The position numbers and the translations under genes are program-made. Below are positions 1 to 64,000 of a DNA stretch of 64,000 nt, piece after piece; position 1 is the first letter of the stretch, and every line of letters starts with the position of its first letter. The notes under the pieces were generated by a model. The model ran no database searches. It was not told where the DNA came from and worked only from the letters and a program-made list of their open reading frames with translations. The stretch comes from Candidatus Lustribacter sp. (GTDB lineage: Bacteria > Vulcanimicrobiota > Vulcanimicrobiia > Vulcanimicrobiales > Vulcanimicrobiaceae), in the NCBI GenBank assembly GCA_965277805.1, contig OZ255842.1:1920001-1984000 (forward strand). The letters run 5' to 3'.

Positions 1-223
1 GGTAGACGGCCACCGGCGGCATTCGGAACTCGACCGCGAGAACGACCACGCCCGCGTCGCACAGCGTGCGGCAGAGGTCGGCGGTGGCGGCGGGGCTGCT
101 CGTGGTCCACGCGCCGCCGTGCACCATCACCGCGGCGGGGAACGGTCCGTCGCCGGACGGCTGATAGAGCGTCGCGTTCAGGGCTAAGTCGCCGTGACGG
201 GCGTAGACGAGTTCCGACTCCAT
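1..223 (-). CDS. Alpha/beta hydrolase (HSL-family esterase), runs off window edge
   Basis: Hand translation MESELVYARHGDLALNATLYQPSGDGPFPAAVMVHGGAW...VVVLAVEFRMPP shows the HGG oxyanion motif; TAGCCT lies 6 nt before the ATG. Confidence 0.8.
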   Translation of the reverse strand, partial: MESELVYARHGDLALNATLYQPSGDGPFPAAVMVHGGAWTTSSPAATADLCRTLCDAGVVVLAVEFRMPPVAVY

Positions 224-259
224 CCCCAGAGGCTACCGTGCCGAGGGGCCGGCGTCAAA

Positions 260-880
260 CTAAGCTGAGCGGAGTCCCCGGTTGCGGTAGCCCATCGTTT
301 TCACGAACGCCTCGACGTACTCGGGCTCGAACTGCGTGCCGCTGCAGTTCATCAGTTCGGCCAGCGCCTGCGCCGGCGTGCGTACGCGTGAGTACGGACG
401 AGACACGGTCATGGCGTGGAAAGCGGCGGCGACGGCGATGATCCGCGATTCGTAAGGGATCTCGCTGCCGAGCAGGCCGTCGGGATAGCCGCGGCCGTCG
501 ACGCGCTCGTGATGCGAGCGGATGATCGCGCGGTACTTTTCCAGCTGCGGGAAGCCGGCGACAATCGTGGCGCCGAGATCCGGATGACGGCGCATCTGCT
601 GCCATTCCGACTCATCGAGCGAGCCGGGCTTCTCGAGCACGTGGAGCGAGATTGTCGTCTTCCCGATGTCGTGCAAGCGGGCGGCCGTCACGATGCGGTT
701 GATGCTGATCTCCTCGAGCTCGAGGGTCGTCGCGAGGCGGCGAGCGAGCAGGCCAACAGCATCGAGATGTGAAGCCGTGATCGGGTCGCGCACGCGCACC
801 ATCTGTACAAGTCCGTCGACGATCGCTTGGTCACCGTCGGCCAGAGACGACTGTAGCCAAAGTTCCGTAGCTTTATCCAC
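260..880 (-). CDS. HD-GYP domain protein (stand-alone, one metal ligand substituted)
   Basis: LHDIGK, RRHPDLG, HHERVDGRGYPDGL and IIAVAAAFHAMT. Start moved to GTG 880 because the upstream part of the track ORF overlaps the next gene. Confidence 0.85.
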   Translation of the reverse strand: MDKATELWLQSSLADGDQAIVDGLVQMVRVRDPITASHLDAVGLLARRLATTLELEEISINRIVTAARLHDIGKTTISLHVLEKPGSLDESEWQQMRRHPDLGATIVAGFPQLEKYRAIIRSHHERVDGRGYPDGLLGSEIPYESRIIAVAAAFHAMTVSRPYSRVRTPAQALAELMNCSGTQFEPEYVEAFVKTMGYRNRGLRSA

Positions 881-891
881 GTGTATGTGTT

Positions 892-1803
892 CTAGGCGGT
901 TTGTGCGATACGGCCGCGGTAGCCGAGCATTGCAGTGAATGCGGTGACGAGTTCGGGGTCGAACTGCGTGCCGCTGCCGGCGACGATCTGCTCCATCGCT
1001 TCGTTGGTCGTACGCGTCGTGCGATAGGGGCGGGCAAGCGTCATCGTGTGGAAGGCATCGCACATGGCGACGATCCGGCTCTCGAGCGGGATCTCTTCGT
1101 GCGCGGTTCCGGCGGGATAGCCGCGGCCATCGAACCATTCGCGGGTGGCCCGAACCAGGGGGGCGATTTCGGCCAGCGCCGGCATCGCTTCGAGCGTCGC
1201 GGCGCCGATCGCCGGATAGCTCTGCACTTCTTCGCATTCGGCGGCGGTGAGCGGCATCGGCTTATTCATGATCGAGCGCGAGATGCGCATCTTGCCGAGG
1301 TCGTGCAGCCGAGCGGTGAGGGTGACGCGGGAGACCGTTGCGCTCTCGAGGCCCATGTTAACGGCCAAGCGAGTGGCAAGTTCAGCGGTGATTTCGCAGT
1401 GGTCGGCGAGTTCAGGATCGTGCAGCCGGAGGGCGGCGACGAGGCCATCGGCCTGCGCAGCGGTGGTTGCATCGACGGTGTTCTTCGCGGAAGCCATGGC
1501 ACCCGAGGTGCGCAGATAATCGAGCGCTTCCTGGCGGAGCTTGTTAGCGAAGCGGACGCGATCAGCGAACCCTTCGCCTGGTTGCGTCATCTCGTGGATG
1601 ACGGTGTCGAGCGTACCTAAGATTTCTTCACCGCTTGGCATTCCACGTTCGAAGTCGATCCAGGCGCGAACGCGACGAGGATTGTTCATCCGTTGAGCTT
1701 CGGCCACGATCTTCACGCATGAATCGATCGTGTGGGCAGCCCACGGGAGCGAACGGTACAACGACTGGGGTAGCGATTCGAGAACGTCGCGCGAGACGGT
1801 CAT
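892..1803 (-). CDS. HD-GYP domain protein with uncharacterised N-terminal region (degenerate)
   Basis: LHDLGK, TREWFDGRGYPAG, MCDAFHTMT; ATG at 1803 preceded by GGAAGAGGA. Confidence 0.85.
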   Translation of the reverse strand: MTVSRDVLESLPQSLYRSLPWAAHTIDSCVKIVAEAQRMNNPRRVRAWIDFERGMPSGEEILGTLDTVIHEMTQPGEGFADRVRFANKLRQEALDYLRTSGAMASAKNTVDATTAAQADGLVAALRLHDPELADHCEITAELATRLAVNMGLESATVSRVTLTARLHDLGKMRISRSIMNKPMPLTAAECEEVQSYPAIGAATLEAMPALAEIAPLVRATREWFDGRGYPAGTAHEEIPLESRIVAMCDAFHTMTLARPYRTTRTTNEAMEQIVAGSGTQFDPELVTAFTAMLGYRGRIAQTA

Positions 1804-1849
1804 CTCATCCTCTTCCATAGAAGCAGAAAAAGCGGTGTGAAGCATTGTC

Positions 1850-1933
1850 TTACAACGGGGGAAGAATTGTCGTCTGAATCGTGACGAACGCGACGAGCGC
1901 AAACGCCAGAGCTTGGGCGAGCAGAAGTTTCAC
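1850..1933 (-). CDS. Small 27-aa signal-peptide-like propeptide MKLLLAQALAFALVAFVTIQTTILPPL
   Basis: Hand translation, below the ORF-track size cut-off: GTG start with GAGG 7 nt upstream, MK followed by a hydrophobic core, polar/Pro-rich tail, TAA stop; first gene of the HD-GYP operon. Confidence 0.65.
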   Translation of the reverse strand: MKLLLAQALAFALVAFVTIQTTILPPL

Positions 1934-1967
1934 AGGGGAACCTCACAAGAGTAGAGTGGTCCCCCAG

Positions 1968-2014
1968 ATCGTAAGCCTATCTAGACCGGAATCATCTCCC
2001 AAGATATGGGGAGA
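1968..2014 (-). promoter_or_regulatory. Putative promoter: -10 TACGAT (1973-1968) and 20-bp imperfect palindrome TCTCCCAAGATATGGGGAGA (1995-2014)
   Basis: Palindrome centre lies about 43 nt upstream of the inferred start site, the lux-box/class II activator position. Confidence 0.5.
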
Positions 2015-2027
2015 AAGTGACAAGCCG

Positions 2028-4556
2028 CTATTCGAGCCAGCCCATGTCCTGAGCATAGGCAACGGCCGCAGCGCGCCCAGAGCAGCCAATCTTCGAACAC
2101 GCCGACTTCAAATGGCTGAGCACAGTGTGGCTTGAGCGCCCTAGGCGGTCAGCCACGTCCGCGGTGGTCCCCCCGCTTCGAAGCTCGCGCAAAACTTCGA
2201 GCTCGGTCCTAGTTAACTGCGTAATCGTAGCCGGCGCCAAGATCCGTCTTAAGAAGCGGGCGTGGCCATCGAGCTGAAGCGCGATTAGAGGCTCGGTCAA
2301 CTGACTTAACTGGCGGACTGTCGTCGTTTGCCTCGACGTCGAGCAAATTGTGACGATCACTGTAAGAAGGCTCGCGTCGCGAGGCGTAACAGCTGAAAAG
2401 TCCGGAGTCGGGGCACGACGAGCAGCACGACCGCGACCCAGTAGCCACTGGCCAAGAGAATTATAAACTTGCGCGTATGCCAAGAGCCGACGGCTCTCAA
2501 AATCACTATCTGCGGGCATCAGTATCGGCCGACCAACCAAGGCAGTGGCCTCGTCACGCCTCGACGTAGCTAAAATCAATCCCAAAAGAGCGTCCCTAAA
2601 GACTCGTTCGGACGGTGACAGCGCGCTATTATCTAACGCAGATAACATGCTCACGGCTAATGGCTCGTTGCCGCGACCGGCTGCCCTTATTGCCTTGACA
2701 TAGTGGAGCCACATTAGATTTCTTGCACTACGCTCAGCACCCAGCTCGACGAGACGCCTTTCACTAGCCTCGTAGAGATCGTCGTCCCCTTGATCAGCGG
2801 CAATTACAAGCTGACATTCCAAGCCATGTATCTGCATCGCTCGGTCGCCCGCGGCGATGGCTGATCGTGTGCAAGCTTCTGCATATCTTCTCGAGAGCAG
2901 AGTATCCGGATAAACGGCGGAGGCCACGCCTTGTAAAACGCTATAACCACGAGCAGCGATACTCTCGAGCCCAAGTGAGTGGGCAAGCTGAACGCTCTCC
3001 GTTGCGTATCCTTCCGCGACCATTGGTTCACCAAGGCACCAGTGAGCGTAAGCGAGGCGATGGCTAACGATAGCCCGCATCTCCACTGACCCTGCGTCCA
3101 GCGCGTTAGAGCAAAACCCAATTGCATCTCGCGAAACCGTCACTTCTCCAGCCAATGCACCGGCTACGGCCAAGGCAGCAGCAGCGTTTAATCGGACTGT
3201 TCCCTCAATGTGCTCATCAACCATCAGGGCACGCAACGAGGGTACGGCCTCCTTTGGACGCATAACGCTTACGGACAGATTAGCTGACTGGAGGGTAAGA
3301 GCACCGCGCATTTGGTGCCCAACGTCTCCTTCCAGCGCCCTTTCGAGCTCTCGTTTCGCAACCGCATACGCGCCATCGATCGAAAGCGCGAAGCCGCGCA
3401 AACCTGTTATGATCGGATGATCGCGATAGGCGCGCGGAAAGCGATTGATCGCAGCCAATATGTCCGAGCGTCTACCATTCTCAATGCGATCGATACCGTG
3501 CCGCGTCAGTAGCGCGATTGCTTGGTCCCATGCCTCGGCGCGGATATGCATCGCAATCGCCCCGTCTACATCACCAAACTTCTCGAGGGCACGCGCGAGT
3601 CGCGCAACTAATATCGAATGACGTTCGCTATCTGCTTGACTACGCTCTAAAATGAATTCACGGAACAGCTCATGTACCTTGAAATTACCATTGCCTATTC
3701 GCGACAATAGAGGTAAGCGTAGTTGCAGGCGTTCCAGCGCCAAGCGTGACTCCGGAAAACCGGCCGCACCAAGTATACGGGGCTTCAAATCACTTAGATG
3801 AGCGGCCGCCTCGCAAAGCCCTTGCTCATCGGCTGATAAATGAGACCAGACCTGCTCTTCTATAAATTCAAAAAGGACGCGTCTCGTTCGTATGCGCAAC
3901 GAGGGAAGCGCTTGTGTCCGTTCCCAAGTTCCCAACGATAACCGCACTGCCAAAGGCCAGCCGCCTACGTCGGTTACGAGATCCTGAATCGAACTACTAT
4001 CGATTTGAACGTTTAACGTTAACGCTACCGCGGCGCCTTCACTAACCTCAAATGCGAGGTCCTCTGCGGTAATTGGCAGCGCCATATAGTCTCGCGCCAA
4101 CCAAGTACCAACCGGCAATTCCGGCGTTTCACGCGAAACGATGACCCAACGGACAGTGGGAACGGTTGCTTCAATCACGTGCCGAACAAAGCGGAGACTG
4201 TTGGCGTCTGCCGAGATTCGCTGGAAGTCCTCGAATACGATCGGGGTTTCTACCGATCGCAACCTCTGCGAACACCACTCTGCTAAATGGACTAAATTCT
4301 CTTCCGTTTGAGGTCTAGCGAGGTGTGCACTCAGTGCACGCATTGAACGGGGAGAGACCTTTTCAATCAGAAGTCGCGCCACGGTTTCTGGGGTGACGCC
4401 ATCTTCGGGGAGATAAATCCAATGGGCTTCGGCACCGAATGCATCAGTGGCAGCCTCGCTCTTCCCGAAACCAGCAGGTGCGATGAGCATCGCAAGTCCG
4501 CGATTCGCCGAGTCTTGTAGGGCTTCGGTTATCCGTTCGCGCGGATAAATAGACAT
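2028..4556 (-). CDS. MalT-like STAND ATPase / helical-repeat / LuxR-HTH transcriptional regulator
   Basis: APAGFGKS Walker A, IVFEDFQ Walker B, GGWP, VHELFREF, C-terminal LTRTELEVL...VLSHLKSACSKIG. Confidence 0.85.
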   Translation of the reverse strand: MSIYPRERITEALQDSANRGLAMLIAPAGFGKSEAATDAFGAEAHWIYLPEDGVTPETVARLLIEKVSPRSMRALSAHLARPQTEENLVHLAEWCSQRLRSVETPIVFEDFQRISADANSLRFVRHVIEATVPTVRWVIVSRETPELPVGTWLARDYMALPITAEDLAFEVSEGAAVALTLNVQIDSSSIQDLVTDVGGWPLAVRLSLGTWERTQALPSLRIRTRRVLFEFIEEQVWSHLSADEQGLCEAAAHLSDLKPRILGAAGFPESRLALERLQLRLPLLSRIGNGNFKVHELFREFILERSQADSERHSILVARLARALEKFGDVDGAIAMHIRAEAWDQAIALLTRHGIDRIENGRRSDILAAINRFPRAYRDHPIITGLRGFALSIDGAYAVAKRELERALEGDVGHQMRGALTLQSANLSVSVMRPKEAVPSLRALMVDEHIEGTVRLNAAAALAVAGALAGEVTVSRDAIGFCSNALDAGSVEMRAIVSHRLAYAHWCLGEPMVAEGYATESVQLAHSLGLESIAARGYSVLQGVASAVYPDTLLSRRYAEACTRSAIAAGDRAMQIHGLECQLVIAADQGDDDLYEASERRLVELGAERSARNLMWLHYVKAIRAAGRGNEPLAVSMLSALDNSALSPSERVFRDALLGLILATSRRDEATALVGRPILMPADSDFESRRLLAYAQVYNSLGQWLLGRGRAARRAPTPDFSAVTPRDASLLTVIVTICSTSRQTTTVRQLSQLTEPLIALQLDGHARFLRRILAPATITQLTRTELEVLRELRSGGTTADVADRLGRSSHTVLSHLKSACSKIGCSGRAAAVAYAQDMGWLE

Positions 4557-4710
4557 GCTAAGTCAGCCCTATGCGCTCAAATTGAAGGGAGGCAATGGAA
4601 CTCCACGGGGAAGATCGCGTCGGCCACCAACCCGAGCAATCCTTGAGTGTGTCGGGCAACACTAGGCTAGGGGCTTAGGCACTCGACCGCTCGCGACCCT
4701 TTACGATATC

Positions 4711-7434
4711 GTGACGAATCTAGTCCCAGCGAATTACAAGGTTCCAGCATCAACCGAGAGCCAAAGACCGGACTTGCAGCCAAGCCCCTGCATGGATTCA
4801 GGCATGAAAAAGAGTCCCCAAAGGAAGGTCCGCCCTCTTAATCAGCGCGCTGCAATAAATCGCGAGTTGACGCGACAGAGCTCTGCGCCCGCGAGGCTGC
4901 GGATTATTGAAAGATTACTCTCCGCCACGAGCTATCCGATTACAGCAGTTATCGCGCCGGCGGGTTTCGGAAAAACGACGGCCATCAACGATCTGCTGGA
5001 GCAACAGCGCTCCGCATCCGTTATAATTTCGACCCCGAACGATACAAATATCGAGAAGTTTATGCAGTCGCTCGCACAATCATTTGCTCCTCACTTCCCG
5101 GAGTTGGCAACACCACCCAGCGAAGTTAATGCCGGCGCTCAAAGTGGTGGGAGCAATATCGACCTTTATGTTGCGTGGGCAAACAGGCATTTGCGCGATA
5201 TAAACTTCACGATTGCAGTCGATGATCTGCAGCGTGCGGATCATGACCCGTCAATAGCGGCCTTCCTAACGCGACTTGCTGATATCTCAAAAGACCACCT
5301 AAAGTGGATCTTCAGTTCACGGACGCACGGTCATTTACCGTTGACCCGATGGCAAGCCTATGGTTATGCGGATGCGGCTATCACCGCAGATGATCTCCGC
5401 ATGACTTCAGATGAAGCCAACCAGTTTGCAAGAGCCGTCGGCAGCCCGGCAACGTCAGAGCAAATCGACGAATGGGTCGCTATAACGCAGGGCTTTCCGG
5501 TTCCACTTACCTATGCGATCAGAGTTTCCGCAAGCCGTGGAACCGCCGACGGCATTATGGATGGAACGCGATCAATCACTTTTCGCTTCCTTGCCGAACA
5601 TGTCTGGGAATCACTATCTTCCGAAGAACGTCGCCTCCTTGAACTTGCATCATTTTTACCGCCCTTGCACACTCATCGCTATGAAGAAGCCGGCGTTGAC
5701 AACGCGACCGGGATAATTTCTCGCTTATGCAATGACATTGCATTCCTTTCATTGACCCCCGCCGGAATCTTTTCGATGCACGATTTATTCCGGGACTTCC
5801 TACGTCAACAGATATTAGCAGCCGGATTAACACGACAAAATGAACGATTGAACTGCGCAGCAAATCTATTGCTAAATTCAGGCCGCTTCGACGACGGCTT
5901 TTCTCTTTTGATTGAGTTTCTAAGTCCGGTCGAACTTGCTCATACCATTGAACGATTTCCCTCAGCAAATTGCAATATAGCTGTTACGCGCGACATTGTC
6001 GAATCTACCGGGGAGCTAAAAGTAGAAAGCCTCGGATTAACGCTACTAGTATTGCAGGCTGAGCACTGGTCGTGGATGGGAGACGCGAATAGGGCACAAC
6101 GATACGGTCAGGAAATCCTACGGCGGCCCGACGCATCATCTGGGCAGATGATGAGCGCAATCAGCTCGATTTTTAGAACGACGAATTATCAAGGACAGGA
6201 GGTTCACAAGTATTGGCTCTCAGTATTTCCTTTGATATTTGATCGGCTGGGTGACGCAGATCGGATTTGGGCTCGCGCATACCAAGTTATGTTACTTTCG
6301 CGGTATCCTGAGACCCAGGGAGTAGCCCGCTCATTCGCTAGCGAGGTACTTAGCCAAACCAGCAAGTTATCCGCAAGAGCGCACATTGATGTTCTTATCG
6401 TACTCGGCGTAGCTTTTTACTATCTTAACGATAATGTTGACGGCATGGACGTTTTACGTGAAGCCGCTGACTTGGCTGAATTATTCAGCGATGCGAGAGA
6501 ACGGGCTCGCGCACTTAACAACTACGGGGTGATGTTAGATCGGGTTCGCGATGCGAGGGTGGAGTCGATCTTCGCGCCATTGCGGGACCTCGTAGAGCGC
6601 ACGGGGTCTTGGCGCTTTTCGCACACAAGCCACTGGCTCCCGGCTCAATATTATGCAGTTCAGGGTGATTTAGGTGCGACGAATGAGGCTCTGACGCTCC
6701 AGTCCGCGGTGATCGCGAGCGAAGAGTCCGAAAAGGAGCGTTTGTCTTCAATTCGCCGACATTGCTTAGACCTATGCAATCTGATAAAGGAAGATTATCG
6801 CGCAGTCATTTCCGACTTTGCCTCTGCAACTCCCTATAAACTGCTAGAGTTAGAATACGACCGCCTCGCGTGCGCAGCATTAGCATACGGTTTTTTGTCC
6901 AACACGATTGACTGTGAAAAACTACTTGCAAAATTAAAGCAGCTTCGTCATTCAAGTCCGGTCTTTGCTCTGTACAGCGGTCGCGAGACTATCCTGATTG
7001 AAATTACTGCGTTGTGTATGGTTGGCCGCTGGACCCAGGCAAGACAGTTGAATGAACAATTTAGGGGGCAGATCGCGTCTATAGCACCGCTCGAATACGC
7101 GCTCGAGCTCTTATGTCTTGGGCCACCCTTCTTGAATGTTTCAGCTGCACTCGAGCCTTGTCTCGGGAAACCATATATGGGACTTCCCGCTTTAACCATC
7201 AAAAGGCTGATTGATCGTCAGCTGGCGGATCATTTAAAGCAACACCTGACGGCCGCTGAAATGGACGTGCTTCGCATGGTTACAGCGGGCAAATCAAACA
7301 AAGAGATCGCGAATGCACGCAAGCGTAGTGAGGAGACGGTTAAGCGACAAGTAGCCTCACTATATAGAAAACTAGGCGTCGAAAATCGTACGAGCGCGGT
7401 CGCCGTTGCGCGGGAACGAGGCATCCTAGACTAG
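4711..7434 (+). CDS. MalT-like STAND ATPase / helical-repeat / LuxR-HTH transcriptional regulator (start uncertain, maybe ATG 4792 or 4804)
   Basis: APAGFGKTT, IAVDDLQ, QGFP, SMHDLFRDF, C-terminal LTAAEMDVL...GKSNKEIA...TVKRQVASLYRKLGV. Confidence 0.85.
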   Translation: MTNLVPANYKVPASTESQRPDLQPSPCMDSGMKKSPQRKVRPLNQRAAINRELTRQSSAPARLRIIERLLSATSYPITAVIAPAGFGKTTAINDLLEQQRSASVIISTPNDTNIEKFMQSLAQSFAPHFPELATPPSEVNAGAQSGGSNIDLYVAWANRHLRDINFTIAVDDLQRADHDPSIAAFLTRLADISKDHLKWIFSSRTHGHLPLTRWQAYGYADAAITADDLRMTSDEANQFARAVGSPATSEQIDEWVAITQGFPVPLTYAIRVSASRGTADGIMDGTRSITFRFLAEHVWESLSSEERRLLELASFLPPLHTHRYEEAGVDNATGIISRLCNDIAFLSLTPAGIFSMHDLFRDFLRQQILAAGLTRQNERLNCAANLLLNSGRFDDGFSLLIEFLSPVELAHTIERFPSANCNIAVTRDIVESTGELKVESLGLTLLVLQAEHWSWMGDANRAQRYGQEILRRPDASSGQMMSAISSIFRTTNYQGQEVHKYWLSVFPLIFDRLGDADRIWARAYQVMLLSRYPETQGVARSFASEVLSQTSKLSARAHIDVLIVLGVAFYYLNDNVDGMDVLREAADLAELFSDARERARALNNYGVMLDRVRDARVESIFAPLRDLVERTGSWRFSHTSHWLPAQYYAVQGDLGATNEALTLQSAVIASEESEKERLSSIRRHCLDLCNLIKEDYRAVISDFASATPYKLLELEYDRLACAALAYGFLSNTIDCEKLLAKLKQLRHSSPVFALYSGRETILIEITALCMVGRWTQARQLNEQFRGQIASIAPLEYALELLCLGPPFLNVSAALEPCLGKPYMGLPALTIKRLIDRQLADHLKQHLTAAEMDVLRMVTAGKSNKEIANARKRSEETVKRQVASLYRKLGVENRTSAVAVARERGILD

Positions 7435-7842
7435 CTACGGTAGCGTAGCACTTTGCCAGATGGTGCCGTCGGCGAATGAGACCTGAACGACCCGAACTTC
7501 GGGAGTTCCGTTAACGTCAAACGGGTTCACTGGGAAGCCGTGGCGGATCAGCACGCCTTTCGCGAACCTCCCGACGTCGTTGAATCGATCGACGAAGCCA
7601 TTCGCGTCCACGGCAAAGACGACGTCCGTTGCATCGACGTTCGACTGGTTTTCGAACGTTATTTCAACCGATGCCGGTAGAATGTTCATGTCGTGGATGG
7701 CGTCCTGATAGAAGCCTCCGATAAACTGCGCATTTACGACTTGAATCGAGCCGGCTTCTGCAGCGCTAGCTGAGGGCAGCCCCACCGTAGAGGCGGCGAG
7801 GATCGCCGCCCCGAGGAAAGCCGCCGAAAGTTTGCTGTTCAT
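7435..7842 (-). CDS. Secreted hypothetical protein, probably beta-rich
   Basis: Sec signal ending ASA-A; TACAAT 6 nt before ATG; stop codon abuts that of the convergent regulator. Confidence 0.75.
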   Translation of the reverse strand: MNSKLSAAFLGAAILAASTVGLPSASAAEAGSIQVVNAQFIGGFYQDAIHDMNILPASVEITFENQSNVDATDVVFAVDANGFVDRFNDVGRFAKGVLIRHGFPVNPFDVNGTPEVRVVQVSFADGTIWQSATLP

Positions 7843-7948
7843 GGATCGATTGTACCCAACCTACACCCTCGGTACGGACGGCCAGCATGGGGCCAAGGAA
7901 ATCCGTTCCCGTCGCGAACCGCCGGTTATGGAACGTGCTTTCAACTGG

Positions 7949-9124
7949 ATGACGATTCGGTCGCTACTAGTCGCGATTGCGCTCATGGCCGGCTTCATTC
8001 CGGCAGTCGGGGCAACAAAGCCCGATCCCTACATCATATATGTGATCGATCCGCTCAGCGGGCCGAACGCCTACTTCGGGCAGCAACTCCAACGAGTGCT
8101 CCAGCTCTATGAGAACGTCGCGAACAACAGCGGCGGCATCAAGGGGCAGCCGATTCACTTCCAGTTCCTCGACGATGAATCGAAGGCGCAAGTCGCGGTC
8201 GAACTGTTCGGCCAGCTGGCGGCCAAGCACGTGCCGGCGATTCTCGGGCCCGACTCGCAGTCCGAGTGCCGTGCAGTGCTGCCGCTCACCTCCCACGGAC
8301 CCGTCGTCTACTGCTTCACGCCCGGTATCTTCCCACCGCCCGGGTATTTGTTCTCCGCTGCGGCTGGCATCGATCACACGGAACACGTGCTGCTCAAGTA
8401 CGCGCACGATAGCGGCGCGAAGCGGCTCGCGCTGCTTGTCGAAACCGATGCCACCGGCCAGAGCTCGGACAAACTTCTGCCGCAGACGTTGGCGAAGCCC
8501 GACCTCGCCGGCATGGACGTCGTCGTCACGCAGCACTTTGAGCCGTCAGCGCTCAGCGTCTCGGCGCAAGTCGCCAGCATCAAAGCAGCGAATCCGCAGT
8601 ATCTCTACGTGTCGGCCACCGGCACACCGTTCCAAACGGTGCTGCGCGGGCTAATCGACGGCGGACTGAACATCCCGGTCGTCACGTCGAGCGCAAACAT
8701 GGATCTCAAGGTGCTCACGCCTTTCGGCACGTCGCTGCCGCCGCTGGCATTCAACGCGCCACCGTCGTGGAACGTCGCTGCGATGCATGACAAGCCGCTC
8801 AAAGCGGTTGTCGATGCCTATCAAGGCGCCTACAAGTCCGGCGGCGGCATCCCATCGCCGAACGATGAGATGGCCTGGGATCCAGCGAGCATTATCGTGG
8901 CCTCGCTGCGCAAGCTCGGCACCAGTGCGACGGCAGATCAAATCCACGACTTCATCGAGAACCTGCACGACTTTCCGGGCCTTGGCGGCTACTACGATTT
9001 CCGCACCGGCAACCAGCACGGCTTGGGCGAGGACGCGGTGATCGTCGTGTCTTACGACTCCGCGCACCAGCGCTTCATTCCGGTTAGCAAACCGGGTGGT
9101 GAGCCGCTAGCCTCGCACCCTTGA
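7949..9124 (+). CDS. ABC substrate-binding protein, LivJ/type 1 periplasmic fold
   Basis: Signal peptide, PLSGPNAYFG, GGIKGQPI..LDDES pattern. Confidence 0.85.
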   Translation: MTIRSLLVAIALMAGFIPAVGATKPDPYIIYVIDPLSGPNAYFGQQLQRVLQLYENVANNSGGIKGQPIHFQFLDDESKAQVAVELFGQLAAKHVPAILGPDSQSECRAVLPLTSHGPVVYCFTPGIFPPPGYLFSAAAGIDHTEHVLLKYAHDSGAKRLALLVETDATGQSSDKLLPQTLAKPDLAGMDVVVTQHFEPSALSVSAQVASIKAANPQYLYVSATGTPFQTVLRGLIDGGLNIPVVTSSANMDLKVLTPFGTSLPPLAFNAPPSWNVAAMHDKPLKAVVDAYQGAYKSGGGIPSPNDEMAWDPASIIVASLRKLGTSATADQIHDFIENLHDFPGLGGYYDFRTGNQHGLGEDAVIVVSYDSAHQRFIPVSKPGGEPLASHP

Positions 9125-9161
9125 GCTTGACTTCCAATGTGGACTTTTGAGTTCGTTTGAA

Positions 9162-9463
9162 ATGATTGAGGCTGAACCTTCGATTGGGTCTTCGCGACCC
9201 GAAGACGCCGTCATCCGCTTTACGGCATGCTTCGACGCGCACGATATCGAGGGAATGGTCCAGTTGTTCGCGGACACCGGCGTTTGGGTGCGGCCGGATG
9301 GAGACGTCGCCGGGATAGCAGAGCTGCGCACTTTCATGGACCACCGCTCGGCCGGCGTTTTTACGCGGCCGTCATCTCTAACATACGATCGACGGTCGCA
9401 AACGATCGCGCAGTCGTCGAGTCGAACGTACGTGAGTCAATTATGGAGTTCAAGCGTCAATGA
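9162..9463 (+). pseudogene. SnoaL/NTF2-like protein, frameshifted and truncated
   Basis: FDAHDIEGMVQLFADTGVW...FTR continues in another frame as VISNIRSTVANDRAVVES; adding one A near 9369 restores TR-H-VISN. Confidence 0.6.
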
Positions 9464-9510
9464 ATGCTGGTAGCGGACTCCTTACCGGCCTCGGTGTATG
9501 ATTCAGCCAG

Positions 9511-9978
9511 ATGGCCGCCCGGAACACGTCAAACTCTGAGACCGCGTCGCAATCCTTCGACGAATTCCGCTCCGCGTTTCGGCTTACGATTCCCCACGAA
9601 GTCGAATTCCGGGAGATCGATGTGCTCGGTCATGTCAACAACGTACGGTACTGCGAGTGGGCGGAGCACGCGCGATGCAAGTACTTCACCGAGGTCATAG
9701 GCGAGGATATCGCCGGACGAGCCGGTGTGATTCTCGCGAAGCACGACTTGCAGTATCTCAACATGGTGCGTTATCGCGAAAAGGTGGTCATGGGAGGCCG
9801 AATTACGCGATGGGGTGGCAAATCGTTTGACTTTTTCACTGAGGTCTGGTCGGAAAACATGGCCCGCTGTGTCTTTCATTCAACCGCCGTGCTCGTGGCT
9901 TATGACTATTCGGCGACCACCACAATCACGATCCCCGAGGACTGGCGACGACGCGTAACTGATTTCGAGACACGCTAA
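9511..9978 (+). CDS. Hotdog-fold acyl-CoA thioesterase (4-HBT/YbgC family)
   Basis: FREIDVLGHVNNVRY motif. Confidence 0.85.
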   Translation: MAARNTSNSETASQSFDEFRSAFRLTIPHEVEFREIDVLGHVNNVRYCEWAEHARCKYFTEVIGEDIAGRAGVILAKHDLQYLNMVRYREKVVMGGRITRWGGKSFDFFTEVWSENMARCVFHSTAVLVAYDYSATTTITIPEDWRRRVTDFETR

Positions 9979-9999
9979 CCGAAAGGGACGGTACTTGTC

Positions 10000-10977
10000 G
10001 TGGATGGCAAAATTGGCCTTGAGGAACATTTTGCGCTCGAAGAGACCATTTCGGACTCGCTGCACATGTTGCCGGAGGAAGCGTGGTCCGAAGTTCGCCG
10101 GCGGTTGCTGGACATCCAGGAGAAGCGGCTAGAGCTTATGGACGTCCATGGGATGGAGATGATGCTCCTCTCGCTCAACGCGCCAACAGTTCAGGCGAAG
10201 TCCGATCCGAAGGAAGCCTACGAGCTCTCGCGGCGCGCTAACGACTTTCTCGCGGAACAAGTGGCAAAGCGGCCTACGCGCTTTCAGGGACTCGCAGCGC
10301 TTCCGATGCAAGATCCGGATCTCGCCGCGCGCGAGCTCGAGCGGTGCGTCAACGAGCTCGGGTTCAAAGGTGCTCTCGTGAACGGCTTCTCGGAAATTTC
10401 GGGCGTCGAGGGTCCCGTGTACTACGATCTTCCGCAGTATTGGCCGTTCTGGGCGGCGGTTGAGTCATTGGATGTTCCGTTTTACCTGCATCCGCGCAAC
10501 CCGCTTCCGGACGACGCGCGCATTTACAAAGGCCATCCGTGGCTGCTCGGCCCGACCTGGGCGTTCGCGCAGGAGACGGCCGTTCACGCGCTGCGGCTCA
10601 TGGCTTCAGGTTTGTTCGACAAACACCCGAGACTTCAGATTATCTTGGGTCATATGGGCGAGGGATTGCCATACAACATGTGGCGCGTCGATAACCGCAA
10701 TGCTTGGATGAATTTGAAACCTCGTTACCCAGCTCAGAAGCGCCTTGCCGAGTACTTTCAGGCAAATTTTCACCTCACGACGTCGGGCAATTTCCGAACG
10801 CAGACACTGATCGACGCGATCCTCGAGATTGGCGCTGACCGAATCCTTTTTTCGACCGACTGGCCGTTCGAGAATATTGACCATGCAGCAGACTGGTTTG
10901 ATGCGGCGACTATGAGCGACTCGGATCGCCTCAAGATCGGCCGGCTAAACGCGCAGAAGCTGTTCAAACTCCTGTAG
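10000..10977 (+). CDS. graF: Gamma-resorcylate (2,6-/2,3-dihydroxybenzoate) decarboxylase, amidohydrolase family
   Basis: LEEHFA, FYLHPRNP, GHPWLLGPTWAFAQETAVHALRLM, TTSGNFRTQTL and FSTDWPFE match the Rhizobium enzyme as I recall it. Confidence 0.85.
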   Translation: MDGKIGLEEHFALEETISDSLHMLPEEAWSEVRRRLLDIQEKRLELMDVHGMEMMLLSLNAPTVQAKSDPKEAYELSRRANDFLAEQVAKRPTRFQGLAALPMQDPDLAARELERCVNELGFKGALVNGFSEISGVEGPVYYDLPQYWPFWAAVESLDVPFYLHPRNPLPDDARIYKGHPWLLGPTWAFAQETAVHALRLMASGLFDKHPRLQIILGHMGEGLPYNMWRVDNRNAWMNLKPRYPAQKRLAEYFQANFHLTTSGNFRTQTLIDAILEIGADRILFSTDWPFENIDHAADWFDAATMSDSDRLKIGRLNAQKLFKLL

Positions 10978-11001
10978 GCAAGTCGATCCTTGGAGTTCCA
11001 G

Positions 11002-11964
11002 TCAGCCGGCCCCACCGAAGAATTCCGGCGCGAACAACTCCTCGAGCGCCACGCGACGCGAGGTCAGTCCGTCGGCGACGAGGGCGCCGGTAATCGTTTC
11101 GAGCACATGCCGATTGGCCTCGACCCCGTACGGCGCGGGTAAGCCATTCATCTCGTCGCTCGGTCCCTTGGCAGCAACGAACGCGTCGTAAATACTCTCG
11201 ACCACCCACGGATGTTCTTCGTAGATCGACCGGCGCACGACCATCCCGTGGTTGATCGGGTAGATCTTCGTCTTCTCGTAGTAGCGCTGTCCCTCGGTCT
11301 TCGGATCGAACAAGAAGCGCACGTCCGGACTTTCACGCACGTCGACGGAACTGCGGTCGACGAGATTGCGTTCGAAAAGCCAATGCAAGAGCGCATCGAG
11401 CTTGCCGTCAAGTAACATCTGTCCGTTATTCGAATCCTTGGGCGTATATGTCAGGTCGATGCCGGGCGGCGGGACAAAGCCCATGGCGCCACCGTGGCTC
11501 TGATCGGGATTACGCTCCATGAACCACTTGAGCGACGTCATGTCGACGCCGAACTCGCTACGCAGTGCTTCACGGGTCCAAATGACCGCAGTTTGCTGAA
11601 ACTCCGGCACGCCGACGGTCTTGCCGTTGAGATCGAGCGGCGAATCGATGCCGCGGTCGTTGCGCACGAGCACACCGGTGTGAAAAAACTGGCGCGTCGC
11701 GAAGATCGGCAACATGACCCAGTCGCGCAGGCCTTTATCGGTCGCGATCGACATCGATGCCATCGACATCTCGGAGACGTCGAATTCCTTGTACTTGAGT
11801 TGCCGGAAAAAGATCTCCGAGCCGTGCAGCGCGCTGCAAGCTAAATTGATATCCGCCGGCTTCACGGTGCCTTCGAGGATCGCGCGGCTGCGTGGATGAC
11901 TCCCGATGGCGCAGGTGAGATTTAAGGGTGTACGCATGCCAAGACCTTCGCCGTTAGTGTCCAT
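11002..11964 (-). CDS. 4,5-dihydroxyphthalate decarboxylase-like protein (PhtC/OphC family)
   Basis: IFFRQLKYKEFDVSEMS, GVPEFQQTAVIW, IYPINHGMVVRR. Confidence 0.75.
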   Translation of the reverse strand: MDTNGEGLGMRTPLNLTCAIGSHPRSRAILEGTVKPADINLACSALHGSEIFFRQLKYKEFDVSEMSMASMSIATDKGLRDWVMLPIFATRQFFHTGVLVRNDRGIDSPLDLNGKTVGVPEFQQTAVIWTREALRSEFGVDMTSLKWFMERNPDQSHGGAMGFVPPPGIDLTYTPKDSNNGQMLLDGKLDALLHWLFERNLVDRSSVDVRESPDVRFLFDPKTEGQRYYEKTKIYPINHGMVVRRSIYEEHPWVVESIYDAFVAAKGPSDEMNGLPAPYGVEANRHVLETITGALVADGLTSRRVALEELFAPEFFGGAG

Positions 11965-12003
11965 AAAATGCTTCTTTCGTGCATCGATGCGATCTCAGCC
12001 CTC

Positions 12004-12046
12004 TTGCACGAAGGAAGTCGAGAGCATATATTTTGAATTCAAAGGT
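12004..12046 (+). promoter_or_regulatory. Sigma70-type promoter TTGCAC-17-TATATT overlapped by operator TATTTTGAATTCAAAGGT
   Basis: Read directly; the motif recurs at 25128 and 28607. Confidence 0.55.
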
Positions 12047-12081
12047 AGTTCAACCCAAGGCCACGATCGAAAGGCACCCGC

Positions 12082-12453
12082 ATGGCTCGTATTCGTCATA
12101 TAGCGCTGTTCACAAGGGACACGAGCGCGCTCGCCACGTTTTACACGACGACTTTCGGCATGCATGAGGTCATGCGGCGCGATAAACCCAACGGCGCGGT
12201 TTACCTCTCCGACGGTTACATCAATCTTGCGATCCTGCCCAATACCGACGCTGAGGCCGAGGGCGCGCCCGAAGGCATTCACCACTTCGGTTTCGAGGTT
12301 GACGATGTCGACGCTTTCGCGCGAAATGCCATCGGCGCCGGCGCGACCCAAGGCCGCAGCAACGTACCCGTCGATGGCCGGTATGCGGAGGCCTATATCA
12401 AAGACCCCACCGGGCAACGGGTCGATCTCTCGGCCGGCGGCTGGAAAGTCTAA
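12082..12453 (+). CDS. VOC/glyoxalase family protein
   Basis: IRHIAL, YLSDGYINLAIL, GIHHFGFEV, DPTGQRVDLS. Confidence 0.85.
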   Translation: MARIRHIALFTRDTSALATFYTTTFGMHEVMRRDKPNGAVYLSDGYINLAILPNTDAEAEGAPEGIHHFGFEVDDVDAFARNAIGAGATQGRSNVPVDGRYAEAYIKDPTGQRVDLSAGGWKV

Positions 12454-12455
12454 AC

Positions 12456-13628
12456 GTGCGGCGCTTGATCGTTGCAGCGGGGCTCGCGGCGCTCGTTGCC
12501 GGCACCCCAGCTGGGCCGACGGCCGCGGCCGATCCCTTCGTCATCGACGCTATCTCGTCGCTGACGGGGCCGAGCACGTTCGTCGGTAAAGGCACGGCCG
12601 AGGGACTCGAAGCGGTCGAGGCGATCGTGAACAAGGCCGGCGGCATCGGCGGCCGGCCGATAAAGTTCCTCATCCACAACGATGAGAGCAGCCCGCAGCT
12701 CACGGTCCAAATTGCAAACCAAATCTTCGATCACCATCCCACGGTCGTGGTCGGCAGTACGTACGGTGCGGGCTGCCGTGCGGTCTTCCCGCTCACGGCA
12801 AGCGGGCCAGTAACGTTCTGCATGACGCCCGCGGTCGTTCCGGCTCCGGGGAGTTACGACTTCGCGGCGGGGGTTTCGAATATCGATCTCACGCAAGCCG
12901 CGATTCGCTACTTTCGCGAGCGCGGCTGGACGAAGATTGCCACAATAACCGGTACCGATGCAACCGGACAAGACAACGACGCTGCGATCGATACGATTCT
13001 AGCGATGCCCGAAAATCACAGCGTGCAGCTGGCCGACCGCGAGCACTTCGCCATCACCGATCTCACGGTCAACGCACAGCTGGCGCATATCAAGAGCTCC
13101 GGCGCGCAAGTTCTCATGATCGGCACGGCGGGGACGCCAACCGGAACCATCTTGCGGGGGATCTCCGAAGTGGGGCTTGCAGTGCCGGTCGGCATCAACT
13201 ACGGCAACGCAACCCGTCCGCAGATGACCCAACTTGCCGACTACCTGCCGAAAGAACTCTACTTCTACGGCACGGCGTTTCTCGCGCCGGCCAGCGTCAC
13301 CGATGCGAAGACCAAAGCCGCCGTGGACCTCTACTACGCGACGCTGCGCGCGCTCGGACATGTGCCGGACGCGAGCCAACTATCGGGCTATGAGACGGGG
13401 ATGATCGTCGCGCACGTGCTACAGGTCGCCGGCCCCAGCGCCACGGCAGCTCAATTGCGCACGGCCTTGGCAAACCTGCGCGGTTGGGTCGGCGCGAACG
13501 GACCGTATGACTTCGTCACGTATCCCCAGCGCGGGCTCGGCCCGAACGCCGCCGTGATCAGTCGCTGGGACGCGAATCGTTCGGATTGGACGGCCGTGAG
13601 CCGGCCCGGCGGGGCACTCCTCCGCTAA
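12456..13628 (+). CDS. ABC substrate-binding protein, LivJ-like
   Basis: Signal peptide, SLTGP, GGIGGRPI..NDESSP; paralog of the 7949 and 27332 genes. Confidence 0.85.
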   Translation: MRRLIVAAGLAALVAGTPAGPTAAADPFVIDAISSLTGPSTFVGKGTAEGLEAVEAIVNKAGGIGGRPIKFLIHNDESSPQLTVQIANQIFDHHPTVVVGSTYGAGCRAVFPLTASGPVTFCMTPAVVPAPGSYDFAAGVSNIDLTQAAIRYFRERGWTKIATITGTDATGQDNDAAIDTILAMPENHSVQLADREHFAITDLTVNAQLAHIKSSGAQVLMIGTAGTPTGTILRGISEVGLAVPVGINYGNATRPQMTQLADYLPKELYFYGTAFLAPASVTDAKTKAAVDLYYATLRALGHVPDASQLSGYETGMIVAHVLQVAGPSATAAQLRTALANLRGWVGANGPYDFVTYPQRGLGPNAAVISRWDANRSDWTAVSRPGGALLR

Positions 13629-13635
13629 GGCGCAG

Positions 13636-14703
13636 CTATGCGAGAACCGGCTGCGACGTGAAGTGCGGTGCGACTTCGCGCGAAAACAACTCGATCGAAC
13701 GGACAGCCTCGGCATGCGGCAGCGTGTGGAAGTTGGCTTGAAGTGATGCGATCTCGAATCCACCCGATTCGGCTTGGAATCGCTCGATCTGCTTGCAGAC
13801 CTGTTCCGGAGAGCCAATCCATGCGCCGCAGCCTTCGATGAGCTTTTCCATGGTCAACGCGTTCATTTGCTCGCGGTGCTTATCGTAGTTCTTGTAATCG
13901 ACGGACGAATTCTCGGTAATCTCTTTTGTCGCCTCGATCAAAGAGGTGAAGTATGATTCTACATGCGGCTTCGCAATACGGCGGGCCCGTTCAGGATCGC
14001 GGTCGACGAACATGTGGAAGGCCAGAAAAACCCGTCCTTTGCCCGGATGACCGGCGTCACGGTAGGCCTTGCGGTAGATTTCGAGCATTTCGCGCAAGCG
14101 GCTGGCAGCCATCGGGACGGCCATGATGTAGTGCCCGTTTCGGCCCGCATATTCGTATGACTCGGCTGTGATATTAGCAGCCACATAGAATGGGGGCCGC
14201 GGCCGCGACGTCGGACGGGGCAGTGAGGTCGTCGCCTTAAACGAATGAAACTGCCCGTCGGCGGCGACGTTCTCTTCGCGGAGCAGCCGATCGACCTGCT
14301 CGATGCCTTCGCGAAATCTTGCGATCGACTCGTCGCGCGAAATACCAAACCGTTCGAACTCATGCGGCAGAAAGGCTCGCCCAAACCCAACCTCGAGCCG
14401 TCCGTTCGAAATTGCATCCAGCATTCCCAATTCACCCGCAATCTTTAGCGGATGGTTGAATGCCGGGATGACCGCACCGGTAATGACCTTGATCCGCTGC
14501 GTGCGCGCGGCTGCTGCCGTGAGCATCACGATCGAACTCGGACTATAGCCTCCATACGGCGTAAAGTAATGCTCGATCGCACGGACGTGCGCGTAGCCGT
14601 GCGCCTCCGCCGCCTCAACCAACTCCAGCGAATCGCGAAAGTAGTCAGCGGGGGATTTCTCCGCGGGGCTGACATCCGGAAAGAGCGTTAAGCCGAATTC
14701 CAC
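13636..14703 (-). CDS. LLM-class (luciferase-like) flavin-dependent monooxygenase
   Basis: EFGL, EHYFTPYGGYSP, LDAISNGRLEVGFGRAF; start reset to GTG 14703. Confidence 0.85.
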   Translation of the reverse strand: MEFGLTLFPDVSPAEKSPADYFRDSLELVEAAEAHGYAHVRAIEHYFTPYGGYSPSSIVMLTAAAARTQRIKVITGAVIPAFNHPLKIAGELGMLDAISNGRLEVGFGRAFLPHEFERFGISRDESIARFREGIEQVDRLLREENVAADGQFHSFKATTSLPRPTSRPRPPFYVAANITAESYEYAGRNGHYIMAVPMAASRLREMLEIYRKAYRDAGHPGKGRVFLAFHMFVDRDPERARRIAKPHVESYFTSLIEATKEITENSSVDYKNYDKHREQMNALTMEKLIEGCGAWIGSPEQVCKQIERFQAESGGFEIASLQANFHTLPHAEAVRSIELFSREVAPHFTSQPVLA

Positions 14704-14716
14704 CGCGTTGGGTCGT

Positions 14717-16018
14717 CTACGCGTTCGCGTGCGTGGGTTCGCCGGCGAATGCGCCGACGGTCTGCCACGGGGTCCCAATCGGGATGATCTTCTCTTCAGC
14801 GTAGAGGCGATTGTAAGGGATGTCCTCGGTAAGACCGAGTGGCGGCTCATCTGCCTCGTTGAAGCGCCTCACCGCGTCGAGCATCAGGCGGCGCATCCGG
14901 ATGACCGGGATATCGCTCGTGCCGAGATGCTCTTTGCTGCGGTCGTAGATCGGGCCCATGCTTTCTTGGACGGCGAGGTCCTCGATGTTGACGCCGCGGA
15001 GCCCGGTAAAGCTCTCCCCGCGCATCATGGCCTGGCGATCCTGCAGCCATGTGTTTTCGGACGTGGCCATCAGGTTATAGTCCGCGTCGAGGTCGATTCC
15101 GGGTCGTAGTCCCGATCCGGCACTGCTTTTCGCCCGCACGGTATCATCGAGCGGCATGTCGTTCTTGACTTGAATGAAGTAAAACATCGTGTGCGTATCG
15201 TCGATCGGCACAAACGCCTGCATCCACGTCCAGCCTTTCGGCGGAGGGAAGATCGCGTAGATCGGCGCGATAAACAGCGTCACACGAATGTATTTGGTGG
15301 TATCGGGGTCGGCGATCGGTGTGCGAATTGCCGCATAGCGATACCCGTACGCCGTGTCCTGCGTTTCCATTCGCGGTTTCAGATCGGCCGAAGGGCGCTT
15401 GGCGTGGAAATCGTCGCTCATTACCGTCGCACCGCCGACCGCGGCCGGCGAGACGAGGTTCTGGTGCAAGATGTTCGTGTGCGACGAATCGATGACACCC
15501 TCGAGACATTGCAGCCAGTTGCACGCCACGCGGGCCTGCATGATATGGCGAAACTCCGGCGCAACCTCGGTGAACGGGAAGTTCATATGCGGCGGTTCGC
15601 TACCGGCCGGGCCGAGATACACCCACACGAGCCCGCCCGCTTCATAAGCGGGGTAGGACATCGCTTTGATGCGGTCTTTGAAGCCGAACTCTTCAGGCTC
15701 AGCGGGCGTCTCCAGGATCGCTCCACGGCAGTTGATCTTCCAGCCATGGTAGAGGCAGCGCAAGCCGCCCGTTTCGTTTCGCGCTAGCGCCAGCGATGCG
15801 CCACGGTGCGGACAGTACTCATCGAGCAGACCAACGGTTCCCGCCGGTTCGCGGAACGCGACCAGGTCTTCTCCCAGCAGCCGCACGCGTTTGGGCGCAC
15901 CGCCGGCGACCAAGTCGGAGCTCTGTAACGCCGGGATCCAATACCGTCGCATCATCTTCCCCATCGGGGTCGCAGCACCAATACGGCACAACAGTTCGTT
16001 CTCGGCGGTCGTCAGCAT
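14717..16018 (-). CDS. Rieske aromatic oxygenase, phthalate 4,5-dioxygenase-like
   Basis: CPHRGASL...CLYHGW Rieske motif; EGVIDSSHTNILH and EDLAVQESMG iron site. Confidence 0.85.
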   Translation of the reverse strand: MLTTAENELLCRIGAATPMGKMMRRYWIPALQSSDLVAGGAPKRVRLLGEDLVAFREPAGTVGLLDEYCPHRGASLALARNETGGLRCLYHGWKINCRGAILETPAEPEEFGFKDRIKAMSYPAYEAGGLVWVYLGPAGSEPPHMNFPFTEVAPEFRHIMQARVACNWLQCLEGVIDSSHTNILHQNLVSPAAVGGATVMSDDFHAKRPSADLKPRMETQDTAYGYRYAAIRTPIADPDTTKYIRVTLFIAPIYAIFPPPKGWTWMQAFVPIDDTHTMFYFIQVKNDMPLDDTVRAKSSAGSGLRPGIDLDADYNLMATSENTWLQDRQAMMRGESFTGLRGVNIEDLAVQESMGPIYDRSKEHLGTSDIPVIRMRRLMLDAVRRFNEADEPPLGLTEDIPYNRLYAEEKIIPIGTPWQTVGAFAGEPTHANA

Positions 16019-16029
16019 CGCATTGCTCC

Positions 16030-17484
16030 TTAGGACAGACCGTATTCTTTCCAGCGCGACGCGACCTTGGACATCATGGCGGCGCTGACTTTGTTGACAG
16101 GTGGATAGGTGACGCCCTTAAACTTGAACGACGCGTCGATTCCCACTCCGCATGTCGGCGGATCGAAGTCGACGTCGATCGATTTTCGCTTGGGCAAGTC
16201 GTGCTTTTTCCCGACGATGACGTGCTTTTCAGGATCGCTCGCCGCACACACGCGCCACATCACTTCGTCCCAGTCGCGGACGTTGCAGTCTTCGTCGACC
16301 ACGATGATCCAGCGCCACGGTTCCCCGGTGTCGTTCCAGATGCCGTCCATGATTCGCCGCGCATCGTCTTTGTCGCGAATGGTCGCCGAGACGATCAGCA
16401 TGCCCATGCGCCCCACTTCCGGGAAAAACACCTCGCGGATGTTTGTCAGGCCGGTCTTCTGAATGACGCGTGCCTGGATCGAGCCGGAACGAAGGAGCTG
16501 ACGCGGATAATCTTCGACACGCAGGCAGATCAAGCCGTAGCTCAGCGGGTTCTTGCGATGCGTGATACACGTGATGTGCACGACGAACGAATCCGAGTTC
16601 TCGCCGTAAAAACCCGTCGATTCGCCGTGAGGGCCTTCGGTCGTGCGTTCCTTCGGGTAAACGATGCCCTCGACGATCATCTCGGCGCGCGCCGGCACCA
16701 GCAGATCGTTGGTCTCGCATTTCACGAGTTCCGTCGGGGCCCCGCGCCAGCCGCCGGCGGCTTCGTATTCCATTGAGCCGTTCGGACCCGGAGCAACGGG
16801 GCTGCCGGAAGCTAGGACGAGCAGCGGATCCATACCAAGAACAATCGCGACGGGCGTCGGCAGGCCGGCCGCTTCGTTTTCCATGATGTGGTCGCCGCCG
16901 GCGGCACCGGTAGTCAGGCCCCGGCCGCGGATACCACCGGCCATCGACACCGTCGTCTTGTCTTTGATCATCACGCGATAGGAGCCCATGTTCAGGTCGC
17001 CCGTTAGGGGATCGCGCGTAACGAAACCGGAGGTCGTTCCCAGATAGCGGCCGCCGTCATGTTCGTGCCAAACGGGAGTTGGCACGAGGTCGATGTCGAT
17101 CGCATCCCCGGTGACGATCACTTCTTTGCATGGTCCGGTTTCGAGAACTGTCGACGGAATGCGTTCGATCATGCCACGCACGACCCGTTCGTGAATCAGC
17201 TCTTCTTCCGGTTCAGCGTTGAAGGCGACCGCAAGCTGCTGGGTCGTCGAAATGATATTGGTCACCAGGGGCTTACCCTTATAGCCCTTGATGTTTTCGA
17301 ACAGCAGTGCCGGGCCTTTGCGCTCGAGCGAACGGGCAGTGATCGCACCGACTTCGTGAACGGGGTCGACCTCGACTGTGATGCGATGAAGCAGTTTTTT
17401 GGATTCTAGCAGCTCCAGGTACTCGCGCAAATCATGGTAACCCACCCACGCGTTCGTCTGGGGCTTCGGCTGCGTCATCGCCAT
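16030..17484 (-). CDS. UbiD-family (prFMN-dependent) decarboxylase
   Basis: DLREYLELLE, GPALLFENIKG, EGPHGESTGFY, IVVDEDCNVRD; AAGGAG upstream of ATG 17484. Confidence 0.9.
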   Translation of the reverse strand: MAMTQPKPQTNAWVGYHDLREYLELLESKKLLHRITVEVDPVHEVGAITARSLERKGPALLFENIKGYKGKPLVTNIISTTQQLAVAFNAEPEEELIHERVVRGMIERIPSTVLETGPCKEVIVTGDAIDIDLVPTPVWHEHDGGRYLGTTSGFVTRDPLTGDLNMGSYRVMIKDKTTVSMAGGIRGRGLTTGAAGGDHIMENEAAGLPTPVAIVLGMDPLLVLASGSPVAPGPNGSMEYEAAGGWRGAPTELVKCETNDLLVPARAEMIVEGIVYPKERTTEGPHGESTGFYGENSDSFVVHITCITHRKNPLSYGLICLRVEDYPRQLLRSGSIQARVIQKTGLTNIREVFFPEVGRMGMLIVSATIRDKDDARRIMDGIWNDTGEPWRWIIVVDEDCNVRDWDEVMWRVCAASDPEKHVIVGKKHDLPKRKSIDVDFDPPTCGVGIDASFKFKGVTYPPVNKVSAAMMSKVASRWKEYGLS

Positions 17485-17587
17485 CGCACTTCTCCTTACG
17501 GTACCTGTTGCGCGTCCTACGACGCCGCTTCCGGACCCTCCCGCGGGAGCAGGACGCGCACCGCGATCGGACAACGGAACTGAGAGC

Positions 17588-17917
17588 ATGACGGCTCCCT
17601 TGATGTGGTCAAGGCGCTTGATTCTGGCGGGTGCCGGTGCGCTGTGCGCTGCGGGGCCGTTGCGCCTTACCGCTCAGCCGCTTACCCATCTTAGCGTGGG
17701 CACGATTCCAACTGACCCACCGCTGTCGCAAACCGTCAACGCCGGGCTCACTCGCATCTTGGGAAAGCCGTACGACGCAATCGCGCCGCACTTTCTGATC
17801 GCGGCGTTCTTCGCACAAGCCGATTTCATCAATGCCAACAAAGACGCGATTCAACGATTCTCGCGGGCGATGGAGCAGGGCAACGCATTCGCTAACGCCC
17901 AGTCGTCATCAACCTGA
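17588..17917 (+). pseudogene. Internally deleted paralog of the downstream NitT/TauT SBP
   Basis: N-terminal ~45 aa joins directly to LSQTVNAGLTRILGKPYDAIAP, which matches residue ~195 onward of the next gene; C-terminus missing. Confidence 0.75.
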
Positions 17918-17926
17918 AAGCGTGAA

Positions 17927-18895
17927 ATGATGCTTACTTCGCACTGGTCACGACGTGCCTTTATAGCAGGGGCGGCGAGCGCTGCTGTGCCACTCCGAGG
18001 AGGCGCGCAAAACCTCACGCATGTGAGCGTGGGCACGGCGCCGATCGACGCCGGAATGCCGCCGGTCATAGCCCAACACGCCGGGATCTTCAAGCGCAAC
18101 GGTCTGGACGTCGACGTGCAGGTCATGAACAGCGGGGCGGCCGTAGCCGCCGCCATCGTCGGCGGAGCGCTCAACGCCGGCGGTACGAGCGTTATGGGAC
18201 TCATTACGGCGCACCTCAAAGGGGTGCCGTTCCAAATCATTGCTCCCGCCAGCCTGTATGTGAGCGATCATCCCTCCGAACTGCTCGTCGTGCGAAAGGA
18301 CTCGACAATCCGTACCGGCGTCGATCTCAATGGGAAAGTCGTCGCCTCTCCCGCGCTCAAGGATCTGTTCTCGATTACAACCTTCGCGTGGGTGGATGAA
18401 AACGGAGGCGACTCGCGCACACTACACGAGATCGAGTTGCCGCCCGCCGCGACTCCGGCGGCACTCGATAGCGGCCGTATCGATGCAGCCGTACTGACGG
18501 AACCGCTGCTCTCGCAAACGATCAACGCGGGCATAGCGCGGGTCTTGGGAAAGCCGTACGACGCCATAGCGCCGCGCTTTATGATCGCAGCCGTTTTTGC
18601 CGACGCGAATTATATCAACGCGAACAAGGACGCAGTCCAGCGCCTCTCACGAGCGCTTCTGCAAGCGAATGCGTTCGGCAATGCGCATCCCGATCAAACC
18701 GCACCATGGCTAGCGGAACTCACAAAGGTGGATGTAGCGACGATCAATCGCGGTCATCGTGAGATGTTCGACGAGGCGATCATACCGGGCAACCTGCAGC
18801 GCGTGATCGACGCAGCCGCGCGCTACAAGGCCATCGATCACGCCTTCGATGCCCGCGACCTCATCAGTCCAGTCGTGCTGAGCGCGAAAACTTGA
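17927..18895 (+). CDS. NitT/TauT-family ABC substrate-binding protein, Tat-like signal
   Basis: SRRAFI, GIFKRNGLDV, DLNGKVVA, GRIDAAVLTEP. Confidence 0.85.
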   Translation: MMLTSHWSRRAFIAGAASAAVPLRGGAQNLTHVSVGTAPIDAGMPPVIAQHAGIFKRNGLDVDVQVMNSGAAVAAAIVGGALNAGGTSVMGLITAHLKGVPFQIIAPASLYVSDHPSELLVVRKDSTIRTGVDLNGKVVASPALKDLFSITTFAWVDENGGDSRTLHEIELPPAATPAALDSGRIDAAVLTEPLLSQTINAGIARVLGKPYDAIAPRFMIAAVFADANYINANKDAVQRLSRALLQANAFGNAHPDQTAPWLAELTKVDVATINRGHREMFDEAIIPGNLQRVIDAAARYKAIDHAFDARDLISPVVLSAKT

Positions 18896-18908
18896 GCATG
18901 CTATAACG

Positions 18909-20075
18909 CTAGCCCGGCCCGTGTACCATCGGCGACGTCGCGATTTCCGTGTTTTGGAGTTTTCCGTTTACTCGTTCGGTGCGGCGGATGTAGACGTTTT
19001 GCACGAGGTCGCGATTGGCCGGGTCGATCTCTACGGGACCGCGCGGACTCTCCCACTTGAGGCCCTTGAGCGTTGCCATTGCCTTGTCGAGTGCGATGGG
19101 CCCGTTTTGCTTTGAAGCTACTGCCGCGATTGCCGCCATAACATCGTAGCCTTCCACAGCCGCGAAGTTCGGTTCTAGGGCCGGACGCAGCGCCTTAAAC
19201 GTTTTGACGAACTGCGCGTTGAGCGCGCTCTTGTGCGCCGCGCTATAAATGTACGCAGTGATCAGACCGATCGCCAGATCGCCGTCGGCTGCGAGATTGT
19301 TTTCGTCGACGAGATCACCGGTGGACAGCAGCTTCGACGTCTTGTCGAGCCCAATATTGTGATAGGCCTGCAAGAACTGCCCAGCACCGCCGAACGATGG
19401 GAGAAAAAGGAAGACTGCGTCTGGCTTGGCGTCTTTGATCCGCTGCAGATACGGCGCGAATTCAGCCGTGCCGGTTGGAATCGCATCGGTGCCGAGCAGC
19501 TTCCCGCCGGCGGCGGTGAAGGCTTGAGTGAATCCGCTGCTGGCATCAATCCCGGCTTGCACGTTGGCGTACGCGGTGTACGCGGTCTTCATACCGTTCG
19601 CGGTCGCGTATCTGCCGAGGGCCGCGCCAAGCTCGGCCAGCGTGAACGAGTAGCGCGTCATGTTCGGAAACTTGGCGAGGAAGCCGGTCGACGGCGCATT
19701 CGCCACGAATTGCGGCTTCTGCGCTTCGAGCGTTACGGAACCCGCAGCAATTGCGTTGGGCGTCGAGACGTAGCCGGCGAGCGCATCGACACCGGCTTGC
19801 GCGATCAACTCTTGCGTCTGCCGCATGGCGCCTTCGGGGTTGAGCCCGGTACCGTCGTCGCGCCGGATGAATTGCACAGTTCGCCCCGCTACACGGTTGC
19901 CGTGCATGCGAATGTAGGCATCCATGCCGGCATCGAAGGTGGCCAACGTCGCATCGGTATTCGAATACGACCACACGACGCCGATCCGCAGCGGCGTGTC
20001 GGCTCCGGCGGCGGCGGTGAGGAGTACGGTCGCGGCGAGCCCCGTCGCTGCAATTCGGCGAACACGGAAGTTCAT
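18909..20075 (-). CDS. ABC substrate-binding protein, LivJ-like (aromatic-binding type)
   Basis: VAGRTVQFIRRDD, WESPRGPVEIDP..RDLVQNVYIR. Confidence 0.85.
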   Translation of the reverse strand: MNFRVRRIAATGLAATVLLTAAAGADTPLRIGVVWSYSNTDATLATFDAGMDAYIRMHGNRVAGRTVQFIRRDDGTGLNPEGAMRQTQELIAQAGVDALAGYVSTPNAIAAGSVTLEAQKPQFVANAPSTGFLAKFPNMTRYSFTLAELGAALGRYATANGMKTAYTAYANVQAGIDASSGFTQAFTAAGGKLLGTDAIPTGTAEFAPYLQRIKDAKPDAVFLFLPSFGGAGQFLQAYHNIGLDKTSKLLSTGDLVDENNLAADGDLAIGLITAYIYSAAHKSALNAQFVKTFKALRPALEPNFAAVEGYDVMAAIAAVASKQNGPIALDKAMATLKGLKWESPRGPVEIDPANRDLVQNVYIRRTERVNGKLQNTEIATSPMVHGPG

Positions 20076-21541
20076 GAGCAGTCCCCTCGTTCGGTGAAGT
20101 CGAGTTCCGCCTCTGAAGCCCAGAGGCCGTGAATGTGGGTCGTGGACAGAAAGGGTAAGAGCACGCGCGCCAGCGGCCCGTCCGACAGGTGTAGCGCGTC
20201 CAAGACGATGAGCTCGGAATGCATCGAGCGGTAATCGCTGGCGACGCCGATCAGATAGCCGTCGCCTTCATCGCCCGCGACGGTTCGTGGAACGAAGCAG
20301 CACTCACCAAGCGTCACGCCTTCAGGCACGTGATACGCGTCGCTCGCTCCCGTCGCGAAGTCGAACCGGCCGTAGGCGCCGACGGCCGGTGGCCGGAGGT
20401 GTGCCAGCCGTTCGTGCACCGGGCGTGCCGGATCGCGGAAACCGGCGAATCCGTAGCGGTTGGGCAACGTCAGATAGCGCGGATCGACGCGTCCGCGGTC
20501 GTCGACATCTTCGGCGAACAAGATCTCCTCGGTCCAGGCATCGCTGCGCGAACTCAGATCGAAGCGATACCGGCGGATAAGCGCGCGAGCTCGTGCCGGA
20601 TCGTACGGCGTCCCATCAACGTTGGGAAAGAACGGGAAGAAATTGGAGTTCCAAAACGGCGCGTCGAGCACGACGGTAGTGCCGTCGGTGTGCGCGTTGA
20701 AGGTGTGCATCATGCAACGTTCGGGTCCGCGAAACCAGCGCATATCGCTCGGGGCACCGTCGCGCGGGAGGATCCCGATATAGCTCGGCTGCGAACTGTC
20801 CCAGCCCCAGTGGATGCGCCCGGCCTCCAGGCGTTCGCGGCTCGTCACGTAGCCGCCGAAGGGAAACACGATATGCTCTTGCGTGAGCGCGATGTCATGC
20901 ATCATGCTGACGTACGGCACTTTGAGGTGCCGTTCGCTCGTCACCGCACCGCCGCGATCGATGACGACCACGAACAAGTCGTCGCTGGCCGCACCGGTTG
21001 CTTCGTACCCGTACGCGATCATCTCGCCCGAGAGCGGATCGATTTTCGGATGCGCGGTGAACGTCTGACTCGAGTACGCCCCGCCGAAATCCCACGAACC
21101 GAGCGTCGCCAACGTTGCGGGATCGAGCCGGATCGGTAAGCCGTCCTCCTTAAGTGCGAAGAGCTTTCCCGCATGCGCCAGCGGCGCCGTATTCGCGACG
21201 GTCCGCAACTGTGGCGCCGCCGGGTCGCGCACCACAGGGTCATCCGTAAATGCATTGCGGTAATAGCCGTACAACTGACGGCCGGCTTGGCGGTTCGCCT
21301 CAAAGCGCGGCGTCGCAATCCACCGGCCACGATAGTCTGCGCGCCCGTCGTGAATACGAAAGCTACTCACGTAACCGTCGCTGTTTAGAGGGGCGTCGTC
21401 GGGAAACATCGGCGGATAGAACCACTGGCCGCCGACCCGAACGAACGCACCGTTCATGTCGTGCGGAAGCTCGCCCACGATCTCGCAGTCGATGACGTGT
21501 GCCTCGAAGCGCTCCGAGAGCGGGCGGCTCGGCGCCGTCAT
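20072..21541 (-). CDS. Carotenoid-oxygenase family enzyme (lignostilbene dioxygenase-like)
   Basis: Four-His iron set: FTAHPK, MMHD, MMHTFNA, HIHGLW. Confidence 0.85.
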   Translation of the reverse strand: MTAPSRPLSERFEAHVIDCEIVGELPHDMNGAFVRVGGQWFYPPMFPDDAPLNSDGYVSSFRIHDGRADYRGRWIATPRFEANRQAGRQLYGYYRNAFTDDPVVRDPAAPQLRTVANTAPLAHAGKLFALKEDGLPIRLDPATLATLGSWDFGGAYSSQTFTAHPKIDPLSGEMIAYGYEATGAASDDLFVVVIDRGGAVTSERHLKVPYVSMMHDIALTQEHIVFPFGGYVTSRERLEAGRIHWGWDSSQPSYIGILPRDGAPSDMRWFRGPERCMMHTFNAHTDGTTVVLDAPFWNSNFFPFFPNVDGTPYDPARARALIRRYRFDLSSRSDAWTEEILFAEDVDDRGRVDPRYLTLPNRYGFAGFRDPARPVHERLAHLRPPAVGAYGRFDFATGASDAYHVPEGVTLGECCFVPRTVAGDEGDGYLIGVASDYRSMHSELIVLDALHLSDGPLARVLLPFLSTTHIHGLWASEAELDFTERGDCS

Positions 21542-21542
21542 C

Positions 21543-22046
21543 TTAGTTCGTGACGGTATAGTACGTGAAGAGCGTAGAGCCGGGACCGGGAAGACGCTCG
21601 CCCATGCCGACGATCACCGTGCGCGTCAGCCAGTCGTGCGGTCCGGCCGGAACGTCGAACACCGGCGTGATGACGAAGTAGGTCGATTGCGCTACTTCGA
21701 AATTCGTGGGGCGCGCCTCCGGCGCCAAGGGCCGGCCATCGGGCTGCCGACCGTAGAGATAGCCGCGGTTGTAGAGATAGATCGGCGTCCCGTCAGAGGC
21801 CTCGAGCATGTAATGCGCGTTCAGCTCTGCCACACCGTCGGCGCGTCCCCGCGCCCAATCAGCGCCGCTCTGCGGGATCGCGCGCCCCTGTAGTCGGGGA
21901 CCGGTGATCTCTCCGTGCGAAATGCGCACGTACACGCGGCCACCCATCGGCGTACGCGGCTCGAAGCGCACGCGATCGTCGAAGAAAAGCTTGACCTGAA
22001 ACGCGAACTCGAGCTTGAGTTGGGGAATCGGAAGATTCTCGTTCAC
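21543..22046 (-). CDS. DUF3237 domain protein
   Basis: GEITGPRLQG..SGADW, YMLEASDGTPIYLYNRG, HDWLTRTVIVG. Confidence 0.8.
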   Translation of the reverse strand: MNENLPIPQLKLEFAFQVKLFFDDRVRFEPRTPMGGRVYVRISHGEITGPRLQGRAIPQSGADWARGRADGVAELNAHYMLEASDGTPIYLYNRGYLYGRQPDGRPLAPEARPTNFEVAQSTYFVITPVFDVPAGPHDWLTRTVIVGMGERLPGPGSTLFTYYTVTN

Positions 22047-22110
22047 GGTTCACCTCTGTCAACGAAACTAGTTGCCAAAATGGTTATCATGTACTACTAT
22101 CGGTGTCAAG

Positions 22111-22539
22111 ATGCCGAATGACGACGTCGATCTTGCGTCGCTCGAGTCGTACATCGGCTTTTTGCTGATCCGCGCGCAGCACAAGCTCTATGCGCAATTT
22201 ACCGACATCATGCTCGAAGTCGACTTGTTGCCGGCACAGTTCGCGCTGCTCACGCTGTTGAAGGCAAACCCCGGCATCATGCCCTCGCGCGCCAGCAACG
22301 CCCTCGGCATACAGAAGGCGAACTTCGTGCGCCTTCAGGTTCAGCTTGAAGAGCGCGGCCTTATAGAACGGCAGGCACGTGACGGCCGTTCGTTCGGCCT
22401 ACGGCTCACGAAAGACGGATCTGCGACCCTCCGCAAAGCTCTGCGTCTCCATCGGGAATTCGACGCCGCCGTGCGCGATAAGATCGGCGCCGATGGGGAA
22501 CGGACCCTGCGCCCGCTCCTGCTGTCGCTCACGCGCTAA
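22111..22539 (+). CDS. MarR-family regulator (CouR/FerC-like)
   Basis: LESYIGFLLIRAQ, LEERGLIER, DGRSFGLRLT. Confidence 0.8.
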   Translation: MPNDDVDLASLESYIGFLLIRAQHKLYAQFTDIMLEVDLLPAQFALLTLLKANPGIMPSRASNALGIQKANFVRLQVQLEERGLIERQARDGRSFGLRLTKDGSATLRKALRLHREFDAAVRDKIGADGERTLRPLLLSLTR

Positions 22540-22616
22540 AACCGAACGATACGTCGATGCTTCACATGCAGCCTTCGAGCGGTATTCAACAGACGCAATG
22601 GCGAATCTCGGCGAGG

Positions 22617-23135
22617 ATGCCAAAGGCGAACACGCGATCGATCCTGATTCCTCAGGAGCACATCGACCAGCATCTGCGCGAATTTCCCGGCCTTTTCGAA
22701 GCCTCGAGCACGCAAGTGCTGTTCGCCGTACGTGCGCTCGCGCAACGGATCAACGACCGCGCGACAGACTGGCTCTCCCCCCTCGGTCTCACGTCGACGC
22801 AATATAACTATCTTGCCGTGCTCTATGCAAAACGCGCGACCGGCCTAACCCTCAACGATATCAGCGGCCTGGTACACACGGCAAACGGGTCGGTCACGAC
22901 AATGATCAATGCGCTCGAGCGGTCATCATTGGTGAAACGTACACCCCATCCAAGCGACGGCCGCAGCAGCGTCATATTTCTCACGGCGCGCGGGCGCAAG
23001 CTCTTCGAACGAGCGTTTCAACTCCATCACGAGAACATCGAGCGCACGTTCGCCGGGCTCGCAATCGCCGATCGGAAGGCCTTGCTTGCCGGACTCGAGC
23101 GCCTCGGTGACGCCTTTGCGAAGGATTCAAAATAG
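22617..23135 (+). CDS. MarR-family regulator
   Basis: LGLTSTQYNYL, LVKRTPHPSDGRS..FLTARG. Confidence 0.85.
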   Translation: MPKANTRSILIPQEHIDQHLREFPGLFEASSTQVLFAVRALAQRINDRATDWLSPLGLTSTQYNYLAVLYAKRATGLTLNDISGLVHTANGSVTTMINALERSSLVKRTPHPSDGRSSVIFLTARGRKLFERAFQLHHENIERTFAGLAIADRKALLAGLERLGDAFAKDSK

Positions 23136-24170
23136 ATGCAATGCGCTCATACTCGCGCCGCGTTCTTGACGGGTAGCGTCGCGGCAGCCGCGGCCGCTGC
23201 AATTCCGTCCGGGATCGGTGCCCAAAGCGGCGGATCACTGCGGCGGAACATCGACGTCCATCAGCACATTCTGCCGCCGGAATACCTGGCCGCGGCACGA
23301 GCAGCCGGCCGTATTGCCGACGTCGGTGAGGCTCCGGCCATTCTCGGATGGCAGCCGCAACAGAGCCTCGAGCGGATGGACCAGCTCGGCATCGACATTG
23401 CAATCACCTCGATCTCGACACCCGGCGTTACGCTCGGCGACGTGGCGAATGGCCGGCGCCTGGCCCGCGCGTGTAACGAATATGCCGCGAATCTGGCCCG
23501 CGAACACCCGGGCCGCTTCGGCAGCTTCGCATCGCTGCCCCTGACTGATGTCCCCGGCAGCCTCACCGAACTCGCCTACGCGCTCGATCAGCTGCATGCC
23601 GACGGCGTGGTGCTCTTAAGCGTGTACGGCGATCGCTGGGTTGGCGACGCGGCATTCGCGCCGGTGCTCGATGAACTGAACCGGCGGAAGGCGGTTGTTT
23701 TCGTGCACCCGTCGGTCGGAAACTGTTGCCGCTCGCTGATCCCCAACGTCAATGTCGGCATGATCGAGTATCCGCTCGACACGACACGGGCGATCGTCAG
23801 CCTCCTGGTCGGCGGCACGTTTACCCGCTGCCCCGATATCCGCTTCATCTTCCCGCACGGTGGCGGAACGATACCGATGCTGGCCGATCGCGTGGCCCGC
23901 ACGTCGGGCGCGCGTACCGACTTGCACTTGGGCGCACCGCCCCTCCAGATCTTAAAAAAGCAGTATTACGATGTGGCGCTCTCGGCCAGCGCGCCGTCGC
24001 TGGCGGCGATCAACGCCTTTGCTGATCCGGCGAAGATTCTCTTTGGCACCGATTTCCCGTTTGTCGAGATGGCCTACACGACGGATGGGCTGCGCAATGC
24101 GGGGCTTCCGCTCGATCGGCTCGCCGCGATCGAACGCGGCAATGCGACGGCGCTCTTTCCCCGCCGCTGA
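23136..24170 (+). CDS. Amidohydrolase_2 decarboxylase/hydrolase (ACMSD-like) with export-signal-like N-terminus
   Basis: IDVHQH, VFVHP, FPHGGG, LFGTDFPF; N-terminal TRAAFL plus Ala-rich stretch. Confidence 0.85.
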   Translation: MQCAHTRAAFLTGSVAAAAAAAIPSGIGAQSGGSLRRNIDVHQHILPPEYLAAARAAGRIADVGEAPAILGWQPQQSLERMDQLGIDIAITSISTPGVTLGDVANGRRLARACNEYAANLAREHPGRFGSFASLPLTDVPGSLTELAYALDQLHADGVVLLSVYGDRWVGDAAFAPVLDELNRRKAVVFVHPSVGNCCRSLIPNVNVGMIEYPLDTTRAIVSLLVGGTFTRCPDIRFIFPHGGGTIPMLADRVARTSGARTDLHLGAPPLQILKKQYYDVALSASAPSLAAINAFADPAKILFGTDFPFVEMAYTTDGLRNAGLPLDRLAAIERGNATALFPRR

Positions 24171-24171
24171 C

Positions 24172-25074
24172 CTACTCGCGCTGAATCAATGGACGCACGG
24201 CTTCGCCGTACTCCGTAACCTGCGTCTGCCGCGCGTATTCCTCAATCGACGCGCCGGTCCAATCGCCCGGACGCCACGCGGGATACTTGAAGCGCAAGCC
24301 TCCATCGACCGGAATGTCGATGCCGGTCAGAAACGACGACTCGTCGGAGGCGAGAAAGACCGCCGCCCAGGCGAGATCGGAAGCCCGCGGAAAGCGTTCC
24401 AGCGGGATCATCTTGAGGTAATCGTCCCGTGAGTAGAACGAACGGCGGTCCGGCCGTTCAGCCGTCGGCGTTTCGATCTCGTCGCGCATGTTCGTCCACA
24501 ACTGGTGTTCCATCGCGCAGGGCGTGATCGTGTTGACGCGGATGCCGTCGTGCGCCAAATCCATCGCGCACGAACGCGCAAGGTTGAGCAACGCACCCTT
24601 CGCCGCCGTATACGCGCCGCCGCTCGCTTCACCGAAATGCGCCGCCGTTGACAGCAAGTGCATGATGCTGCCCCGAACCTTGCCTGCGATCATCGCCCGA
24701 GCGACGTGCTTGGTCGTAAGCATACCCGCCGTCGGAAAGCTCGACATGGCAGCGGTAAATTCGGCGACATCCATGTCGACGATCGGACTCCAGTGCACGG
24801 TACCGGCCATGTTTACCGCAATGTCGACGTGCCCGTAGCGCTCGACGGCGCGACCGACGATTCGTTCGACATCCGGTTCGAGGAGCGCATTGCCCGGCAC
24901 CGCCGTCGCTTCCAAACCGTCACGCACGATCCGATCCGCCGTCGCTTGCGCGACCAGCGCGTTGAGATCGCTAACGACGACCGCAGCGCCCTCGCGGGCC
25001 AGAAAGAGCGCAATCGTGCCCCCGATATTCGGACCCGCGCCGAACACGATCGCCGTTTTTCCTCGAAGTCTCAT
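24172..25074 (-). CDS. Short-chain dehydrogenase/reductase
   Basis: GAGPNIG, YTAAK, IRVNTITP, VDGG. Confidence 0.9.
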   Translation of the reverse strand: MRLRGKTAIVFGAGPNIGGTIALFLAREGAAVVVSDLNALVAQATADRIVRDGLEATAVPGNALLEPDVERIVGRAVERYGHVDIAVNMAGTVHWSPIVDMDVAEFTAAMSSFPTAGMLTTKHVARAMIAGKVRGSIMHLLSTAAHFGEASGGAYTAAKGALLNLARSCAMDLAHDGIRVNTITPCAMEHQLWTNMRDEIETPTAERPDRRSFYSRDDYLKMIPLERFPRASDLAWAAVFLASDESSFLTGIDIPVDGGLRFKYPAWRPGDWTGASIEEYARQTQVTEYGEAVRPLIQRE

Positions 25075-25092
25075 GGAGGCGTCGTTGTCGAC

Positions 25093-25147
25093 TTGACACT
25101 GCCGGGCCTGGTCGGTACGATGCAAATCTATATCGAATTCAAAATAG
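25093..25147 (+). promoter_or_regulatory. Sigma70 promoter TTGACA-17-TACGAT followed by palindromic operator CTATATCGAATTCAAAATAG
   Basis: Consensus -35 at 25093, -10 at 25116, palindrome 25128-25147. Confidence 0.7.
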
Positions 25148-25162
25148 TTTCAGGGGGCCAGA

Positions 25163-26326
25163 ATGAACGAGCATACGGAGCGCCGCGCGTCGCGTCTGAG
25201 CCGCTTGACCGAAACCGCCCGCGGCACCGCTATGGGACAGCTCCTGCGGCGTTTTTGGCAGCCGGTGGCCGTCGGCCGTACCCTCGAGCCGGGGACCGCG
25301 CAGCAGCTGCGCGTCTTGGGCGAAGACCTCACGCTCTATCGCGGCGAAGCCGGCCGTCCCCATCTCGTCGGCTCGCACTGCGCGCACCGGGTGACGCTGC
25401 TCTCTACCGGCTGGGTTGAAAACGACGCGATCCGCTGCATGTATCACGGCTGGGCCTACGACGGAACCGGGGCCTGCATCGACCGGCCGGCCGAGCGAGA
25501 CGAACGGCCGTGCAACGTCCGCATCGCCGGTTACCCCGTCAACGAATACGGCGGTCTGATTTTTGCCTACCTCGGCGAGGGCGACCCGCCGCCTTTCGAG
25601 CTGCCGCGCAAGGATGTTTTCGAGGATCCCGCTCGCATCATCTATGCACGTTCCGAAACGTGGAATTGCAACTGGCTGCAAATGGTGGAGAACTCGATGG
25701 ACGCCGTGCACGTCAGCTTCGTTCATCAAAAGGGCCGCAGCGGAAACTTCATCAAAGTCGTCTCCCAGGCGATTCCGGAACTCGAGTACTTAGAAACCGA
25801 AGCCGGTATCCGGCAAATCGCGACGCGCGGCGAGGGAAACGTGCGCGTGAGCGATTGGACGTTTCCAAACAACAACCACATCAGCATTCCGGGGATGGAG
25901 CCCGGTGACGCTTGGATCGACGTCGGGCACTGGAACGTGCCGGTTGACGACGAGCACACCTACAGAATGAACATTTGGTCGACGCCGTCGCAATCGCCGG
26001 CGATCGACGAGCGGATCAGGGCGTATTTCCGGCAGGCCGGCGCCTACGATCCCGCCCATCATCACGACGAGCTGATCGTCCAAGGACGCTACCCCGCAGA
26101 CCAGCTGTTCGATCTCACCAGCGCGCAAGATTACGTCGCTCAGCGCGGCCAAGGCGTCATCGCCGATCGCGAGCACGAGATCCTCGGCCGCTCGGATGCG
26201 GGTATCGCGTTCCTGCGGCGCATCTTCAGCCGCGAGATCGATGCGATCGCCGGCGGCAAACCCACCAAAGCGTGGACGAAGTTGGCCGAAGCAGCGGTTT
26301 TGCCCGAACAAGTCGCCGCCCACTAG
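25163..26326 (+). CDS. Rieske aromatic oxygenase (PhDO/LigX/CbaA-type)
   Basis: CAHR...CMYHGW, ENSMDAVHVSFVH, QDYVAQRGQG. Confidence 0.85.
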   Translation: MNEHTERRASRLSRLTETARGTAMGQLLRRFWQPVAVGRTLEPGTAQQLRVLGEDLTLYRGEAGRPHLVGSHCAHRVTLLSTGWVENDAIRCMYHGWAYDGTGACIDRPAERDERPCNVRIAGYPVNEYGGLIFAYLGEGDPPPFELPRKDVFEDPARIIYARSETWNCNWLQMVENSMDAVHVSFVHQKGRSGNFIKVVSQAIPELEYLETEAGIRQIATRGEGNVRVSDWTFPNNNHISIPGMEPGDAWIDVGHWNVPVDDEHTYRMNIWSTPSQSPAIDERIRAYFRQAGAYDPAHHHDELIVQGRYPADQLFDLTSAQDYVAQRGQGVIADREHEILGRSDAGIAFLRRIFSREIDAIAGGKPTKAWTKLAEAAVLPEQVAAH

Positions 26327-26338
26327 AAAGCTGCCGCG

Positions 26339-27322
26339 ATGAAAAAGATCCCGATCACGCTGGCGTGCGGCGACTACGACATCATGCGCGCGCTCAAGGA
26401 AGGGCAAGTCGAACCCGACGGCATCGACCTCACCGTGCTGACGGCAATGGACTCATCGCCCCGGCATTGGCGCTTCTTCCGTAACCAAGAATATGACATG
26501 GCCGAGGTTTCCAGTTCGGCCTACTTCGCCTCGCGCGAACACGGCATGCCGTTTCGCGCGATCCCGGTGTTTCCGCACCGGCGCTTCCGCCACGGGTTCG
26601 TGTTCACGAATACGGCGGCCGGCATCAAGACGCCCAAGGATCTCATCGGCAAACGTGTCGGTTCGAAGGCATTCATCTTTTCCGCCACCTTGTGGCTGCG
26701 CGGAATCCTCGAGCACGAGTACGGCGTACCGCACAAGTCGATGGAGTGGTTCACCGAACTCGATGAGGACGTCGACTTCACGCCGCCGACCGACCTGCGC
26801 ATTCAGCGCATCCCGCACGACAAATCCACCGAGACGATGCTGGCCGAAGGCGAACTCGATGCGCTCGTCCACCCCGACCTGATCAAACCGCTCCTCGCCG
26901 GAGATCCCCGGGTTGGACGGCTATGGCCCGATTACAAGAGCGAAGAAATCGCGTACTACCGCAAGACCGGCATTTTCCCGATCATGCACCTCGTTGCGAT
27001 GCGCGCCGAGCTGGTCGAGAAGTATCCATGGATTCCGATCAACATGTATCGCGCATTTCAAGAATCCAAGGCCATTGCGATGAAGCGGCTCGAGAACCCG
27101 CGCATCGTTCCGCTGGCGTTCTATCGCGAAGCCTGGGAAGAACAACAAGAGCTCATGGGACCGGATCCTTGGGAGTACGGGCTCACCGATCAGAACATCA
27201 AGACGCTCGAGACCCTCGTGCAGTACTCACACGAACAAGGCTTCATCTCGCGCCGAATCCCGCTCGATGAACTTTTCCTCAACGTCACGCAAGGGCGCAA
27301 GCGCGAGGAATACCGCATCTAG
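26339..27322 (+). CDS. 4,5-dihydroxyphthalate decarboxylase-like protein (PhtC/OphC family)
   Basis: LACGDYD, PVFPHRRFRH, TGIFPIMH, MGPDPWEYG. Confidence 0.8.
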   Translation: MKKIPITLACGDYDIMRALKEGQVEPDGIDLTVLTAMDSSPRHWRFFRNQEYDMAEVSSSAYFASREHGMPFRAIPVFPHRRFRHGFVFTNTAAGIKTPKDLIGKRVGSKAFIFSATLWLRGILEHEYGVPHKSMEWFTELDEDVDFTPPTDLRIQRIPHDKSTETMLAEGELDALVHPDLIKPLLAGDPRVGRLWPDYKSEEIAYYRKTGIFPIMHLVAMRAELVEKYPWIPINMYRAFQESKAIAMKRLENPRIVPLAFYREAWEEQQELMGPDPWEYGLTDQNIKTLETLVQYSHEQGFISRRIPLDELFLNVTQGRKREEYRI

Positions 27323-27331
27323 CCCCCGCGG

Positions 27332-28561
27332 CTACTTCCCGCTCACTCTCTGATTGGGCTTCAACGCGGCCCCGCCGGCGTCCGAGACGGCGATCCAGGC
27401 ACGCTTCGTGGGCGTCCATTCGCTGAGGACCACATCGCCGAGTCCGAGGCCGCGCTGGTCGCCGGTGCTGAAATCGTAGATCCCGCTCGTGCCCGCGAAC
27501 GAATGCAGCGATTCCATATAGTCGTGAATTTGGGCTGCTTTTGCGTTTGGTCCGAGCTTGCGATAGGCCGAGATCAAGAGCAACGCGGGATCCCAGGCCA
27601 GTTGTTCGCCCGCATCCGGTGTGATTTTTTCCGCTTTGAATGCGGAGAAGAACGTGGCGAGCTGATCGCGCACCGGTCCGGGCGTCATGATGTCGTAGGC
27701 CGGCCATTTACTCGATGCAAAGTACAGCTGTGACGGAAGAATTGCAGCGAGTTGATCCATTGCGGAGTACTCTTGCATCGCGAAGCTGGTGACGACCGGA
27801 ACGTCCAACCCGCCGTCATGCATCCCGTGGAACGCCGTTGCAATCGGTGCTCCCGCCGCCCAGATAACGAGTGCTTGCGGATTCGCCGCCTTGATGCGCG
27901 AGATTTGGGCACTCACGTTGATATCGGTGGGTGAATAGTGCTCGTAGCCGACAACCGCAATGGGACTATTCTCCGGGCGCTTCATCAGGTCGGTGAAGTT
28001 CGAGTCGGCTTCTTGGCCCGAGGCATCGTTCGTGGCTAGAAACGCAATTCGGGTCCAGCCCTTGTCGCGAAAGAAACGCAATGCGGCCGAGATTTCATCG
28101 AATGGCTGCACGCCGGACGAGAACACGTAGCCGCCCGTATCCGGACGCACGGCCGGACTGATGCAATAAAGGATCGGGCCGGTATGCACGACCAGCGGTG
28201 CCGTCGCTCGGCATTGAGCAGCACCGGCACCACCCAAGAGCGCTTGTGCACCGGCGGCGATGACGCCGTTGAGTAACTGCACTGATAGCTGCGGGCTCGA
28301 CTGATCGTCGAGAAATTGAAACTGCAACGGCCGGCCCTGGATACCGCCCGTCCGGTTAATGAAGCGCTGCAGCACTTGCAGGCCTTCTTGCTGCGATTGG
28401 CCGGCAAACGCGAACGTGCCGGTCAACGGCAAGATCGCCGTCAGCGGAAACGGGTCGCTCGCTGCCGGAGCGCGCCCACTGCTCAAAACTGCGAGCCCGA
28501 TCGTCACGATTATCGCAAGTGCAGTGCGCCGGCGCACCGCTAGGTTCAGCTTCATAGGCAT
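27332..28561 (-). CDS. ABC substrate-binding protein, LivJ-like
   Basis: LPLTG, GGIQGRPL..LDDQSSP. Confidence 0.85.
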   Translation of the reverse strand: MPMKLNLAVRRRTALAIIVTIGLAVLSSGRAPAASDPFPLTAILPLTGTFAFAGQSQQEGLQVLQRFINRTGGIQGRPLQFQFLDDQSSPQLSVQLLNGVIAAGAQALLGGAGAAQCRATAPLVVHTGPILYCISPAVRPDTGGYVFSSGVQPFDEISAALRFFRDKGWTRIAFLATNDASGQEADSNFTDLMKRPENSPIAVVGYEHYSPTDINVSAQISRIKAANPQALVIWAAGAPIATAFHGMHDGGLDVPVVTSFAMQEYSAMDQLAAILPSQLYFASSKWPAYDIMTPGPVRDQLATFFSAFKAEKITPDAGEQLAWDPALLLISAYRKLGPNAKAAQIHDYMESLHSFAGTSGIYDFSTGDQRGLGLGDVVLSEWTPTKRAWIAVSDAGGAALKPNQRVSGK

Positions 28562-28606
28562 CCCCGCTTTTGTTTACTTGCCGCCTTTGGCGCGATGCCT
28601 AAAATA

Positions 28607-28624
28607 TATTTCGAATTCCAACGA
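28607..28624. promoter_or_regulatory. Third copy of the GAATTC-centred operator (TATTTCGAATTCCAACGA)
   Basis: AT-rich intergenic region upstream of the SBP gene. Confidence 0.5.
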
Positions 28625-28644
28625 ACTCCTTCGCAACATATTTG

Positions 28645-29436
28645 CTATGGAATCGCCCGGACGACCCCGCCGTCGACTCGGATTGCGGACCCGGTCGTTC
28701 CTGACGCAGCCGGCGTGCACAAGTAGGCGATGGCATTCGCCACTTCATCACTCGTGAGAAAACGCTTGATCAGCGACGTTGGACGCGCTGTTTCGAAGAA
28801 GCGCTTCTCCATCTCCGCTAAGCTGATGCCCTCGTGCTCGGCCAGCTGCTGCACGAACGTGCCGACGCTTTCGGAGCGGGTCGGACCGGGAAGTACGCTG
28901 TTGACGGTAATGCCCGTTCCGGCGACCGATTCTGCAAGGCCGCGGGCAAGGGCGATCTGCGCCGTCTTGGTCACGCCGTAGTGAATCATCTCGAGCGGAA
29001 TCTGCAGACCCGATTCGCTGGAGACGAAAATGACACGGCCCCAGTTGCGTTCGCGCATGCCGGGCAGATAGGCACGGGTGAGGCGGACACCGCTGAGGAC
29101 GTTCGCCTCGAAAAAGCGCAACCAATCGTCGTCGGTTATTTCTTCGAACGGCTGCGGCGCGAAGATACCGAGGTTATTGATCAGGATATCGGCATTGGGA
29201 ACGGCGCGGACGAGTTGTTCCGCGCCCGCGGCAGTACTGAGGTCGCCGGCGACACCGATGACCGTGCGCCCGGCCAAGCGAAGCTCGTCTACCGCCGCAT
29301 CCACGCGCTCGGCCGTGCGGCCGGTGATCACGACGCGCGCGCCGAGCCCAGCGAGCGCGGACGCGGCGGCGAAGCCGATGCCGGCCGTAGATCCGGAAAC
29401 GACGGCAGTCTTACCGCTGAGATTGAGGTCGAACAT
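28645..29436 (-). CDS. Short-chain dehydrogenase/reductase
   Basis: SGSTAGIG, ILINNLG, YGVTK. Confidence 0.9.
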   Translation of the reverse strand: MFDLNLSGKTAVVSGSTAGIGFAAASALAGLGARVVITGRTAERVDAAVDELRLAGRTVIGVAGDLSTAAGAEQLVRAVPNADILINNLGIFAPQPFEEITDDDWLRFFEANVLSGVRLTRAYLPGMRERNWGRVIFVSSESGLQIPLEMIHYGVTKTAQIALARGLAESVAGTGITVNSVLPGPTRSESVGTFVQQLAEHEGISLAEMEKRFFETARPTSLIKRFLTSDEVANAIAYLCTPAASGTTGSAIRVDGGVVRAIP

Positions 29437-29502
29437 AATGTAGCTCCTATCCTAGGACCTGCCGCAATAACCAGGTAGCGATAATCTTTCGGTTGACTGC
29501 GC

Positions 29503-30115
29503 TTAGGCGAGGGCGACCGGGTCGATCATCTCGTTGGCATCGTATGGGTGCGCGATAGCTTTGTATTTTGCGGCGGCATCGATTAACGGCTGGATGGCGC
29601 GTGAACGGCAGCCCGGCCAAGATGGCTAGATCGACGCCGGTGAACTTGGCCATCAGCGGAAGAGCCTCCGGAACGTGTCCGTTGACGTGGGCGCTCGCAT
29701 CGTTCATGACTTTCGAAAACGCCATCACCGCTGCATTTTTGTGCGATGGCATCGGCGGCGGCCGAGTTTGGTAGCTCCAAGAATTGCACGGTACTGGAGT
29801 CGCCGCCGGTCTCGTCGATCCAGGTGGAACTGGCGATCGTGAACGTATCGCCGAGTGCCGGTACGCCTAACGTTTTTCCGGCCATGTCGCGACCGGAGCG
29901 GATCGGAACGTCAATGCCGACGATGATTCCGATCGCATCGCGGATGCTGGCGTCGTAGATGGTCGCAGCGTACTCGACGAAGATCGGAAGATTGCGCGCA
30001 TGCGCTTCGAGCCGATGCGCATCGGCGTTACCGCCTGCGCGGCGACCGCTCCGGGAAGGAGCGCGGCTGCTGCCGTGCCGGCGAGAAACGCTGTTCGACT
30101 GAGGCTTCGGTTCAT
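29503..30115 (-). pseudogene. Decayed NitT/TauT SBP paralog with several deletions/frameshifts
   Basis: Fragments spread across frames: MNRSLSRTAFLAG..., RSGRDMAGKTLGV..GGDSSTVQFLELP, AFSKVMNDAS.., IQPLIDAAAKYKAI. Confidence 0.75.
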
Positions 30116-31062
30116 TAGCGTGCGGCGGCGTCGCTGATGAGTTCCGTCGCCGGAAAGGGCTTATCGATGAGCTTGTACTTCGCCAGTGCATCGATGACCG
30201 GTTGAATGTCGGACGCGCTGACCGTGGTTCCCATACGCTGCCGTTGCATGTGCGCGATAACCGCGGGATCCGTTTTCGTATACGCGGCTTCATCTGCGAC
30301 CGTCGCCTCCGGATGCGCGCGGGCGTATGCGCCGGCTTCTGCCACGACTCGCGAGAACCGTTCGACCAGTGCGTGATTCTTCTCCACGTAGCTTTGCATC
30401 GCGACCCACACGCCGAGCGAGAATTGGCGCGCGATCGCGTCGTAAACATGCGCGATCTGGCGGGCGCCGTTTGCGAGCGCCGCAGCGAGCTGCGGATTGC
30501 TGAGCAAAGCTGCATCCATACGGCCTTGCGCCAACGCCGCACCGGCTGCCGAAGCCGGCAATTCAAAAAAGCGCAGCGTCTTGGAGTCGCCACCGTTTTG
30601 GTCGACCCACGCCTGCATCGCAACCGTTCCCACCGACGCGAGGGCGTTGGTGCTGATCGTCTTGTTGTTGAAGTCGCTCGCCTTGCGCAACGGCGAACCC
30701 TTCGGGACGATAAGACCGTTCGTGTCGGCGTCAACCCATAGGCCGCCCGGCGCCACGATCGTCAGCGGTACGCCACGCAAGTGCCCCTGGATGATCCCGT
30801 CAAGGCTGGAGAGACCGATGTCAAGCGAACCACCGACGACCGCGGCGGTGATGGCGTTGCCGCTCACCATCATGCTCAACTCGATCTGCAGGCCCGCTTT
30901 TTCGAACATGCCCGTGCGGATCGCGTAGGCAACCGGGGCAAGAGAATCGATCGGGGTCACGCCCAGGCGAATCGTCGTGAGCGAACTTTGTGCGAGCGCT
31001 CGAGCGGCCGGCCAAGACAGCATCGCGGTGCCCAGCACAGAGAGGCTCGTAGCACGATTCAT
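30115..31062 (-). CDS. NitT/TauT-family ABC substrate-binding protein
   Basis: GMFEKAGL, AVVGGSLDIG, NGGDSKTLRFFELP; stop overlaps next start (TAATG). Confidence 0.85.
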   Translation of the reverse strand: MNRATSLSVLGTAMLSWPAARALAQSSLTTIRLGVTPIDSLAPVAYAIRTGMFEKAGLQIELSMMVSGNAITAAVVGGSLDIGLSSLDGIIQGHLRGVPLTIVAPGGLWVDADTNGLIVPKGSPLRKASDFNNKTISTNALASVGTVAMQAWVDQNGGDSKTLRFFELPASAAGAALAQGRMDAALLSNPQLAAALANGARQIAHVYDAIARQFSLGVWVAMQSYVEKNHALVERFSRVVAEAGAYARAHPEATVADEAAYTKTDPAVIAHMQRQRMGTTVSASDIQPVIDALAKYKLIDKPFPATELISDAAAR

Positions 31063-31094
31063 ACGCCCGTCTACAGCAGCTTGCCTTCGTTTTA

Positions 31095-31149
31095 CTGCTC
31101 TTACCATGCACGAGGTACGCGTAGCACGCCTCGTGCATGGTAAGAGCAG
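31095..31149. repeat. Perfect 21-bp inverted repeat with 13-nt loop
   Basis: CTGCTCTTACCATGCACGAGG ... CCTCGTGCATGGTAAGAGCAG; no U-tract. Confidence 0.85.
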
Positions 31150-31157
31150 ATCAGACC

Positions 31158-32351
31158 TCAGTGATCGTAGATGGTGATGCCGAGGTTCGCTCCGACGCTT
31201 TGCGGGACGAAGACGTGGTCGTACAGACCTTCGACGGCAACCGAATGCGCGCCGGCGGACGTTGCGACCCGGGCCAGCAAGTTGCCGGTCCCGTCGAGCA
31301 CGGCCAAGGTGGCGCCCCCGGTGTCGGCGCCGTAGAACCGATTTGTTTGCGGGGCATACCAGATTTCATCGGGTGAGGGTCCCGCAACGCTATTTAGCTC
31401 CGCAAACGTAACCGCGTTGAACGTCGTCATGCTGGTCGTATTTCCACATGCTGCAACGAGCGTTTCATTTTGACCAAGCGCTAGTCCGGACGGACCGCAA
31501 TTCACGGGCAGCCCATTCGCGGATTTGAGCGTGAACGTTTTCGGGCTGAAATCGTCGATCTCGCCGTTGGGATGTACCGTCGTCGACGGAAGCGCCGTGA
31601 GGAACAGACCTTGCGCCGGATCCCAGACGGTTTGTTCGCCACCGCCGTTTGCCGTCGGAAGCGCAACCTGGCCGAGGATATTGTAGGGCGCTGATCCGGA
31701 GAAGAACGTGATGAACACGGGACACGCGTTGTCGCTCACTGCCGCGATCACGTTATCGGTCGGGTCATACGCCATTTCGTCGACGCGGAAATTTCCAGCG
31801 CCGACGGTCGGCACACCGGTGGTCGCCCCTACTGTGCCTTGGCAAATGTTCGGCGCCAGATTCGGTCCGGTGTACGGATTAGGCACCGGAATTGAAGCGA
31901 CGACCGAGCTCGAGATCGAAGACACGTTGACGATCTTCAGCGTGCTGTTTCCGTCACCGGCAGCCACGAGGCCGTTGCCAAGCGATACGTCGCCGTTGGG
32001 ACCGGCGTTCGGATTGCGGGAGAACCCGGGCACTGCCGTTCCGAGACCTGCGAACGAGCCGGCACCCGCCGTGCCGAGAAACGCATTGTTCTGCGTGTTT
32101 ACCACGTCGATGCCGTTGGTGGCTCTATCAGCTAAGAAGTAGAGGTGCTCCGTTTCGTCCACAAAGCTGATGTCGAATGACGTTGTATTCGGCGGATTGA
32201 TTTTGGTCGTGAACGAGTAGGTCGTTGGTGGCGCAGTCACGCCCGGGAGAGGTTGCGTTTGCACGCCACCGCCACCGCAGGCAGTAAAACCCACGGCCAC
32301 GACGGCGAACATAGCGAGTCTCCCCAGTGCGTACGGGGATGTGGAGGACAT
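31158..32351 (-). CDS. Lipoprotein, YncE-like beta-propeller
   Basis: FTAC lipobox, SFDISFVD, RVDEMAYDP, GAHSVAV; AAGGAG before ATG 32351. Confidence 0.7.
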   Translation of the reverse strand: MSSTSPYALGRLAMFAVVAVGFTACGGGGVQTQPLPGVTAPPTTYSFTTKINPPNTTSFDISFVDETEHLYFLADRATNGIDVVNTQNNAFLGTAGAGSFAGLGTAVPGFSRNPNAGPNGDVSLGNGLVAAGDGNSTLKIVNVSSISSSVVASIPVPNPYTGPNLAPNICQGTVGATTGVPTVGAGNFRVDEMAYDPTDNVIAAVSDNACPVFITFFSGSAPYNILGQVALPTANGGGEQTVWDPAQGLFLTALPSTTVHPNGEIDDFSPKTFTLKSANGLPVNCGPSGLALGQNETLVAACGNTTSMTTFNAVTFAELNSVAGPSPDEIWYAPQTNRFYGADTGGATLAVLDGTGNLLARVATSAGAHSVAVEGLYDHVFVPQSVGANLGITIYDH

Positions 32352-32436
32352 ATTTTTCTCCTTCGGCTTCAAGTCGCGGAAAATCGTCGGCCGCGCTTCC
32401 CCGTACTCCCCAGCGTAGCAACAAACAAAACGAATT

Positions 32437-32454
32437 ATGAACAGATGATGAACA
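32437..32454 (-). promoter_or_regulatory. Pho-box-like direct repeat TGTTCAT-n4-TGTTCAT
   Basis: 11-bp period, upstream of the lipoprotein gene. Confidence 0.5.
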
Positions 32455-32458
32455 GGCA

Positions 32459-33817
32459 TCATCCGCCGGGAGGTGCGAGTAACATATACCCACCGTGAGC
32501 AGCGATGCGCTCGCCCTGCCGAAGACCGGCGGCAAGCACCGAAGTCGTCGCGTCACCCGCCCGCACGGCGACCGCTCGCATGCGAAAGTTTGAGTCGCCG
32601 GTTTTTGCACGCGCGTCGTGCACGAATACGACGGTCTTGCCGGTCTGCGGATCTTGGACGATCGCAGCGGTCGGCACCATCACGCCGCGAACCTGGCCGA
32701 CGACGATCGTTGCGCTCACCGCATCGCCGGAAACAGCATCGGCCGGCGCTCCGCGCACGATGACCGTCGCTGACTGCGTCGCGGGATCGACGGCCGGCAC
32801 GACCGCCGTCACCGTTCCATGCGCGACTCGCACCCGTGAGGAGGTCACTTGCAGCGTGGCCGCGTCGCCCGCGCTGATGCGCCGTGCGGTTTCCGAGGGA
32901 ACGGCGAGCGTTACGCTGTTTCCGGTTGCCGGCCCGATTTCGAGTGCGGGAACGGTCGGGTCGACGGCTTCACCGGGGTATTTGAGAATGGCCAGCACGA
33001 CGCCCGCTGACGGCGCGGTGAGCACGCCGTTCGCGTACGCGATCCGAGCCGACTGCAGCCGCGCTTGCGCCGACGCGGCTTGACCGTTCGCGGTTTGCAG
33101 ATCGTTGCGCGCGCTCGCTACGTCAGCTTGCGCCTGCTTGAGCGCAGTACGGAGATCCGTGCCGGCGGCGGCGGCCTTCGCTTCTGCCGCACGCTGGTCG
33201 GCCTCGTCGCTTGCAAGTTGCGAGCGCGCCGCATCGGCATCCTTACCGGCGATAACGCCTGCCGCGAACAGTTGATTTTCGCGCGCGACCGCAGCGCGGT
33301 CGGCATCGACCTTGAGTTGCGCTTGACGCGCGGCCGATTGCGCCGCGATACGGCCGGTCGAGGCCGCAGGTCCACCGCTCTGGAGCGTTGCGAGTTTGTC
33401 GCCGGCGACCGCCAAACGTGCTGCAGCGGCACTGCCGGCAGCCGCGCTCGCCGATTGCACATCGGCTTGCGCGCCGCGCACGGTCGCCGCTAAGGCAGCA
33501 CGATCGAGTTCCGCCAGCGGCTGACCGGCCTGCACCGCTTCGCCGACCGACACATCGACAAAACGGACGATGCCCGCTTGCGCGAACGCGAGCTTCGCAC
33601 TGCTGCCGGCGGGCGGTCCGACGCGCCCTTGCACATTGACGCGTTCGGCGAACGTCCCCTCGTGCGCCGTGACCAACGGTACGTCCGGCGTTGCATCGCC
33701 CGCATCACCGGCAGCCGGTGCGGGCTGCCGGTGCCCGAACGTCAGTCCGGTCGCGAGCGCCACAATAACGACAAGGAGCGCGATTCCGGCGATCCACCAC
33801 CGGCGTGCACTGCTCAT
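32459..33817 (-). CDS. RND efflux membrane fusion (adaptor) protein
   Basis: N-terminal TM, lipoyl halves (VSVGEAVQAGQPLA; LTAPSAGVV), long coiled coil. Confidence 0.85.
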   Translation of the reverse strand: MSSARRWWIAGIALLVVIVALATGLTFGHRQPAPAAGDAGDATPDVPLVTAHEGTFAERVNVQGRVGPPAGSSAKLAFAQAGIVRFVDVSVGEAVQAGQPLAELDRAALAATVRGAQADVQSASAAAGSAAAARLAVAGDKLATLQSGGPAASTGRIAAQSAARQAQLKVDADRAAVARENQLFAAGVIAGKDADAARSQLASDEADQRAAEAKAAAAGTDLRTALKQAQADVASARNDLQTANGQAASAQARLQSARIAYANGVLTAPSAGVVLAILKYPGEAVDPTVPALEIGPATGNSVTLAVPSETARRISAGDAATLQVTSSRVRVAHGTVTAVVPAVDPATQSATVIVRGAPADAVSGDAVSATIVVGQVRGVMVPTAAIVQDPQTGKTVVFVHDARAKTGDSNFRMRAVAVRAGDATTSVLAAGLRQGERIAAHGGYMLLAPPGG

Positions 33818-36800
33818 CGGCCGATCTCCACTTCGGTCGTCGCCGCCGCTTTCTCGAGATCGTAGCGGGCCGAGAGTTCGTCGACCACCGCTTGCGCGTA
33901 CGTCGATCGCGCGCTCGCCACTTCCAAACTCGATGACGCACCGTTCCGATAGCCGATCTCGGTTGCACGCAGTTCCGCTTCGGCCGACCGCCGTGCACGC
34001 GCCATTGCCGCCGCAGCACGCTGGGCGGCGCCCAGGGAACGCGAGGCGGCTGCGACGTCGAGCACGATCTGCCGTTCGGTCGCGTCGGTCTTGGCCTTCG
34101 CCTCAATCGCCTTGGCAGCGGCAACCGCGACGCGGTCGTGCGTGCCCGGCCCCAGCGGAATCGTCACGTTGGCATTGATCGACGGTGCATTGATCGGAAC
34201 ACCGGAGTCCGTTCCCACGACGTACCCGCCGCTGATCGTCAGCGTTGGGAACCCCGCGGCACGCGCGGAGGCAACCGCGGCTTGCGCGGCCTGCGCCAGA
34301 AGCTGCGCCGATGCAATCTCCGGGCGCAACTTGCGCGCCGCCGCGACAGACGCTTGTGGATCGAGTAACGCCGGCGCAATGGGCGGCAGATCTGCCGGCA
34401 CAGTCGCATCAAGTGCACTTGCGGCATTCGTTTCGGCACGCAACGCCTCGCCGGCGTTTTGGCCGGCCGCAACGGCTGCTTCGAGATCCGCTTGTGCTTT
34501 GGCCAGATCGACATCGCTGCGCATGACGTCCAGCGCCGGCGCGTCGCCCGTCTTCGCTCGCACGGCCGCGGCGTCGTGCTGCGCGACGGCGAGCACGAGC
34601 GCGTTGCGCCGTGCCTCGGCCACGGCTCGCGCCTTGAGCGCATCGAAATACAACCCGATAATCTTCACCTTTTCGGTATTCACTGCAGCGTTGGCGTCCG
34701 CTTGTGCAGCGGCGAGGTTCAGGGCCGCTTCGCGCACTGCCGGAGCGAACGCAACGAAATCGCCGATCGTCCACTGCAAACCTGCACTCACTTGACGCGA
34801 CGTGACGTTCGGCCCCGGCGGGTTGCCCTGCGGTACTTGAGCGTACGTCGAGACGAACGACGGCACGATGCCCGATCGCGCGGCGTCGAGCGCATACCGG
34901 CTCTCGTCGAGGCGCGCGCGCGCGCCGGCAACCTCCGGCGATGTGGCAACCGCCGCGCGTTCGGCTGCATCGAGCGAGAGATCGGCAAACACCGCAACCG
35001 CGGCCGGCGGCGCGTTCTGCGCTCGTGCCGGAAGCATTGACGCGAGCATCAACACGCCGGCCATGGCGGTCGCCGCCGGCGCATGGTGCGAAACGCGCCG
35101 CTCACCGGCAAACGCCGCGTACAGCACCGGGATGACGATGAGCGTGAAGATCGTGGCCGTCGAAAGCCCGCCGATCACCGCGATCGCCAAGGGCTTCTCC
35201 ATCTCCGCTCCCTGCCCGATGCCCAACGCCAGCGGAAAGAGGCCGCCGATCGCCGCGAGCGTGGTCATCACGATCGGCCGCAAACGGGTCCGGCCGGCAG
35301 CGACGAGCGCGTCGGACACGGTCGCACCATCAACACGCCGGCGGTTGGCAACGTCGATCAACAAAATACCGTTTTTCACCACCACGCCGACCAGGAGCAA
35401 CAAACCCATGAACGAGGAGACGTTGATGTGCGTTCCGGTGATGAATAACCCGAGCGCAACGCCGATCAGCGCCAGCGGAATCGCCGTGAGGATAACCAGC
35501 GGCAAGCGAAACGAACGGAACGTCGCGAGCATGACCGCGAACACGAGCGCGACCGCGATGGCGATCACGTTGATGAAGTCGCCGAACGATTGCGATTGCG
35601 AGAGCGCTTGGCCGCCGATCGCCGCCGTATAGCCCGGCGGCAGCGCGATCGTGCGCAGCACCTGCTGGATTCCCGCCGTCACCGAGGATAAGCTCGCGCC
35701 TTCAAAATTTGCGGTCACGTGGATCTGCAGCTGTCCGTTCTGCGTGGTGATATCGCTCGAGAGACGCCGCTTCGTGAGCGTTGCGACGTCGCCGATCGCG
35801 GCCGCGGCACCCTTCGCATAGACCGGTGTCGATGCGTCGAGCATGCCGTTATCGCCGACGCCGGCGGAGCCGACGAGCACGCGAACCGGAACCAGCGTTT
35901 GCGATCCGGGCAAGCTCGTTGCAACCGTGCCTTGACCGAGCGCCGAGACTGCGTCGCCGAGGTCGCCGGACGACATCCCGAGTGCAGCCAGCGCCGTAGC
36001 ACGCGGCGTGATGCGCAGCGACGGGCTATCGTATGTGACGCCGCTGGATGCATCGACAACGCCTTTGACGTTGCCGATCTGGTTCGCGATGTGCGTGGCA
36101 AGATCGATGAGCGTCTGTTGCTCGGGGCCTTGGACCACGATCTCGATCGGCGCGGGTGTGCCGGAAAGATCGTTGATCAAGTCCTCGAGAATCTGGTGGA
36201 AATCGTAGAGCGCCGACGGCACGGCCCCGCTGAGCTGGTCGCGCAAGCGCGCGCTGACCTCATCATACCCCGCACGTTGACTTGCAGGACGCAAACGCAC
36301 GCGCAACAGTCCGGCGTTGGGCGGTGTCGGTGAGAGGCCGTTGGAATCGATGCCCGTCAAGCGTCCGACCTCGGCCACCGCCGGATCGGCGATGACGATT
36401 CGTTCCATGCGCGTCGCGGCGGCGTCACTTGCTTGCAGCGTGGTGCCGACCGGCAGCGTATACGCGATTTCGAACTGGCCTTCGTCCATTTTCGGTAAGA
36501 AATCGCTCGGCAAGCGCGCAAGCAATGCGACGGTAACGATCAGCACGCCGGCCGAACCCGCCGCAACGATCGCGCGGTGCACGAGTGCCCAGCGTAACAG
36601 CCCTTCGTAGCGGCCGAGAAACACGCCGATCGAATCGCGACGGCTCGCGTGCTCCGTCTCGCGGCTCAGCAGCGCGCGCGCCACGATCGGAGCAATGAAG
36701 AGCGCGAGCCCAAGTGAAACGATCAGCGAGGCCGCCAGCGTAAAGGCCAGGGCGCGGAAGAAAAACCCCGTGACGCCGGTCAACAGCGCCAGCGGCAGAA

Positions 36801-38136
36801 AGACGACGACCGTCGTCGTGGTGGAGGCAATCATCGCCGCCGCGAGCTGATTCATCGAGAGCGCAATCGTTTCGTCGAGCGACCGTTCGGGAAACTCGCG
36901 GCGATTGCGCGCGATGTTTTCGATCACCACGATCGCGTCGTCGATGATCAGCCCCACCGCAACGGCCAAACCGCCGACGCTCATCAGGTTGAGGGTCTGG
37001 CCGGTCAGTTGCAGGGCCAGGAGCGCGATGGCCATCGCAAGCGGGATGACGGCGGCGGCAACGAGCGTCAGCCGGAAATTCCGCAGGAACGCATAGATGA
37101 CGACGATCGCAAGCAATGCACCGAGCAGGATCGCGTCACGCAGCGCTTGCTGGGAGGCCACGATCAGCGTCGTCTGATCCCAGAACGCCGTGAGCGTAAT
37201 GTCACGCGGCAAGCGCGGCACGACGGCGTCCAAACGCGCGCGAAACGCGGACGCCATCTTGACCGTGTCCGCACCCGGCAACGCATAGGCGTTGACGATC
37301 ACCGCATGATGGCCGTTGATGGAGACCTGGTCGCTTACGGGCGAAACGCCGAGCTCGATCGTGCCCAAACTCGAGAGCGGTACCGACGCGCCGTTCTTCT
37401 CCGGCACTTGTACTGCGCCAAGCGAGGCCCGGTCCCGGAGTGCGCCGTCGATCAGCACCGCATACTTCTGGTCGTACTGTTGGGTCACGCCCGCATCCTG
37501 AACGTGATTTGCGTCGGCCAGCGCACGGCTGACGTCCGCAGCGCCGATGCCCGCTGCGGCGAGTTGCGCCGGGTCGAGCGTGACGTGAAACTCGCTCGCC
37601 GGTCCGCCGGTAACCAGGAGCTGGCCCAAGCCCGGTGCGCCGTAGAGCTTCGGGACAATTTGCGCAATCGCTATCTCGCGCAGCACCGCTTGCGAGAGAT
37701 CGTCCGACGTGAGCGCATATGACAGCACCGGCTCGCGATTCGGGTTCACGATCACGGCGACGATGCTCAGCGCGGCCGGCGTGCCTGACCGCGCTTGCGC
37801 GATCGCCTGGTTCACAAAATTCAGGTCGGCTTGCGGGTCGGTCGAAGGCGCGAATGAAACGAAGAGCTCCGCCGAGCCTTGACTCGAGGTCGCCACGACG
37901 CTCGCGACCGACGGCAATGTTTGGAAGCTTTGTTCGAGCGGTCGTGTGACCGCTACGCGGACCTGGTCGGGCGGGAGGTCGCCGACGTCGGCCACGACAT
38001 CGATGCGAGCGAAGCTCATGTTGGGGAAGATGCTTTGCGGCGCCGTCAAAAATGCGCGAACGCCCAACAGCGCCAACACAAGCACCACGAAGACGATGAC
38101 CTTCCGGTTGCGCAGCGCAAACCGTGCAAGATTCAA
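33814..38136 (-). CDS. RND permease (AcrB family) fused to TolC-family outer-membrane factor
   Basis: IIDDAIVVIENI, VVVKNGILL, RLRPIVMTT, then a signal-like linker and TolC repeats (GYRNGASSSLEV); start probably TTG 38136. Confidence 0.85.
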   Translation of the reverse strand: MNLARFALRNRKVIVFVVLVLALLGVRAFLTAPQSIFPNMSFARIDVVADVGDLPPDQVRVAVTRPLEQSFQTLPSVASVVATSSQGSAELFVSFAPSTDPQADLNFVNQAIAQARSGTPAALSIVAVIVNPNREPVLSYALTSDDLSQAVLREIAIAQIVPKLYGAPGLGQLLVTGGPASEFHVTLDPAQLAAAGIGAADVSRALADANHVQDAGVTQQYDQKYAVLIDGALRDRASLGAVQVPEKNGASVPLSSLGTIELGVSPVSDQVSINGHHAVIVNAYALPGADTVKMASAFRARLDAVVPRLPRDITLTAFWDQTTLIVASQQALRDAILLGALLAIVVIYAFLRNFRLTLVAAAVIPLAMAIALLALQLTGQTLNLMSVGGLAVAVGLIIDDAIVVIENIARNRREFPERSLDETIALSMNQLAAAMIASTTTTVVVFLPLALLTGVTGFFFRALAFTLAASLIVSLGLALFIAPIVARALLSRETEHASRRDSIGVFLGRYEGLLRWALVHRAIVAAGSAGVLIVTVALLARLPSDFLPKMDEGQFEIAYTLPVGTTLQASDAAATRMERIVIADPAVAEVGRLTGIDSNGLSPTPPNAGLLRVRLRPASQRAGYDEVSARLRDQLSGAVPSALYDFHQILEDLINDLSGTPAPIEIVVQGPEQQTLIDLATHIANQIGNVKGVVDASSGVTYDSPSLRITPRATALAALGMSSGDLGDAVSALGQGTVATSLPGSQTLVPVRVLVGSAGVGDNGMLDASTPVYAKGAAAAIGDVATLTKRRLSSDITTQNGQLQIHVTANFEGASLSSVTAGIQQVLRTIALPPGYTAAIGGQALSQSQSFGDFINVIAIAVALVFAVMLATFRSFRLPLVILTAIPLALIGVALGLFITGTHINVSSFMGLLLLVGVVVKNGILLIDVANRRRVDGATVSDALVAAGRTRLRPIVMTTLAAIGGLFPLALGIGQGAEMEKPLAIAVIGGLSTATIFTLIVIPVLYAAFAGERRVSHHAPAATAMAGVLMLASMLPARAQNAPPAAVAVFADLSLDAAERAAVATSPEVAGARARLDESRYALDAARSGIVPSFVSTYAQVPQGNPPGPNVTSRQVSAGLQWTIGDFVAFAPAVREAALNLAAAQADANAAVNTEKVKIIGLYFDALKARAVAEARRNALVLAVAQHDAAAVRAKTGDAPALDVMRSDVDLAKAQADLEAAVAAGQNAGEALRAETNAASALDATVPADLPPIAPALLDPQASVAAARKLRPEIASAQLLAQAAQAAVASARAAGFPTLTISGGYVVGTDSGVPINAPSINANVTIPLGPGTHDRVAVAAAKAIEAKAKTDATERQIVLDVAAASRSLGAAQRAAAAMARARRSAEAELRATEIGYRNGASSSLEVASARSTYAQAVVDELSARYDLEKAAATTEVEIGR

Positions 38137-38173
38137 CGGCGACGACCCGGAACCGGCATTTGCATGTAGTTTC

Positions 38174-38207
38174 CCCTGGAAACATGACAGCCCTGGAAAC
38201 ATGACAG
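38174..38207. repeat. Perfect 17-bp tandem duplication CCCTGGAAACATGACAG x2
   Basis: Read directly in the divergent promoter region. Confidence 0.9.
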
Positions 38208-38218
38208 GAGAATGAACG
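38201..38218 (-). promoter_or_regulatory. Pho-box-like direct repeat CGTTCAT-n4-CTGTCAT
   Basis: 11-bp period, upstream of the RND gene. Confidence 0.5.
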
Positions 38219-38890
38219 CTGAAGCTTCTGGTCGTTGAGGACGATGCGGCCCTTCGCGACGTGCTGCGGCGGGCGCTTGAAGAAACGGGGCATATCGTCG
38301 ACACCGCCGCCGACGGCGCAACCGCCGAGCTGATGGGTGCCGACGACTCGTACGATGCGATCGTCCTCGATGTGATGCTGCCCGGCCGCGATGGAATCGC
38401 CGTCGTCGGCGCGTTACGCGAGCTCGGCGTCGGTACGCCGGTGTTGATGTTGACGGCACGTATCACCGAAGAGGACGTCGTCAAGGGTCTCGATGCCGGT
38501 GCGGACGACTACCTGCGCAAGCCGTTCGGCATCGCCGAATTGCAGGCGCGATTGCGCTCACTCTCCCGCCGCGAACCACGCCAGCGGCCCGCGCCCATGG
38601 CGTTCGGCGGAATCGTTTACGATCCGATCTCGCTGCATGCAACCCGCAACGGCCGCCGACTCGATCTCACCCATCGCGAAGCGATCTTCCTCGAGTATTT
38701 TCTGCGCAACGCCGGTCGCGCGCTTTCGCGCGAAATGATCGCGTCGGCGCTGTGGCCGTCGGAGAGCGAGATCGGATCCAACGTGATCGACGTGTACATC
38801 CGGCGCTTACGCTCGAAGCTCGACGCTCCCGGCGAACCGCCCGTGCTGCACACGGTTCGCGGCGTCGGTTACCGGATGGGCGACCGGTGA
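38219..38890 (+). CDS. OmpR/PhoB-family response regulator (probable CTG start)
   Basis: (M)KLLVVEDD, IVLDVMLP, GADDYLRKPF, HTVRGVGY; AGGAG 8 nt before CTG; in-frame TGA just upstream. Confidence 0.9.
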   Translation: MKLLVVEDDAALRDVLRRALEETGHIVDTAADGATAELMGADDSYDAIVLDVMLPGRDGIAVVGALRELGVGTPVLMLTARITEEDVVKGLDAGADDYLRKPFGIAELQARLRSLSRREPRQRPAPMAFGGIVYDPISLHATRNGRRLDLTHREAIFLEYFLRNAGRALSREMIASALWPSESEIGSNVIDVYIRRLRSKLDAPGEPPVLHTVRGVGYRMGDR

Positions 38891-40266
38891 CCAACCGAAT
38901 GGCGTTCGGAACACGCCTGACCGTGACATACACGGCGATCCTCGCGCTGGCGATCGTCGTGCTTGGAACGGTCGCGTTCGCCGCGGTGCGCATCGCGCTG
39001 GATACGGCGTTCCAGACGCGGCTCGAAACGACGGCGAAATCGATCCGCTCCATCGTCGACGTGCGGCATGGCCGCTTGGAAAAACTGCATGGGGAAGATC
39101 TGATCCAATTCCAGGCACTGCTCGGCCAAGGTCTGAACGGCGCGGTCCTCTGGCGCGATGGTTCGTTGATGACCTCGAACCTTGCCCAGCCTCCAGTCGC
39201 GCTGCTCGCTTCGCTCGCGCCCTCGGCCGGTGAACACACGGTCCGCACCGACCGGGGAAATATCGCCTACATAACGCTCGCTCTCACCGACGGGGCCACG
39301 CGTTACGGCACGATCGTCACATGGGCGTCGCGCAGCACCTATGAAGATGCGGAGTGGATCACGCTCATGGCGTTTGCGGTGACCGGCGCCATCGTCATCG
39401 CCGCCGCCGCGGCCGCAGGCGGCGCGCTCACCAGGCGAATGCTGCGGCCCGTTACGGAGATGAGCGCGATGATGTCGGAAATCGAAGCGACGGATCTTCG
39501 CGAGCGGCTTGCCTGGACCGGCCCCGACGATGAACTCGGCCGGCTTTGCGTCACGTTCGATCGGCTCCTCGACCGTCTTGAAGCGGCGTTCGATCGCGAG
39601 CGGCGCTTCATCGCCGACGCGTCCCACGAATTGCGCACGCCGCTCAGCGTCATGCGCGCCGAAGTCGAGCTGGCGTTGATGCGCGAACGAACGCCGGATG
39701 CCTATCGGGCAGCGCTCGAACGACTGCAACGTGAAACGCAACGTCTCGAAGCGCTGGCAAAAAGCCTGATCCTCACCACGCGCGACGGGGAGACCTGGCA
39801 GCCGCAGCCGTTGGATGCATCCGAGCTCGCAATGCGTTCGACCGAACGCATGCAGCCGCTGGCCGCGGGCCACGGGATCGCGCTGCGCTGCACGACGGCG
39901 GGTGCAGGCACCGTCATGGGCGACGCCGCCATGCTCGAAAGCGCCGTCGTTTCGCTCATCGACAACGCTCTGCGCTTCGCGCGCACGGAGGTTCGCGTTG
40001 CGGCCGAGCAGGACGAAAACCGCGTGACCCTGGCCGTCCGTGATGATGGGCCGGGGTTTAGCGACGCGGCGCTTGCATCGGCGACGAACCGATTTTGGCG
40101 CGACGACCCGGCGCGCAGCGGCGCCGGCACCGGGCTCGGCCTGGCGATCGTCCGCTCGATTGTCGAGCGGCATCAAGGGACGATCGAATTGCGAAATGGC
40201 CCTCATGGCACGGGCGCCGTCGTCGAACTGATGCTACCGGCGATCCTTATTGTCGCAGTTCAGTGA
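38887..40266 (+). CDS. Sensor histidine kinase (2 TM, HAMP)
   Basis: ADASHELRTPL, DNALRF, DDGPG, GTGLGLAIV; GTGA overlap with the regulator. Confidence 0.9.
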   Translation: MTNRMAFGTRLTVTYTAILALAIVVLGTVAFAAVRIALDTAFQTRLETTAKSIRSIVDVRHGRLEKLHGEDLIQFQALLGQGLNGAVLWRDGSLMTSNLAQPPVALLASLAPSAGEHTVRTDRGNIAYITLALTDGATRYGTIVTWASRSTYEDAEWITLMAFAVTGAIVIAAAAAAGGALTRRMLRPVTEMSAMMSEIEATDLRERLAWTGPDDELGRLCVTFDRLLDRLEAAFDRERRFIADASHELRTPLSVMRAEVELALMRERTPDAYRAALERLQRETQRLEALAKSLILTTRDGETWQPQPLDASELAMRSTERMQPLAAGHGIALRCTTAGAGTVMGDAAMLESAVVSLIDNALRFARTEVRVAAEQDENRVTLAVRDDGPGFSDAALASATNRFWRDDPARSGAGTGLGLAIVRSIVERHQGTIELRNGPHGTGAVVELMLPAILIVAVQ

Positions 40267-41321
40267 CCGATCTCAAAGAGCGGAGCCATCGCCTGCACCG
40301 TCGCATCGCCGGCGTGACGCAGATGATCGCCGAGACCTAAGGCATCTTCGATCGTCCGCAACAGGCTGTAGTGATCGTACGGCGTTGCATCGGCCAGCCT
40401 GCGGGGACCGTGATTCGTGATCACGATCGTCGGGATGTGGCCGCCGCCCGGGTCGTGTGCGTCGACGACGCAGCACGACTGCGGCGACCCCGGCGCCCGA
40501 TCGGCCTTGCCGTCCTCATCCCACGTGATGACGATCGCGGTGTTTCCGCGCGCCCAGATCGGCGACGCCTGCATTTCCGCAACCAGCGCGTGCACGACGG
40601 CGTCGCCGCGCCGGATCAGGCCCGCGTCGTCCTTTTGACAATCGGGCGGCGCCTTCGGTGAATTGATGCCGTGCATTTCATCGCACTGGTTGGGCACGAC
40701 GAGGGCGAACGGCGGTACGTTACCGGTGCGCAGATCAGCATGAAGGGCATCGAAGCCGACGAGTTCTTGCGTGAGATTCGGATCGGCGTGCACCGATGAA
40801 AAATTCGTGAAGCCCGTATGTTTGGCCGCGTAAAGCGCGGCCGGCTGCGTGTCGGTTTCCGGCGAGAACACGTCAAGCGAGCCGGGACTCGGGAGATTTT
40901 CGAGATACGCCCGCCACGCCAACCCCTTTGCGGTAAGTTGCGTCGCGAGATTCGGTCCGTCGATGAGGTGGACGGGGAAGCCCGCCGCATCCGAGCCCTT
41001 ACAGTTGGGGCGAGTCGAACCGGGAATGCAGTACCAGCTATCGTCGTCGGCAATGCCGAACGTATCGCCGCCGATCAGTGCGACATAGTTCGGCTCGCTC
41101 GGGTGACGCTCGGCGTACATCTGCGTTGCGACGCCGTAGGTTTTGGCCAGATCCGACATTGCCGGGGCGTAACCGTGATCCAGCACGGTGGCGTAGCCCT
41201 TGTTCTCCTCGATGATAACGAGGATGTGGTCGTAGTGCGGGACCGCTACATCGCGATCTGCCGCATCCGCGCCGGTCACCACAAGGGCAGCCAGCGCGAA
41301 TGCAGCGACGATCGCCTTCAC
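40260..41321 (-). CDS. Secreted phosphoesterase / acid phosphatase (alkaline-phosphatase superfamily)
   Basis: HILVIIEENK, HPSEPNY, CDEMH, ITWDE, DHYSLLRTIED. Confidence 0.85.
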   Translation of the reverse strand: MKAIVAAFALAALVVTGADAADRDVAVPHYDHILVIIEENKGYATVLDHGYAPAMSDLAKTYGVATQMYAERHPSEPNYVALIGGDTFGIADDDSWYCIPGSTRPNCKGSDAAGFPVHLIDGPNLATQLTAKGLAWRAYLENLPSPGSLDVFSPETDTQPAALYAAKHTGFTNFSSVHADPNLTQELVGFDALHADLRTGNVPPFALVVPNQCDEMHGINSPKAPPDCQKDDAGLIRRGDAVVHALVAEMQASPIWARGNTAIVITWDEDGKADRAPGSPQSCCVVDAHDPGGGHIPTIVITNHGPRRLADATPYDHYSLLRTIEDALGLGDHLRHAGDATVQAMAPLFEIGH

Positions 41322-44035
41322 AGCTTCTGCTGCAGCGTCAGGGTCAGCTGCGCCGGCGCCAGACCGAACTCTTCACTCGGCGACGGCGCCGCACCGCTCA
41401 CGGTGTTCGTGATCGGCGCCGTGCCCAAGCCGAGATACCCGTAGTCCTGAACGGCTTGGTTGAAGATGTTGGTTCCGCCGAGGGTGATCAACGTGCCCTT
41501 GCCGATCGAGCGGCTGAGGAAGGCATTGCTGCGCCAGTAGGCCGGCCGATTGAGCCCGTTGTTCGTCGATGTGTAGTAGTTATCGATCCGGAACTCCCAC
41601 TTTCCGGGCGCAACGTCGAGCGATATGGTGGCTTGGTGGAGCGGTATGCCCGGAATCTGTGCGCCGTTGACGACGGTCGGATTGCTGGCCAGGATTTCAT
41701 CGCTGATCCCGTCGTGCGTCGACGATTCGACGTAGTAGCCGTAGTCGATGTACACGATCGGACTGAGGCGCTGACGACCCGTAACCTCGATCCCGCGCGC
41801 CAGCGCCTGGGACGCATTGAAGGTGGTGGACACGGAGAGATACTGAGGCAGCGAAGCCATGGTGATGTTTTGACCCGGGCACTGCGACTGCAGCCGCGTG
41901 AGATACGTCTGCAGCGCGCCGGGCGCGAACACGACGTTTCCGAGGCCGTACTGCAGCAACGGCTGCGAGGCACCGAAGAGCTGGTTGGTGACCGACGTGA
42001 CGTAACCGTTGAGTTGAATATTGCTGTCGCCGTTGAAGCGATGACCGATACCCACTTCGAAGTCGTTCGCGCTCTCGGCTTGCAGATTCGGATTGCCGGC
42101 ACTGGTGACATCGTTGAAGCCGGTGCAGCTGACGCTCGTGAGGCTCGCACCCGGATCCGATGCAACCGCGGCGCCGGCCAGTTTGAGCTGCGGCGAGGGT
42201 GCGCCGTCCGAACGTCCGTAGGTGAACTGCACAACGTCGTTTCGCGTCGGCCGCAGCTGCAGCGTGGCGCGCGGATCGAACGTCGTTTGTGCGGTGACCG
42301 ACGAGTGCTTCAACCACGCATTGAGGAAGAATGACAATTGCTTCGTGATCGTGTACGTATCGCGCAGGAAGTAACTCCACTCACCGAAGTATCCGGTCGG
42401 GATCTCCGGGTTGATGCCCGAGGCATCGTCTTCGATGCCGTCTTGTAATTGGTGCCACGTGGTGAAGCCGAACGCGATGTCGTGGTTACCGAGCATAAAC
42501 TCGTCGGAAGCGAGAAAACCGAGCGTGTTATAGTAGTCGGCGAACGTGGGCGTGCCCAGCAGGTTGCCGTTCGCATCGACGCCGCCCGCGTAGCCGCTGT
42601 CTTTCCAGTAGGTGTAGTTATCGGCGAAACCCGAGAACGTGAAGTTGTGGATGCCCGCCGTGGTGGTGATGGAAGCACTGTAGTCGCGCAGGGTCGTCGA
42701 ACGGTTGCGGCCGGCACCGCCGCCGTCAGGACCCGAGGTCGCCGCGGCAAACTGCTGCGCGGTGTCGCACTGTGTCGTGCCGGCAATCGGATCGGTCGTC
42801 ACCGTATATCCCGCAACGCCGCTACCGGTGATGCAGTTCGTGGCGCCGCTCTGAACCTGTCCCAAGCGCGTCGAGAAGGGCAGGAAGTCGTTGTCCCCGT
42901 TACCGGTCGAGTCCGACCATTGGACGGCGTCGTAGGCTTCGGTATTGAGGTGTGTCGCCGGACTGAGCGCATACGTCAGTTTCGCCAAGCCTACCGTCTG
43001 CTGAGTGTTCTGACTGACTTCGTAGGTGTTGACGGCCAAGTTACACGCGCTGACGTCGGTCGAACTACCGGCGCAAGCGCCGTTCGGGTTGACCGAATTC
43101 GGCTGCACGTTGTCCGGACGCGCCGATTGCGCGCTCATGCCCGGATAGAAGTCGCCGTACTCGCCGAGGCGCCCGCCGGCCAAGGCATAACCGAGCTTGC
43201 CGAGCGTTCCGGTTGCAGTGATGCCGGTCGAGAGAATGCCGAAGCCGCCGATTTGCTGCTGGAACGAGAACTGGGGCGTAGCCGTCGGATTGATCGTCAC
43301 GAAATTCACGGCGCCGCCGATCGTATCGCTGCCGAACAGCCCTTGTGCACCGGAACCATAGGTGACGTTGACTTGGCTCAAGCCGAACGCCGGCCCGAGC
43401 GAGAAGTTGAAGCCGCCGCTGCCGACGCCGAGTGGTCCGACCGGATGTCCGTCGAGCAGCGCAGTGGTTTCATCGCTGCCGAAGCCGCGCAGATTGAGGC
43501 TGACGTCGTCGCCCACTGATGAACTCGTCGAGACGTTCGTTGCCGGCAGCGCCGCCAACTGATCGACGACGCGAATTTGACCGGTGCGCGTGAGGTCGGC
43601 CGCGCTGATCGACTGGGAAATCGTCGTCGCCGCGCTGAGTGCGTTCGAGTTGCTCACGCGGCCGATAACGGTCGTTTGACCAACGCTGGTCGCAGAACGC
43701 GACAGCCCGGCGTTTACCGACGTCGTGCCGGCAACGACGACGCCGTTGCTTTCCGAGATGTCATAGCCACTGGCCGAAATCGAAATGTTGTAAAGACCGG
43801 GAGCAACGCCCGCGATCGTATAGCGCCCACTTGCATCCGTTGTGCTCGAAGCAATGCTATTTGAATCCTGGCGAACGCTGACCGTTGCTCCCGCGATCGG
43901 GAGCGCACCCTTCTGGTCGACGACTAAACCGGTAATGGTTGCCGTCGCCGCTTGCGCGAACGCCGAACCACCCATAGAAAATAAAAGTGCGGCACATAGC
44001 AATGCCGCACAGACGCGTACGAATCCGTTTTTCAT
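41318..44035 (-). CDS. TonB-dependent receptor with N-terminal carboxypeptidase-regulatory-like domain
   Basis: Signal peptide, TTDASGRY, LNLRG..LLDGHP plug, IGGAVNFVT, GNPNLQAE. Confidence 0.85.
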   Translation of the reverse strand: MKNGFVRVCAALLCAALLFSMGGSAFAQAATATITGLVVDQKGALPIAGATVSVRQDSNSIASSTTDASGRYTIAGVAPGLYNISISASGYDISESNGVVVAGTTSVNAGLSRSATSVGQTTVIGRVSNSNALSAATTISQSISAADLTRTGQIRVVDQLAALPATNVSTSSSVGDDVSLNLRGFGSDETTALLDGHPVGPLGVGSGGFNFSLGPAFGLSQVNVTYGSGAQGLFGSDTIGGAVNFVTINPTATPQFSFQQQIGGFGILSTGITATGTLGKLGYALAGGRLGEYGDFYPGMSAQSARPDNVQPNSVNPNGACAGSSTDVSACNLAVNTYEVSQNTQQTVGLAKLTYALSPATHLNTEAYDAVQWSDSTGNGDNDFLPFSTRLGQVQSGATNCITGSGVAGYTVTTDPIAGTTQCDTAQQFAAATSGPDGGGAGRNRSTTLRDYSASITTTAGIHNFTFSGFADNYTYWKDSGYAGGVDANGNLLGTPTFADYYNTLGFLASDEFMLGNHDIAFGFTTWHQLQDGIEDDASGINPEIPTGYFGEWSYFLRDTYTITKQLSFFLNAWLKHSSVTAQTTFDPRATLQLRPTRNDVVQFTYGRSDGAPSPQLKLAGAAVASDPGASLTSVSCTGFNDVTSAGNPNLQAESANDFEVGIGHRFNGDSNIQLNGYVTSVTNQLFGASQPLLQYGLGNVVFAPGALQTYLTRLQSQCPGQNITMASLPQYLSVSTTFNASQALARGIEVTGRQRLSPIVYIDYGYYVESSTHDGISDEILASNPTVVNGAQIPGIPLHQATISLDVAPGKWEFRIDNYYTSTNNGLNRPAYWRSNAFLSRSIGKGTLITLGGTNIFNQAVQDYGYLGLGTAPITNTVSGAAPSPSEEFGLAPAQLTLTLQQKL

Positions 44036-44104
44036 GTCCCCAGGATGTACGCGAGATTTCTTAACAGCAGTTGATGAATATCTTAAGAAAACATCATCAA
44101 GCGG

Positions 44105-44138
44105 CTGTCATGTTTTGTTCATCGAAAAGCGATAGCAT
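44105..44138 (+). promoter_or_regulatory. Pho-box-like CTGTCAT-n4-TGTTCAT followed after 10 nt by -10 TAGCAT
   Basis: Spacing matches the classical Pho box/-10 geometry. Confidence 0.6.
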
Positions 44139-44146
44139 CCCTGTTT

Positions 44147-45049
44147 GTGTTGATTCCCGCACTTCCGCCACAGCCTGTTCCGGTGTTCAGTGGGTTCGAT
44201 TACGTCACGATCGACGCGCACCGCCGCCGCGTCTTTGCAGCGCACGGCGGCAGCAAAGCACTTCTCATCGTTGACGCCGACAGCGGTAAGGTCATCGGTC
44301 AGGTGCGCGTCGGCCCTATGGCGGGTTCGGCGGTCGAACCCACGACCGGTCACGTCTTCACCGGTAACGGCGATAGTGACAGCATCAGCGAGGTCGATCC
44401 CGTTACGCTGAAAGTCGTGCGCACCGTCGATGTCGGTGGGCCTGTCGATGCGCTTACGTACGATCCGGCCAACGGCCAAATCTACGGCGCGGAAGATGAC
44501 GGCACACATCTCTTCGTGGTCGATGCGAAGACGTTCAAGCTGATGAAGTCAATTTCGATCCCCGGCCATCATCCGGAGTTCCTCGTTCCGGATCCGCAAA
44601 CGCATGACGTCTACGTGAACATCGACGACTTGAGCGAAATCGCCGTGATCGACCCGAAGACGCTGACCGTGAAGCGCACGATCCCGACCCCGGAAATCAA
44701 AGCCAACCATCCGCTGCAATACGATCAGGATTTTCACCAGATCGTTGTGTCCGGGAATAACGGTGTGATGAGCGCCTATACACCGGCAGGTAAGCTGATC
44801 GGATCACTCACGGTACCGCGCTTCGACCAGTGCAACCTCGACCCGACGCAGCACGTCCTTGCGTGTGCCGGCGGCGGCGGTCTCACGCGTTATCAACTCA
44901 AAGCCGGGGCTGCGCCGGCACTGATCGACTCGGTCTCGGTGAACGCCGGCGTCCATACCACCGCAATCGATCCAACGACGCACGCCGTATTTACCGTGTG
45001 GTCGAACGCCGACGGATCAGGGGACTTCGTTCAGAAGTTCAACCCCTAG
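44147..45049 (+). CDS. YncE-family beta-propeller protein
   Basis: FDYVTID, repeated V(V/I)D..TLKV blades, GVHTTAIDP. Confidence 0.75.
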   Translation: MLIPALPPQPVPVFSGFDYVTIDAHRRRVFAAHGGSKALLIVDADSGKVIGQVRVGPMAGSAVEPTTGHVFTGNGDSDSISEVDPVTLKVVRTVDVGGPVDALTYDPANGQIYGAEDDGTHLFVVDAKTFKLMKSISIPGHHPEFLVPDPQTHDVYVNIDDLSEIAVIDPKTLTVKRTIPTPEIKANHPLQYDQDFHQIVVSGNNGVMSAYTPAGKLIGSLTVPRFDQCNLDPTQHVLACAGGGGLTRYQLKAGAAPALIDSVSVNAGVHTTAIDPTTHAVFTVWSNADGSGDFVQKFNP

Positions 45050-45084
45050 GATGTGATAGTTCCACTTTCGCGGAAAATCGCGAG

Positions 45085-46722
45085 GTGGAAACGTTGCACA
45101 CACCTGTGCTGATCGCGGGCGGCGGCCCGGTTGGGTTGACGCTCGCCATCGACCTGGGTTCGCGCGGCATCGCATGCACGCTGATCGAGCGGAAAGACGC
45201 GCCGGCGTTCTTGCCCAAGATGGAGCGCTGCAACGCGCGGACGCTCGAGATCTTCCGGCGCATGGGAATCGCGGATCGCGTGCGCGCAGCGGGGTACCCG
45301 ACGGCGTATCCGATGGACGTTTACCACATCATCACAATGATGGATCCGCCGCTCGCTCGCGTGCCGTATCCGTCGGTTGATGAAGCGCGGGCGGAGGCAG
45401 CGAGCCGCAACGATGGGATTATGCCGCTCGAGCCCTATCAGCTCATCTCGCAGTATACGCTCGAGCCGCTGCTCAAAGAAATCGCCGAAGAGAACCCGCT
45501 CGTCGACGTGCGCTTCGGTCACGAATTGCTTTCATTCGAGCAAGATCCCGACGGCGTCACCGCGCAAGTCCGCACGACGGACGGCCGCGATCTCGCGTTC
45601 CGTTCATCGTATCTGGCCGGCACCGACGGCGGCACGAGCACCGTGCGCAAACAGCTGGGCTTCGGGATGGACGGTCAAGCCGACATCCGGCGCATGGTGC
45701 AAGCGCTCTACCGGTGCGATACGCTCTACGACGTCGTGCCGATCGGTCATGGGCGACACTACAAGGTCTCCGATCAGTATAGCTCGGGCGTGGTGTGCCA
45801 GGATTCGTGCCGCCACTTCTCCATCAACGCCGAGAACTGCACGCCCGAAGAGATGAAGACCATTTTCGCGAACGTTCTCGGTGCGCCGATTCCGTTCGAG
45901 ATGATCGCGTCCGCGCCGTGGCGCCACAATCTGCTCTGCGCGCAACGCTATCTCGACGGTCGCGTGATGCTAGCCGGCGATTCGGCGCACTTAGTCATTC
46001 CGACCGCCGGCCTCGGCCTCAATACCGGCATCGGCGATGCGATCGACCTCTCGTGGAAGCTCGCCGCGCTCCTATGGGGCTGGGGCGGACCGCAGTTGCT
46101 GCAAGCGTACGAAGATGAGCGGCGGCAGATTGGCGTGCGCAACGTGCGCGCTTCGGGGAACGCAACGGCCGATCGGCGCGAACGGCGTGAAGAGCACTGG
46201 GTGCCGTGGATCAAAGAAGACAGCGACCGCGGCCGCGAGGCCCGCGAACGCGTTGCGGAACTCGCGGTGCTCGAGGCGCACAAGACCACGATCATCACCG
46301 GCATCGAGCGCGGGTATCGCTACACCAACTCCGCGCTGCTGTGGCCGGAAACGGGTGACGGCCCCGACCCCGACGCGATCGACTACGTCCCGACCACGTG
46401 GCCGGGTGCGCGGCTTCCGCACATGTGGTGCAAGGACGGCAGCGCACTGCTCGATCGCCTTGGACCGTGGTTTACGGTGCTGCGCTTTGGAAATGCCGTG
46501 GATACGTCCGGCATCGAACGGGCGCTGAGCGCGGCAAACGCTCCGTACGGCACGCTGGCACTCGACGACGACGAGCCCGCGCACGATGTCTACGGCGGCT
46601 ACGGCGCGTTCCTCATTCGGCCGGATCTGCACGTCGCGTGGCGCGGCACCGCAACGCCGCGCGACCCGGCCGCGATCGTCGCCGTTGCAACCGGCGGATC
46701 GGACGGACGACGCAAACCCTAG
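45085..46722 (+). CDS. FAD-dependent aromatic monooxygenase (PheA/TfdB-like)
   Basis: GGGPVG, GTDGG, LAGDSAH..GLGLNTGIGD, PGARLPH, LIRPDLHVAWRG. Confidence 0.85.
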   Translation: METLHTPVLIAGGGPVGLTLAIDLGSRGIACTLIERKDAPAFLPKMERCNARTLEIFRRMGIADRVRAAGYPTAYPMDVYHIITMMDPPLARVPYPSVDEARAEAASRNDGIMPLEPYQLISQYTLEPLLKEIAEENPLVDVRFGHELLSFEQDPDGVTAQVRTTDGRDLAFRSSYLAGTDGGTSTVRKQLGFGMDGQADIRRMVQALYRCDTLYDVVPIGHGRHYKVSDQYSSGVVCQDSCRHFSINAENCTPEEMKTIFANVLGAPIPFEMIASAPWRHNLLCAQRYLDGRVMLAGDSAHLVIPTAGLGLNTGIGDAIDLSWKLAALLWGWGGPQLLQAYEDERRQIGVRNVRASGNATADRRERREEHWVPWIKEDSDRGREARERVAELAVLEAHKTTIITGIERGYRYTNSALLWPETGDGPDPDAIDYVPTTWPGARLPHMWCKDGSALLDRLGPWFTVLRFGNAVDTSGIERALSAANAPYGTLALDDDEPAHDVYGGYGAFLIRPDLHVAWRGTATPRDPAAIVAVATGGSDGRRKP

Positions 46723-47900
46723 TTCGGGATCATCCCGTGCGGATCGATCACGTACTTGTGCGCCGCGCCCTTGTCGAACTCAGCATAGCCACGCGGCGCG
46801 TCGTCGAGCCGGATCACTTCGACGTTGACGATATCGGCGATCTGGATGCGGTCCCAGAGAATCGCTTGCATCAGTTGCCGGTTGTATTTGAGCACCGGCG
46901 TTTGCCCGGTTGAGAACGAGAGCGATTTCGCCCAGCCCAATCCTAAGCGCAGGCTCAAATTGCCGGTCTTCGCGGCGTCGTCGCCGGCACCGGGATCTTC
47001 GGTAACGTACAGACCGGGAATTCCAACGGCACCGCCCGCGCGCGTGACGTTCATCATCGCGTTCAGCACGACGGCGGGCTGCTCGTGACCGTGGCCGTCG
47101 CTCGCCTCGAAACCCACGGCATCGACGGCTGAGTCAACCTCCGGCACGCCGAGAATCTGTTCGATTTGTTCAGGGATCGGCGCTTTCGAGACGTCGACCG
47201 TTTCAAAGCCGTGTTTTTTCGCGTGCGCAAGGCGATCCGGATTCAGGTCACCGACGATCACGCACGCCGCGCCGAGCAACCGCGCCGACGCTGCCGCAGC
47301 CATGCCGACCGGTCCCGCACCGGCGATGTACACGGTTGAACCGGGACCGACGCCGGCGGTCACTGCGCCGTGGAAGCCCGTCGGAAAGATGTCGGTCAGA
47401 CAGGTAAGATCGCGAATTTTCGCAAGCGCTTGCGCTTTGTCGGGAAACTTCAGCAAGTTGAAATCGGCGTACGGCACGGTGACGTACTCGGCTTGACCGC
47501 CGATCCATCCACCCATATCGACGTAGCCGTACGCGCCGCCCGGTCGCGCCGGATTCACGTTGAGGCAGATGCCTGTCTTCTGCTCCTTGCAATTGCGGCA
47601 TCGTCCGCAGGCAACGTTGAACGGTACCGAAACGAGATCGCCGACCTTGATGAATTCGACGTCCGATCCGGCCTCGATGACTTCGCCTGTGATCTCGTGA
47701 CCGAGCACGATGCCCTTCGGCGCCGTCGTGCGGCCGCGCACCATGTGCTGGTCGCTGCCGCAGATGTTCGTTGACACGACCTTAAGGATGACGCCGTGAT
47801 TGAGTTTGCGATTGCCGAGCTCGAGTTTCGGAAAGTCGATCGACTGTACTTCGACGTGCCCGGGTCCGGTGTAGACGATACCGCGATTAGAAGCCATCAT
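46719..47900 (-). CDS. fdhA: Glutathione-independent formaldehyde dehydrogenase
   Basis: STNICGSDQHMVRGRT, LGHEITGE, CGRCRNC, GIPGLYVTEDPG. Confidence 0.9.
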   Translation of the reverse strand: MMASNRGIVYTGPGHVEVQSIDFPKLELGNRKLNHGVILKVVSTNICGSDQHMVRGRTTAPKGIVLGHEITGEVIEAGSDVEFIKVGDLVSVPFNVACGRCRNCKEQKTGICLNVNPARPGGAYGYVDMGGWIGGQAEYVTVPYADFNLLKFPDKAQALAKIRDLTCLTDIFPTGFHGAVTAGVGPGSTVYIAGAGPVGMAAAASARLLGAACVIVGDLNPDRLAHAKKHGFETVDVSKAPIPEQIEQILGVPEVDSAVDAVGFEASDGHGHEQPAVVLNAMMNVTRAGGAVGIPGLYVTEDPGAGDDAAKTGNLSLRLGLGWAKSLSFSTGQTPVLKYNRQLMQAILWDRIQIADIVNVEVIRLDDAPRGYAEFDKGAAHKYVIDPHGMIPN

Positions 47901-47945
47901 TCCGTTGTTGGCCAGACGGCTGAATTGTCTTCGTCGATCGAGCGC

Positions 47946-49841
47946 TTACGGCTTGAGCGGTAAGAGCGCGCGGACTTCGGTGCCGCCGCTGCCACGTGCC
48001 TCGACGGAAAGGTGCGCGGCGAGCGCCTGCATGAGGAACAGGCCACGGCCGTTTTCTTCGAGCGGCTCACGTGGCGCGGTTCCCGGCCGCCGGATTATTC
48101 CGGGGCCTTCGTCGCGGACGGTGATCGCGAGTCCCTCATGCAAACGATCGATGAGCACCTCGACCTGGCCGGGCGCGTGCTGGACCGCATTTGCCAGCGC
48201 TTCGCCCAAAATGATCTGCGCGGCGAAGACCGCGTCATCATCCATCTCGAGCAGTTTGGTGAGTTTCGCAAGATCCGATCGCGCGTTCCGCGCGGCCGTA
48301 TTATCACTCGAATGGAAGCGCCAATGGCTATGCGTACTGCGCTGCGCGACCAGCAAGACCACGTCGTCGAGCGGCTGCACGCTGCCGAGCACGGCGTCGA
48401 GCACCGCCCGTGCCGGAGCCTGCGCCGAGGCCGCATCTGCTAGGGACGCGATCGCGCGCTTGATCGCATCTTCGGCAGCCGGAATGTTGCGCGCGAACTC
48501 CGTCAGCCCGTCGCTATAGAATGCCAGCACGAAATTATGCGGTAATGCAATGCGCTGCGTCGTGACCTGCGGGTCATCGGCGACGCCCAATGGCAGCCCG
48601 CCCCACTGCAGCTCGACCGGCGGCGCGCCCCCGCCCGGTGCGAGAAACGGCGGCGGGTGGCCCGCCGTTGCGTAGCACAGCTCCGTGCATTCACGATCGA
48701 TGTAGCCGAAGATTGCGGTTGCATAAATATCGGGGTGTCCGAAGCGCAGCACGCGGTTGAGGATGGTGAGCACTTCGGCCGGATCGGACGAGGTGAGCGC
48801 GCCGATCGTTGCCGCTTGGCGCAGTTTGCCGGCCGTCACCGCAGCCGAAAGACCGTGACCCGTCACATCGCCGACGCAAATCAGCGTTCGGCCATCGGGC
48901 AGCTCCGCCGCATCATACCAGTCGCCGCCGACGAGCGCGCCCTCTTCGGCCGGCATGTAGGCCGCATCGAATCGAAGGTGCTTCGAGCGCGGAAGCGTCT
49001 GCGGCAGGACCGCCGCCTGCGCTTCCGCTTCTTTTTTGAGCGTGACGTCGGTTGCGGCACCGATCCACTCGGTGATTTCACCGTTCGCATCAAGCAACGG
49101 AACGGCGTGCGAGTGCGTCCAGCCGAGCGTTCCGTCGACGCGAATGACGCGGTATTCCAACTCAAACGGCGTCTTGGTTGCGATGGCCGCCTCGATGTGT
49201 GCCAAGACGCCGGCCTGATCGTCCGGATGGATATATTTCTTTAACCAGCTGCGGTTGGGCGCGGACGTGCTGACGATGAAGTCGCGGCCGTCGAGCCCGG
49301 ACATCTCGCTCCAGTCGGGATTCATGCGGTACGCGACGTCCGAACTCGTTGCGACGAAGGCGCGAAAGCGCTGCTCGCTCTCGTGCAGCGTTTGCTCCCG
49401 GCGCCGCCGTTCGATCAGATCGGCCGCCTGACGGGCCAGAATGTCGAGCAGCCGCAGTTCGTGTTCCGACGGCTGATGCGGGCGCGACCAATGCGTCGAG
49501 ATCATGCCGAGCAACTGGCCGGTACGCGAGAAGAGCGCCTTGGCTTCGGTGCTAACCCACTGCCGGTATTCTTCCACGTCCGGCCTGAAACCGCACGACG
49601 CTAAGAGTCGCAGTTCGCCGCTTGCTCCCCGTTCCGGAAAGAGCATCTGCAACGATCCGGCGTCGGAGGCCATGATCGTAACCGCGGCCTCAACGAACTT
49701 TTCGTATAGCGCGTCCACGTTCTCTTCGTGGATCATCATCGCACTCAACGATTGCAGCAGCTTCAATTCGGAGAGCTCGGACGGGTTCACGCGATAGACG
49801 TCCTCCAAATTCGTGGTTTGCCCGCTTTCAGGGAAGCTCAA
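47946..49841 (-). CDS. GAF(short)-PAS-PP2C/SpoIIE phosphatase with C-terminal RsbW-like kinase domain
   Basis: IHPDD, VGGDWYD, GDVTGHG, YSDGLTE, EALANAVQH, ENGRGLFLM. Confidence 0.85.
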   Translation of the reverse strand: MSFPESGQTTNLEDVYRVNPSELSELKLLQSLSAMMIHEENVDALYEKFVEAAVTIMASDAGSLQMLFPERGASGELRLLASCGFRPDVEEYRQWVSTEAKALFSRTGQLLGMISTHWSRPHQPSEHELRLLDILARQAADLIERRRREQTLHESEQRFRAFVATSSDVAYRMNPDWSEMSGLDGRDFIVSTSAPNRSWLKKYIHPDDQAGVLAHIEAAIATKTPFELEYRVIRVDGTLGWTHSHAVPLLDANGEITEWIGAATDVTLKKEAEAQAAVLPQTLPRSKHLRFDAAYMPAEEGALVGGDWYDAAELPDGRTLICVGDVTGHGLSAAVTAGKLRQAATIGALTSSDPAEVLTILNRVLRFGHPDIYATAIFGYIDRECTELCYATAGHPPPFLAPGGGAPPVELQWGGLPLGVADDPQVTTQRIALPHNFVLAFYSDGLTEFARNIPAAEDAIKRAIASLADAASAQAPARAVLDAVLGSVQPLDDVVLLVAQRSTHSHWRFHSSDNTAARNARSDLAKLTKLLEMDDDAVFAAQIILGEALANAVQHAPGQVEVLIDRLHEGLAITVRDEGPGIIRRPGTAPREPLEENGRGLFLMQALAAHLSVEARGSGGTEVRALLPLKP

Positions 49842-49866
49842 ACTGCGCCATCCGGATAGCTGAGCG

Positions 49867-50666
49867 CTAGCTTAATCTCATCGCGGCCGTTAACCGCAAC
49901 CGGCTCGCTTCATCCGGGATCTGCACGACGAGACCGGAGGTTGTTCCCGGATCGGTTAGCGTCAAGGCTTCGTAGGTGAACGCCCCGATAGCAGATTCGA
50001 TCGTGCACGTGTTCGTCACTTGCGGATCGCGGACTTCATAGGCGTTCCAGAGCTCGCGCGTTTCCGGTTGAGCGATGAGTTGGGCTCGGAGTGTTTGCAG
50101 AGCGAGCAAATGCGGGCGCCGTCCAACCGACGAGCGGAGCATTGCTACGACGGGCGCGATGTTCGAAACGAAATGGGGCCCGTGCAGCTCCCGCGCTCGC
50201 GGGTCGAGAAACAGCCGTTCAACGGCATTGAACGTGACTTCGCTTTCGGCCGCCAGACGCGGCGAAAGGCCGCGTTCGAGGCAAGCACATCCCACGACGC
50301 GGCGATGATGTAGGCGGGAAAACTCAGCGCCGTGAGCGTTTCGCGCAGCAGGACGCTTGGTTCTTTCAGTTCCTCGGCGGGGGTTACGCCGGTGAGCGTC
50401 ATGAGATAGTTACGCTCGGACTCCGAAAGGCGCAGCGCGTTCGCAACAGCGAGGACCGTTTGCTCCGAGACCCCGGCGGCGTCGCCGCTTTCGAGAGCGG
50501 TATACCATGAGACGCCGATGCCGGCGAGTGCGGCAACCTCTTCACGCCGCAGGCCGGGGACCCGTCGCCGTCCGGTTACGGCGATTCCGGCTTCAGCCGG
50601 GCTCAGGCGCGCTCTGCGGTCCTGCAGAAACCGGCGCAGCTCAAGTCGTTGCTCTCGATCGTTCAT
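49867..50666 (-). pseudogene. MmyB-type XRE regulator, frameshifted near 50250
   Basis: [16 protein letters not shown]...NAAFRRVW in one frame, AESEVTFNAVERLFLDP... in another. Confidence 0.75.
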
Positions 50667-50735
50667 CGTTACACTACCAAAGGTACGTTTGCGGGGCCGG
50701 TTTCTCCGGTCGCGCGCGGCGCCTATACTTGCGCT

Positions 50736-51134
50736 ATGAACATTCAGCGTGCGGGCTCGCAGCCATCAGCCAAGGGCCCTGGGGAACACTTTACCGGTTA
50801 CGTCCGGATCGATCCGTTATTCGCCGCCGAAGAGCCGGCTCGTGTTAGCGGCGGCGTGGTCACGTTTGAGCCGTGCGCGCGATCCGATTGGCATACGCAT
50901 CCGCTCGGTCAAAAGCTGATCGTTCTTTCGGGGTTCGGTCGCATTCAATCGTGGGGCGGTCCGATCGAAGAACTGCGGCCGGGTGACGTCGTCATCGCTG
51001 CGCCCGGCGAAAAGCACTGGCACGGTGCAGCTCCGGCAACAGCCATGACACACATCGCGATTCAAGAAGCGCTCGACGGCAAGAACGTCGATTGGCTCGA
51101 AAAGGTCAGCGACGAGCAGTACAACGCGAAATGA
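50736..51134 (+). CDS. Cupin domain protein
   Basis: [30 protein letters not shown] 6 nt before ATG. Confidence 0.85.
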
Positions 51135-52213
51135 AATATACGAAACTCGGCAGCGGCGGAGCCGTCGTCTCTAAGATCGCGCTCGGCACGATGTACTTCG
51201 GCGATGAGACGTCGCAAAACGACGCCTTTGCGATTCTCGATGCATTCCTCGAAGCGGGCGGCAATCTCATCGATACCGCCGACGTCTATGCCGGCAGTGC
51301 ATCCGAACTGACCATCGGCCGCTGGCTGGCAGCGCGTCCGAAGGACATCACGGATCGCGTCGTTCTCGCAACCAAGGGGCGCAGTACCAGCGGAACTGAC
51401 GTGAACGACGTCGGTCTGTCACGGCGTCATCTCCACCGCGCTTTGAATGGATCACTTCGCCGGCTGGGCGTTGAGACGATCGATCTCTACCAGATGCACG
51501 CATCCGACATGCACACACCGGTCGAAGAAACGCTTGCGTTTCTAGACGATGCGGTCAATGCCGGCAAGATTCTTTACGCCGGCCTTTCGAACTTTACCGG
51601 CTGGCAACTTCAGCTGTTCGTCTCCACGGCCAAAGCGATGGGAATCCAACCTCCGGTCACGCTGCAGCCGCAATACAGTCTGCTTTCACGGGAAATCGAA
51701 TGGGAGATCGTACCGGCTGCGCGCTATAACGGTCTTGGTTTGTTGCCCTGGTCTCCCCTCGCCGGTGGATTCCTTACCGGTAAGTATCAGCGCGGCAGCA
51801 CGCCTGAAGCGCAAACGCGGGCCGGATCGCAGAAGAATCTCTATCAGTGGACGTCGGAAGAATACGCGGAGAGCGATCGCAACTGGGCGACGATCGATAC
51901 GGTCGTTCGCATCGCGAATGAACTCGGCGTGCCGGTATCGCAGGTTGCACTGAGCTGGCTTGCGGATCGTCCCGGCGTCACCGCCCCCATCGTCGGCGCC
52001 CGCAGCTTGAAGCACCTCGCGGAAAATCTCGGTGCGCTCGATCTCACGCTCGATGCGAAGACGACGGCCGAGCTTGACGCCGTGAGCGCGCCAAAGCCGG
52101 GCGGGTATCCGTACGGGGCATTCGGCGCCTGGCAGCGCGGCCGCGATCTTCGAGATGGTGCCGGAGCTCCACCGGCGCCGTTTTCGGCCGGCTCAGATCA
52201 TCCGACCGGTTAG
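51131..52213 (+). CDS. Aldo/keto reductase
   Basis: IDTADVY, LATK, IDLYQMH, WSPLAGG; ATGA overlap. Confidence 0.9.
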
Positions 52214-52222
52214 GCCGGCTCG

Positions 52223-54253
52223 TTATCGATCGAGCTGCCAAGCGTTCCAATAGTCGCGGCCGAGCGGGTTCGGCGTAAAGGCGGCGAGCGCGTTGCGCAC
52301 CACGTACGTTCGCCGTTCGAACCCGAGCGGAACGACCGGCAACTGCTCGATGAGGATGGCGCCCGCGTTCCGGTAGAACGGCGCGCGGGTTGACGGATCG
52401 TACGCCCGGGCGCCGCGCGCTTCGTCGCGGTCGTACGCGGCGTTGCAAAAGAACATGGAGTTGCCGCCGCCTGGCGGCGTTGCGGCGCACCCGAAGAGGT
52501 ACGAACGATCGGGATCGAGCGCCGGCGACCATGATGTCAGCGCTAGGTCGTAGTGCGCGCTCTCGAGCACGCCGCCACGGTCTTTCGGGCCCCAGAATTC
52601 GGCTTCGGTATACGAGCGAATGTGCACGGTAACGCCCGCGGCTTCGAGTTGTGAGGCGATCTGGATTGCGGCGCTTGCGCTGTTGCGCCAGGCTGATGCG
52701 ATCGCGAGATCGACGGTGAGATGTTCCGGCCGCAATGTTGCCGCTGCCGCCGTTGCGTTGTGCGCCGGAAGCCGCTGCGTCGTGCGGTACGTTGGATCGA
52801 GTTGAACGGAGTCGGTGGGCACGAGCGTGCCGCGATAGACGGCCGACGCCAACTTCTGCCGATCGATCGCCATAGCCATCGCGCGTCGCACGCGTATGTC
52901 TTGCAATGCCGGGGAGTGAAGGTTGAACTGCAGGTAGTCCACGACGTTTGTGATGCGGCTTAGGATGTGCGTGTCAGGCACCGTGCGCGCGACGTCCACG
53001 CCGAAGCCGGTGACTTCGGCTACGTCGAGTTCGCCCGTGCGTACTTGCACCAAACGCGTTTGCGCATCCGGCACGATCGCTACGTCGACGCGCGGGCTTG
53101 CTGCCGGACCACGCCAGTAGTAGGGGTTGCGTACGAATGATAAGCGTTGGCCGCGCTCCCAGCGCAGCAGACGGAACGGTCCGAGGCCGACGGGGTCCGT
53201 GTCGAGCGAACTTTGGTCGAGCGATGCGTACTTCGCTGCGATGTGGCGCGGCAGAATTGCGAACGGATCGTTTGCGCCGAGCGTGAGGAATGATGAGATG
53301 AAGGGCGCCGACGGCTGCTTCAGTTGCACGACGAGCGTGTCGGGTCGCGGGGCGGACCACCTCGCGACGTCGGCCACGGCCGAGGTGTCGGGGACTGCAG
53401 TCCGGGGATTGCGCAGCGCGTCGATCGTGAAGCCGACGTCGCGGGCGTCGAAGGGGGCGCCGTCGCTCCAGCGGCCGGTGCGGATGCGGTAGGTGATGCG
53501 GCGCCCGTCGGGTGAGATGCCGCCGTTGGCGCGGGTCGGGAGGGCGCGGGCGCGGTCGGGAATGAGACGGCCGCGGTCGTCGACGAGGAACAGGTAGCCC
53601 TGGGTGAGCGGCGCCAGCAGCCAGCCGAACGGGGTATTGCGGATGGTGTTGAGCGAGTTGGGCTCGTCCTCGAGGACGAGAGTGGGGGGCCGGGAGAGCT
53701 CAGCCGCGGCAGCCGGCGTGATCCACGACGTCTTCTTGGGGAGGTAGTGCTGTTCGGCGGCGGCCATTTCGGCGGCGATGTTGGGGTTGAAGCCGAGCCA
53801 TTTGGCGCGCTGGTTGCCCTGCGGGTCGATGACGACCATCGAGGGGAAGGCTTGGATGCCGAAGGCTTCGGCGGCGGTTTGGTCCGGATCGAGGGCGACT
53901 TTTTCCATGGGGTGGGTGCGGGCGAAGGCGGCGACCAGCGGGGCCGGCTCGCCGACGTCGACCGAGATCACGTCGACCTCGGGGTGGGCTTTGGCGAAGG
54001 CCTGGATCAGGGGGATCGACTGCTGGCACGGCTCGCACCAGGTGGCCCAGAAATCGAGATAGGTCAGGCGGCCGTGCTGGCGGTCGATCGCGAAACGGCC
54101 GCCGTCGAGCGTGGTGAGGGCCACCGGCGGGGCCGGGACGATGGCATTTTCGGCTAGCCGGGGCGCGACGAAGAACTCGAAGAGCGCGAAAAGGACGATC
54201 AGGGCCGCGAGGACGTCGAGCCCGCGCGCGACCCACCGGCGAGCCGAAGACAT
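52223..54253 (-). CDS. Fusion: TM-TlpA/thioredoxin domain plus family-5 (peptide) ABC substrate-binding domain
   Basis: DFWATWCEPC, then EPNSLN, ISPDGRRITY..WSDGAPF, PVGLGPF. Confidence 0.8.
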   Translation of the reverse strand: MSSARRWVARGLDVLAALIVLFALFEFFVAPRLAENAIVPAPPVALTTLDGGRFAIDRQHGRLTYLDFWATWCEPCQQSIPLIQAFAKAHPEVDVISVDVGEPAPLVAAFARTHPMEKVALDPDQTAAEAFGIQAFPSMVVIDPQGNQRAKWLGFNPNIAAEMAAAEQHYLPKKTSWITPAAAAELSRPPTLVLEDEPNSLNTIRNTPFGWLLAPLTQGYLFLVDDRGRLIPDRARALPTRANGGISPDGRRITYRIRTGRWSDGAPFDARDVGFTIDALRNPRTAVPDTSAVADVARWSAPRPDTLVVQLKQPSAPFISSFLTLGANDPFAILPRHIAAKYASLDQSSLDTDPVGLGPFRLLRWERGQRLSFVRNPYYWRGPAASPRVDVAIVPDAQTRLVQVRTGELDVAEVTGFGVDVARTVPDTHILSRITNVVDYLQFNLHSPALQDIRVRRAMAMAIDRQKLASAVYRGTLVPTDSVQLDPTYRTTQRLPAHNATAAAATLRPEHLTVDLAIASAWRNSASAAIQIASQLEAAGVTVHIRSYTEAEFWGPKDRGGVLESAHYDLALTSWSPALDPDRSYLFGCAATPPGGGNSMFFCNAAYDRDEARGARAYDPSTRAPFYRNAGAILIEQLPVVPLGFERRTYVVRNALAAFTPNPLGRDYWNAWQLDR

Positions 54254-54299
54254 GTTTCCCGGAGGTTCGCACCTATTGCAACGCGCATCCTACTCCTCG

Positions 54300-55247
54300 A
54301 TGCCTAGCAACCGTGCAGCGTCGGTGACCCTCGACGCGCGCGCCCTGCCCGCGACCAATCGAACGATGCGCATTTTTGATGCCTTCGATAAGTTGCCGGT
54401 CGGAGCAATACTCGAACTTAATGAAGAGAGCGACCCGCGCTCGCTGCGAAATGAATTTCAGCAGTACCGGGCGGGACGCTTTTCCTGGGACGCGCGTAAC
54501 CACGGCTCCGGCCGCTGGACGATTCGTCTCGAGCGGATCGACGAGCGCGCCGACACGCCGACCTTTCTTTCACACTGTCCGCCGTTTGCTTCGGCCAAAC
54601 AGGCGACCATCGCCGAACTGGCCGCGCTCGCGACCGAGCGCAGCTACCGCGCCGGCGAGACGATCTTTGACGAGGGCGAGGTTTGGCCGTACCTCGGTTT
54701 CGTGCGCAGCGGCAAGGTCGTCTACACGCTGCTCTCGCCCGACGGCAAGACGCACGCGCTCGGCGAGCGGCTCACGCACGATTCGATCAACGAATCCGGC
54801 ACCTTCGATCAGGGCGGCTCGACCACGCGTGCTGAGGCGCTCACGGATTGCACGCTCGTGCTGTTGCCGGCGGAAGCCGTGCTGCACGCGGTGCGAAACG
54901 ACGCGGAACTCGGGCTCGGCTTTCTTGCCGCGGCTTCGCAGGCGCGGCGGCGTTCGATCGACACGATTGCCGATCTTGCGTTCGCGCACGTGCTGCAGCG
55001 CGTCGCGAAGTTCCTGATGTCGTACGCGCCGGCGACCACCGGCATGGCATCGGGCTTGCCGGGCGTGGAGAATCTTTCGCAGGCGCAAATTGCGGCGGCT
55101 GCCGGAACGGTTCGCGATATGGCGGCGCGCGCGTTGATCCGGTTGAAGAATGCGAACGCGGTGGAACTCGATCGCGGACGCGTGCGTTCGATCGATCGCG
55201 CGCGGCTCGAGGCGTTTGCCCACGGCGTTCAAGCTCCGCCCGTCTAG
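54300..55247 (+). CDS. Crp/Fnr-family regulator with N-terminal DUF2249-like domain
   Basis: LDARAL..RIFDAFDKL..DPRSL..FSW..WTIRL; IFDEGE; LSQAQIAAAAGTVRD HTH. Confidence 0.8.
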   Translation: MPSNRAASVTLDARALPATNRTMRIFDAFDKLPVGAILELNEESDPRSLRNEFQQYRAGRFSWDARNHGSGRWTIRLERIDERADTPTFLSHCPPFASAKQATIAELAALATERSYRAGETIFDEGEVWPYLGFVRSGKVVYTLLSPDGKTHALGERLTHDSINESGTFDQGGSTTRAEALTDCTLVLLPAEAVLHAVRNDAELGLGFLAAASQARRRSIDTIADLAFAHVLQRVAKFLMSYAPATTGMASGLPGVENLSQAQIAAAAGTVRDMAARALIRLKNANAVELDRGRVRSIDRARLEAFAHGVQAPPV

Positions 55248-57366
55248 GGGCGGCAAAGCCCTCGTTGCGTTTGCTGCGCTAACGGCGCTGCTTGCGGCCG
55301 GCCCGGGCGGGCTCTTCTATCCGCCGACGCCCGTGCATCCGGTGGTAGATCACTACTTCGGTCATGCGGTCGTCGATCCGTATCGCTGGCTCGAAGACGG
55401 CAACGCGCCGGCGGTGAAGGCATGGGTTGGACGGCAAACGGCACTCGCGCTGGGCTTCCTGCACACCGAGCCGTCGTATCCGATCTACGCACAACGCGTC
55501 GCGGTGCTCGCTCATACGGCGACCCAGCGTTTCGGCTTGCGGATGGCCGGCGGAAATTACGTTTACTTGCGGCAAACGCCGCCGCAACTGCAACCGCAGC
55601 TCGTCGTGCGCGACGGCATTCGCGGCGCGGAACGGGTGCTATTCGATCCGCAGGCGGTTGCCGATCCCGGTGCAGCGCCGCCGGCGATCGAGACGATCGC
55701 GCTCTCGTTCGACGGCGCGAAGGTCGCGTTCACGACGCAACAGGGCGGCGCGGAAAACGAAACGATTCACGTCGTCGACACGGCGACGGGCACGATGCTC
55801 AGCGATACGATCGAGAACGCGGGCGGCGGCACGTCGCCCGTTGCGCTATTGTGGGATGGCGACGGTAACGGCTTTCTGCACACGCAATGGCCGCGCGCAA
55901 CGGACGGCTCACCCGCCAACTCGCACATCGAGATCTGGCACCACGTGCTCGGTGCCGACGCGGCCGGCGACACCTACGTCTTCGGCCGCGGCCTCTCGGC
56001 GCGCGCGGAGTATTCGCTGCTCGGATCGGCCGACGGTAAGTATCAGGCGATCTTCGAAACCGATGGCGACGGCGTGCACGGATCGATCTACGAACGGCCG
56101 GCCGACGGAACGTTTGCGCGCGTGGCAACGCCGGCTGCGGCGATCGGGTCGAGCGGCGCTCCCGCATCACGCTTCAGCGGAGATCGGCTGCTCGTCATTT
56201 CCGCGCAGCGTTCGCCGTTCGGTGAGGTCGTCGGCATCGATCCCGGGTCGACGTTCGAGCACGGCACGGTGCTCGTTCCGGCGAGCGCGAACGCGATCGA
56301 GCGAGTGCTGCCGGTACGCGGCGGCTTTCTCACGCTCGACAACGACGGCGGCGATTCGGCGGCGCGCTTCTTCAGCAATGACGGGAGGCACAAGACGTTG
56401 CCGCTGCCGCCGCAAGTGGCGATCACCGATGCGGCCGCCAATCTCGCCGGCAGCGATGTCGTGCTCGGGCTGACGGGTTACGGCGCGCCCTCGGTTTGGA
56501 TGCGCTACGATCCAGCGACCAACGCGTTCGGTCTTACGGGCATCCGCACGCTCGCGCCCGGCGACTTCTCGGAACTGATCGTGCGCCGTTCGTTCGTTCG
56601 CTCGCTCGACGGCACGGTGCGCATCCCGGTGGAGATCGTCTCGCTCCCGCGGGCGAAGCACGACGGCACCGCCCCGACGATCCTCTACGCATATGGAGCA
56701 TACGGGATCATTACGCGGCCGCATTTCATCGGCTCGATGCTCGCGTTTCTCGAGCGCGGCGGAGTGTACGCGCAAGCCATGGTTCGCGGCGGCGGCGAGT
56801 ACGGCGAACAATGGCACCTCGCGGCGAAATTGGCGACGAAAACGAAAAGCTCCGACGACTTAGCGGCCGTAGCGGCGTGGCTCGGCACGCACGGCTACGG
56901 TACGTCGCGGCACTTGGGCATCCTCGGCGGCAGCGCCGGCGGCTTCTTGATGGGGCTCGCGCTCACGCGCAATCCGGAGCATTACCGGGCCGTGCTCTCG
57001 GAGGTCGGCTTTTACGATCTGCTGCGCTCGGAGCGCACGCCGAACGGGGCGTACAATACGCCGGAGTTCGGAACGGTCAAGGATCCGGCGCAGTTCGCGT
57101 GGATGGTGAAGCAGTCGGCCTATCAGAACGTCGTCACCGGCCGTAAGTATCCGGCCGTGCTGATGACGACGGCTGAAAACGACCCGCGCGTGAACCCGTA
57201 TGAGTCGCGCAAGATGATCGCCCGCTTGCAGGCGGCATCGGCCGCGCCGTACCCGATTCTGTTATGGCAGAAGGCCGGACAAGGACACGGCATCTTCAAC
57301 TCGTACGCGCAACACGTGGCCGATACGGTCGCCACGCTTACGTGGTTCGATTCCCAATTGCGCTGA
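55216..57366 (+). CDS. Secreted prolyl oligopeptidase (S9A), start uncertain
   Basis: DPYRWLED, RGGGEYG, GGSAGG, NDPRV, GHG. Confidence 0.9.
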   Translation: MPTAFKLRPSRGGKALVAFAALTALLAAGPGGLFYPPTPVHPVVDHYFGHAVVDPYRWLEDGNAPAVKAWVGRQTALALGFLHTEPSYPIYAQRVAVLAHTATQRFGLRMAGGNYVYLRQTPPQLQPQLVVRDGIRGAERVLFDPQAVADPGAAPPAIETIALSFDGAKVAFTTQQGGAENETIHVVDTATGTMLSDTIENAGGGTSPVALLWDGDGNGFLHTQWPRATDGSPANSHIEIWHHVLGADAAGDTYVFGRGLSARAEYSLLGSADGKYQAIFETDGDGVHGSIYERPADGTFARVATPAAAIGSSGAPASRFSGDRLLVISAQRSPFGEVVGIDPGSTFEHGTVLVPASANAIERVLPVRGGFLTLDNDGGDSAARFFSNDGRHKTLPLPPQVAITDAAANLAGSDVVLGLTGYGAPSVWMRYDPATNAFGLTGIRTLAPGDFSELIVRRSFVRSLDGTVRIPVEIVSLPRAKHDGTAPTILYAYGAYGIITRPHFIGSMLAFLERGGVYAQAMVRGGGEYGEQWHLAAKLATKTKSSDDLAAVAAWLGTHGYGTSRHLGILGGSAGGFLMGLALTRNPEHYRAVLSEVGFYDLLRSERTPNGAYNTPEFGTVKDPAQFAWMVKQSAYQNVVTGRKYPAVLMTTAENDPRVNPYESRKMIARLQAASAAPYPILLWQKAGQGHGIFNSYAQHVADTVATLTWFDSQLR

Positions 57367-57388
57367 TACGGATCACCGAGCTCTGATA

Positions 57389-59032
57389 TCAAATATCCAG
57401 TTCCCAAGGGTTCCAAATCTCAGTCACGGCATGGGCCGGATGAAAGTTCTTCAAGTCGCTGTTGTAAACGTTCACGTTACGTACGAACCAGAGCGTCTCG
57501 AAGGGCCGGTCGGCAACGAGTAAGGTGGATATCTCGGCGTAAGCGCGTGCGCGCGTCGCCTTGTCATTCGATGCAATTGCCGCATTTTCGGCTGCCTGAA
57601 CGCGCGGATTGCAATAGCGCGAAATATTCCAGCCGGCGGGCGGAAATTGGTCGCAGCGATATAGGATCGAATCGTCCGGATCGACGCCATTGTACCAGCG
57701 GGTGAGCGCGACGTCCCATTTGCCCGTCAGCAGAATCCCGCCCTGAGCATAGCTCCCTCCAAACACGGGCGGGAGGTAATCCTTAACGATGAGCTCGACG
57801 CCGATTTGGTACCACCAACGTTGCGCTTCCAAGACGCTCGTCGCGGCAGCAACGTTGCCCGTTTCGTACGCCATGGTCAACGATAGCCGCTGGCCATCCT
57901 TGCGCCGAATGCCGTCGGTACCGACGTGCCACCCCGCAGCATCGAGCAGACGGCGGGCGCGACCGGGGTCGTAGGGAGCGAGCGGAATATGAGCGCTCCA
58001 GCCGTTGTAGGGCGCCTGATCGCCCTCCCCCGGAATCTGTACGTCGTGGGTCACGTTTTCAATCAAGGCGCGCCGATCGGTCGCAAGTACGAGCGCCTCT
58101 CGAACGCGCAGATCCGCAAGGATGGGGTTCTTCAAGTTGAAGTCATAGAACACGTACTGGTTGTCGGGGTTCAATTCGACCGTCGTGCCGGGAAGCCGGC
58201 GATATGACGCAATCAGCGACTGGGAGGCGCCCATCTCCAAGTCCGCCTCGTGCGTTTGGAGCTTGGTCAGGATCGTATTCTCGTTCGGAACGATCTCATA
58301 GTCGACTTCGTCGAGCTTCGGGCGGCCGCGCCAATAATCCGAATTGGCAACAAAGCGGATGTTCGACCCGCGATCCCATTTCACGACCTTGAACGGCCCG
58401 GTCCCGATCGGCTGCTGGTTGTAGGGGATCCGATTCATATCCGGATAGCGCGCAATCAGATGTTTCGGGAGCACCGGATACGTCTCGGCAGACATCGTGA
58501 AGAACGTCGCGGTGAACGGCGCCCAAGCGTGTTTGAGATGGATCACGATCGTCGCATCGTCGATTCTATCGATTCGCTCGATCAATTCGTAGCCGCTTCG
58601 CGATTGCACCGCATTTTTCGGGTTCATCACGGCTTCATAACTGAAAATAACGTCGTCGGCGGAAAACGGGACGCCGTCCTGCCAGCGCACACCGCGGCGC
58701 AAATGATACGTTATCGTTTTGCCGTCCGTCGAAATGCCGTGGTTTGCGACCGTCGGCAAAACCGTTGCGAGTTCGGGCACGAATCGATTGCGATCGTTCC
58801 AGTTGAAGAGATAGCCGGCCCAGAACATCGAGACGTGCACGTCGGTCTGAAGGTAGCCGACGATCGGGTTCAGCGAGTCCGGCTCCTCGGAATCGACGAT
58901 TCGCAGCACGTGCGGTTTCGTCCACGAGTGGCGAGCGCTGCCCGCGGCCTCGATCCTTGCACAGGCGGACAGTAGCAAGAGCACGCCCATCACGACGCCC
59001 GCGCGGAAGATCGTGCCGGCGACGGCATTCAT
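57389..59032 (-). CDS. Family-5 peptide ABC substrate-binding lipoprotein
   Basis: LSAC lipobox, EPDSLNP, WQDGVPFSADDV, PIGTGPF. Confidence 0.85.
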   Translation of the reverse strand: MNAVAGTIFRAGVVMGVLLLLSACARIEAAGSARHSWTKPHVLRIVDSEEPDSLNPIVGYLQTDVHVSMFWAGYLFNWNDRNRFVPELATVLPTVANHGISTDGKTITYHLRRGVRWQDGVPFSADDVIFSYEAVMNPKNAVQSRSGYELIERIDRIDDATIVIHLKHAWAPFTATFFTMSAETYPVLPKHLIARYPDMNRIPYNQQPIGTGPFKVVKWDRGSNIRFVANSDYWRGRPKLDEVDYEIVPNENTILTKLQTHEADLEMGASQSLIASYRRLPGTTVELNPDNQYVFYDFNLKNPILADLRVREALVLATDRRALIENVTHDVQIPGEGDQAPYNGWSAHIPLAPYDPGRARRLLDAAGWHVGTDGIRRKDGQRLSLTMAYETGNVAAATSVLEAQRWWYQIGVELIVKDYLPPVFGGSYAQGGILLTGKWDVALTRWYNGVDPDDSILYRCDQFPPAGWNISRYCNPRVQAAENAAIASNDKATRARAYAEISTLLVADRPFETLWFVRNVNVYNSDLKNFHPAHAVTEIWNPWELDI

Positions 59033-59177
59033 GTCAGCATTAGTGTAACGAAGAGCAGCGGTTAGGGCATTGTCCAAAAGAACAAGTGGGTTCGCGGCCG
59101 TTGTACCGGAATGTCTCCCAGAAAAACATCCATAAAATTGCTTGCACGCCCTGCAAAAAGCCGCGTATAGTGGACGG

Positions 59178-60098
59178 GTGGACACACTCGTTTCGTCTGC
59201 TCAAGTCCCAACCATCGACGTCTCGGCACTCTTCAGCGGGCGCACGTCGGATCTCGAAGCGGTTGGCCGCGAGATCGGCGCCGCGGCTAAATCGATCGGC
59301 TTCTTCTCGATCGTCAACCATGGCCTCGAGCGCAACGTCGCCGAGGTCTTGGCGGAGGCCACGCGGTTCTTCGCTTCGCCGCTTGAGTTGAAAGAAAGCG
59401 TCGCGATCGAAAGCTATTTCAATGGCTATTCGCGGCTCGACCGGGAGAACGGCGAGCCGCACGAAGCCTACGACATCGGGCCCGACATTGCCGCCGACGA
59501 TCCCGACCTGAGTTCGGGCCGCTCGCTGTTTACGCCACGGCGGTGGCCCGATCTGCCCGGCTTCCGCGAACGGCTCTCGGAGTACTACGACCGCGGCCGT
59601 GAGCTGATCGTCCAGCTCCATCGCGCGATTGCGGTCGATCTCGGAGCCGACGTCGAATTCTTTACCCCGTATTTTACGCGCATGGTAAATCTGCGGATGC
59701 TGCACTATCCACCGCATCCGGAGGGCCGCGCAGGCTGGGGAATCCGGCCGCATACCGACTTCGGAAATCTGACGCTCCTGGCACAAGACAACTACGGCCT
59801 CGAATTGCAAACCCGCGACGGCTCGTGGCTGCCCACCGAAGCGCGAACCGACGCACTCATGTGCAATATCGGCGACTGTCTCATGCGCTGGAGCAACGAT
59901 ACGTATGTTTCGACGCCGCACCGCGTTCTGAACAGCACGGGGCGCTCGCGCCACTCGGTGGCTCTGTTCGGCGACGTCAACGGCGATGCGGTGGTCTCGT
60001 GTCTCGACTCATGCCGGGGACCCGGACGTCCGCCGAAGCATGAACCGATCTTGTTCTCGGACTTCGCGTCCTCGCGATTTTCTTCGGGCTACGACTGA
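59178..60098 (+). CDS. 2OG-Fe(II) oxygenase, IPNS/DIOX family
   Basis: GFFSIVNHG, LRMLHYP, HTDFG, STPHRV, RHS; TTGCAC-18-TATAGT 6 nt before GTG. Confidence 0.85.
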   Translation: MDTLVSSAQVPTIDVSALFSGRTSDLEAVGREIGAAAKSIGFFSIVNHGLERNVAEVLAEATRFFASPLELKESVAIESYFNGYSRLDRENGEPHEAYDIGPDIAADDPDLSSGRSLFTPRRWPDLPGFRERLSEYYDRGRELIVQLHRAIAVDLGADVEFFTPYFTRMVNLRMLHYPPHPEGRAGWGIRPHTDFGNLTLLAQDNYGLELQTRDGSWLPTEARTDALMCNIGDCLMRWSNDTYVSTPHRVLNSTGRSRHSVALFGDVNGDAVVSCLDSCRGPGRPPKHEPILFSDFASSRFSSGYD

Positions 60099-61372
60099 GG
60101 CATCGCTCCAAAGTCGACGCGATGGGTGGCGTCGCCGAGGACGACCCGCGACTCGACGGCCGGCGACTCGGCAATGATCGCTCCCCGGCGCACGACGAAC
60201 AGCCGGTTGGCGCGCAGGCGAATTGCTTCGATCGGGTCCGACGCCTGCAGCACGACGAAGTCGGCATTTTTTCCCGGCTCGAGACCGTAGCCATCAAGAC
60301 CCAGCGTGCGCGCGCCATTGGCGGTGACGGCCATAAACGCACTGCGCATCTCGTCGCGCCCGGTTAAGTGGCCAACGTGCACCGCCATGTGCGCAACCTC
60401 CAGCATATCGTGCGATCCGAGACTGTACCACGGATCCCGCACGCAGTCGTGGCCGAAGGCGACGTTGATTCCGAGCGCGTTCATCTCTCGCACTCGGGTC
60501 ATGCCGCGGCGCTTTGGATACGTATCGTGGCGCCCTTGGATCACGATGTTGATCAACGGGTTGGCGACCGCATTGAGGCCGGCCTCGAGCATCAGCGGCA
60601 GCAGCTTGCTTACGTAATAGTTGTCCATGCTATGCATCGAGGTGAGGTGAGACCCCGTTACCCGGCCTTGGAGTCCGAGCCGCACGGTCTCTGCGGCCAG
60701 CGTCTCGACGTGCCGGGAGAGCGGGTCGTCGGTCTCATCGCAGTGCATGTCGACGCGCAGACCCCGGGCCTCGGCGATCTCGCACAGTTCGCGTACCGAG
60801 GCGGCACCGTCGGCCATCGTGCGCTCGAAGTGCGGGATCCCGCCCACCACGTCGACGCCGCGGTCGAGCGCCCGCAGCAGATTGGCGCGCGCGTTCGGGC
60901 TGCGGAGGAAGCCGTCTTGCGGGAAGGCGACGAGCTGCAGATCGATGTACGGCGCCATCTCGCGGCGCACGTCGAGCAACGCATCGACGGCCACGAGCGT
61001 ATCGTCGCAAATATCGACGTGCGTTCGAATCGCGAGGTTGCCGCGCGCAATCGCCCAGCGGCACAGCGCGTGCGCGCGTTCGCGGACGTCCTCGGCCGTC
61101 AGCAGCGGCTTCTGTTCGGCCCAAATCGCAATGCCTTCCAGCAAGGTACCCGACTCGTTGAACCGCGGCCGGCCGATGCTCAGCGTGGCGTCCATGTGGA
61201 AATGGCTGTCGACGAAGGGCGGAGTGACGAGGCGCCCGCGAGCGTCGATCTCGCGGGGGGCGCTTGCATCGAGGTGCGGGCGGATCTCGACGATGCGGTC
61301 ACCGCTCACACCGATATCGATGTCGCAGCGTCCGTCCGGAAGGTTGGCGCCGCGAACGATCAGGTCGAGCAT
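60089..61372 (-). CDS. codA: Cytosine/creatinine deaminase
   Basis: PPFVDSHFHMD, NESGTLLEGI, VAFPQDG, HCDETDD, FGHDCVRDPWY. Confidence 0.85.
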   Translation of the reverse strand: MLDLIVRGANLPDGRCDIDIGVSGDRIVEIRPHLDASAPREIDARGRLVTPPFVDSHFHMDATLSIGRPRFNESGTLLEGIAIWAEQKPLLTAEDVRERAHALCRWAIARGNLAIRTHVDICDDTLVAVDALLDVRREMAPYIDLQLVAFPQDGFLRSPNARANLLRALDRGVDVVGGIPHFERTMADGAASVRELCEIAEARGLRVDMHCDETDDPLSRHVETLAAETVRLGLQGRVTGSHLTSMHSMDNYYVSKLLPLMLEAGLNAVANPLINIVIQGRHDTYPKRRGMTRVREMNALGINVAFGHDCVRDPWYSLGSHDMLEVAHMAVHVGHLTGRDEMRSAFMAVTANGARTLGLDGYGLEPGKNADFVVLQASDPIEAIRLRANRLFVVRRGAIIAESPAVESRVVLGDATHRVDFGAMPQS

Positions 61373-61374
61373 AG

Positions 61375-62337
61375 CTACGTCCTCGCGATGAGCGTGTTGT
61401 TGAGGCGTCCCCGCAGGTAATCACCGGCAAGAACCGGTTCGAACAGCGGCCGTTCGCTGCCCCTGGCGCCGGGAAGACAGGCGACCTCCGTCTCGTTGTC
61501 GGGCTCGCAGAAAAACGCGATGGAGTAGCGCGACTTCCCGACGCGCGCGTCGGAAGGCACCGCGACGCGGTGTTGCGTCGAGCGAAATTCGAGGTTCGTC
61601 CACTGTTGCATCAGGTCGCCGATGTTAACCAGCATCGTGCTCGGAATCGACGGTGCCGAGAGCCAACGGCCGTCGGCCGCCATTACCTCGAGTCCACCGC
61701 TCGGATCCTGAAAGAGCAGGGTCATTGTCCCGAAGTCCGTATGCGAGCCGACCCGCATCTGGCCGTCCAATGGGCTGCGGGCGACCGGCGGATAGTGCAG
61801 CAAACGCAGCGTGCTGTTCGTGCCATGGCGGGAAACGAAATGGCTCTCCGGTAACCCGAAGCCGAGCGCGAAGGCGCGTAAGATTTCCGCGGCAACCGCC
61901 GCGCATCGTTCATGAAATGCCGCGAACGCATCGACTGATGCCCGGACCTCCTCGGGAAGTTCGTTATTGTTAGCCGCGGCCGGGAACGCCGCGCCGATGT
62001 AGCCGCCGTCCTGAAAGATGTCGAACGCCTCCTTGATGTCGCTCGGCTTCTTTGCATCTTCGTGCTCGCGCCCTTGCGGGACGTAGCCGCACTTGAAGCC
62101 GGCCTTCACACGATGCGCCTCGATCAGCGGTTCTTTAAGAGCGCTCGGCAAGGCAAAGAACGCCGCCGATTGCGCGAAGACGTCGTCGACCGCAGCCTGC
62201 GCGATACCCGCACCGGAGAGGTAGATGAAGCCCAGCGTCGCGCTGATTTCGCGAATCCGCCGCGCGATCGCATTTCGCTCGGCGGGCGCAGCGCTATAGA
62301 ATCCGGCGAAGTCGACGACCGGAATTTCGGTGTCCAT
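61375..62337 (-). CDS. 2OG-Fe(II) oxygenase, IPNS/DIOX family
   Basis: LRLLHYP, HTDFG, STQHRV, RYSIAFF. Confidence 0.85.
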   Translation of the reverse strand: MDTEIPVVDFAGFYSAAPAERNAIARRIREISATLGFIYLSGAGIAQAAVDDVFAQSAAFFALPSALKEPLIEAHRVKAGFKCGYVPQGREHEDAKKPSDIKEAFDIFQDGGYIGAAFPAAANNNELPEEVRASVDAFAAFHERCAAVAAEILRAFALGFGLPESHFVSRHGTNSTLRLLHYPPVARSPLDGQMRVGSHTDFGTMTLLFQDPSGGLEVMAADGRWLSAPSIPSTMLVNIGDLMQQWTNLEFRSTQHRVAVPSDARVGKSRYSIAFFCEPDNETEVACLPGARGSERPLFEPVLAGDYLRGRLNNTLIART

Positions 62338-62338
62338 G

Positions 62339-64000
62339 CTAGCGGCCGACGTGAAATCGGAGCTGCATGCGAACGGTTCGCGGTGGTGTCGGCAGCAGGG
62401 TCGACGTTCCCGTCGTCAGGCCGGTGGCCGAACCCTCGACGAGTGGAACGCCCTGATAGGAGTAGGGCAGGTTGTAGAAGTTGTTCGTGTTGAGAAGGTT
62501 CTCGATTGCAACTTGAAGCTCGACCGAACGCGTGAGCGGCTGGCGCAGGGTTAGGTCGACCTGCGCAAGCGGCGGCTGATAGTAGGAGTTGTTTTTGCCT
62601 TCGTAATCGACGCCCAATGCAGCGTAGCCGCCGCCTTTCCAGGTGTAGGTCAGTTGACCATACCCCTTCAGATACGGGATGCAGATCGGGGTGTTAGGAC
62701 CCTCGATGCTCGTGCCGCATACCTGCACCCCGTTAGCAGGCGCCGATGGGCCGCCCGCATACACGGAGGCCGGTATCTGCGAGAGGTACGCGCGCTCGGC
62801 CGCGAGCGCGATGTTGTAGCCCAAGCCGGTGCGGGGAGCGTAGGCGTACTTGAGCGTCGCGAGTTGCATCAGCATCTGCGCGACGTTGATCGTTTCGTCG
62901 ATCGTCTCACCGGCCTGCATTGCCGGGAAGCTCAAAGGTTCGAACACATCGTGAATGATCGTATTCTGCAGGTCGATGGAGAGAACGGATCCGTTGTGAA
63001 ATCGCTTGTCGACGCCCGCATCGAAAGCGATGCTGCGCTCGGGAGCGAGAAACGGATTCTTCTCGATTAACAAGCTTTGATAGTTCGTGCCGGCGGCCGG
63101 CGGAAGGTACGAAGGTAATCCGCTCACTTGACCGGCGTACGGAAACGTTTCCGAGGTTCCGTAAGCGAACCGGTACGACACATCGGCGGTCGGACGGTAC
63201 GCGAAGGCGACGTGCGGATCGAAACGCGCGACGGTCCGATCCAGCGGGGCGAGGTTTGCGGTTTGGGTCGCTTGGTCGATGACGGTCTGGAAGCCGCCGA
63301 GCTTCCAGTCGGTGTTATACAGGCCGAAATTGATCGTCAGATTATGGGTCGGATGCAACTCGCCGGTCAACGAGAGCGTGGAGTAACGTATCGTCGTGTC
63401 CGGAACGGTCACATTGGCCGGTCCGCTGATATAGGCGAACGTATTGGTGGCGTGAGTGTCATAGGTGATCGTCAGGGAGCTATCGCCCATCGGGTGGATG
63501 AGCGATAACGTCCCGCCGTAAAGGTTGTCCGTTTCAAAGCTCACGTACGGTGGCTGAAAGCACTCCTCTTGTCCGTTCACAACGGCAACGGTATTACCGG
63601 GGCTATTGATTTGATAGTACGCGCTGGGATTGAAGCCGACCCCGCAATACTGTTCGAACGCGTTGCCGCCACCCGGCAGGCTCGTGCCGCCGTTCGGGAT
63701 CGGCGTGCCGGGCGCAATCGACGGCACCGTCCCGGGCGGCGAAAAGAACTGCGGGTAGGCCCCTTCGCCGCCGCCGTCGATCTGGCCGGGCCGAATCGTT
63801 CCTGCGTAGGGCCGAACGAGCAACGTGTTGTTGCCGAACGTCGTGCGCAGTTGCCCGTCGAAAATGGGCTGGTCGTTATAGACCGCGACGCCCGGATACC
63901 AAGCGTACGATGGAATCGCCTTTCCAACCAGCGAGTTATACGCCGGATTGTTACACTCGAGCGGCGCCGACGGCAGACAGGCAACGACCGTCGTGATGCC
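62339..64000 (-). CDS. TonB-dependent receptor, C-terminal part (runs off window)
   Basis: Frame open to the window edge; NPFLAPERS, IENLLN, PRTVRMQLRF. Confidence 0.8.
   Translation of the reverse strand, partial: GITTVVACLPSAPLECNNPAYNSLVGKAIPSYAWYPGVAVYNDQPIFDGQLRTTFGNNTLLVRPYAGTIRPGQIDGGGEGAYPQFFSPPGTVPSIAPGTPIPNGGTSLPGGGNAFEQYCGVGFNPSAYYQINSPGNTVAVVNGQEECFQPPYVSFETDNLYGGTLSLIHPMGDSSLTITYDTHATNTFAYISGPANVTVPDTTIRYSTLSLTGELHPTHNLTINFGLYNTDWKLGGFQTVIDQATQTANLAPLDRTVARFDPHVAFAYRPTADVSYRFAYGTSETFPYAGQVSGLPSYLPPAAGTNYQSLLIEKNPFLAPERSIAFDAGVDKRFHNGSVLSIDLQNTIIHDVFEPLSFPAMQAGETIDETINVAQMLMQLATLKYAYAPRTGLGYNIALAAERAYLSQIPASVYAGGPSAPANGVQVCGTSIEGPNTPICIPYLKGYGQLTYTWKGGGYAALGVDYEGKNNSYYQPPLAQVDLTLRQPLTRSVELQVAIENLLNTNNFYNLPYSYQGVPLVEGSATGLTTGTSTLLPTPPRTVRMQLRFHVGR

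What the first reader, a model, noticed from the sequence alone, without database searches (positions are those of the whole stretch)
260..7434. Candidate peptide-signalling system: two MalT-like STAND/LuxR receptors, a tiny exported propeptide and an HD-GYP output pair
Seen: on the minus strand the order is regulator 1, palindrome/promoter, 27-aa peptide gene, HD-GYP, HD-GYP, with a second paralogous regulator divergent. Known: RRNPP quorum sensing pairs a helical-repeat regulator with an adjacent short secreted propeptide; MalT-type STANDs sense ligands through a helical-repeat domain; HD-GYP domains act on cyclic dinucleotides. Inference: the exported peptide tail is re-imported and switches the STAND regulator(s), which auto-induce peptide plus HD-GYP genes. 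I do not know of this architecture being described.
Basis: partly seen in the sequence, partly recalled or inferred. Interest (0 to 1): 0.88.

Follow-up and report, generated by a model that had tools for sequence, protein, structure and literature searches.

The report
Small exported peptide gene beside STAND regulator
In an uncultured soil phylum, a large ATP-driven transcription regulator is regularly followed by a conserved, unannotated gene for a tiny greasy peptide with a proline-rich tail and usually by cyclic-dinucleotide-degrading enzymes, which looks like an undescribed peptide-signalling cassette, although sensing of the peptide is not shown.

Summary
On the minus strand lie regulator 1 (2028-4556, MalT-like STAND NTPase with a LuxR helix-turn-helix), a palindrome found only once in the genome (1995-2014), a 27-codon ORF (1850-1933), then HD-GYP1 and HD-GYP2. 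Regulator 2 is divergent.

The small ORF is a real gene:
- It is present in 7 of 7 assessable genomes of the genus and in a second cassette of this genome.
- Against the closest relative it shows dN 0.08 and dS 1.6.

Similar 15-42 aa ORFs follow related regulators across family Baltobacteraceae (Eremiobacterota). In a sister family the same position holds a true ~50-aa lipoprotein with the same C-terminal PP tail. That supports export.

Regulators without such an ORF form their own clade. No MalT-like hit outside the phylum has one.

Not shown: that the peptide is released, re-imported or bound by the regulator. The co-fold gave no answer. Co-variation between tail and sensor domain is weak. 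HD-GYP1 is degenerate, and regulator 2 is a distant, optional paralogue.

Best reading, about 0.45: a regulator-driven exported signalling peptide, analogous to RRNPP systems but not a member of that family. I found no description in print.

The parts
2028..4556 (-). Regulator 1: STAND (MalT-like) P-loop NTPase, winged helix/arm, all-helical sensor (about residues 400-770) and a C-terminal LuxR/GerE HTH
   Evidence: Pfam GerE at 780-835, E 5.9e-10. NCBIfam MalT N-terminal part, E 1.9e-29, below cut-off. AF2 model pLDDT 89.5. Foldseek top hits 6mfv (STAND-TPR, 1.4e-11) and 8bob_C (MalT, 3.8e-11, TMt 0.76). Walker A APAGFGKS is invariant in alignment A2.
1995..2014 (.). Palindrome TCTCCC-N8-GGGAGA, the candidate operator of regulator 1. 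Its centre lies about 43.5 nt upstream of the first base of TACGAT taken as position -12.
   Evidence: Conserved in all genus loci that hold this stretch. Exact form occurs once in the genome. Comparable palindromes stand at the same distance from the small ORF in other clades: arms of 7 or more in 26 of 33 gaps against 22% of shuffles, and centre 63-81 nt upstream of the start in 20 of 33.
1968..1973 (-). TACGAT, a -10-like hexamer with no good -35, as expected for an activator-dependent promoter
   Evidence: Read; conserved in the alignment. The consensus scan found no full sigma-70 promoter and no terminator on this strand. The promoter assignment is inference.
1941..1944 (-). GAGG Shine-Dalgarno-like motif, 7 nt before the GTG start
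   Evidence: GTGAGGT is conserved in the six genus loci aligned there.
1850..1933 (-). Small ORF of 27 codons plus stop: a hydrophobic segment followed by the tail TTILPPL
   Evidence: Present in 7 of 7 assessable genomes of the genus, with in-frame indels. dN 0.084 and dS 1.60 against G003. ORFs of the same kind across the family.
892..1845 (-). HD-GYP1: an N-terminal ~130-aa domain of unknown family plus an HD-GYP domain with a degenerate metal site
   Evidence: PF13487, 1.2e-31. The alignment to 5z7c and 4r8z shows HH replaced by TR, and a further His replaced by Tyr. The start codon lies 4 nt after the small ORF's stop.
260..880 (-). HD-GYP2: a stand-alone HD-GYP domain with intact HD and HHERVDGRGYP motifs
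   Evidence: PF13487, 6e-32; TIGR00277 HDIG. Sequence. GTG start at 880.
4711..7434 (+). Regulator 2: a divergently transcribed, distant STAND/LuxR paralogue. It is an optional neighbour, not a core part.
   Evidence: AAA_22 and GerE. 25% identity, long branch. Orthologues are adjacent in G003 (88%), G002 (45%) and G006 (51%), with none in G005 or in the second cassette.

Best explanation
This is one instance of a cassette typical of Baltobacteraceae (Eremiobacterota).

A MalT-type STAND/LuxR activator binds a private palindrome just downstream of its own gene. From there it drives an operon whose first gene encodes a very short pro-peptide. The hydrophobic N-part takes the peptide into or across the cytoplasmic membrane. 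The short Pro-rich C-terminal tail (here ...TILPPL) is the active part outside the cell.

The tail most likely acts as a signal that feeds back on the regulator, either by re-import and binding to its helical sensor domain or through another receptor. Peptide production and the co-transcribed HD-GYP phosphodiesterase(s), which lower a cyclic dinucleotide, would then switch on together.

Shown here:
- the gene order;
- the reality and conservation of the small gene;
- its fixed place after the regulator;
- the palindrome;
- its restriction to particular regulator clades.

Inferred: export, processing, activation by the regulator, sensing of the peptide, and the enzymatic output.
For: 1. **The small gene is real.**
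- It is found in 7 of 7 assessable genus genomes. Six share a GTG-AAA start and all seven a ...PP[LIVFM](G) end; G005 has an ATG start.
- Against G003 there are 10 synonymous third-position changes; dN is 0.084 and dS 1.60.
- Two tandem copies in G137 differ by 5 synonymous and 3 conservative changes.

2. **It goes with the regulator.**
- The ORF starts 74-111 nt after the regulator's stop in the 22 strict hits, except one at 289 nt.
- A second cassette in the same genome has its own 32-aa ORF ending IIPPPL.
- On a tree of 76 regulators the label 'peptide' needs 5 changes, against 25 in shuffles (0 of 500 as low). None of 17 rows from outside the phylum has one.

3. **It is inherited with the regulator.**
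- Between G000 and G003, dS is 0.12-0.15 in the HD-GYP genes but 0.5-2.4 in regulator 1 and 1.6 in the peptide. The break lies between the peptide and HD-GYP1.
- Between L058 and L066 the break lies inside the regulator: NBD dS is 0.26, sensor dS is 2.6 and the HTH is saturated.

4. **Export is plausible.**
- In sister family f2 (4 of 5 genomes) and in one Baltobacteraceae clade (3 loci), the same position holds a lipoprotein precursor. In f2 these end in PPN[HL].
- Nine of 34 short forms have a lipobox-like Cys. LspA is present in the genome.

5. **It looks like a processed short product.**
- Tails are conserved within clades while the hydrophobic parts vary, for example ...TPPDPF in 6 loci.
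- One precursor carries three repeats of an 8-residue unit.

6. **There is an operator.** The palindrome is unique in the genome, and analogues occupy the same position in other clades.

7. **The peptide does not depend on HD-GYP.** One clade keeps regulator and peptide without HD-GYP. This ties the peptide to the regulator.

8. **Peptide uptake is possible.** The genome has 17 SBP_bac_5 genes. This is permissive only.
Against: - There is no direct evidence for secretion, processing, import or binding.
- Tail similarity explains little of sensor-domain similarity once NBD identity is allowed for. Spearman is 0.16 on non-independent pairs. In the closest band, tail-similar pairs have sensor identity 0.59 (n=16) and tail-different pairs 0.61 (n=9).
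- Sensors are only 52-60% identical among regulators that share the ...PPDPF-type tail.
- Most peptides lack a positively charged N-region (3 of 34 have one). The G005 orthologue is 15 aa and not hydrophobic. Sec-type export is therefore not a conserved property.
- In many loci an OmpR-type regulator and a histidine kinase lie in the same cassette and could be the true receptor.
- The old-allele pattern also fits plain co-inheritance of a regulator with its target promoter.
Confidence: 0.45

Rival explanations
1. The small ORF encodes an exported or membrane-embedded mini-protein or mini-lipoprotein. It is simply the first structural gene of the regulated operon and acts in the envelope. It could, for example, modulate the histidine kinase of the cassette or another envelope protein. 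The STAND regulator responds to an unrelated ligand.
For: - Lipoprotein-type homologues occupy the same position.
- The cassette regulator-peptide-(HD-GYP)-protein X-OmpR regulator-histidine kinase is found in two clades.
- Tail/sensor co-variation is weak.
- Small membrane proteins of this size exist, for example the 27-aa YohP (PMC7549839; search listing and abstract only).
Against: - The peptide is kept next to the regulator even where HD-GYP is lost.
- It is also kept in this genus, where no two-component system is adjacent.
- Tandem gene copies and an internally triplicated precursor fit a released short product better than a stoichiometric membrane partner.
Confidence: 0.3
2. The small ORF is a cis-acting leader. 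Ribosomes pause at the Pro-Pro codons near its end, which tunes translation of the HD-GYP gene that starts a few bases downstream. The peptide itself has no function.
For: - PP lies within the last 8 residues in 25 of 34 peptides.
- The HD-GYP1 start is 4 nt after the stop here, and 10-33 nt after it in two clade-A loci.
- That Pro-Pro slows ribosomes is recalled general knowledge.
Against: - 9 of 34 peptides lack PP.
- The distance from PP to the stop varies from 1 to 4 codons.
- The hydrophobic N-part is conserved in character, and lipoprotein forms of about 50 to 90 aa or more sit at the same place. A leader needs neither.
- One clade has no HD-GYP after the ORF.
- No terminator-like or known RNA element is present.
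Confidence: 0.1
3. The small ORF is a membrane-damaging toxic peptide or a bacteriocin-like product whose expression the regulator controls.
For: Its length and hydrophobicity resemble type I toxins. This resemblance is recalled, not tested.
Against: - There is no immunity, antitoxin or export gene in the cassette.
- The conserved part is the short polar Pro-rich tail, not the hydrophobic stretch.
- There is no PADLOC match beyond generic HTH and HD hits.
Confidence: 0.05
4. The ORF is a chance open frame in the 5' untranslated region of the HD-GYP operon.
For: It is short, has a GTG start, and lies in G+C-rich DNA, where open frames are common.
Against: - Frame, start and C-terminal motif are kept in 7 of 7 genus genomes and in paralogous cassettes.
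- dN/dS is about 0.05 at dS 1.6.
- The strict detector hit 22 of 90 on the coding strand against 3 of 90 on the reverse-complement control.
Confidence: 0.03

Closest known systems
RRNPP(A) peptide quorum sensing of Bacillota (PlcR-PapR, NprR-NprX, AimR-AimP-AimX, Rgg-SHP, ComR-ComS)
   Same: - A cytoplasmic helical-repeat regulator has a short pro-peptide gene directly beside it. Here, as I recall for plcR-papR and aimR-aimP, the peptide gene lies just downstream on the same strand, followed by the output gene.
- The C-terminal few residues are the conserved part.
- The short, very hydrophobic forms resemble SHP and ComS precursors.
- The pairing of two adjacent genes as the simplest form is stated in the abstract of PMC10075063.
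   Different: - The receptor here is a STAND P-loop NTPase with a C-terminal LuxR HTH. It is not an N-terminal HTH/TPR protein.
- The phylum is Eremiobacterota, not Bacillota.
- Nothing is shown about export, import or binding.
- A term search of the RRNPP_detector paper found 'LuxR' only in its reference list, 'STAND' only as part of 'standalone', and no 'ATPase' (passages only).
MalT and the LAL (large ATP-binding LuxR) regulators
   Same: - Domain order: NTPase, winged helix/arm, helical sensor, LuxR HTH.
- Walker A motif.
- Fold match to MalT (8bob_C, TMt 0.76) and to a STAND-TPR protein (6mfv).
   Different: - It is not the MalT equivalog (102 bits against a 537-bit cut-off).
- Its partner is a small peptide gene and HD-GYP rather than sugar-utilisation genes.
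- MalT's inducer (maltotriose) and its asymmetric MalT boxes are recalled, not tested here.
- The site here is a palindrome.
Enterococcal lipoprotein-derived sex pheromones and PatS/HetR of cyanobacteria (both recalled)
   Same: A short peptide derived from a signal-peptide-bearing or very small precursor acts on a cytoplasmic transcription factor. Lipoprotein-type precursors occupy the homologous position in related loci.
   Different: - In enterococci the active part is the signal-peptide fragment. Here the conserved part is the C-terminal tail.
- The receptors are unrelated.
- There is no experimental link here.
HD-GYP cyclic-dinucleotide phosphodiesterases (PA4781 4r8z, V-cGAP3 5z7c, PmGH 4mcw)
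   Same: Both downstream proteins match HD_5 and these solved enzymes (E 2.8e-25 to 9.6e-16 for HD-GYP1). HD-GYP2 keeps the HD and HHExxDGxGYP motifs.
   Different: - HD-GYP1 has TR for HH and Tyr for a further His. It is probably inactive or acts as a binding protein.
- The substrate (c-di-GMP or 3'3'-cGAMP) is not determined.

Membership tests
RRNPP(A) receptors | Receptor built of TPR-type repeats with an N-terminal HTH (or phosphatase) domain and no NTPase | tested here: not met
   Regulator 1 has a P-loop STAND NTPase at the N-terminus and a GerE HTH at the C-terminus. No Pfam TPR hit was found. The best structural matches are STAND proteins.
RRNPP(A) receptors | A small pro-peptide gene adjacent to the receptor gene | tested here: met
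   The small ORF starts 95 nt after the regulator's stop (1850-1933). The same arrangement holds in 22 of the 30 best family loci.
RRNPP(A) receptors | The mature peptide is exported, re-imported by an oligopeptide permease and bound by the receptor | not testable with these tools
   Only permissive facts are available: 17 SBP_bac_5 genes and one LspA in the genome, and lipoprotein-type homologues. Binding was not established.
MalT/LAL STAND regulators | Walker A P-loop NTPase of the STAND class followed by a winged helix and arm | tested here: met
   APAGFGKS is invariant in the 37-row alignment. NCBIfam MalT covers residues 5-388, E 1.9e-29. Foldseek hit 8bob_C (MalT), 3.8e-11, TMt 0.76.
MalT/LAL STAND regulators | C-terminal LuxR/GerE-type helix-turn-helix | tested here: met
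   PF00196, E 5.9e-10 for regulator 1 and 9.9e-14 for regulator 2.
MalT/LAL STAND regulators | MalT equivalog (same function as E. coli MalT) | tested here: not met
   102.3 and 79.2 bits against the curated cut-off of 537.
HD-GYP phosphodiesterases | HD motif plus HHExxDGxGYP metal-binding and signature motif | tested here: met
   HD-GYP2 has LHDIGK and HHERVDGRGYP. The first HD-GYP of 27 of the 32 related cassettes with an HD hit has an intact HHE..DGxGYP; 26 of these also show the HD motif in the regex.
HD-GYP phosphodiesterases | The same motifs in HD-GYP1 | tested here: not met
   HD and GYP are present, but HH is replaced (TREWFDGRGYP) and one further His is Tyr in the alignments to 5z7c and 4r8z. 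G002 has QREWFDGRGYP and G005 has HRERADGTGYP.
Bacterial lipoprotein precursors | Signal peptide ending in a lipobox with an invariant Cys | tested here: not met
   The window's peptide has no Cys. By pattern, 9 of 34 short relatives, 3 Baltobacteraceae loci and 4 loci of family f2 do have one. No signal-peptide predictor was available.

The most novel reading that the evidence does not exclude
MalT-type STAND NTPases of Eremiobacterota are cytoplasmic receptors for short, ribosomally made, exported peptides encoded directly downstream of them. That would be a peptide quorum-sensing system with a receptor class unrelated to RRNPP, outside Bacillota, coupling cell-cell signalling to cyclic-dinucleotide turnover. 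The sensor-HTH-operator-peptide module would be exchanged between lineages as a unit, giving different signal types in every species of the genus.
Probability: 0.3. Interest if true: 0.88.

Novelty: new variant of a known kind. Interest (0 to 1): 0.74.

Why it matters
Peptide signalling through a cytoplasmic receptor is described for Bacillota and their mobile elements, and only with RRNPP-type receptors (abstracts of PMC10075063 and PMC12998947). STAND regulators such as MalT are known as sensors of small metabolites or proteins.

A family of unannotated 15-42 aa genes tied to STAND/LuxR regulators in an almost uncultured soil and peat phylum would matter in three ways:
- It adds a new receptor class and a new phylum to peptide communication.
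- It gives an experimentally simple handle, since synthetic hexa- to decapeptides and a reporter are enough to test it.
- It links such signalling to cyclic-dinucleotide control.

Even if the peptide is not a signal, this is a conserved small-protein family that gene callers miss.

Tried and rejected
- **Co-fold** of regulator 1 (37-row alignment) with the 27-aa peptide: no verdict (ipSAE 0.02 and 0.01, mark 0.32; controls not run; the partner is shorter than anything in the calibration set). It counts neither way.
- **RNA evidence:** no RNA holder was listed for window 260-4556. The four runs found are of unstated kind, kept as contigs, all from one study.
- **Known RNA families:** none in 1-8000. 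The only hit was Methylosinus-1 at E 0.9, 18 bits against a 145-bit cut-off. A riboswitch reading is therefore not supported.
- **Promoter and terminator scan:** no terminator-like site and no full sigma-70 consensus on the minus strand in 1700-2200.
- **Defence-system reading of the STAND proteins:** PADLOC gave only generic HTH (CARF3--CARF model, C-terminal part) and HD (Cas3) hits.
- **Positive selection on the sensor or peptide:** rejected. dN/dS is 0.01-0.18 everywhere measured, and the high divergence is mostly synonymous, so these are old alleles or recombination.
- **Genome-wide pattern search** for further MK...PPx ORFs: it found only the window's own plus two chance-like hits, and it missed the second cassette because of my hydrophobicity filter.
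- **First palindrome search:** one search used the wrong spacer and missed the site. It was corrected.
- **First tree run:** it did not finish. The tree used is FastTree with SH-like support only.
- **Protein X** (~165 aa, conserved in two clades): no Pfam, PADLOC or reliable Atlas match.
- **Literature searches** (and passages of PMC10075063) found no description of a peptide gene paired with a STAND/LuxR regulator. One search failed on a term that was too long.
- **Supplementary files** of papers were not consulted.
- **Earlier findings of this scan:** three look-ups held nothing on this region or topic.

Full report
**1. What is there**

The window is G000:C1:1920001-1984000, from a 5.53-Mb single-contig genome. 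Titles of near-identical public loci place it in Eremiobacterota/Vulcanimicrobiota, family Baltobacteraceae, near 'Candidatus Lustribacter'.

On the minus strand the order is:
- Regulator 1 (2028-4556, 842 aa).
- A 94-nt gap holding the palindrome TCTCCC-N8-GGGAGA (1995-2014), a TACGAT hexamer (1968-1973) and a GAGG (1941-1944).
- A 27-codon ORF (1850-1933, GTG start) reading VKLLLAQALAFALVAFVTIQTTILPPL.
- Four bases later, HD-GYP1 (892-1845).
- HD-GYP2 (260-880).

Regulator 2 (4711-7434) is transcribed divergently.

Domain assignments:
- Both regulators have a GerE/LuxR HTH at the C-terminus and an AAA-type N-terminus. For regulator 1 the AAA_22 hit is weak (E 0.0086, below the cut-off).
- Both match the N-terminal ~350-390 residues of the NCBIfam MalT model, far below its equivalog cut-off.
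- Both HD proteins match PF13487.
- An AF2 model of regulator 1 (pLDDT 89.5) is most like a STAND-TPR protein (6mfv) and the N-terminal half of MalT (8bob_C, TMt 0.76).

**2. Is the 27-codon ORF a gene?**

The HD-GYP1 orthologue was found in all seven other genomes of the genus. Six of them hold the DNA upstream of it.
- Five of those loci, like the window, have an ORF starting GTG-AAA, preceded by GTGAGGT. It has a hydrophobic middle, in-frame length changes, and an end of the form [LI]x PP [LIVF](G)-stop.
- The sixth, more distant (G005, HD-GYP1 64% identical), has a 15-aa ORF (ATG start) ending FLPPM.
- The seventh (G001) is cut by a contig end.

Against the closest genome (G003) the ORF carries ten synonymous third-position changes. 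dN is 0.084 and dS is 1.60 over 25 codons. In G003 a run of six C instead of five shifts the stop. That genome scores only 72% complete, so an assembly error in the C-run is possible, but I could not check it.

The same genome holds a second cassette outside the window (G000:C1:2677505-2681900). It has the same order: an 849-aa regulator, a 32-aa ORF ending IIPPPL, and two HD-GYP genes.

I conclude that the ORF is coding and under purifying selection.

**3. How far does it reach?**

*The regulator family.* A search of 151 genomes of the family with regulator 1 found a match at E <= 1e-20 in 120. Seven of the 151 are unpublished genomes.

*The 30 best loci.*
- 16 have a short hydrophobic ORF with PP near its end, just downstream of the regulator.
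- 4 more have the same kind of ORF without PP.
- 2 have a longer lipoprotein-type ORF there.
- 8 have none.
- 21 of the 30 have an HD-GYP hit downstream. Small ORF and HD-GYP occur together in 20. Seven loci have neither.

*The public species-genome scan.* It returned 80 loci and added more cases. Among them is a clade whose 20-aa ORFs end in ...TPPDPF or a one-residue variant. These are not followed by HD-GYP. Instead they are followed by a conserved ~165-aa protein of unknown family (X), an OmpR-type regulator and a histidine kinase. X, regulator and kinase also follow the HD-GYP gene in another clade.

*The curated set.* In 34 curated peptides:
- length is 15-42 residues;
- 25 have PP and 33 have a Pro in the last eight residues;
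- 25 have an uncharged run of 12 or more;
- 9 have a lipobox-like Cys;
- only 3 have K/R in residues 2-5.

One of the 34 pairs (L043) comes from an unpublished genome.

*Controls.* The strict detector hit 22 of 90 downstream stretches, against 3 of 90 on their reverse complements.

*Tree.* On a FastTree of 76 regulators (SH-like support only), the peptide-bearing ones fall into two clades (8 of 9 rows and 26 of 30 rows). One of the four 'none' rows in the larger clade (L076) in fact has a PPDPLY ORF that my labelling missed. A clade of 16 Eremiobacterota regulators has none. None of the 17 rows from Variovorax, Marinobacter, Chloroflexota and others has one. The label needs 5 changes, against a shuffled mean of 25.

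*Beyond the family.*
- In a sister family of the same order, 4 of 5 genomes have a full-length regulator (E 1e-135 to 1e-149). It is followed by a ~50-aa ORF with a classical lipoprotein signal peptide (...LGLAAC...), a C-terminus GG[LM]PPN[HL], and then an HD_5 protein.
- In another family of the class, only weak hits were found (13 of 32 genomes, best E 7.8e-52), nearly all covering just part of the model. The one near-full-length hit (L130) has no such ORF.

**4. What the anatomy says**

(a) *The ORF belongs to the regulator rather than to HD-GYP.* It stays where HD-GYP is lost. Between G000 and G003 the flanks and both HD-GYP genes are 95-99% identical (dS 0.12-0.15). Identity drops at about position 1800-1845 to 75-85% across the peptide gene and regulator 1 (dS 0.5-2.4, dN/dS 0.01-0.05). 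This is an old allele or a recombination block whose edge lies between the peptide and HD-GYP1. It is not positive selection. In another pair (L058/L066) the edge lies inside the regulator: NBD dS is 0.26, sensor dS is 2.6, and the HTH is 57% identical. Sensor, HTH and what lies downstream therefore seem to move together.

(b) *The gap holds an operator-like palindrome.* It occurs once in the genome. Other clades have their own palindromes at the same place. Arms of 7 or more occur in 26 of 33 gaps against 22% of shuffles, and the centre lies 63-81 nt before the start codon in 20 of 33. With TACGAT as -10, the centre lies near -43.5, where LuxR-type activators commonly bind (recalled). Activation by regulator 1 is inference.

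(c) *The product is probably extracytoplasmic.* The lipoprotein-type ORFs at the homologous position end in the same kind of PP tail, and their tails must lie outside the membrane if they are lipoproteins. The short forms look like the same gene with the mature part shrunk to 6-9 residues. This is inference from patterns. No signal-peptide predictor was available, and the short forms mostly lack a charged N-region.

(d) *A short released product is suggested.* The C-terminal motif is conserved within clades against variable hydrophobic parts. G137 has two tandem gene copies, and L052 has a precursor with three repeats of an eight-residue unit.

(e) *Output.* HD-GYP2 has intact HD and HHExxDGxGYP motifs. 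HD-GYP1 has lost the HH pair and one more His, so it is probably a binder or partner rather than an enzyme. In 27 of the 32 related cassettes with an HD hit, the first HD-GYP has the HH pair intact. The degenerate copy is therefore a feature of this genus.

(f) *Regulator 2.* It is a distant paralogue. It is adjacent in G003, G002 and G006 (88, 45 and 51% identity), but not in G005 or in the second cassette. I do not count it as part of the core.

**5. What is not shown**

Nothing here shows release, uptake or binding of the peptide.
- The co-fold returned no verdict.
- My co-variation test was weak. After allowing for NBD identity, tail similarity correlates with sensor identity at Spearman 0.16, on non-independent pairs. 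Among the closest pairs there is no difference (0.59 against 0.61). Regulators sharing the ...PPDPF-type tail have sensors only 52-60% identical.
- The kinase in many cassettes is an alternative receptor.
- The genome has 17 oligopeptide-type binding proteins and LspA. This only shows that the needed machinery exists.

**6. Comparison and novelty**

The arrangement works like an RRNPP or arbitrium locus (receptor gene, peptide gene, output gene). It fails the membership test for that family because the receptor is a STAND NTPase with a C-terminal LuxR HTH. It is a member of the MalT/LAL architectural class but not a MalT equivalog.

Six literature searches and a term search in the RRNPP_detector paper found no description of a peptide gene paired with a STAND/LuxR regulator, nor of peptide signalling in Eremiobacterota. 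Of the papers cited I saw search listings and abstracts, and passages in one case. Supplements were not open.

I rate the finding as a new variant of a known kind (a receptor-adjacent pro-peptide), with a real chance of being a new receptor class for peptide signals.

**7. Verdict**

| Claim | Probability |
|---|---|
| The small ORF is a gene | about 0.93 |
| Its product is exported or membrane-inserted | about 0.75 |
| It is driven by regulator 1 through the palindrome | about 0.7 |
| It is a signal that feeds back on the regulator (best explanation as a whole) | about 0.45 |
| It is sensed directly by the STAND sensor domain | about 0.3 |

Noticed in passing
window 1-223 (-), continuing before the window (L151:8448-9224): An alpha/beta-hydrolase gene lies 36 nt downstream of HD-GYP2 on the same strand (Abhydrolase_3, 2.6e-26; weaker Peptidase_S9 prolyl-oligopeptidase hit, 4.7e-12). 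It is possibly co-transcribed. A link to processing of the Pro-rich tail is pure speculation.
   Followed up: partly
G000:C1:2677505-2681900 (locus L013 5505-9900), outside the window: A second, paralogous cassette in the same genome. It comprises an 849-aa regulator (31% identical to regulator 1), a 32-aa ORF ending IIPPPL, and two HD-GYP genes. Its upstream gap differs and lacks the window's palindrome.
   Followed up: partly
L127 (G003), position homologous to window 1850-1870: The closest relative has six C where the window has five, just before the small ORF's last codons. This shifts the stop and lengthens the ORF. It could be a real variant or an assembly error in a genome that scores 72% complete.
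   Followed up: no
L058 5761-8372; L055 5655-8425; L064 6640-8044: In two regulator clades the cassette continues with a conserved ~165-aa protein of no known family (48% identical between clades), then an OmpR-type response regulator and a histidine kinase.
   Followed up: partly
L052 (downstream of the regulator, about 130-235 nt after its stop); L023 (two ORFs about 247 and 387 nt after the stop): One locus has a 35-aa ORF made of three repeats of an eight-residue unit ending VPVGGA. Another has two tandem copies of a 22-aa ORF that differ by 5 synonymous and 3 conservative changes.
   Followed up: partly
L058 versus L066 regulators: These are mosaic regulators. The NTPase half is 97% identical (dS 0.26), but the sensor and HTH halves are 57-61% identical with saturated dS. 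That points to recombination within the gene.
   Followed up: partly
window 7435-7842 (-): A 135-aa ORF with a signal-peptide-like N-terminus and no Pfam or NCBIfam match abuts the end of regulator 2. It has the highest dN/dS of the region against G003 (0.38).
   Followed up: no
window 52496-53518 and 57656-58777 (-): Two of the genome's 17 SBP_bac_5 (oligopeptide/dipeptide-type binding protein) genes lie in this window.
   Followed up: no
window 1929-1957 (+): A sigma-70-like promoter match (9 of 12) lies on the strand opposite to the small ORF, overlapping its start. It could drive an antisense transcript or could be chance.
   Followed up: no

Follow-up and report, generated by a model that had tools for sequence, protein, structure and literature searches.

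Conservation across related loci indicates that a 27-codon open reading frame (referred to as sORF) in the window, i.e. the whole 64,000-nt stretch of DNA that was analysed, is a real gene that goes beyond chance, and the same alignments indicate that its peptide is itself under selection. It is best explained as the first cistron of a three-gene operon that is specific to Candidatus Lustribacter and continues with two HD-GYP genes (HD1 and HD2; Table 1). To the joint reading, in which sORF is translated, opens this operon, is coupled to HD1, is expressed from a palindrome promoter and encodes a membrane micro-protein, we attribute slightly less than an even chance. The original prediction of an unannotated 27-aa ORF with a well-spaced GAGG was borne out on the minus strand, where the frame opens with a GTG codon, and the Lys at position 2, the hydrophobic core and the ILPPL tail ascribed to it were all present. 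The absence of sORF from the ORF track fits its 84 nt, which fall under the usual minimum of gene callers.

Table 1. Features of the sORF locus, in window coordinates
Feature	Position	Strand	Description
HD2	260..880	minus	stand-alone HD-GYP protein, 206 aa; third cistron; Pfam HD_5 at 5.4e-32
HD1	892..1845	minus	317 aa; helical N-domain and HD-GYP domain; ATG at 1845
sORF	1850..1933	minus	27 codons; GTG at 1933-1931, TAA at 1852-1850; hydrophobic peptide, Lys2, C-terminal Pro-Pro-Leu
Shine-Dalgarno core of sORF, GAGG	1944-1941	minus	conserved as TGAGGT; 7-nt spacer (1940-1934) before GTG
Probable -10 hexamer, TACGAT	1968..1973	minus	TAnn[A/C]T in orthologues; from alignment and fixed spacing
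20-bp palindrome, TCTCCCCATATCTTGGGAGA	1995..2014	minus	probable operator of a LuxR-type HTH
TGTCAC motif	2017..2022	minus	conserved, flanking the palindrome; directly after the regulator stop codon
reg1	2028..4556	minus	842 aa; MalT-like STAND/LAL with C-terminal GerE (LuxR-type) HTH; directly upstream of sORF
reg2	4711..7434	plus	907 aa; second, divergent LAL regulator

The comparison covered 13 distinct orthologous loci of Ca. Lustribacter, comprising the window, six same-genus genomes, five further metagenome contigs and locus L119. Left out before counting were an error-ridden copy of L105 (L110), two sequences in which the region is absent (L111 and G001), the duplicates L022, L023 and L109 (of L102, L105 and L108, respectively) and L106, which is truncated at a contig end and shows only its ...LIPPL-stop tail. 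An intact sORF frame of 15-30 codons occupied the same place in 11 of the 13 loci, and a Shine-Dalgarno (SD) core lay at most 16 nt from the sORF start in all 11 intact orthologues. The other two frames were shifted in or beside a run of C: L021 (G003) carries one additional base at the beginning of the C-run within the Pro codons, and in L119 a frame shift inside a C7 run makes sORF read through into HD1, the removal of one C restoring a ...PPPPFF-stop tail. The DNA around sORF had matches in five of seven same-genus genomes (E<=4e-16), and nothing above noise was found in 33 genomes of other genera.

Mismatches among five independent pairs were distributed over the three codon positions of sORF as 0.46/0.25/0.63, with a periodicity of 0.48/0.26/0.67 in the hydrophobic core and 0.44/0.24/0.58 in the tail. 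The pN/pS ratio was 0.52 in frame and rose to 0.80 or 1.61 when the frame was shifted. Specifically, the first 22 sORF codons of G000 and G003 showed synonymous differences of 12.7 on 17.3 sites and non-synonymous differences of 4.3 on 45.7 sites, the dN/dS of sORF being a rough measure, since the 11 sequences behind it are short and evolve fast and their synonymous sites are close to saturated (pS 0.69). Codon periodicity and hydrophobicity are kept across the N-terminal two-thirds, which shows that selection acts on the peptide product. With the frame conserved, the refuting condition set in the original prediction (a frame not conserved in related genomes, and no translation signal) did not refute the gene. 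The most distant orthologue (G005) has a sORF of 15 codons that lacks a hydrophobic stretch and keeps the SD, the start and a ...FLPPM-stop ending, beside an intact regulator gene. Judged from the alignment, the tail and translation as such are what all orthologues have in common.

In the alignment of the sORF peptides, the invariant columns were M1, P25 and P26, and Pro-Pro was located 1 or 2 residues before the stop codon in all 11 intact orthologues. Asp and Glu were absent from every version, each of which holds 0-2 Lys or Arg. The peptide, of 25-30 aa, carries a hydrophobic helix of ~18-20 residues (a run of 17-20 that reaches nearly to the end), and the best 19-residue Kyte-Doolittle score of the 27-codon sORF was 2.12. 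With a threshold of 1.6 for a membrane span, all ten long versions (1.65-2.38) qualified as having a membrane-spanning segment, and the G005 form did not. The sORF peptide is thus most likely a single-pass membrane micro-protein, which would sit in the inner membrane with its N-terminus in and its tail out, its synthesis keeping pace with that of the phosphodiesterase. The small membrane protein that the original prediction had named as an alternative fits better than the pheromone it had put forward. Because the G005 form is without a hydrophobic stretch, a membrane helix is probably not required everywhere. Counting against membrane function, no membrane protein is encoded in the sORF operon, so that no partner is visible in the locus; HD1, HD2, reg1 and reg2 all lacked a membrane segment when their sequences were read by eye.

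When the whole genome was scanned for paralogues, i.e. hydrophobic ORFs with an SD and a PP[LFIMV]G? terminus, two matches were returned, namely sORF and an unrelated ORF at genome position 5172131, and sORF is single-copy in the genome. Pfam gave no family match, and the best score in the ESM Atlas with a 30-aa orthologue (0.76) fell on a cluster without a name and offered no lead. By Pfam and the Atlas, sORF has sequence kinship to no named family.

The gap between the sORF stop and the HD1 start was 4 nt in the window and 4-10 nt in 11/11 loci, and an SD core preceded the HD1 start in 1 of 11 loci versus the sORF start in 11 of 11. Because the gap is this short and HD1 lacks an SD, re-initiation by ribosomes finishing sORF is most likely, and the geometry argues that sORF is most likely translationally coupled to HD1. 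sORF holds the only SD of the leader, and ribosomes ending sORF would re-initiate on the SD-less HD1 start. The N-terminal extension of HD1 from the ATG at 1845 is conserved in 43 aligned proteins. Within HD1, 39-45 nt from its start, most orthologues have a second in-frame ATG accompanied by a strong GAGGA, and the need for coupling would weaken because HD1 could start independently at this internal ATG; the G005-like group of HD1 proteins, of 312-315 aa, is without the alternative internal Met. Among 90 HD1 clusters, 26 begin at an internal Met, and the placement of the HD1 start given here corrects the HD-GYP gene start in about a third of database entries.

At the RNA level, no terminator-like site was found in 1600-2300, and an attenuator was rejected on this ground. 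The 196-nt leader folded no better than its shuffles (z-score -1.26), and single folds of 12 orthologues had no structure in common between the end of sORF and the start of HD1. For the 5′ UTR, RNAalifold returned three pairs at a consensus energy of -0.73 kcal/mol, with no covariation or compensatory pair, and an Rfam search at E<=1 yielded no family, its single sub-threshold match being a snoRNA on the wrong strand. A leader that acts through ribosome arrest or attenuation was also discarded, as folding, Rfam and the terminator search gave neither alternative RNA structures nor a terminator.

The sORF promoter has a conserved -10 and, in the aligned orthologues, no recognisable -35; we infer a transcription start near 1961. 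Further upstream, the palindrome was established by a regex and by alignment, and was not picked up by the repeat search, its arms matching exactly over 6 bases, or over 8 if one mismatch is allowed. The pattern TCTCCC-N8-GGGAGA occurs once in the 5,533,281 bases of the genome, and the palindrome is near-invariant in 12/12 aligned loci while the spacer varies. In 11/11 loci, 31.5 bp separate its centre from the first base of the downstream -10, which places the centre ~43 bp upstream of the inferred transcription start, the lux-box position being -42.5. The flanking TGTCAC was found in 11 of 12 aligned loci, with TGTCAT in L025. Since the palindrome adjoins reg1 and is unique in the genome, this MalT-like LAL/LuxR regulator is its most likely binding protein. 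Transcription would start from an activator-type promoter, with a conserved -10, no -35 and a palindrome at the lux-box position, and binding of reg1 to the palindrome would switch on the sORF operon promoter.

The reg1 protein has the composition of a MalT/LAL regulator, with an N-terminal STAND domain (match to MalT 8bob_C at 4.8e-9, residues 5-309) and a C-terminal LuxR/GerE HTH (GerE at 5.9e-10, residues 780-835) within ~800-950 aa. Its orthologues measure 841-842 aa at 72-82% identity, and the G005 copy is intact at 58% identity. The reg2 gene lies outside the conserved core because G005 is without an orthologue at the locus. The host of this locus is an uncultured soil and peat bacterium, Ca. 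Lustribacter, of the Vulcanimicrobiota/WPS-2. Its genome encodes Omp85 and LpxC, and the host is therefore diderm; part of the text of 10.1101/534180 likewise describes WPS-2 as diderm.

HD1 matched Pfam HD_5 at 1.2e-31, and its PDB matches were cGAMP and c-di-GMP phosphodiesterases; its N-domain was modelled at pLDDT 38-70, a confidence insufficient for searching by fold. HD2 is syntenic in G005. The genes around the locus belong to unrelated metabolism, and no exporter or processing gene was found in the locus. In metatranscriptomes of relatives, contigs from three of four runs covered HD1 and continued into the diverged sORF region, a weak hint of co-transcription of this region with HD1, as such contigs are assembled, come from relatives and cannot show a single transcript, its end or its level. 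A scan for small ORFs before ten HD_5 genes revealed none alike, although it was uninformative in that it also missed the known sORF (an upstream in-frame TTG having been taken as the HD1 start). The G003 copies of reg1 (at least 4 frame changes) and of sORF are both broken, and the 4.2 kb with HD1 and HD2 contains no indel within a gene. The DNA identity between G000 and G003 was 75-85% over reg1 and sORF versus 95-100% over the HD genes. No 'pherotype-like' hypervariability or diversifying selection is claimed: conservation of the regulator fell below that of HD1 in all pairs compared, with reg1 proteins still 72-82% identical.

The Phr/SHP-like pheromone precursor of the original prediction held as a layout, and no result favoured secretion or sensing. 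RRNPP pheromone precursors have ~15-30 codons and lead from a basic N-terminus through a hydrophobic body to a C-terminal end that is conserved, and the sORF layout of Lys2, hydrophobic core and Pro-Pro tail, found in 10 of the 11 intact orthologues, matches that of short hydrophobic pheromone precursors. As a secreted signal, the C-terminal 5-8 residues (...[LIF]xPP[LFIMW]) would be released, re-imported and bound by the sensor domain of reg1, causing autoinduction via the palindrome promoter; the loop would yield more peptide and more of the two HD-GYP phosphodiesterases, lowering cyclic-dinucleotide levels. The gene order of regulator, peptide gene behind a probable operator and target genes parallels SHP/Rgg loci, which in a passage of PMC7564271 consist of a regulator, a peptide gene and then controlled genes, within a Gram-positive range. 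The C-terminal tail is moreover the sole part conserved in all 11 orthologues, the leaderless G005 form included, and reg1 and sORF are broken together in G003. SHP systems also use an Eep/RseP-type M50 protease and an Opp-type importer; the M50 proteases and 17 SBP_bac_5 matches in the genome are not discriminating, their families being present in 14/14 and 11/14 control genomes. However, reg1 belongs to the STAND/LAL proteins, has its HTH at the C-terminus and is not an RRNPP receptor, and the host is diderm and not a Gram-positive monoderm. The EcsB/PptB exporter (PF05975) had 0 matches in the genome, which is 95% complete, with positive controls in Bacillus and Lactococcus, and neither an exporter nor a processing gene lies within the sORF locus. 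By eye, the sORF alignment has no consistent signal-peptidase site, small residues do not recur consistently at -3 and -1, and the G005 orthologue has lost the hydrophobic leader. We also know of no 4-nt coupling to an enzyme gene as a feature of pheromone genes. A Phr-type Sec precursor was rejected on similar grounds, the 25-30 aa peptides having a hydrophobic run nearly to their end and, by eye, no consistent signal-peptidase site. A predicted complex of the sORF peptide (alignment of 11 rows) and the reg1 sensor region, residues 300-775 (7 rows), reached 0.20 and 0.13, the mark being 0.32; with a partner shorter than the calibration set, these scores speak neither for nor against binding. 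We consider a secreted signal unlikely. Its full form, i.e. peptide autoinduction in a diderm uncultured phylum, with a ...LPPL-type fragment as the ligand of a MalT-like reg1 that activates sORF and the two HD-GYP genes, seems marginally less likely still.

Translation of sORF could also be all that matters, with sORF serving as a cis-acting leader cistron that loads ribosomes on the SD-less HD1 start, although the probability we assign to this is low. The Pro-Pro before the stop would then tie termination and re-initiation to elongation factor P (EF-P) or prolyl-tRNA supply, and the start codon of HD1 would lie beneath any ribosome that pauses at this point. Such a role is consistent with the gap of 4-10 nt, the lack of an SD before HD1 in 10 of 11 loci, the invariant Pro-Pro, the distance of at most 13 nt from the second Pro codon to the HD1 ATG, and the 15-codon G005 form, which keeps the SD, start and PP-tail and not the hydrophobic part. 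However, the codon periodicity and kept hydrophobicity show selection on the product, which is needless for a pure cis role, no conserved RNA structure joins sORF to the HD1 start, and Pro-Pro with Leu, Phe, Ile or Met after it is not known as a strong EF-P-dependent stall motif. There is only a slim chance that the peptide is an intracellular feedback micro-protein that tunes the activity of the protein it binds, either the LAL regulator or, through its helical N-domain, HD1. MalT is bound by MalY, MalK and Aes, the tight coupling to HD1 and the co-decay with reg1 in G003 fit a direct partner, and the HD1 N-domain is a helical domain without an assigned function. On the other hand, so hydrophobic a peptide is unlikely to remain soluble, and no fused sORF-HD1 was present among the 90 HD1 clusters (174-555 aa as searched; none >317 aa), the sole fused frame, L119, resting on a C7 homopolymer. 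For the same reasons (a read-through on a homopolymer, and 0/90 clusters >317 aa), a fused 'Rosetta stone' was rejected. A type I toxin, the other alternative of the original prediction, or a chance ORF without function is very improbable. sORF is short and hydrophobic, as are many type I toxins, and there is one sigma-70-like match on the opposite strand, at 1929-1957. Yet this match is directed away from sORF, and its two hexamers fall on the start codon region, which is conserved, and on the GACCACTCT motif. Type I toxins have a free-standing mRNA that an antisense RNA overlaps, and often occur in more than one copy; sORF fits this poorly, being a conserved, syntenic, single-copy first cistron of an operon, with its stop 4 nt from the next start. 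Chance is excluded by the coding signature.

sORF adds an unannotated micro-protein gene family, verified here by its conservation, to the Vulcanimicrobiota/WPS-2, in which experimental genetics hardly exists, and is a clean case of a gene missed through length alone. The locus amounts to a complete, testable regulatory unit, in which a LAL regulator and its candidate operator, a unique palindrome, are followed by a mini-gene that is probably coupled to the first of two HD-GYP enzyme genes in tandem. A word search of the open-access literature revealed no report of a mini-gene coupled to an HD-GYP gene, nor of peptide sensing by LAL regulators, absence being not proven in either case. If the sORF peptide were a ligand of reg1, this would be a new kind of peptide sensing; a true autoinduction loop would involve a receptor class and a host range not known for ribosomal peptide signals, and would link cell density directly to cyclic-dinucleotide turnover.

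In comparison with known systems, sORF resembles the peptide genes of SHP/Rgg, PrgQ/PrgX and ComS/ComR in its size, its layout and its position by a transcription-factor gene before probable targets. It differs from them in that reg1 is a STAND ATPase with a C-terminal GerE HTH, without the N-terminal HTH and TPR domain, the RRNPP receptor fold being given in part of PMC7564271 as an N-terminal HTH (or none) with a C-terminal TPR domain. The sORF host is furthermore diderm and without PptB/EcsB, the gene is coupled to an enzyme gene, and secretion is only a candidate. The promoter resembles lux-box-type class II promoters in its palindrome centred ~43 bp upstream of the inferred start and its weak or absent -35, and reg1 resembles MalT/LAL regulators in its MalT-like nucleotide-binding domain and GerE HTH. 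Like upstream cistrons with termination-reinitiation coupling and proline-codon leader ORFs, such as mgtP of Salmonella, sORF has its own SD, an SD-less HD1 start a few nt past its stop, and Pro codons there; it differs from them in having no alternative RNA hairpin or terminator, and in a peptide sequence that is under selection. The small single-pass membrane proteins MgrB, KdpF, AcrZ and CydX have fewer than 50 aa and one hydrophobic helix, are overlooked by annotation, lie in operons with their partners and conserve their character more than their sequence. The sORF operon differs from these in lacking a membrane protein, and the G005 orthologue in lacking the helix, whereas sORF itself shares with this class a length of <50 aa, one hydrophobic helix, an operon location, omission from annotation and a conserved character.

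The source genome, a single contig of 5,533,281 bases with 64.3% G+C, carries on the minus strand the gene order reg1 (a MalT-like LAL/LuxR regulator), a 94-nt spacer, the 27-codon ORF (sORF), and HD1 and HD2 (two HD-GYP proteins). Residues 5–309 of reg1 match the nucleotide-binding domain of MalT (8bob_C, E 4.8e-9), and a GerE/LuxR HTH forms the end of the protein. HD1 and HD2 each match Pfam HD_5 at about 1e-31, HD1 also matches solved cGAMP and c-di-GMP phosphodiesterases, and genes farther from the locus encode unrelated metabolism. G+C content is 46–58% across 1800–7800, well under the genome mean; this island contains both LAL regulators (reg1 and reg2) and stops at the sORF, the adjoining HD-GYP genes having 62–66% G+C. 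The minus-strand gene past HD2 (2–223) has by appearance an alpha/beta-hydrolase-like (esterase-type) N-terminus and continues beyond the window edge.

Features of the sORF locus, in window coordinates
Feature	Position	Strand	Basis
reg2, second LAL regulator, divergent	4711-7434		
reg1, 842-aa regulator	4556-2028	minus	MalT-like domain and GerE/LuxR HTH
TGTCAC motif	directly 3′ of reg1 stop	minus	alignment
20-bp palindrome TCTCCCCATATCTTGGGAGA	2014-1995	minus	pattern search and alignment
Hexamer TACGAT (consensus TAnn[A/C]T)	1973-1968	minus	alignment
GAGG, 7 nt 5′ of sORF GTG	1944-1941	minus	read from sequence
sORF, 27 codons, GTG start, TAA stop	1933-1850	minus	read from sequence
HD2, second HD-GYP protein	880-260	minus	Pfam HD_5

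Re-reading of the sORF confirmed the original prediction in every detail, namely a well-spaced GAGG, a Lys at position 2, a hydrophobic core and a C-terminal ...ILPPL tail. The 251 nt around it matched five of the seven same-genus genomes (70–85% identity, E≤4e-16) and nothing over noise in 33 searched genomes from other genera; full-length HD1 orthologues were likewise confined to the genus among the genomes searched. These searches included the unpublished genomes G015 and G036, on which no conclusion depends. Orthologous loci were collected from genomes and from one metagenome scan using the HD1 N-domain (11 loci). After removal of duplicates (L022=L102, L023=L105, L109=L108), of a partial locus (L106), of L110, which repeats L105 with many errors, and of L111 and G001, in which the region is absent, 13 distinct sequences were kept. 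The frame conservation expected of a gene was borne out: 11 of these keep the ORF intact in the corresponding position (25–30 codons in ten, 15 codons in the most distant orthologue, G005), starting with GTG (7), ATG (3) or TTG (1).

Both broken versions, L021 (in genome G003) and L119, are shifted at Pro codons and stem from long-read-style ‘MFD’ MAGs. L021 has one extra base where the C-run begins, and L119 has a C7 run that, minus one C, would read ...PPPPFF-stop, followed by GAGG and ATG. Because of its assembly type, the L119 shift may plausibly stem from a homopolymer error, and L110, identical to L105 apart from errors, shows that such errors do arise in these assemblies. At L119:5099-6154 the module of reg1 (62% identity), palindrome, sORF, HD1 and HD2 is present, the sORF frame entering HD1 across the C7 homopolymer; the MAG label ‘uncultured proteobacterium’ looks doubtful given this Lustribacter-type locus. 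The MAG holding L025/L113 also has a second reg1 copy (L115, PLTN01000001.1; 84% identity) that ends with its contig at residue 786; either the bin mixes strains or the gene was duplicated. In G003, the reg1 region matching 2028–4556 is disrupted by at least 4 frame changes together with 11 single-base indels, whereas the adjacent 4.2-kb stretch encoding HD1 and HD2 is 95–100% identical to the source genome with zero indels inside genes. DNA identity falls to 75–85% over reg1 and the sORF; pseudogenisation of the module, recombination that introduced a divergent allele, or both could account for this state.

Five phylogenetically independent pairs yielded mismatches of 0.46/0.25/0.63 by sORF codon position (0.48/0.26/0.67 within the hydrophobic core and 0.44/0.24/0.58 within the tail), and a pN/pS of 0.52 in frame versus 0.80 and 1.61 for the two out-of-frame readings. 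Over the 22 codons ahead of the shift in the closest pair (source genome and G003), synonymous differences amounted to 12.7 on 17.3 sites and non-synonymous differences to 4.3 on 45.7 sites. The sORF is thus very probably a real gene. Orthologous peptides are only 22–54% identical to that of the window and thus evolve rapidly, yet their character is retained: Asp and Glu are absent from every version, Lys and Arg together number 0–2 per version, and the 19-residue Kyte-Doolittle window reaches 1.65–2.38 in all ten long versions. Codon periodicity and this kept character together show selection on the product itself, beyond the mere act of translation. The invariant columns are M1 and two prolines, and since codon third positions at these prolines differ among C, G and A, it is proline that is conserved rather than the C-run. 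The G005 sORF has its own GGAGAG and ATG and has lost the helix, but keeps the tail (T-V-S-x-T-F-L-P-P-M versus T-I-Q-T-T-I-L-P-P-L in the window), which leaves tail and translation as the universal features. The peptide had no relative in Pfam or among Atlas clusters. Elsewhere in the genome, the sole other SD-led hydrophobic ORF ending in PP[LFIMV] (25 aa, GTG start; G000:C1:5172131, plus strand) is probably due to chance, its context bearing no resemblance to that of the sORF.

Upstream of the sORF, the pattern TCTCC-C-N8-G-GGAGA occurs only once in the genome. All 12 aligned loci carry the palindrome almost unchanged, whereas the roughly 20 nt beyond it vary freely, and its centre lies 31.5 nt before the first hexamer base in 11 of 11 loci. 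Taking the start about 7 nt past the hexamer, this centre falls near –43, the position occupied by lux-type boxes in class II promoters. No recognisable –35 was seen by eye in the aligned loci. The promoter would thus be activator-dependent, with a LuxR-type HTH acting on it, for which reg1 is the simplest candidate. The G005 locus has an intact reg1 (842 aa, 58% identity), palindrome, sORF, HD1 and HD2 but lacks reg2, which is thus dispensable for the module. Between the –10 and the SD, just past the inferred transcription start, lies a conserved GA(C/T)CACT motif (1951–1960), at which no conserved hairpin formed in the orthologue alignment.

The HD1 frame can be extended upstream to an ATG at 1845, which lies 4 nt beyond the sORF stop, and an HD1-frame start codon is found 4–10 nt past this stop in all 11 orthologues. 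An SD core precedes the HD1 start in only one of these, versus the sORF in all 11. Such an arrangement is classical for translational coupling, in which HD1 would be translated by re-initiation after sORF termination. Gene callers placed the HD1 start upstream in 50 of 90 database clusters (312–317 aa) and at an internal Met in 26 (303–304 aa), the remainder being partial or 308 aa. A 43-protein alignment shows conservation of the N-terminal extension (M-x-x-T-A-F ... E-D-E), and the internal Met is absent from the G005-like group, so that the upstream start is the genuine one, at least in that group. A GAGGA before the internal ATG (1803), conserved in most orthologues, could provide a second, independent start, and two HD1 isoforms, from the SD-less ATG 1845 and from ATG 1803, are possible. 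Altogether, there is good support for the operon, the operator and the geometry of coupling.

At the RNA level, the leader matched no Rfam family and folded no better than shuffles, no terminator-like site was found at the locus, and orthologues had no RNA structure in common, whether at the 3′ end or within the 5′UTR. In three of four metatranscriptome runs, relatives' assembled contigs (80–95% alike) cover HD1 and, past it, reach the diverged sORF region as dissimilar ‘loose ends’, one of which decodes to a ...VPPL-stop tail. As contigs cannot establish a single transcript and such libraries can contain DNA, this is a weak hint of sORF–HD1 co-transcription.

As to function, we tentatively take the sORF to be a coupled first cistron encoding a micro-protein of the inner membrane, because the hydrophobic length fits one membrane span (with Lys2 inside) and genes of this kind most often encode small membrane proteins. 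The main difficulty is the loss of the helix in G005. Retention there of the Pro-Pro tail and of translation would suit a cis-acting, Pro-Pro-dependent coupling device instead, although selection at the peptide level argues against a purely cis-acting leader and makes this reading unlikely. An intracellular partner seems improbable, and a toxin or chance ORF highly so.

The Phr/SHP-like pheromone precursor originally proposed stands in part. Its layout holds, as does the order of regulator, peptide and targets, which is that of SHP/Rgg (PMC7564271); the conserved tail (also in G005) and the joint decay of reg1 and sORF in G003 likewise suit a C-terminal signal or ligand. However, reg1 is of another receptor type (MalT-like with a GerE HTH), the envelope is diderm, as judged from Omp85 and LpxC in the genome and from 10.1101/534180, which describes WPS-2 as diderm, and the genome lacks an EcsB/PptB match. 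Moreover, no processing or export gene lies nearby and no consistent signal-peptidase site recurs across orthologues; M50 proteases and peptide-binding proteins are encoded, but belong to near-universal families. A signal peptide is therefore unlikely. Word searches of a paper library, which are limited evidence, returned no description of peptide sensing by LAL regulators, nor of coupling between a mini-gene and an HD-GYP gene.

Returning to the membrane micro-protein, we file the sORF among a known kind, the small hydrophobic first-cistron proteins. In Clostridioides, small membrane-associated proteins are reported to be linked to c-di-GMP control (PMC13724677).
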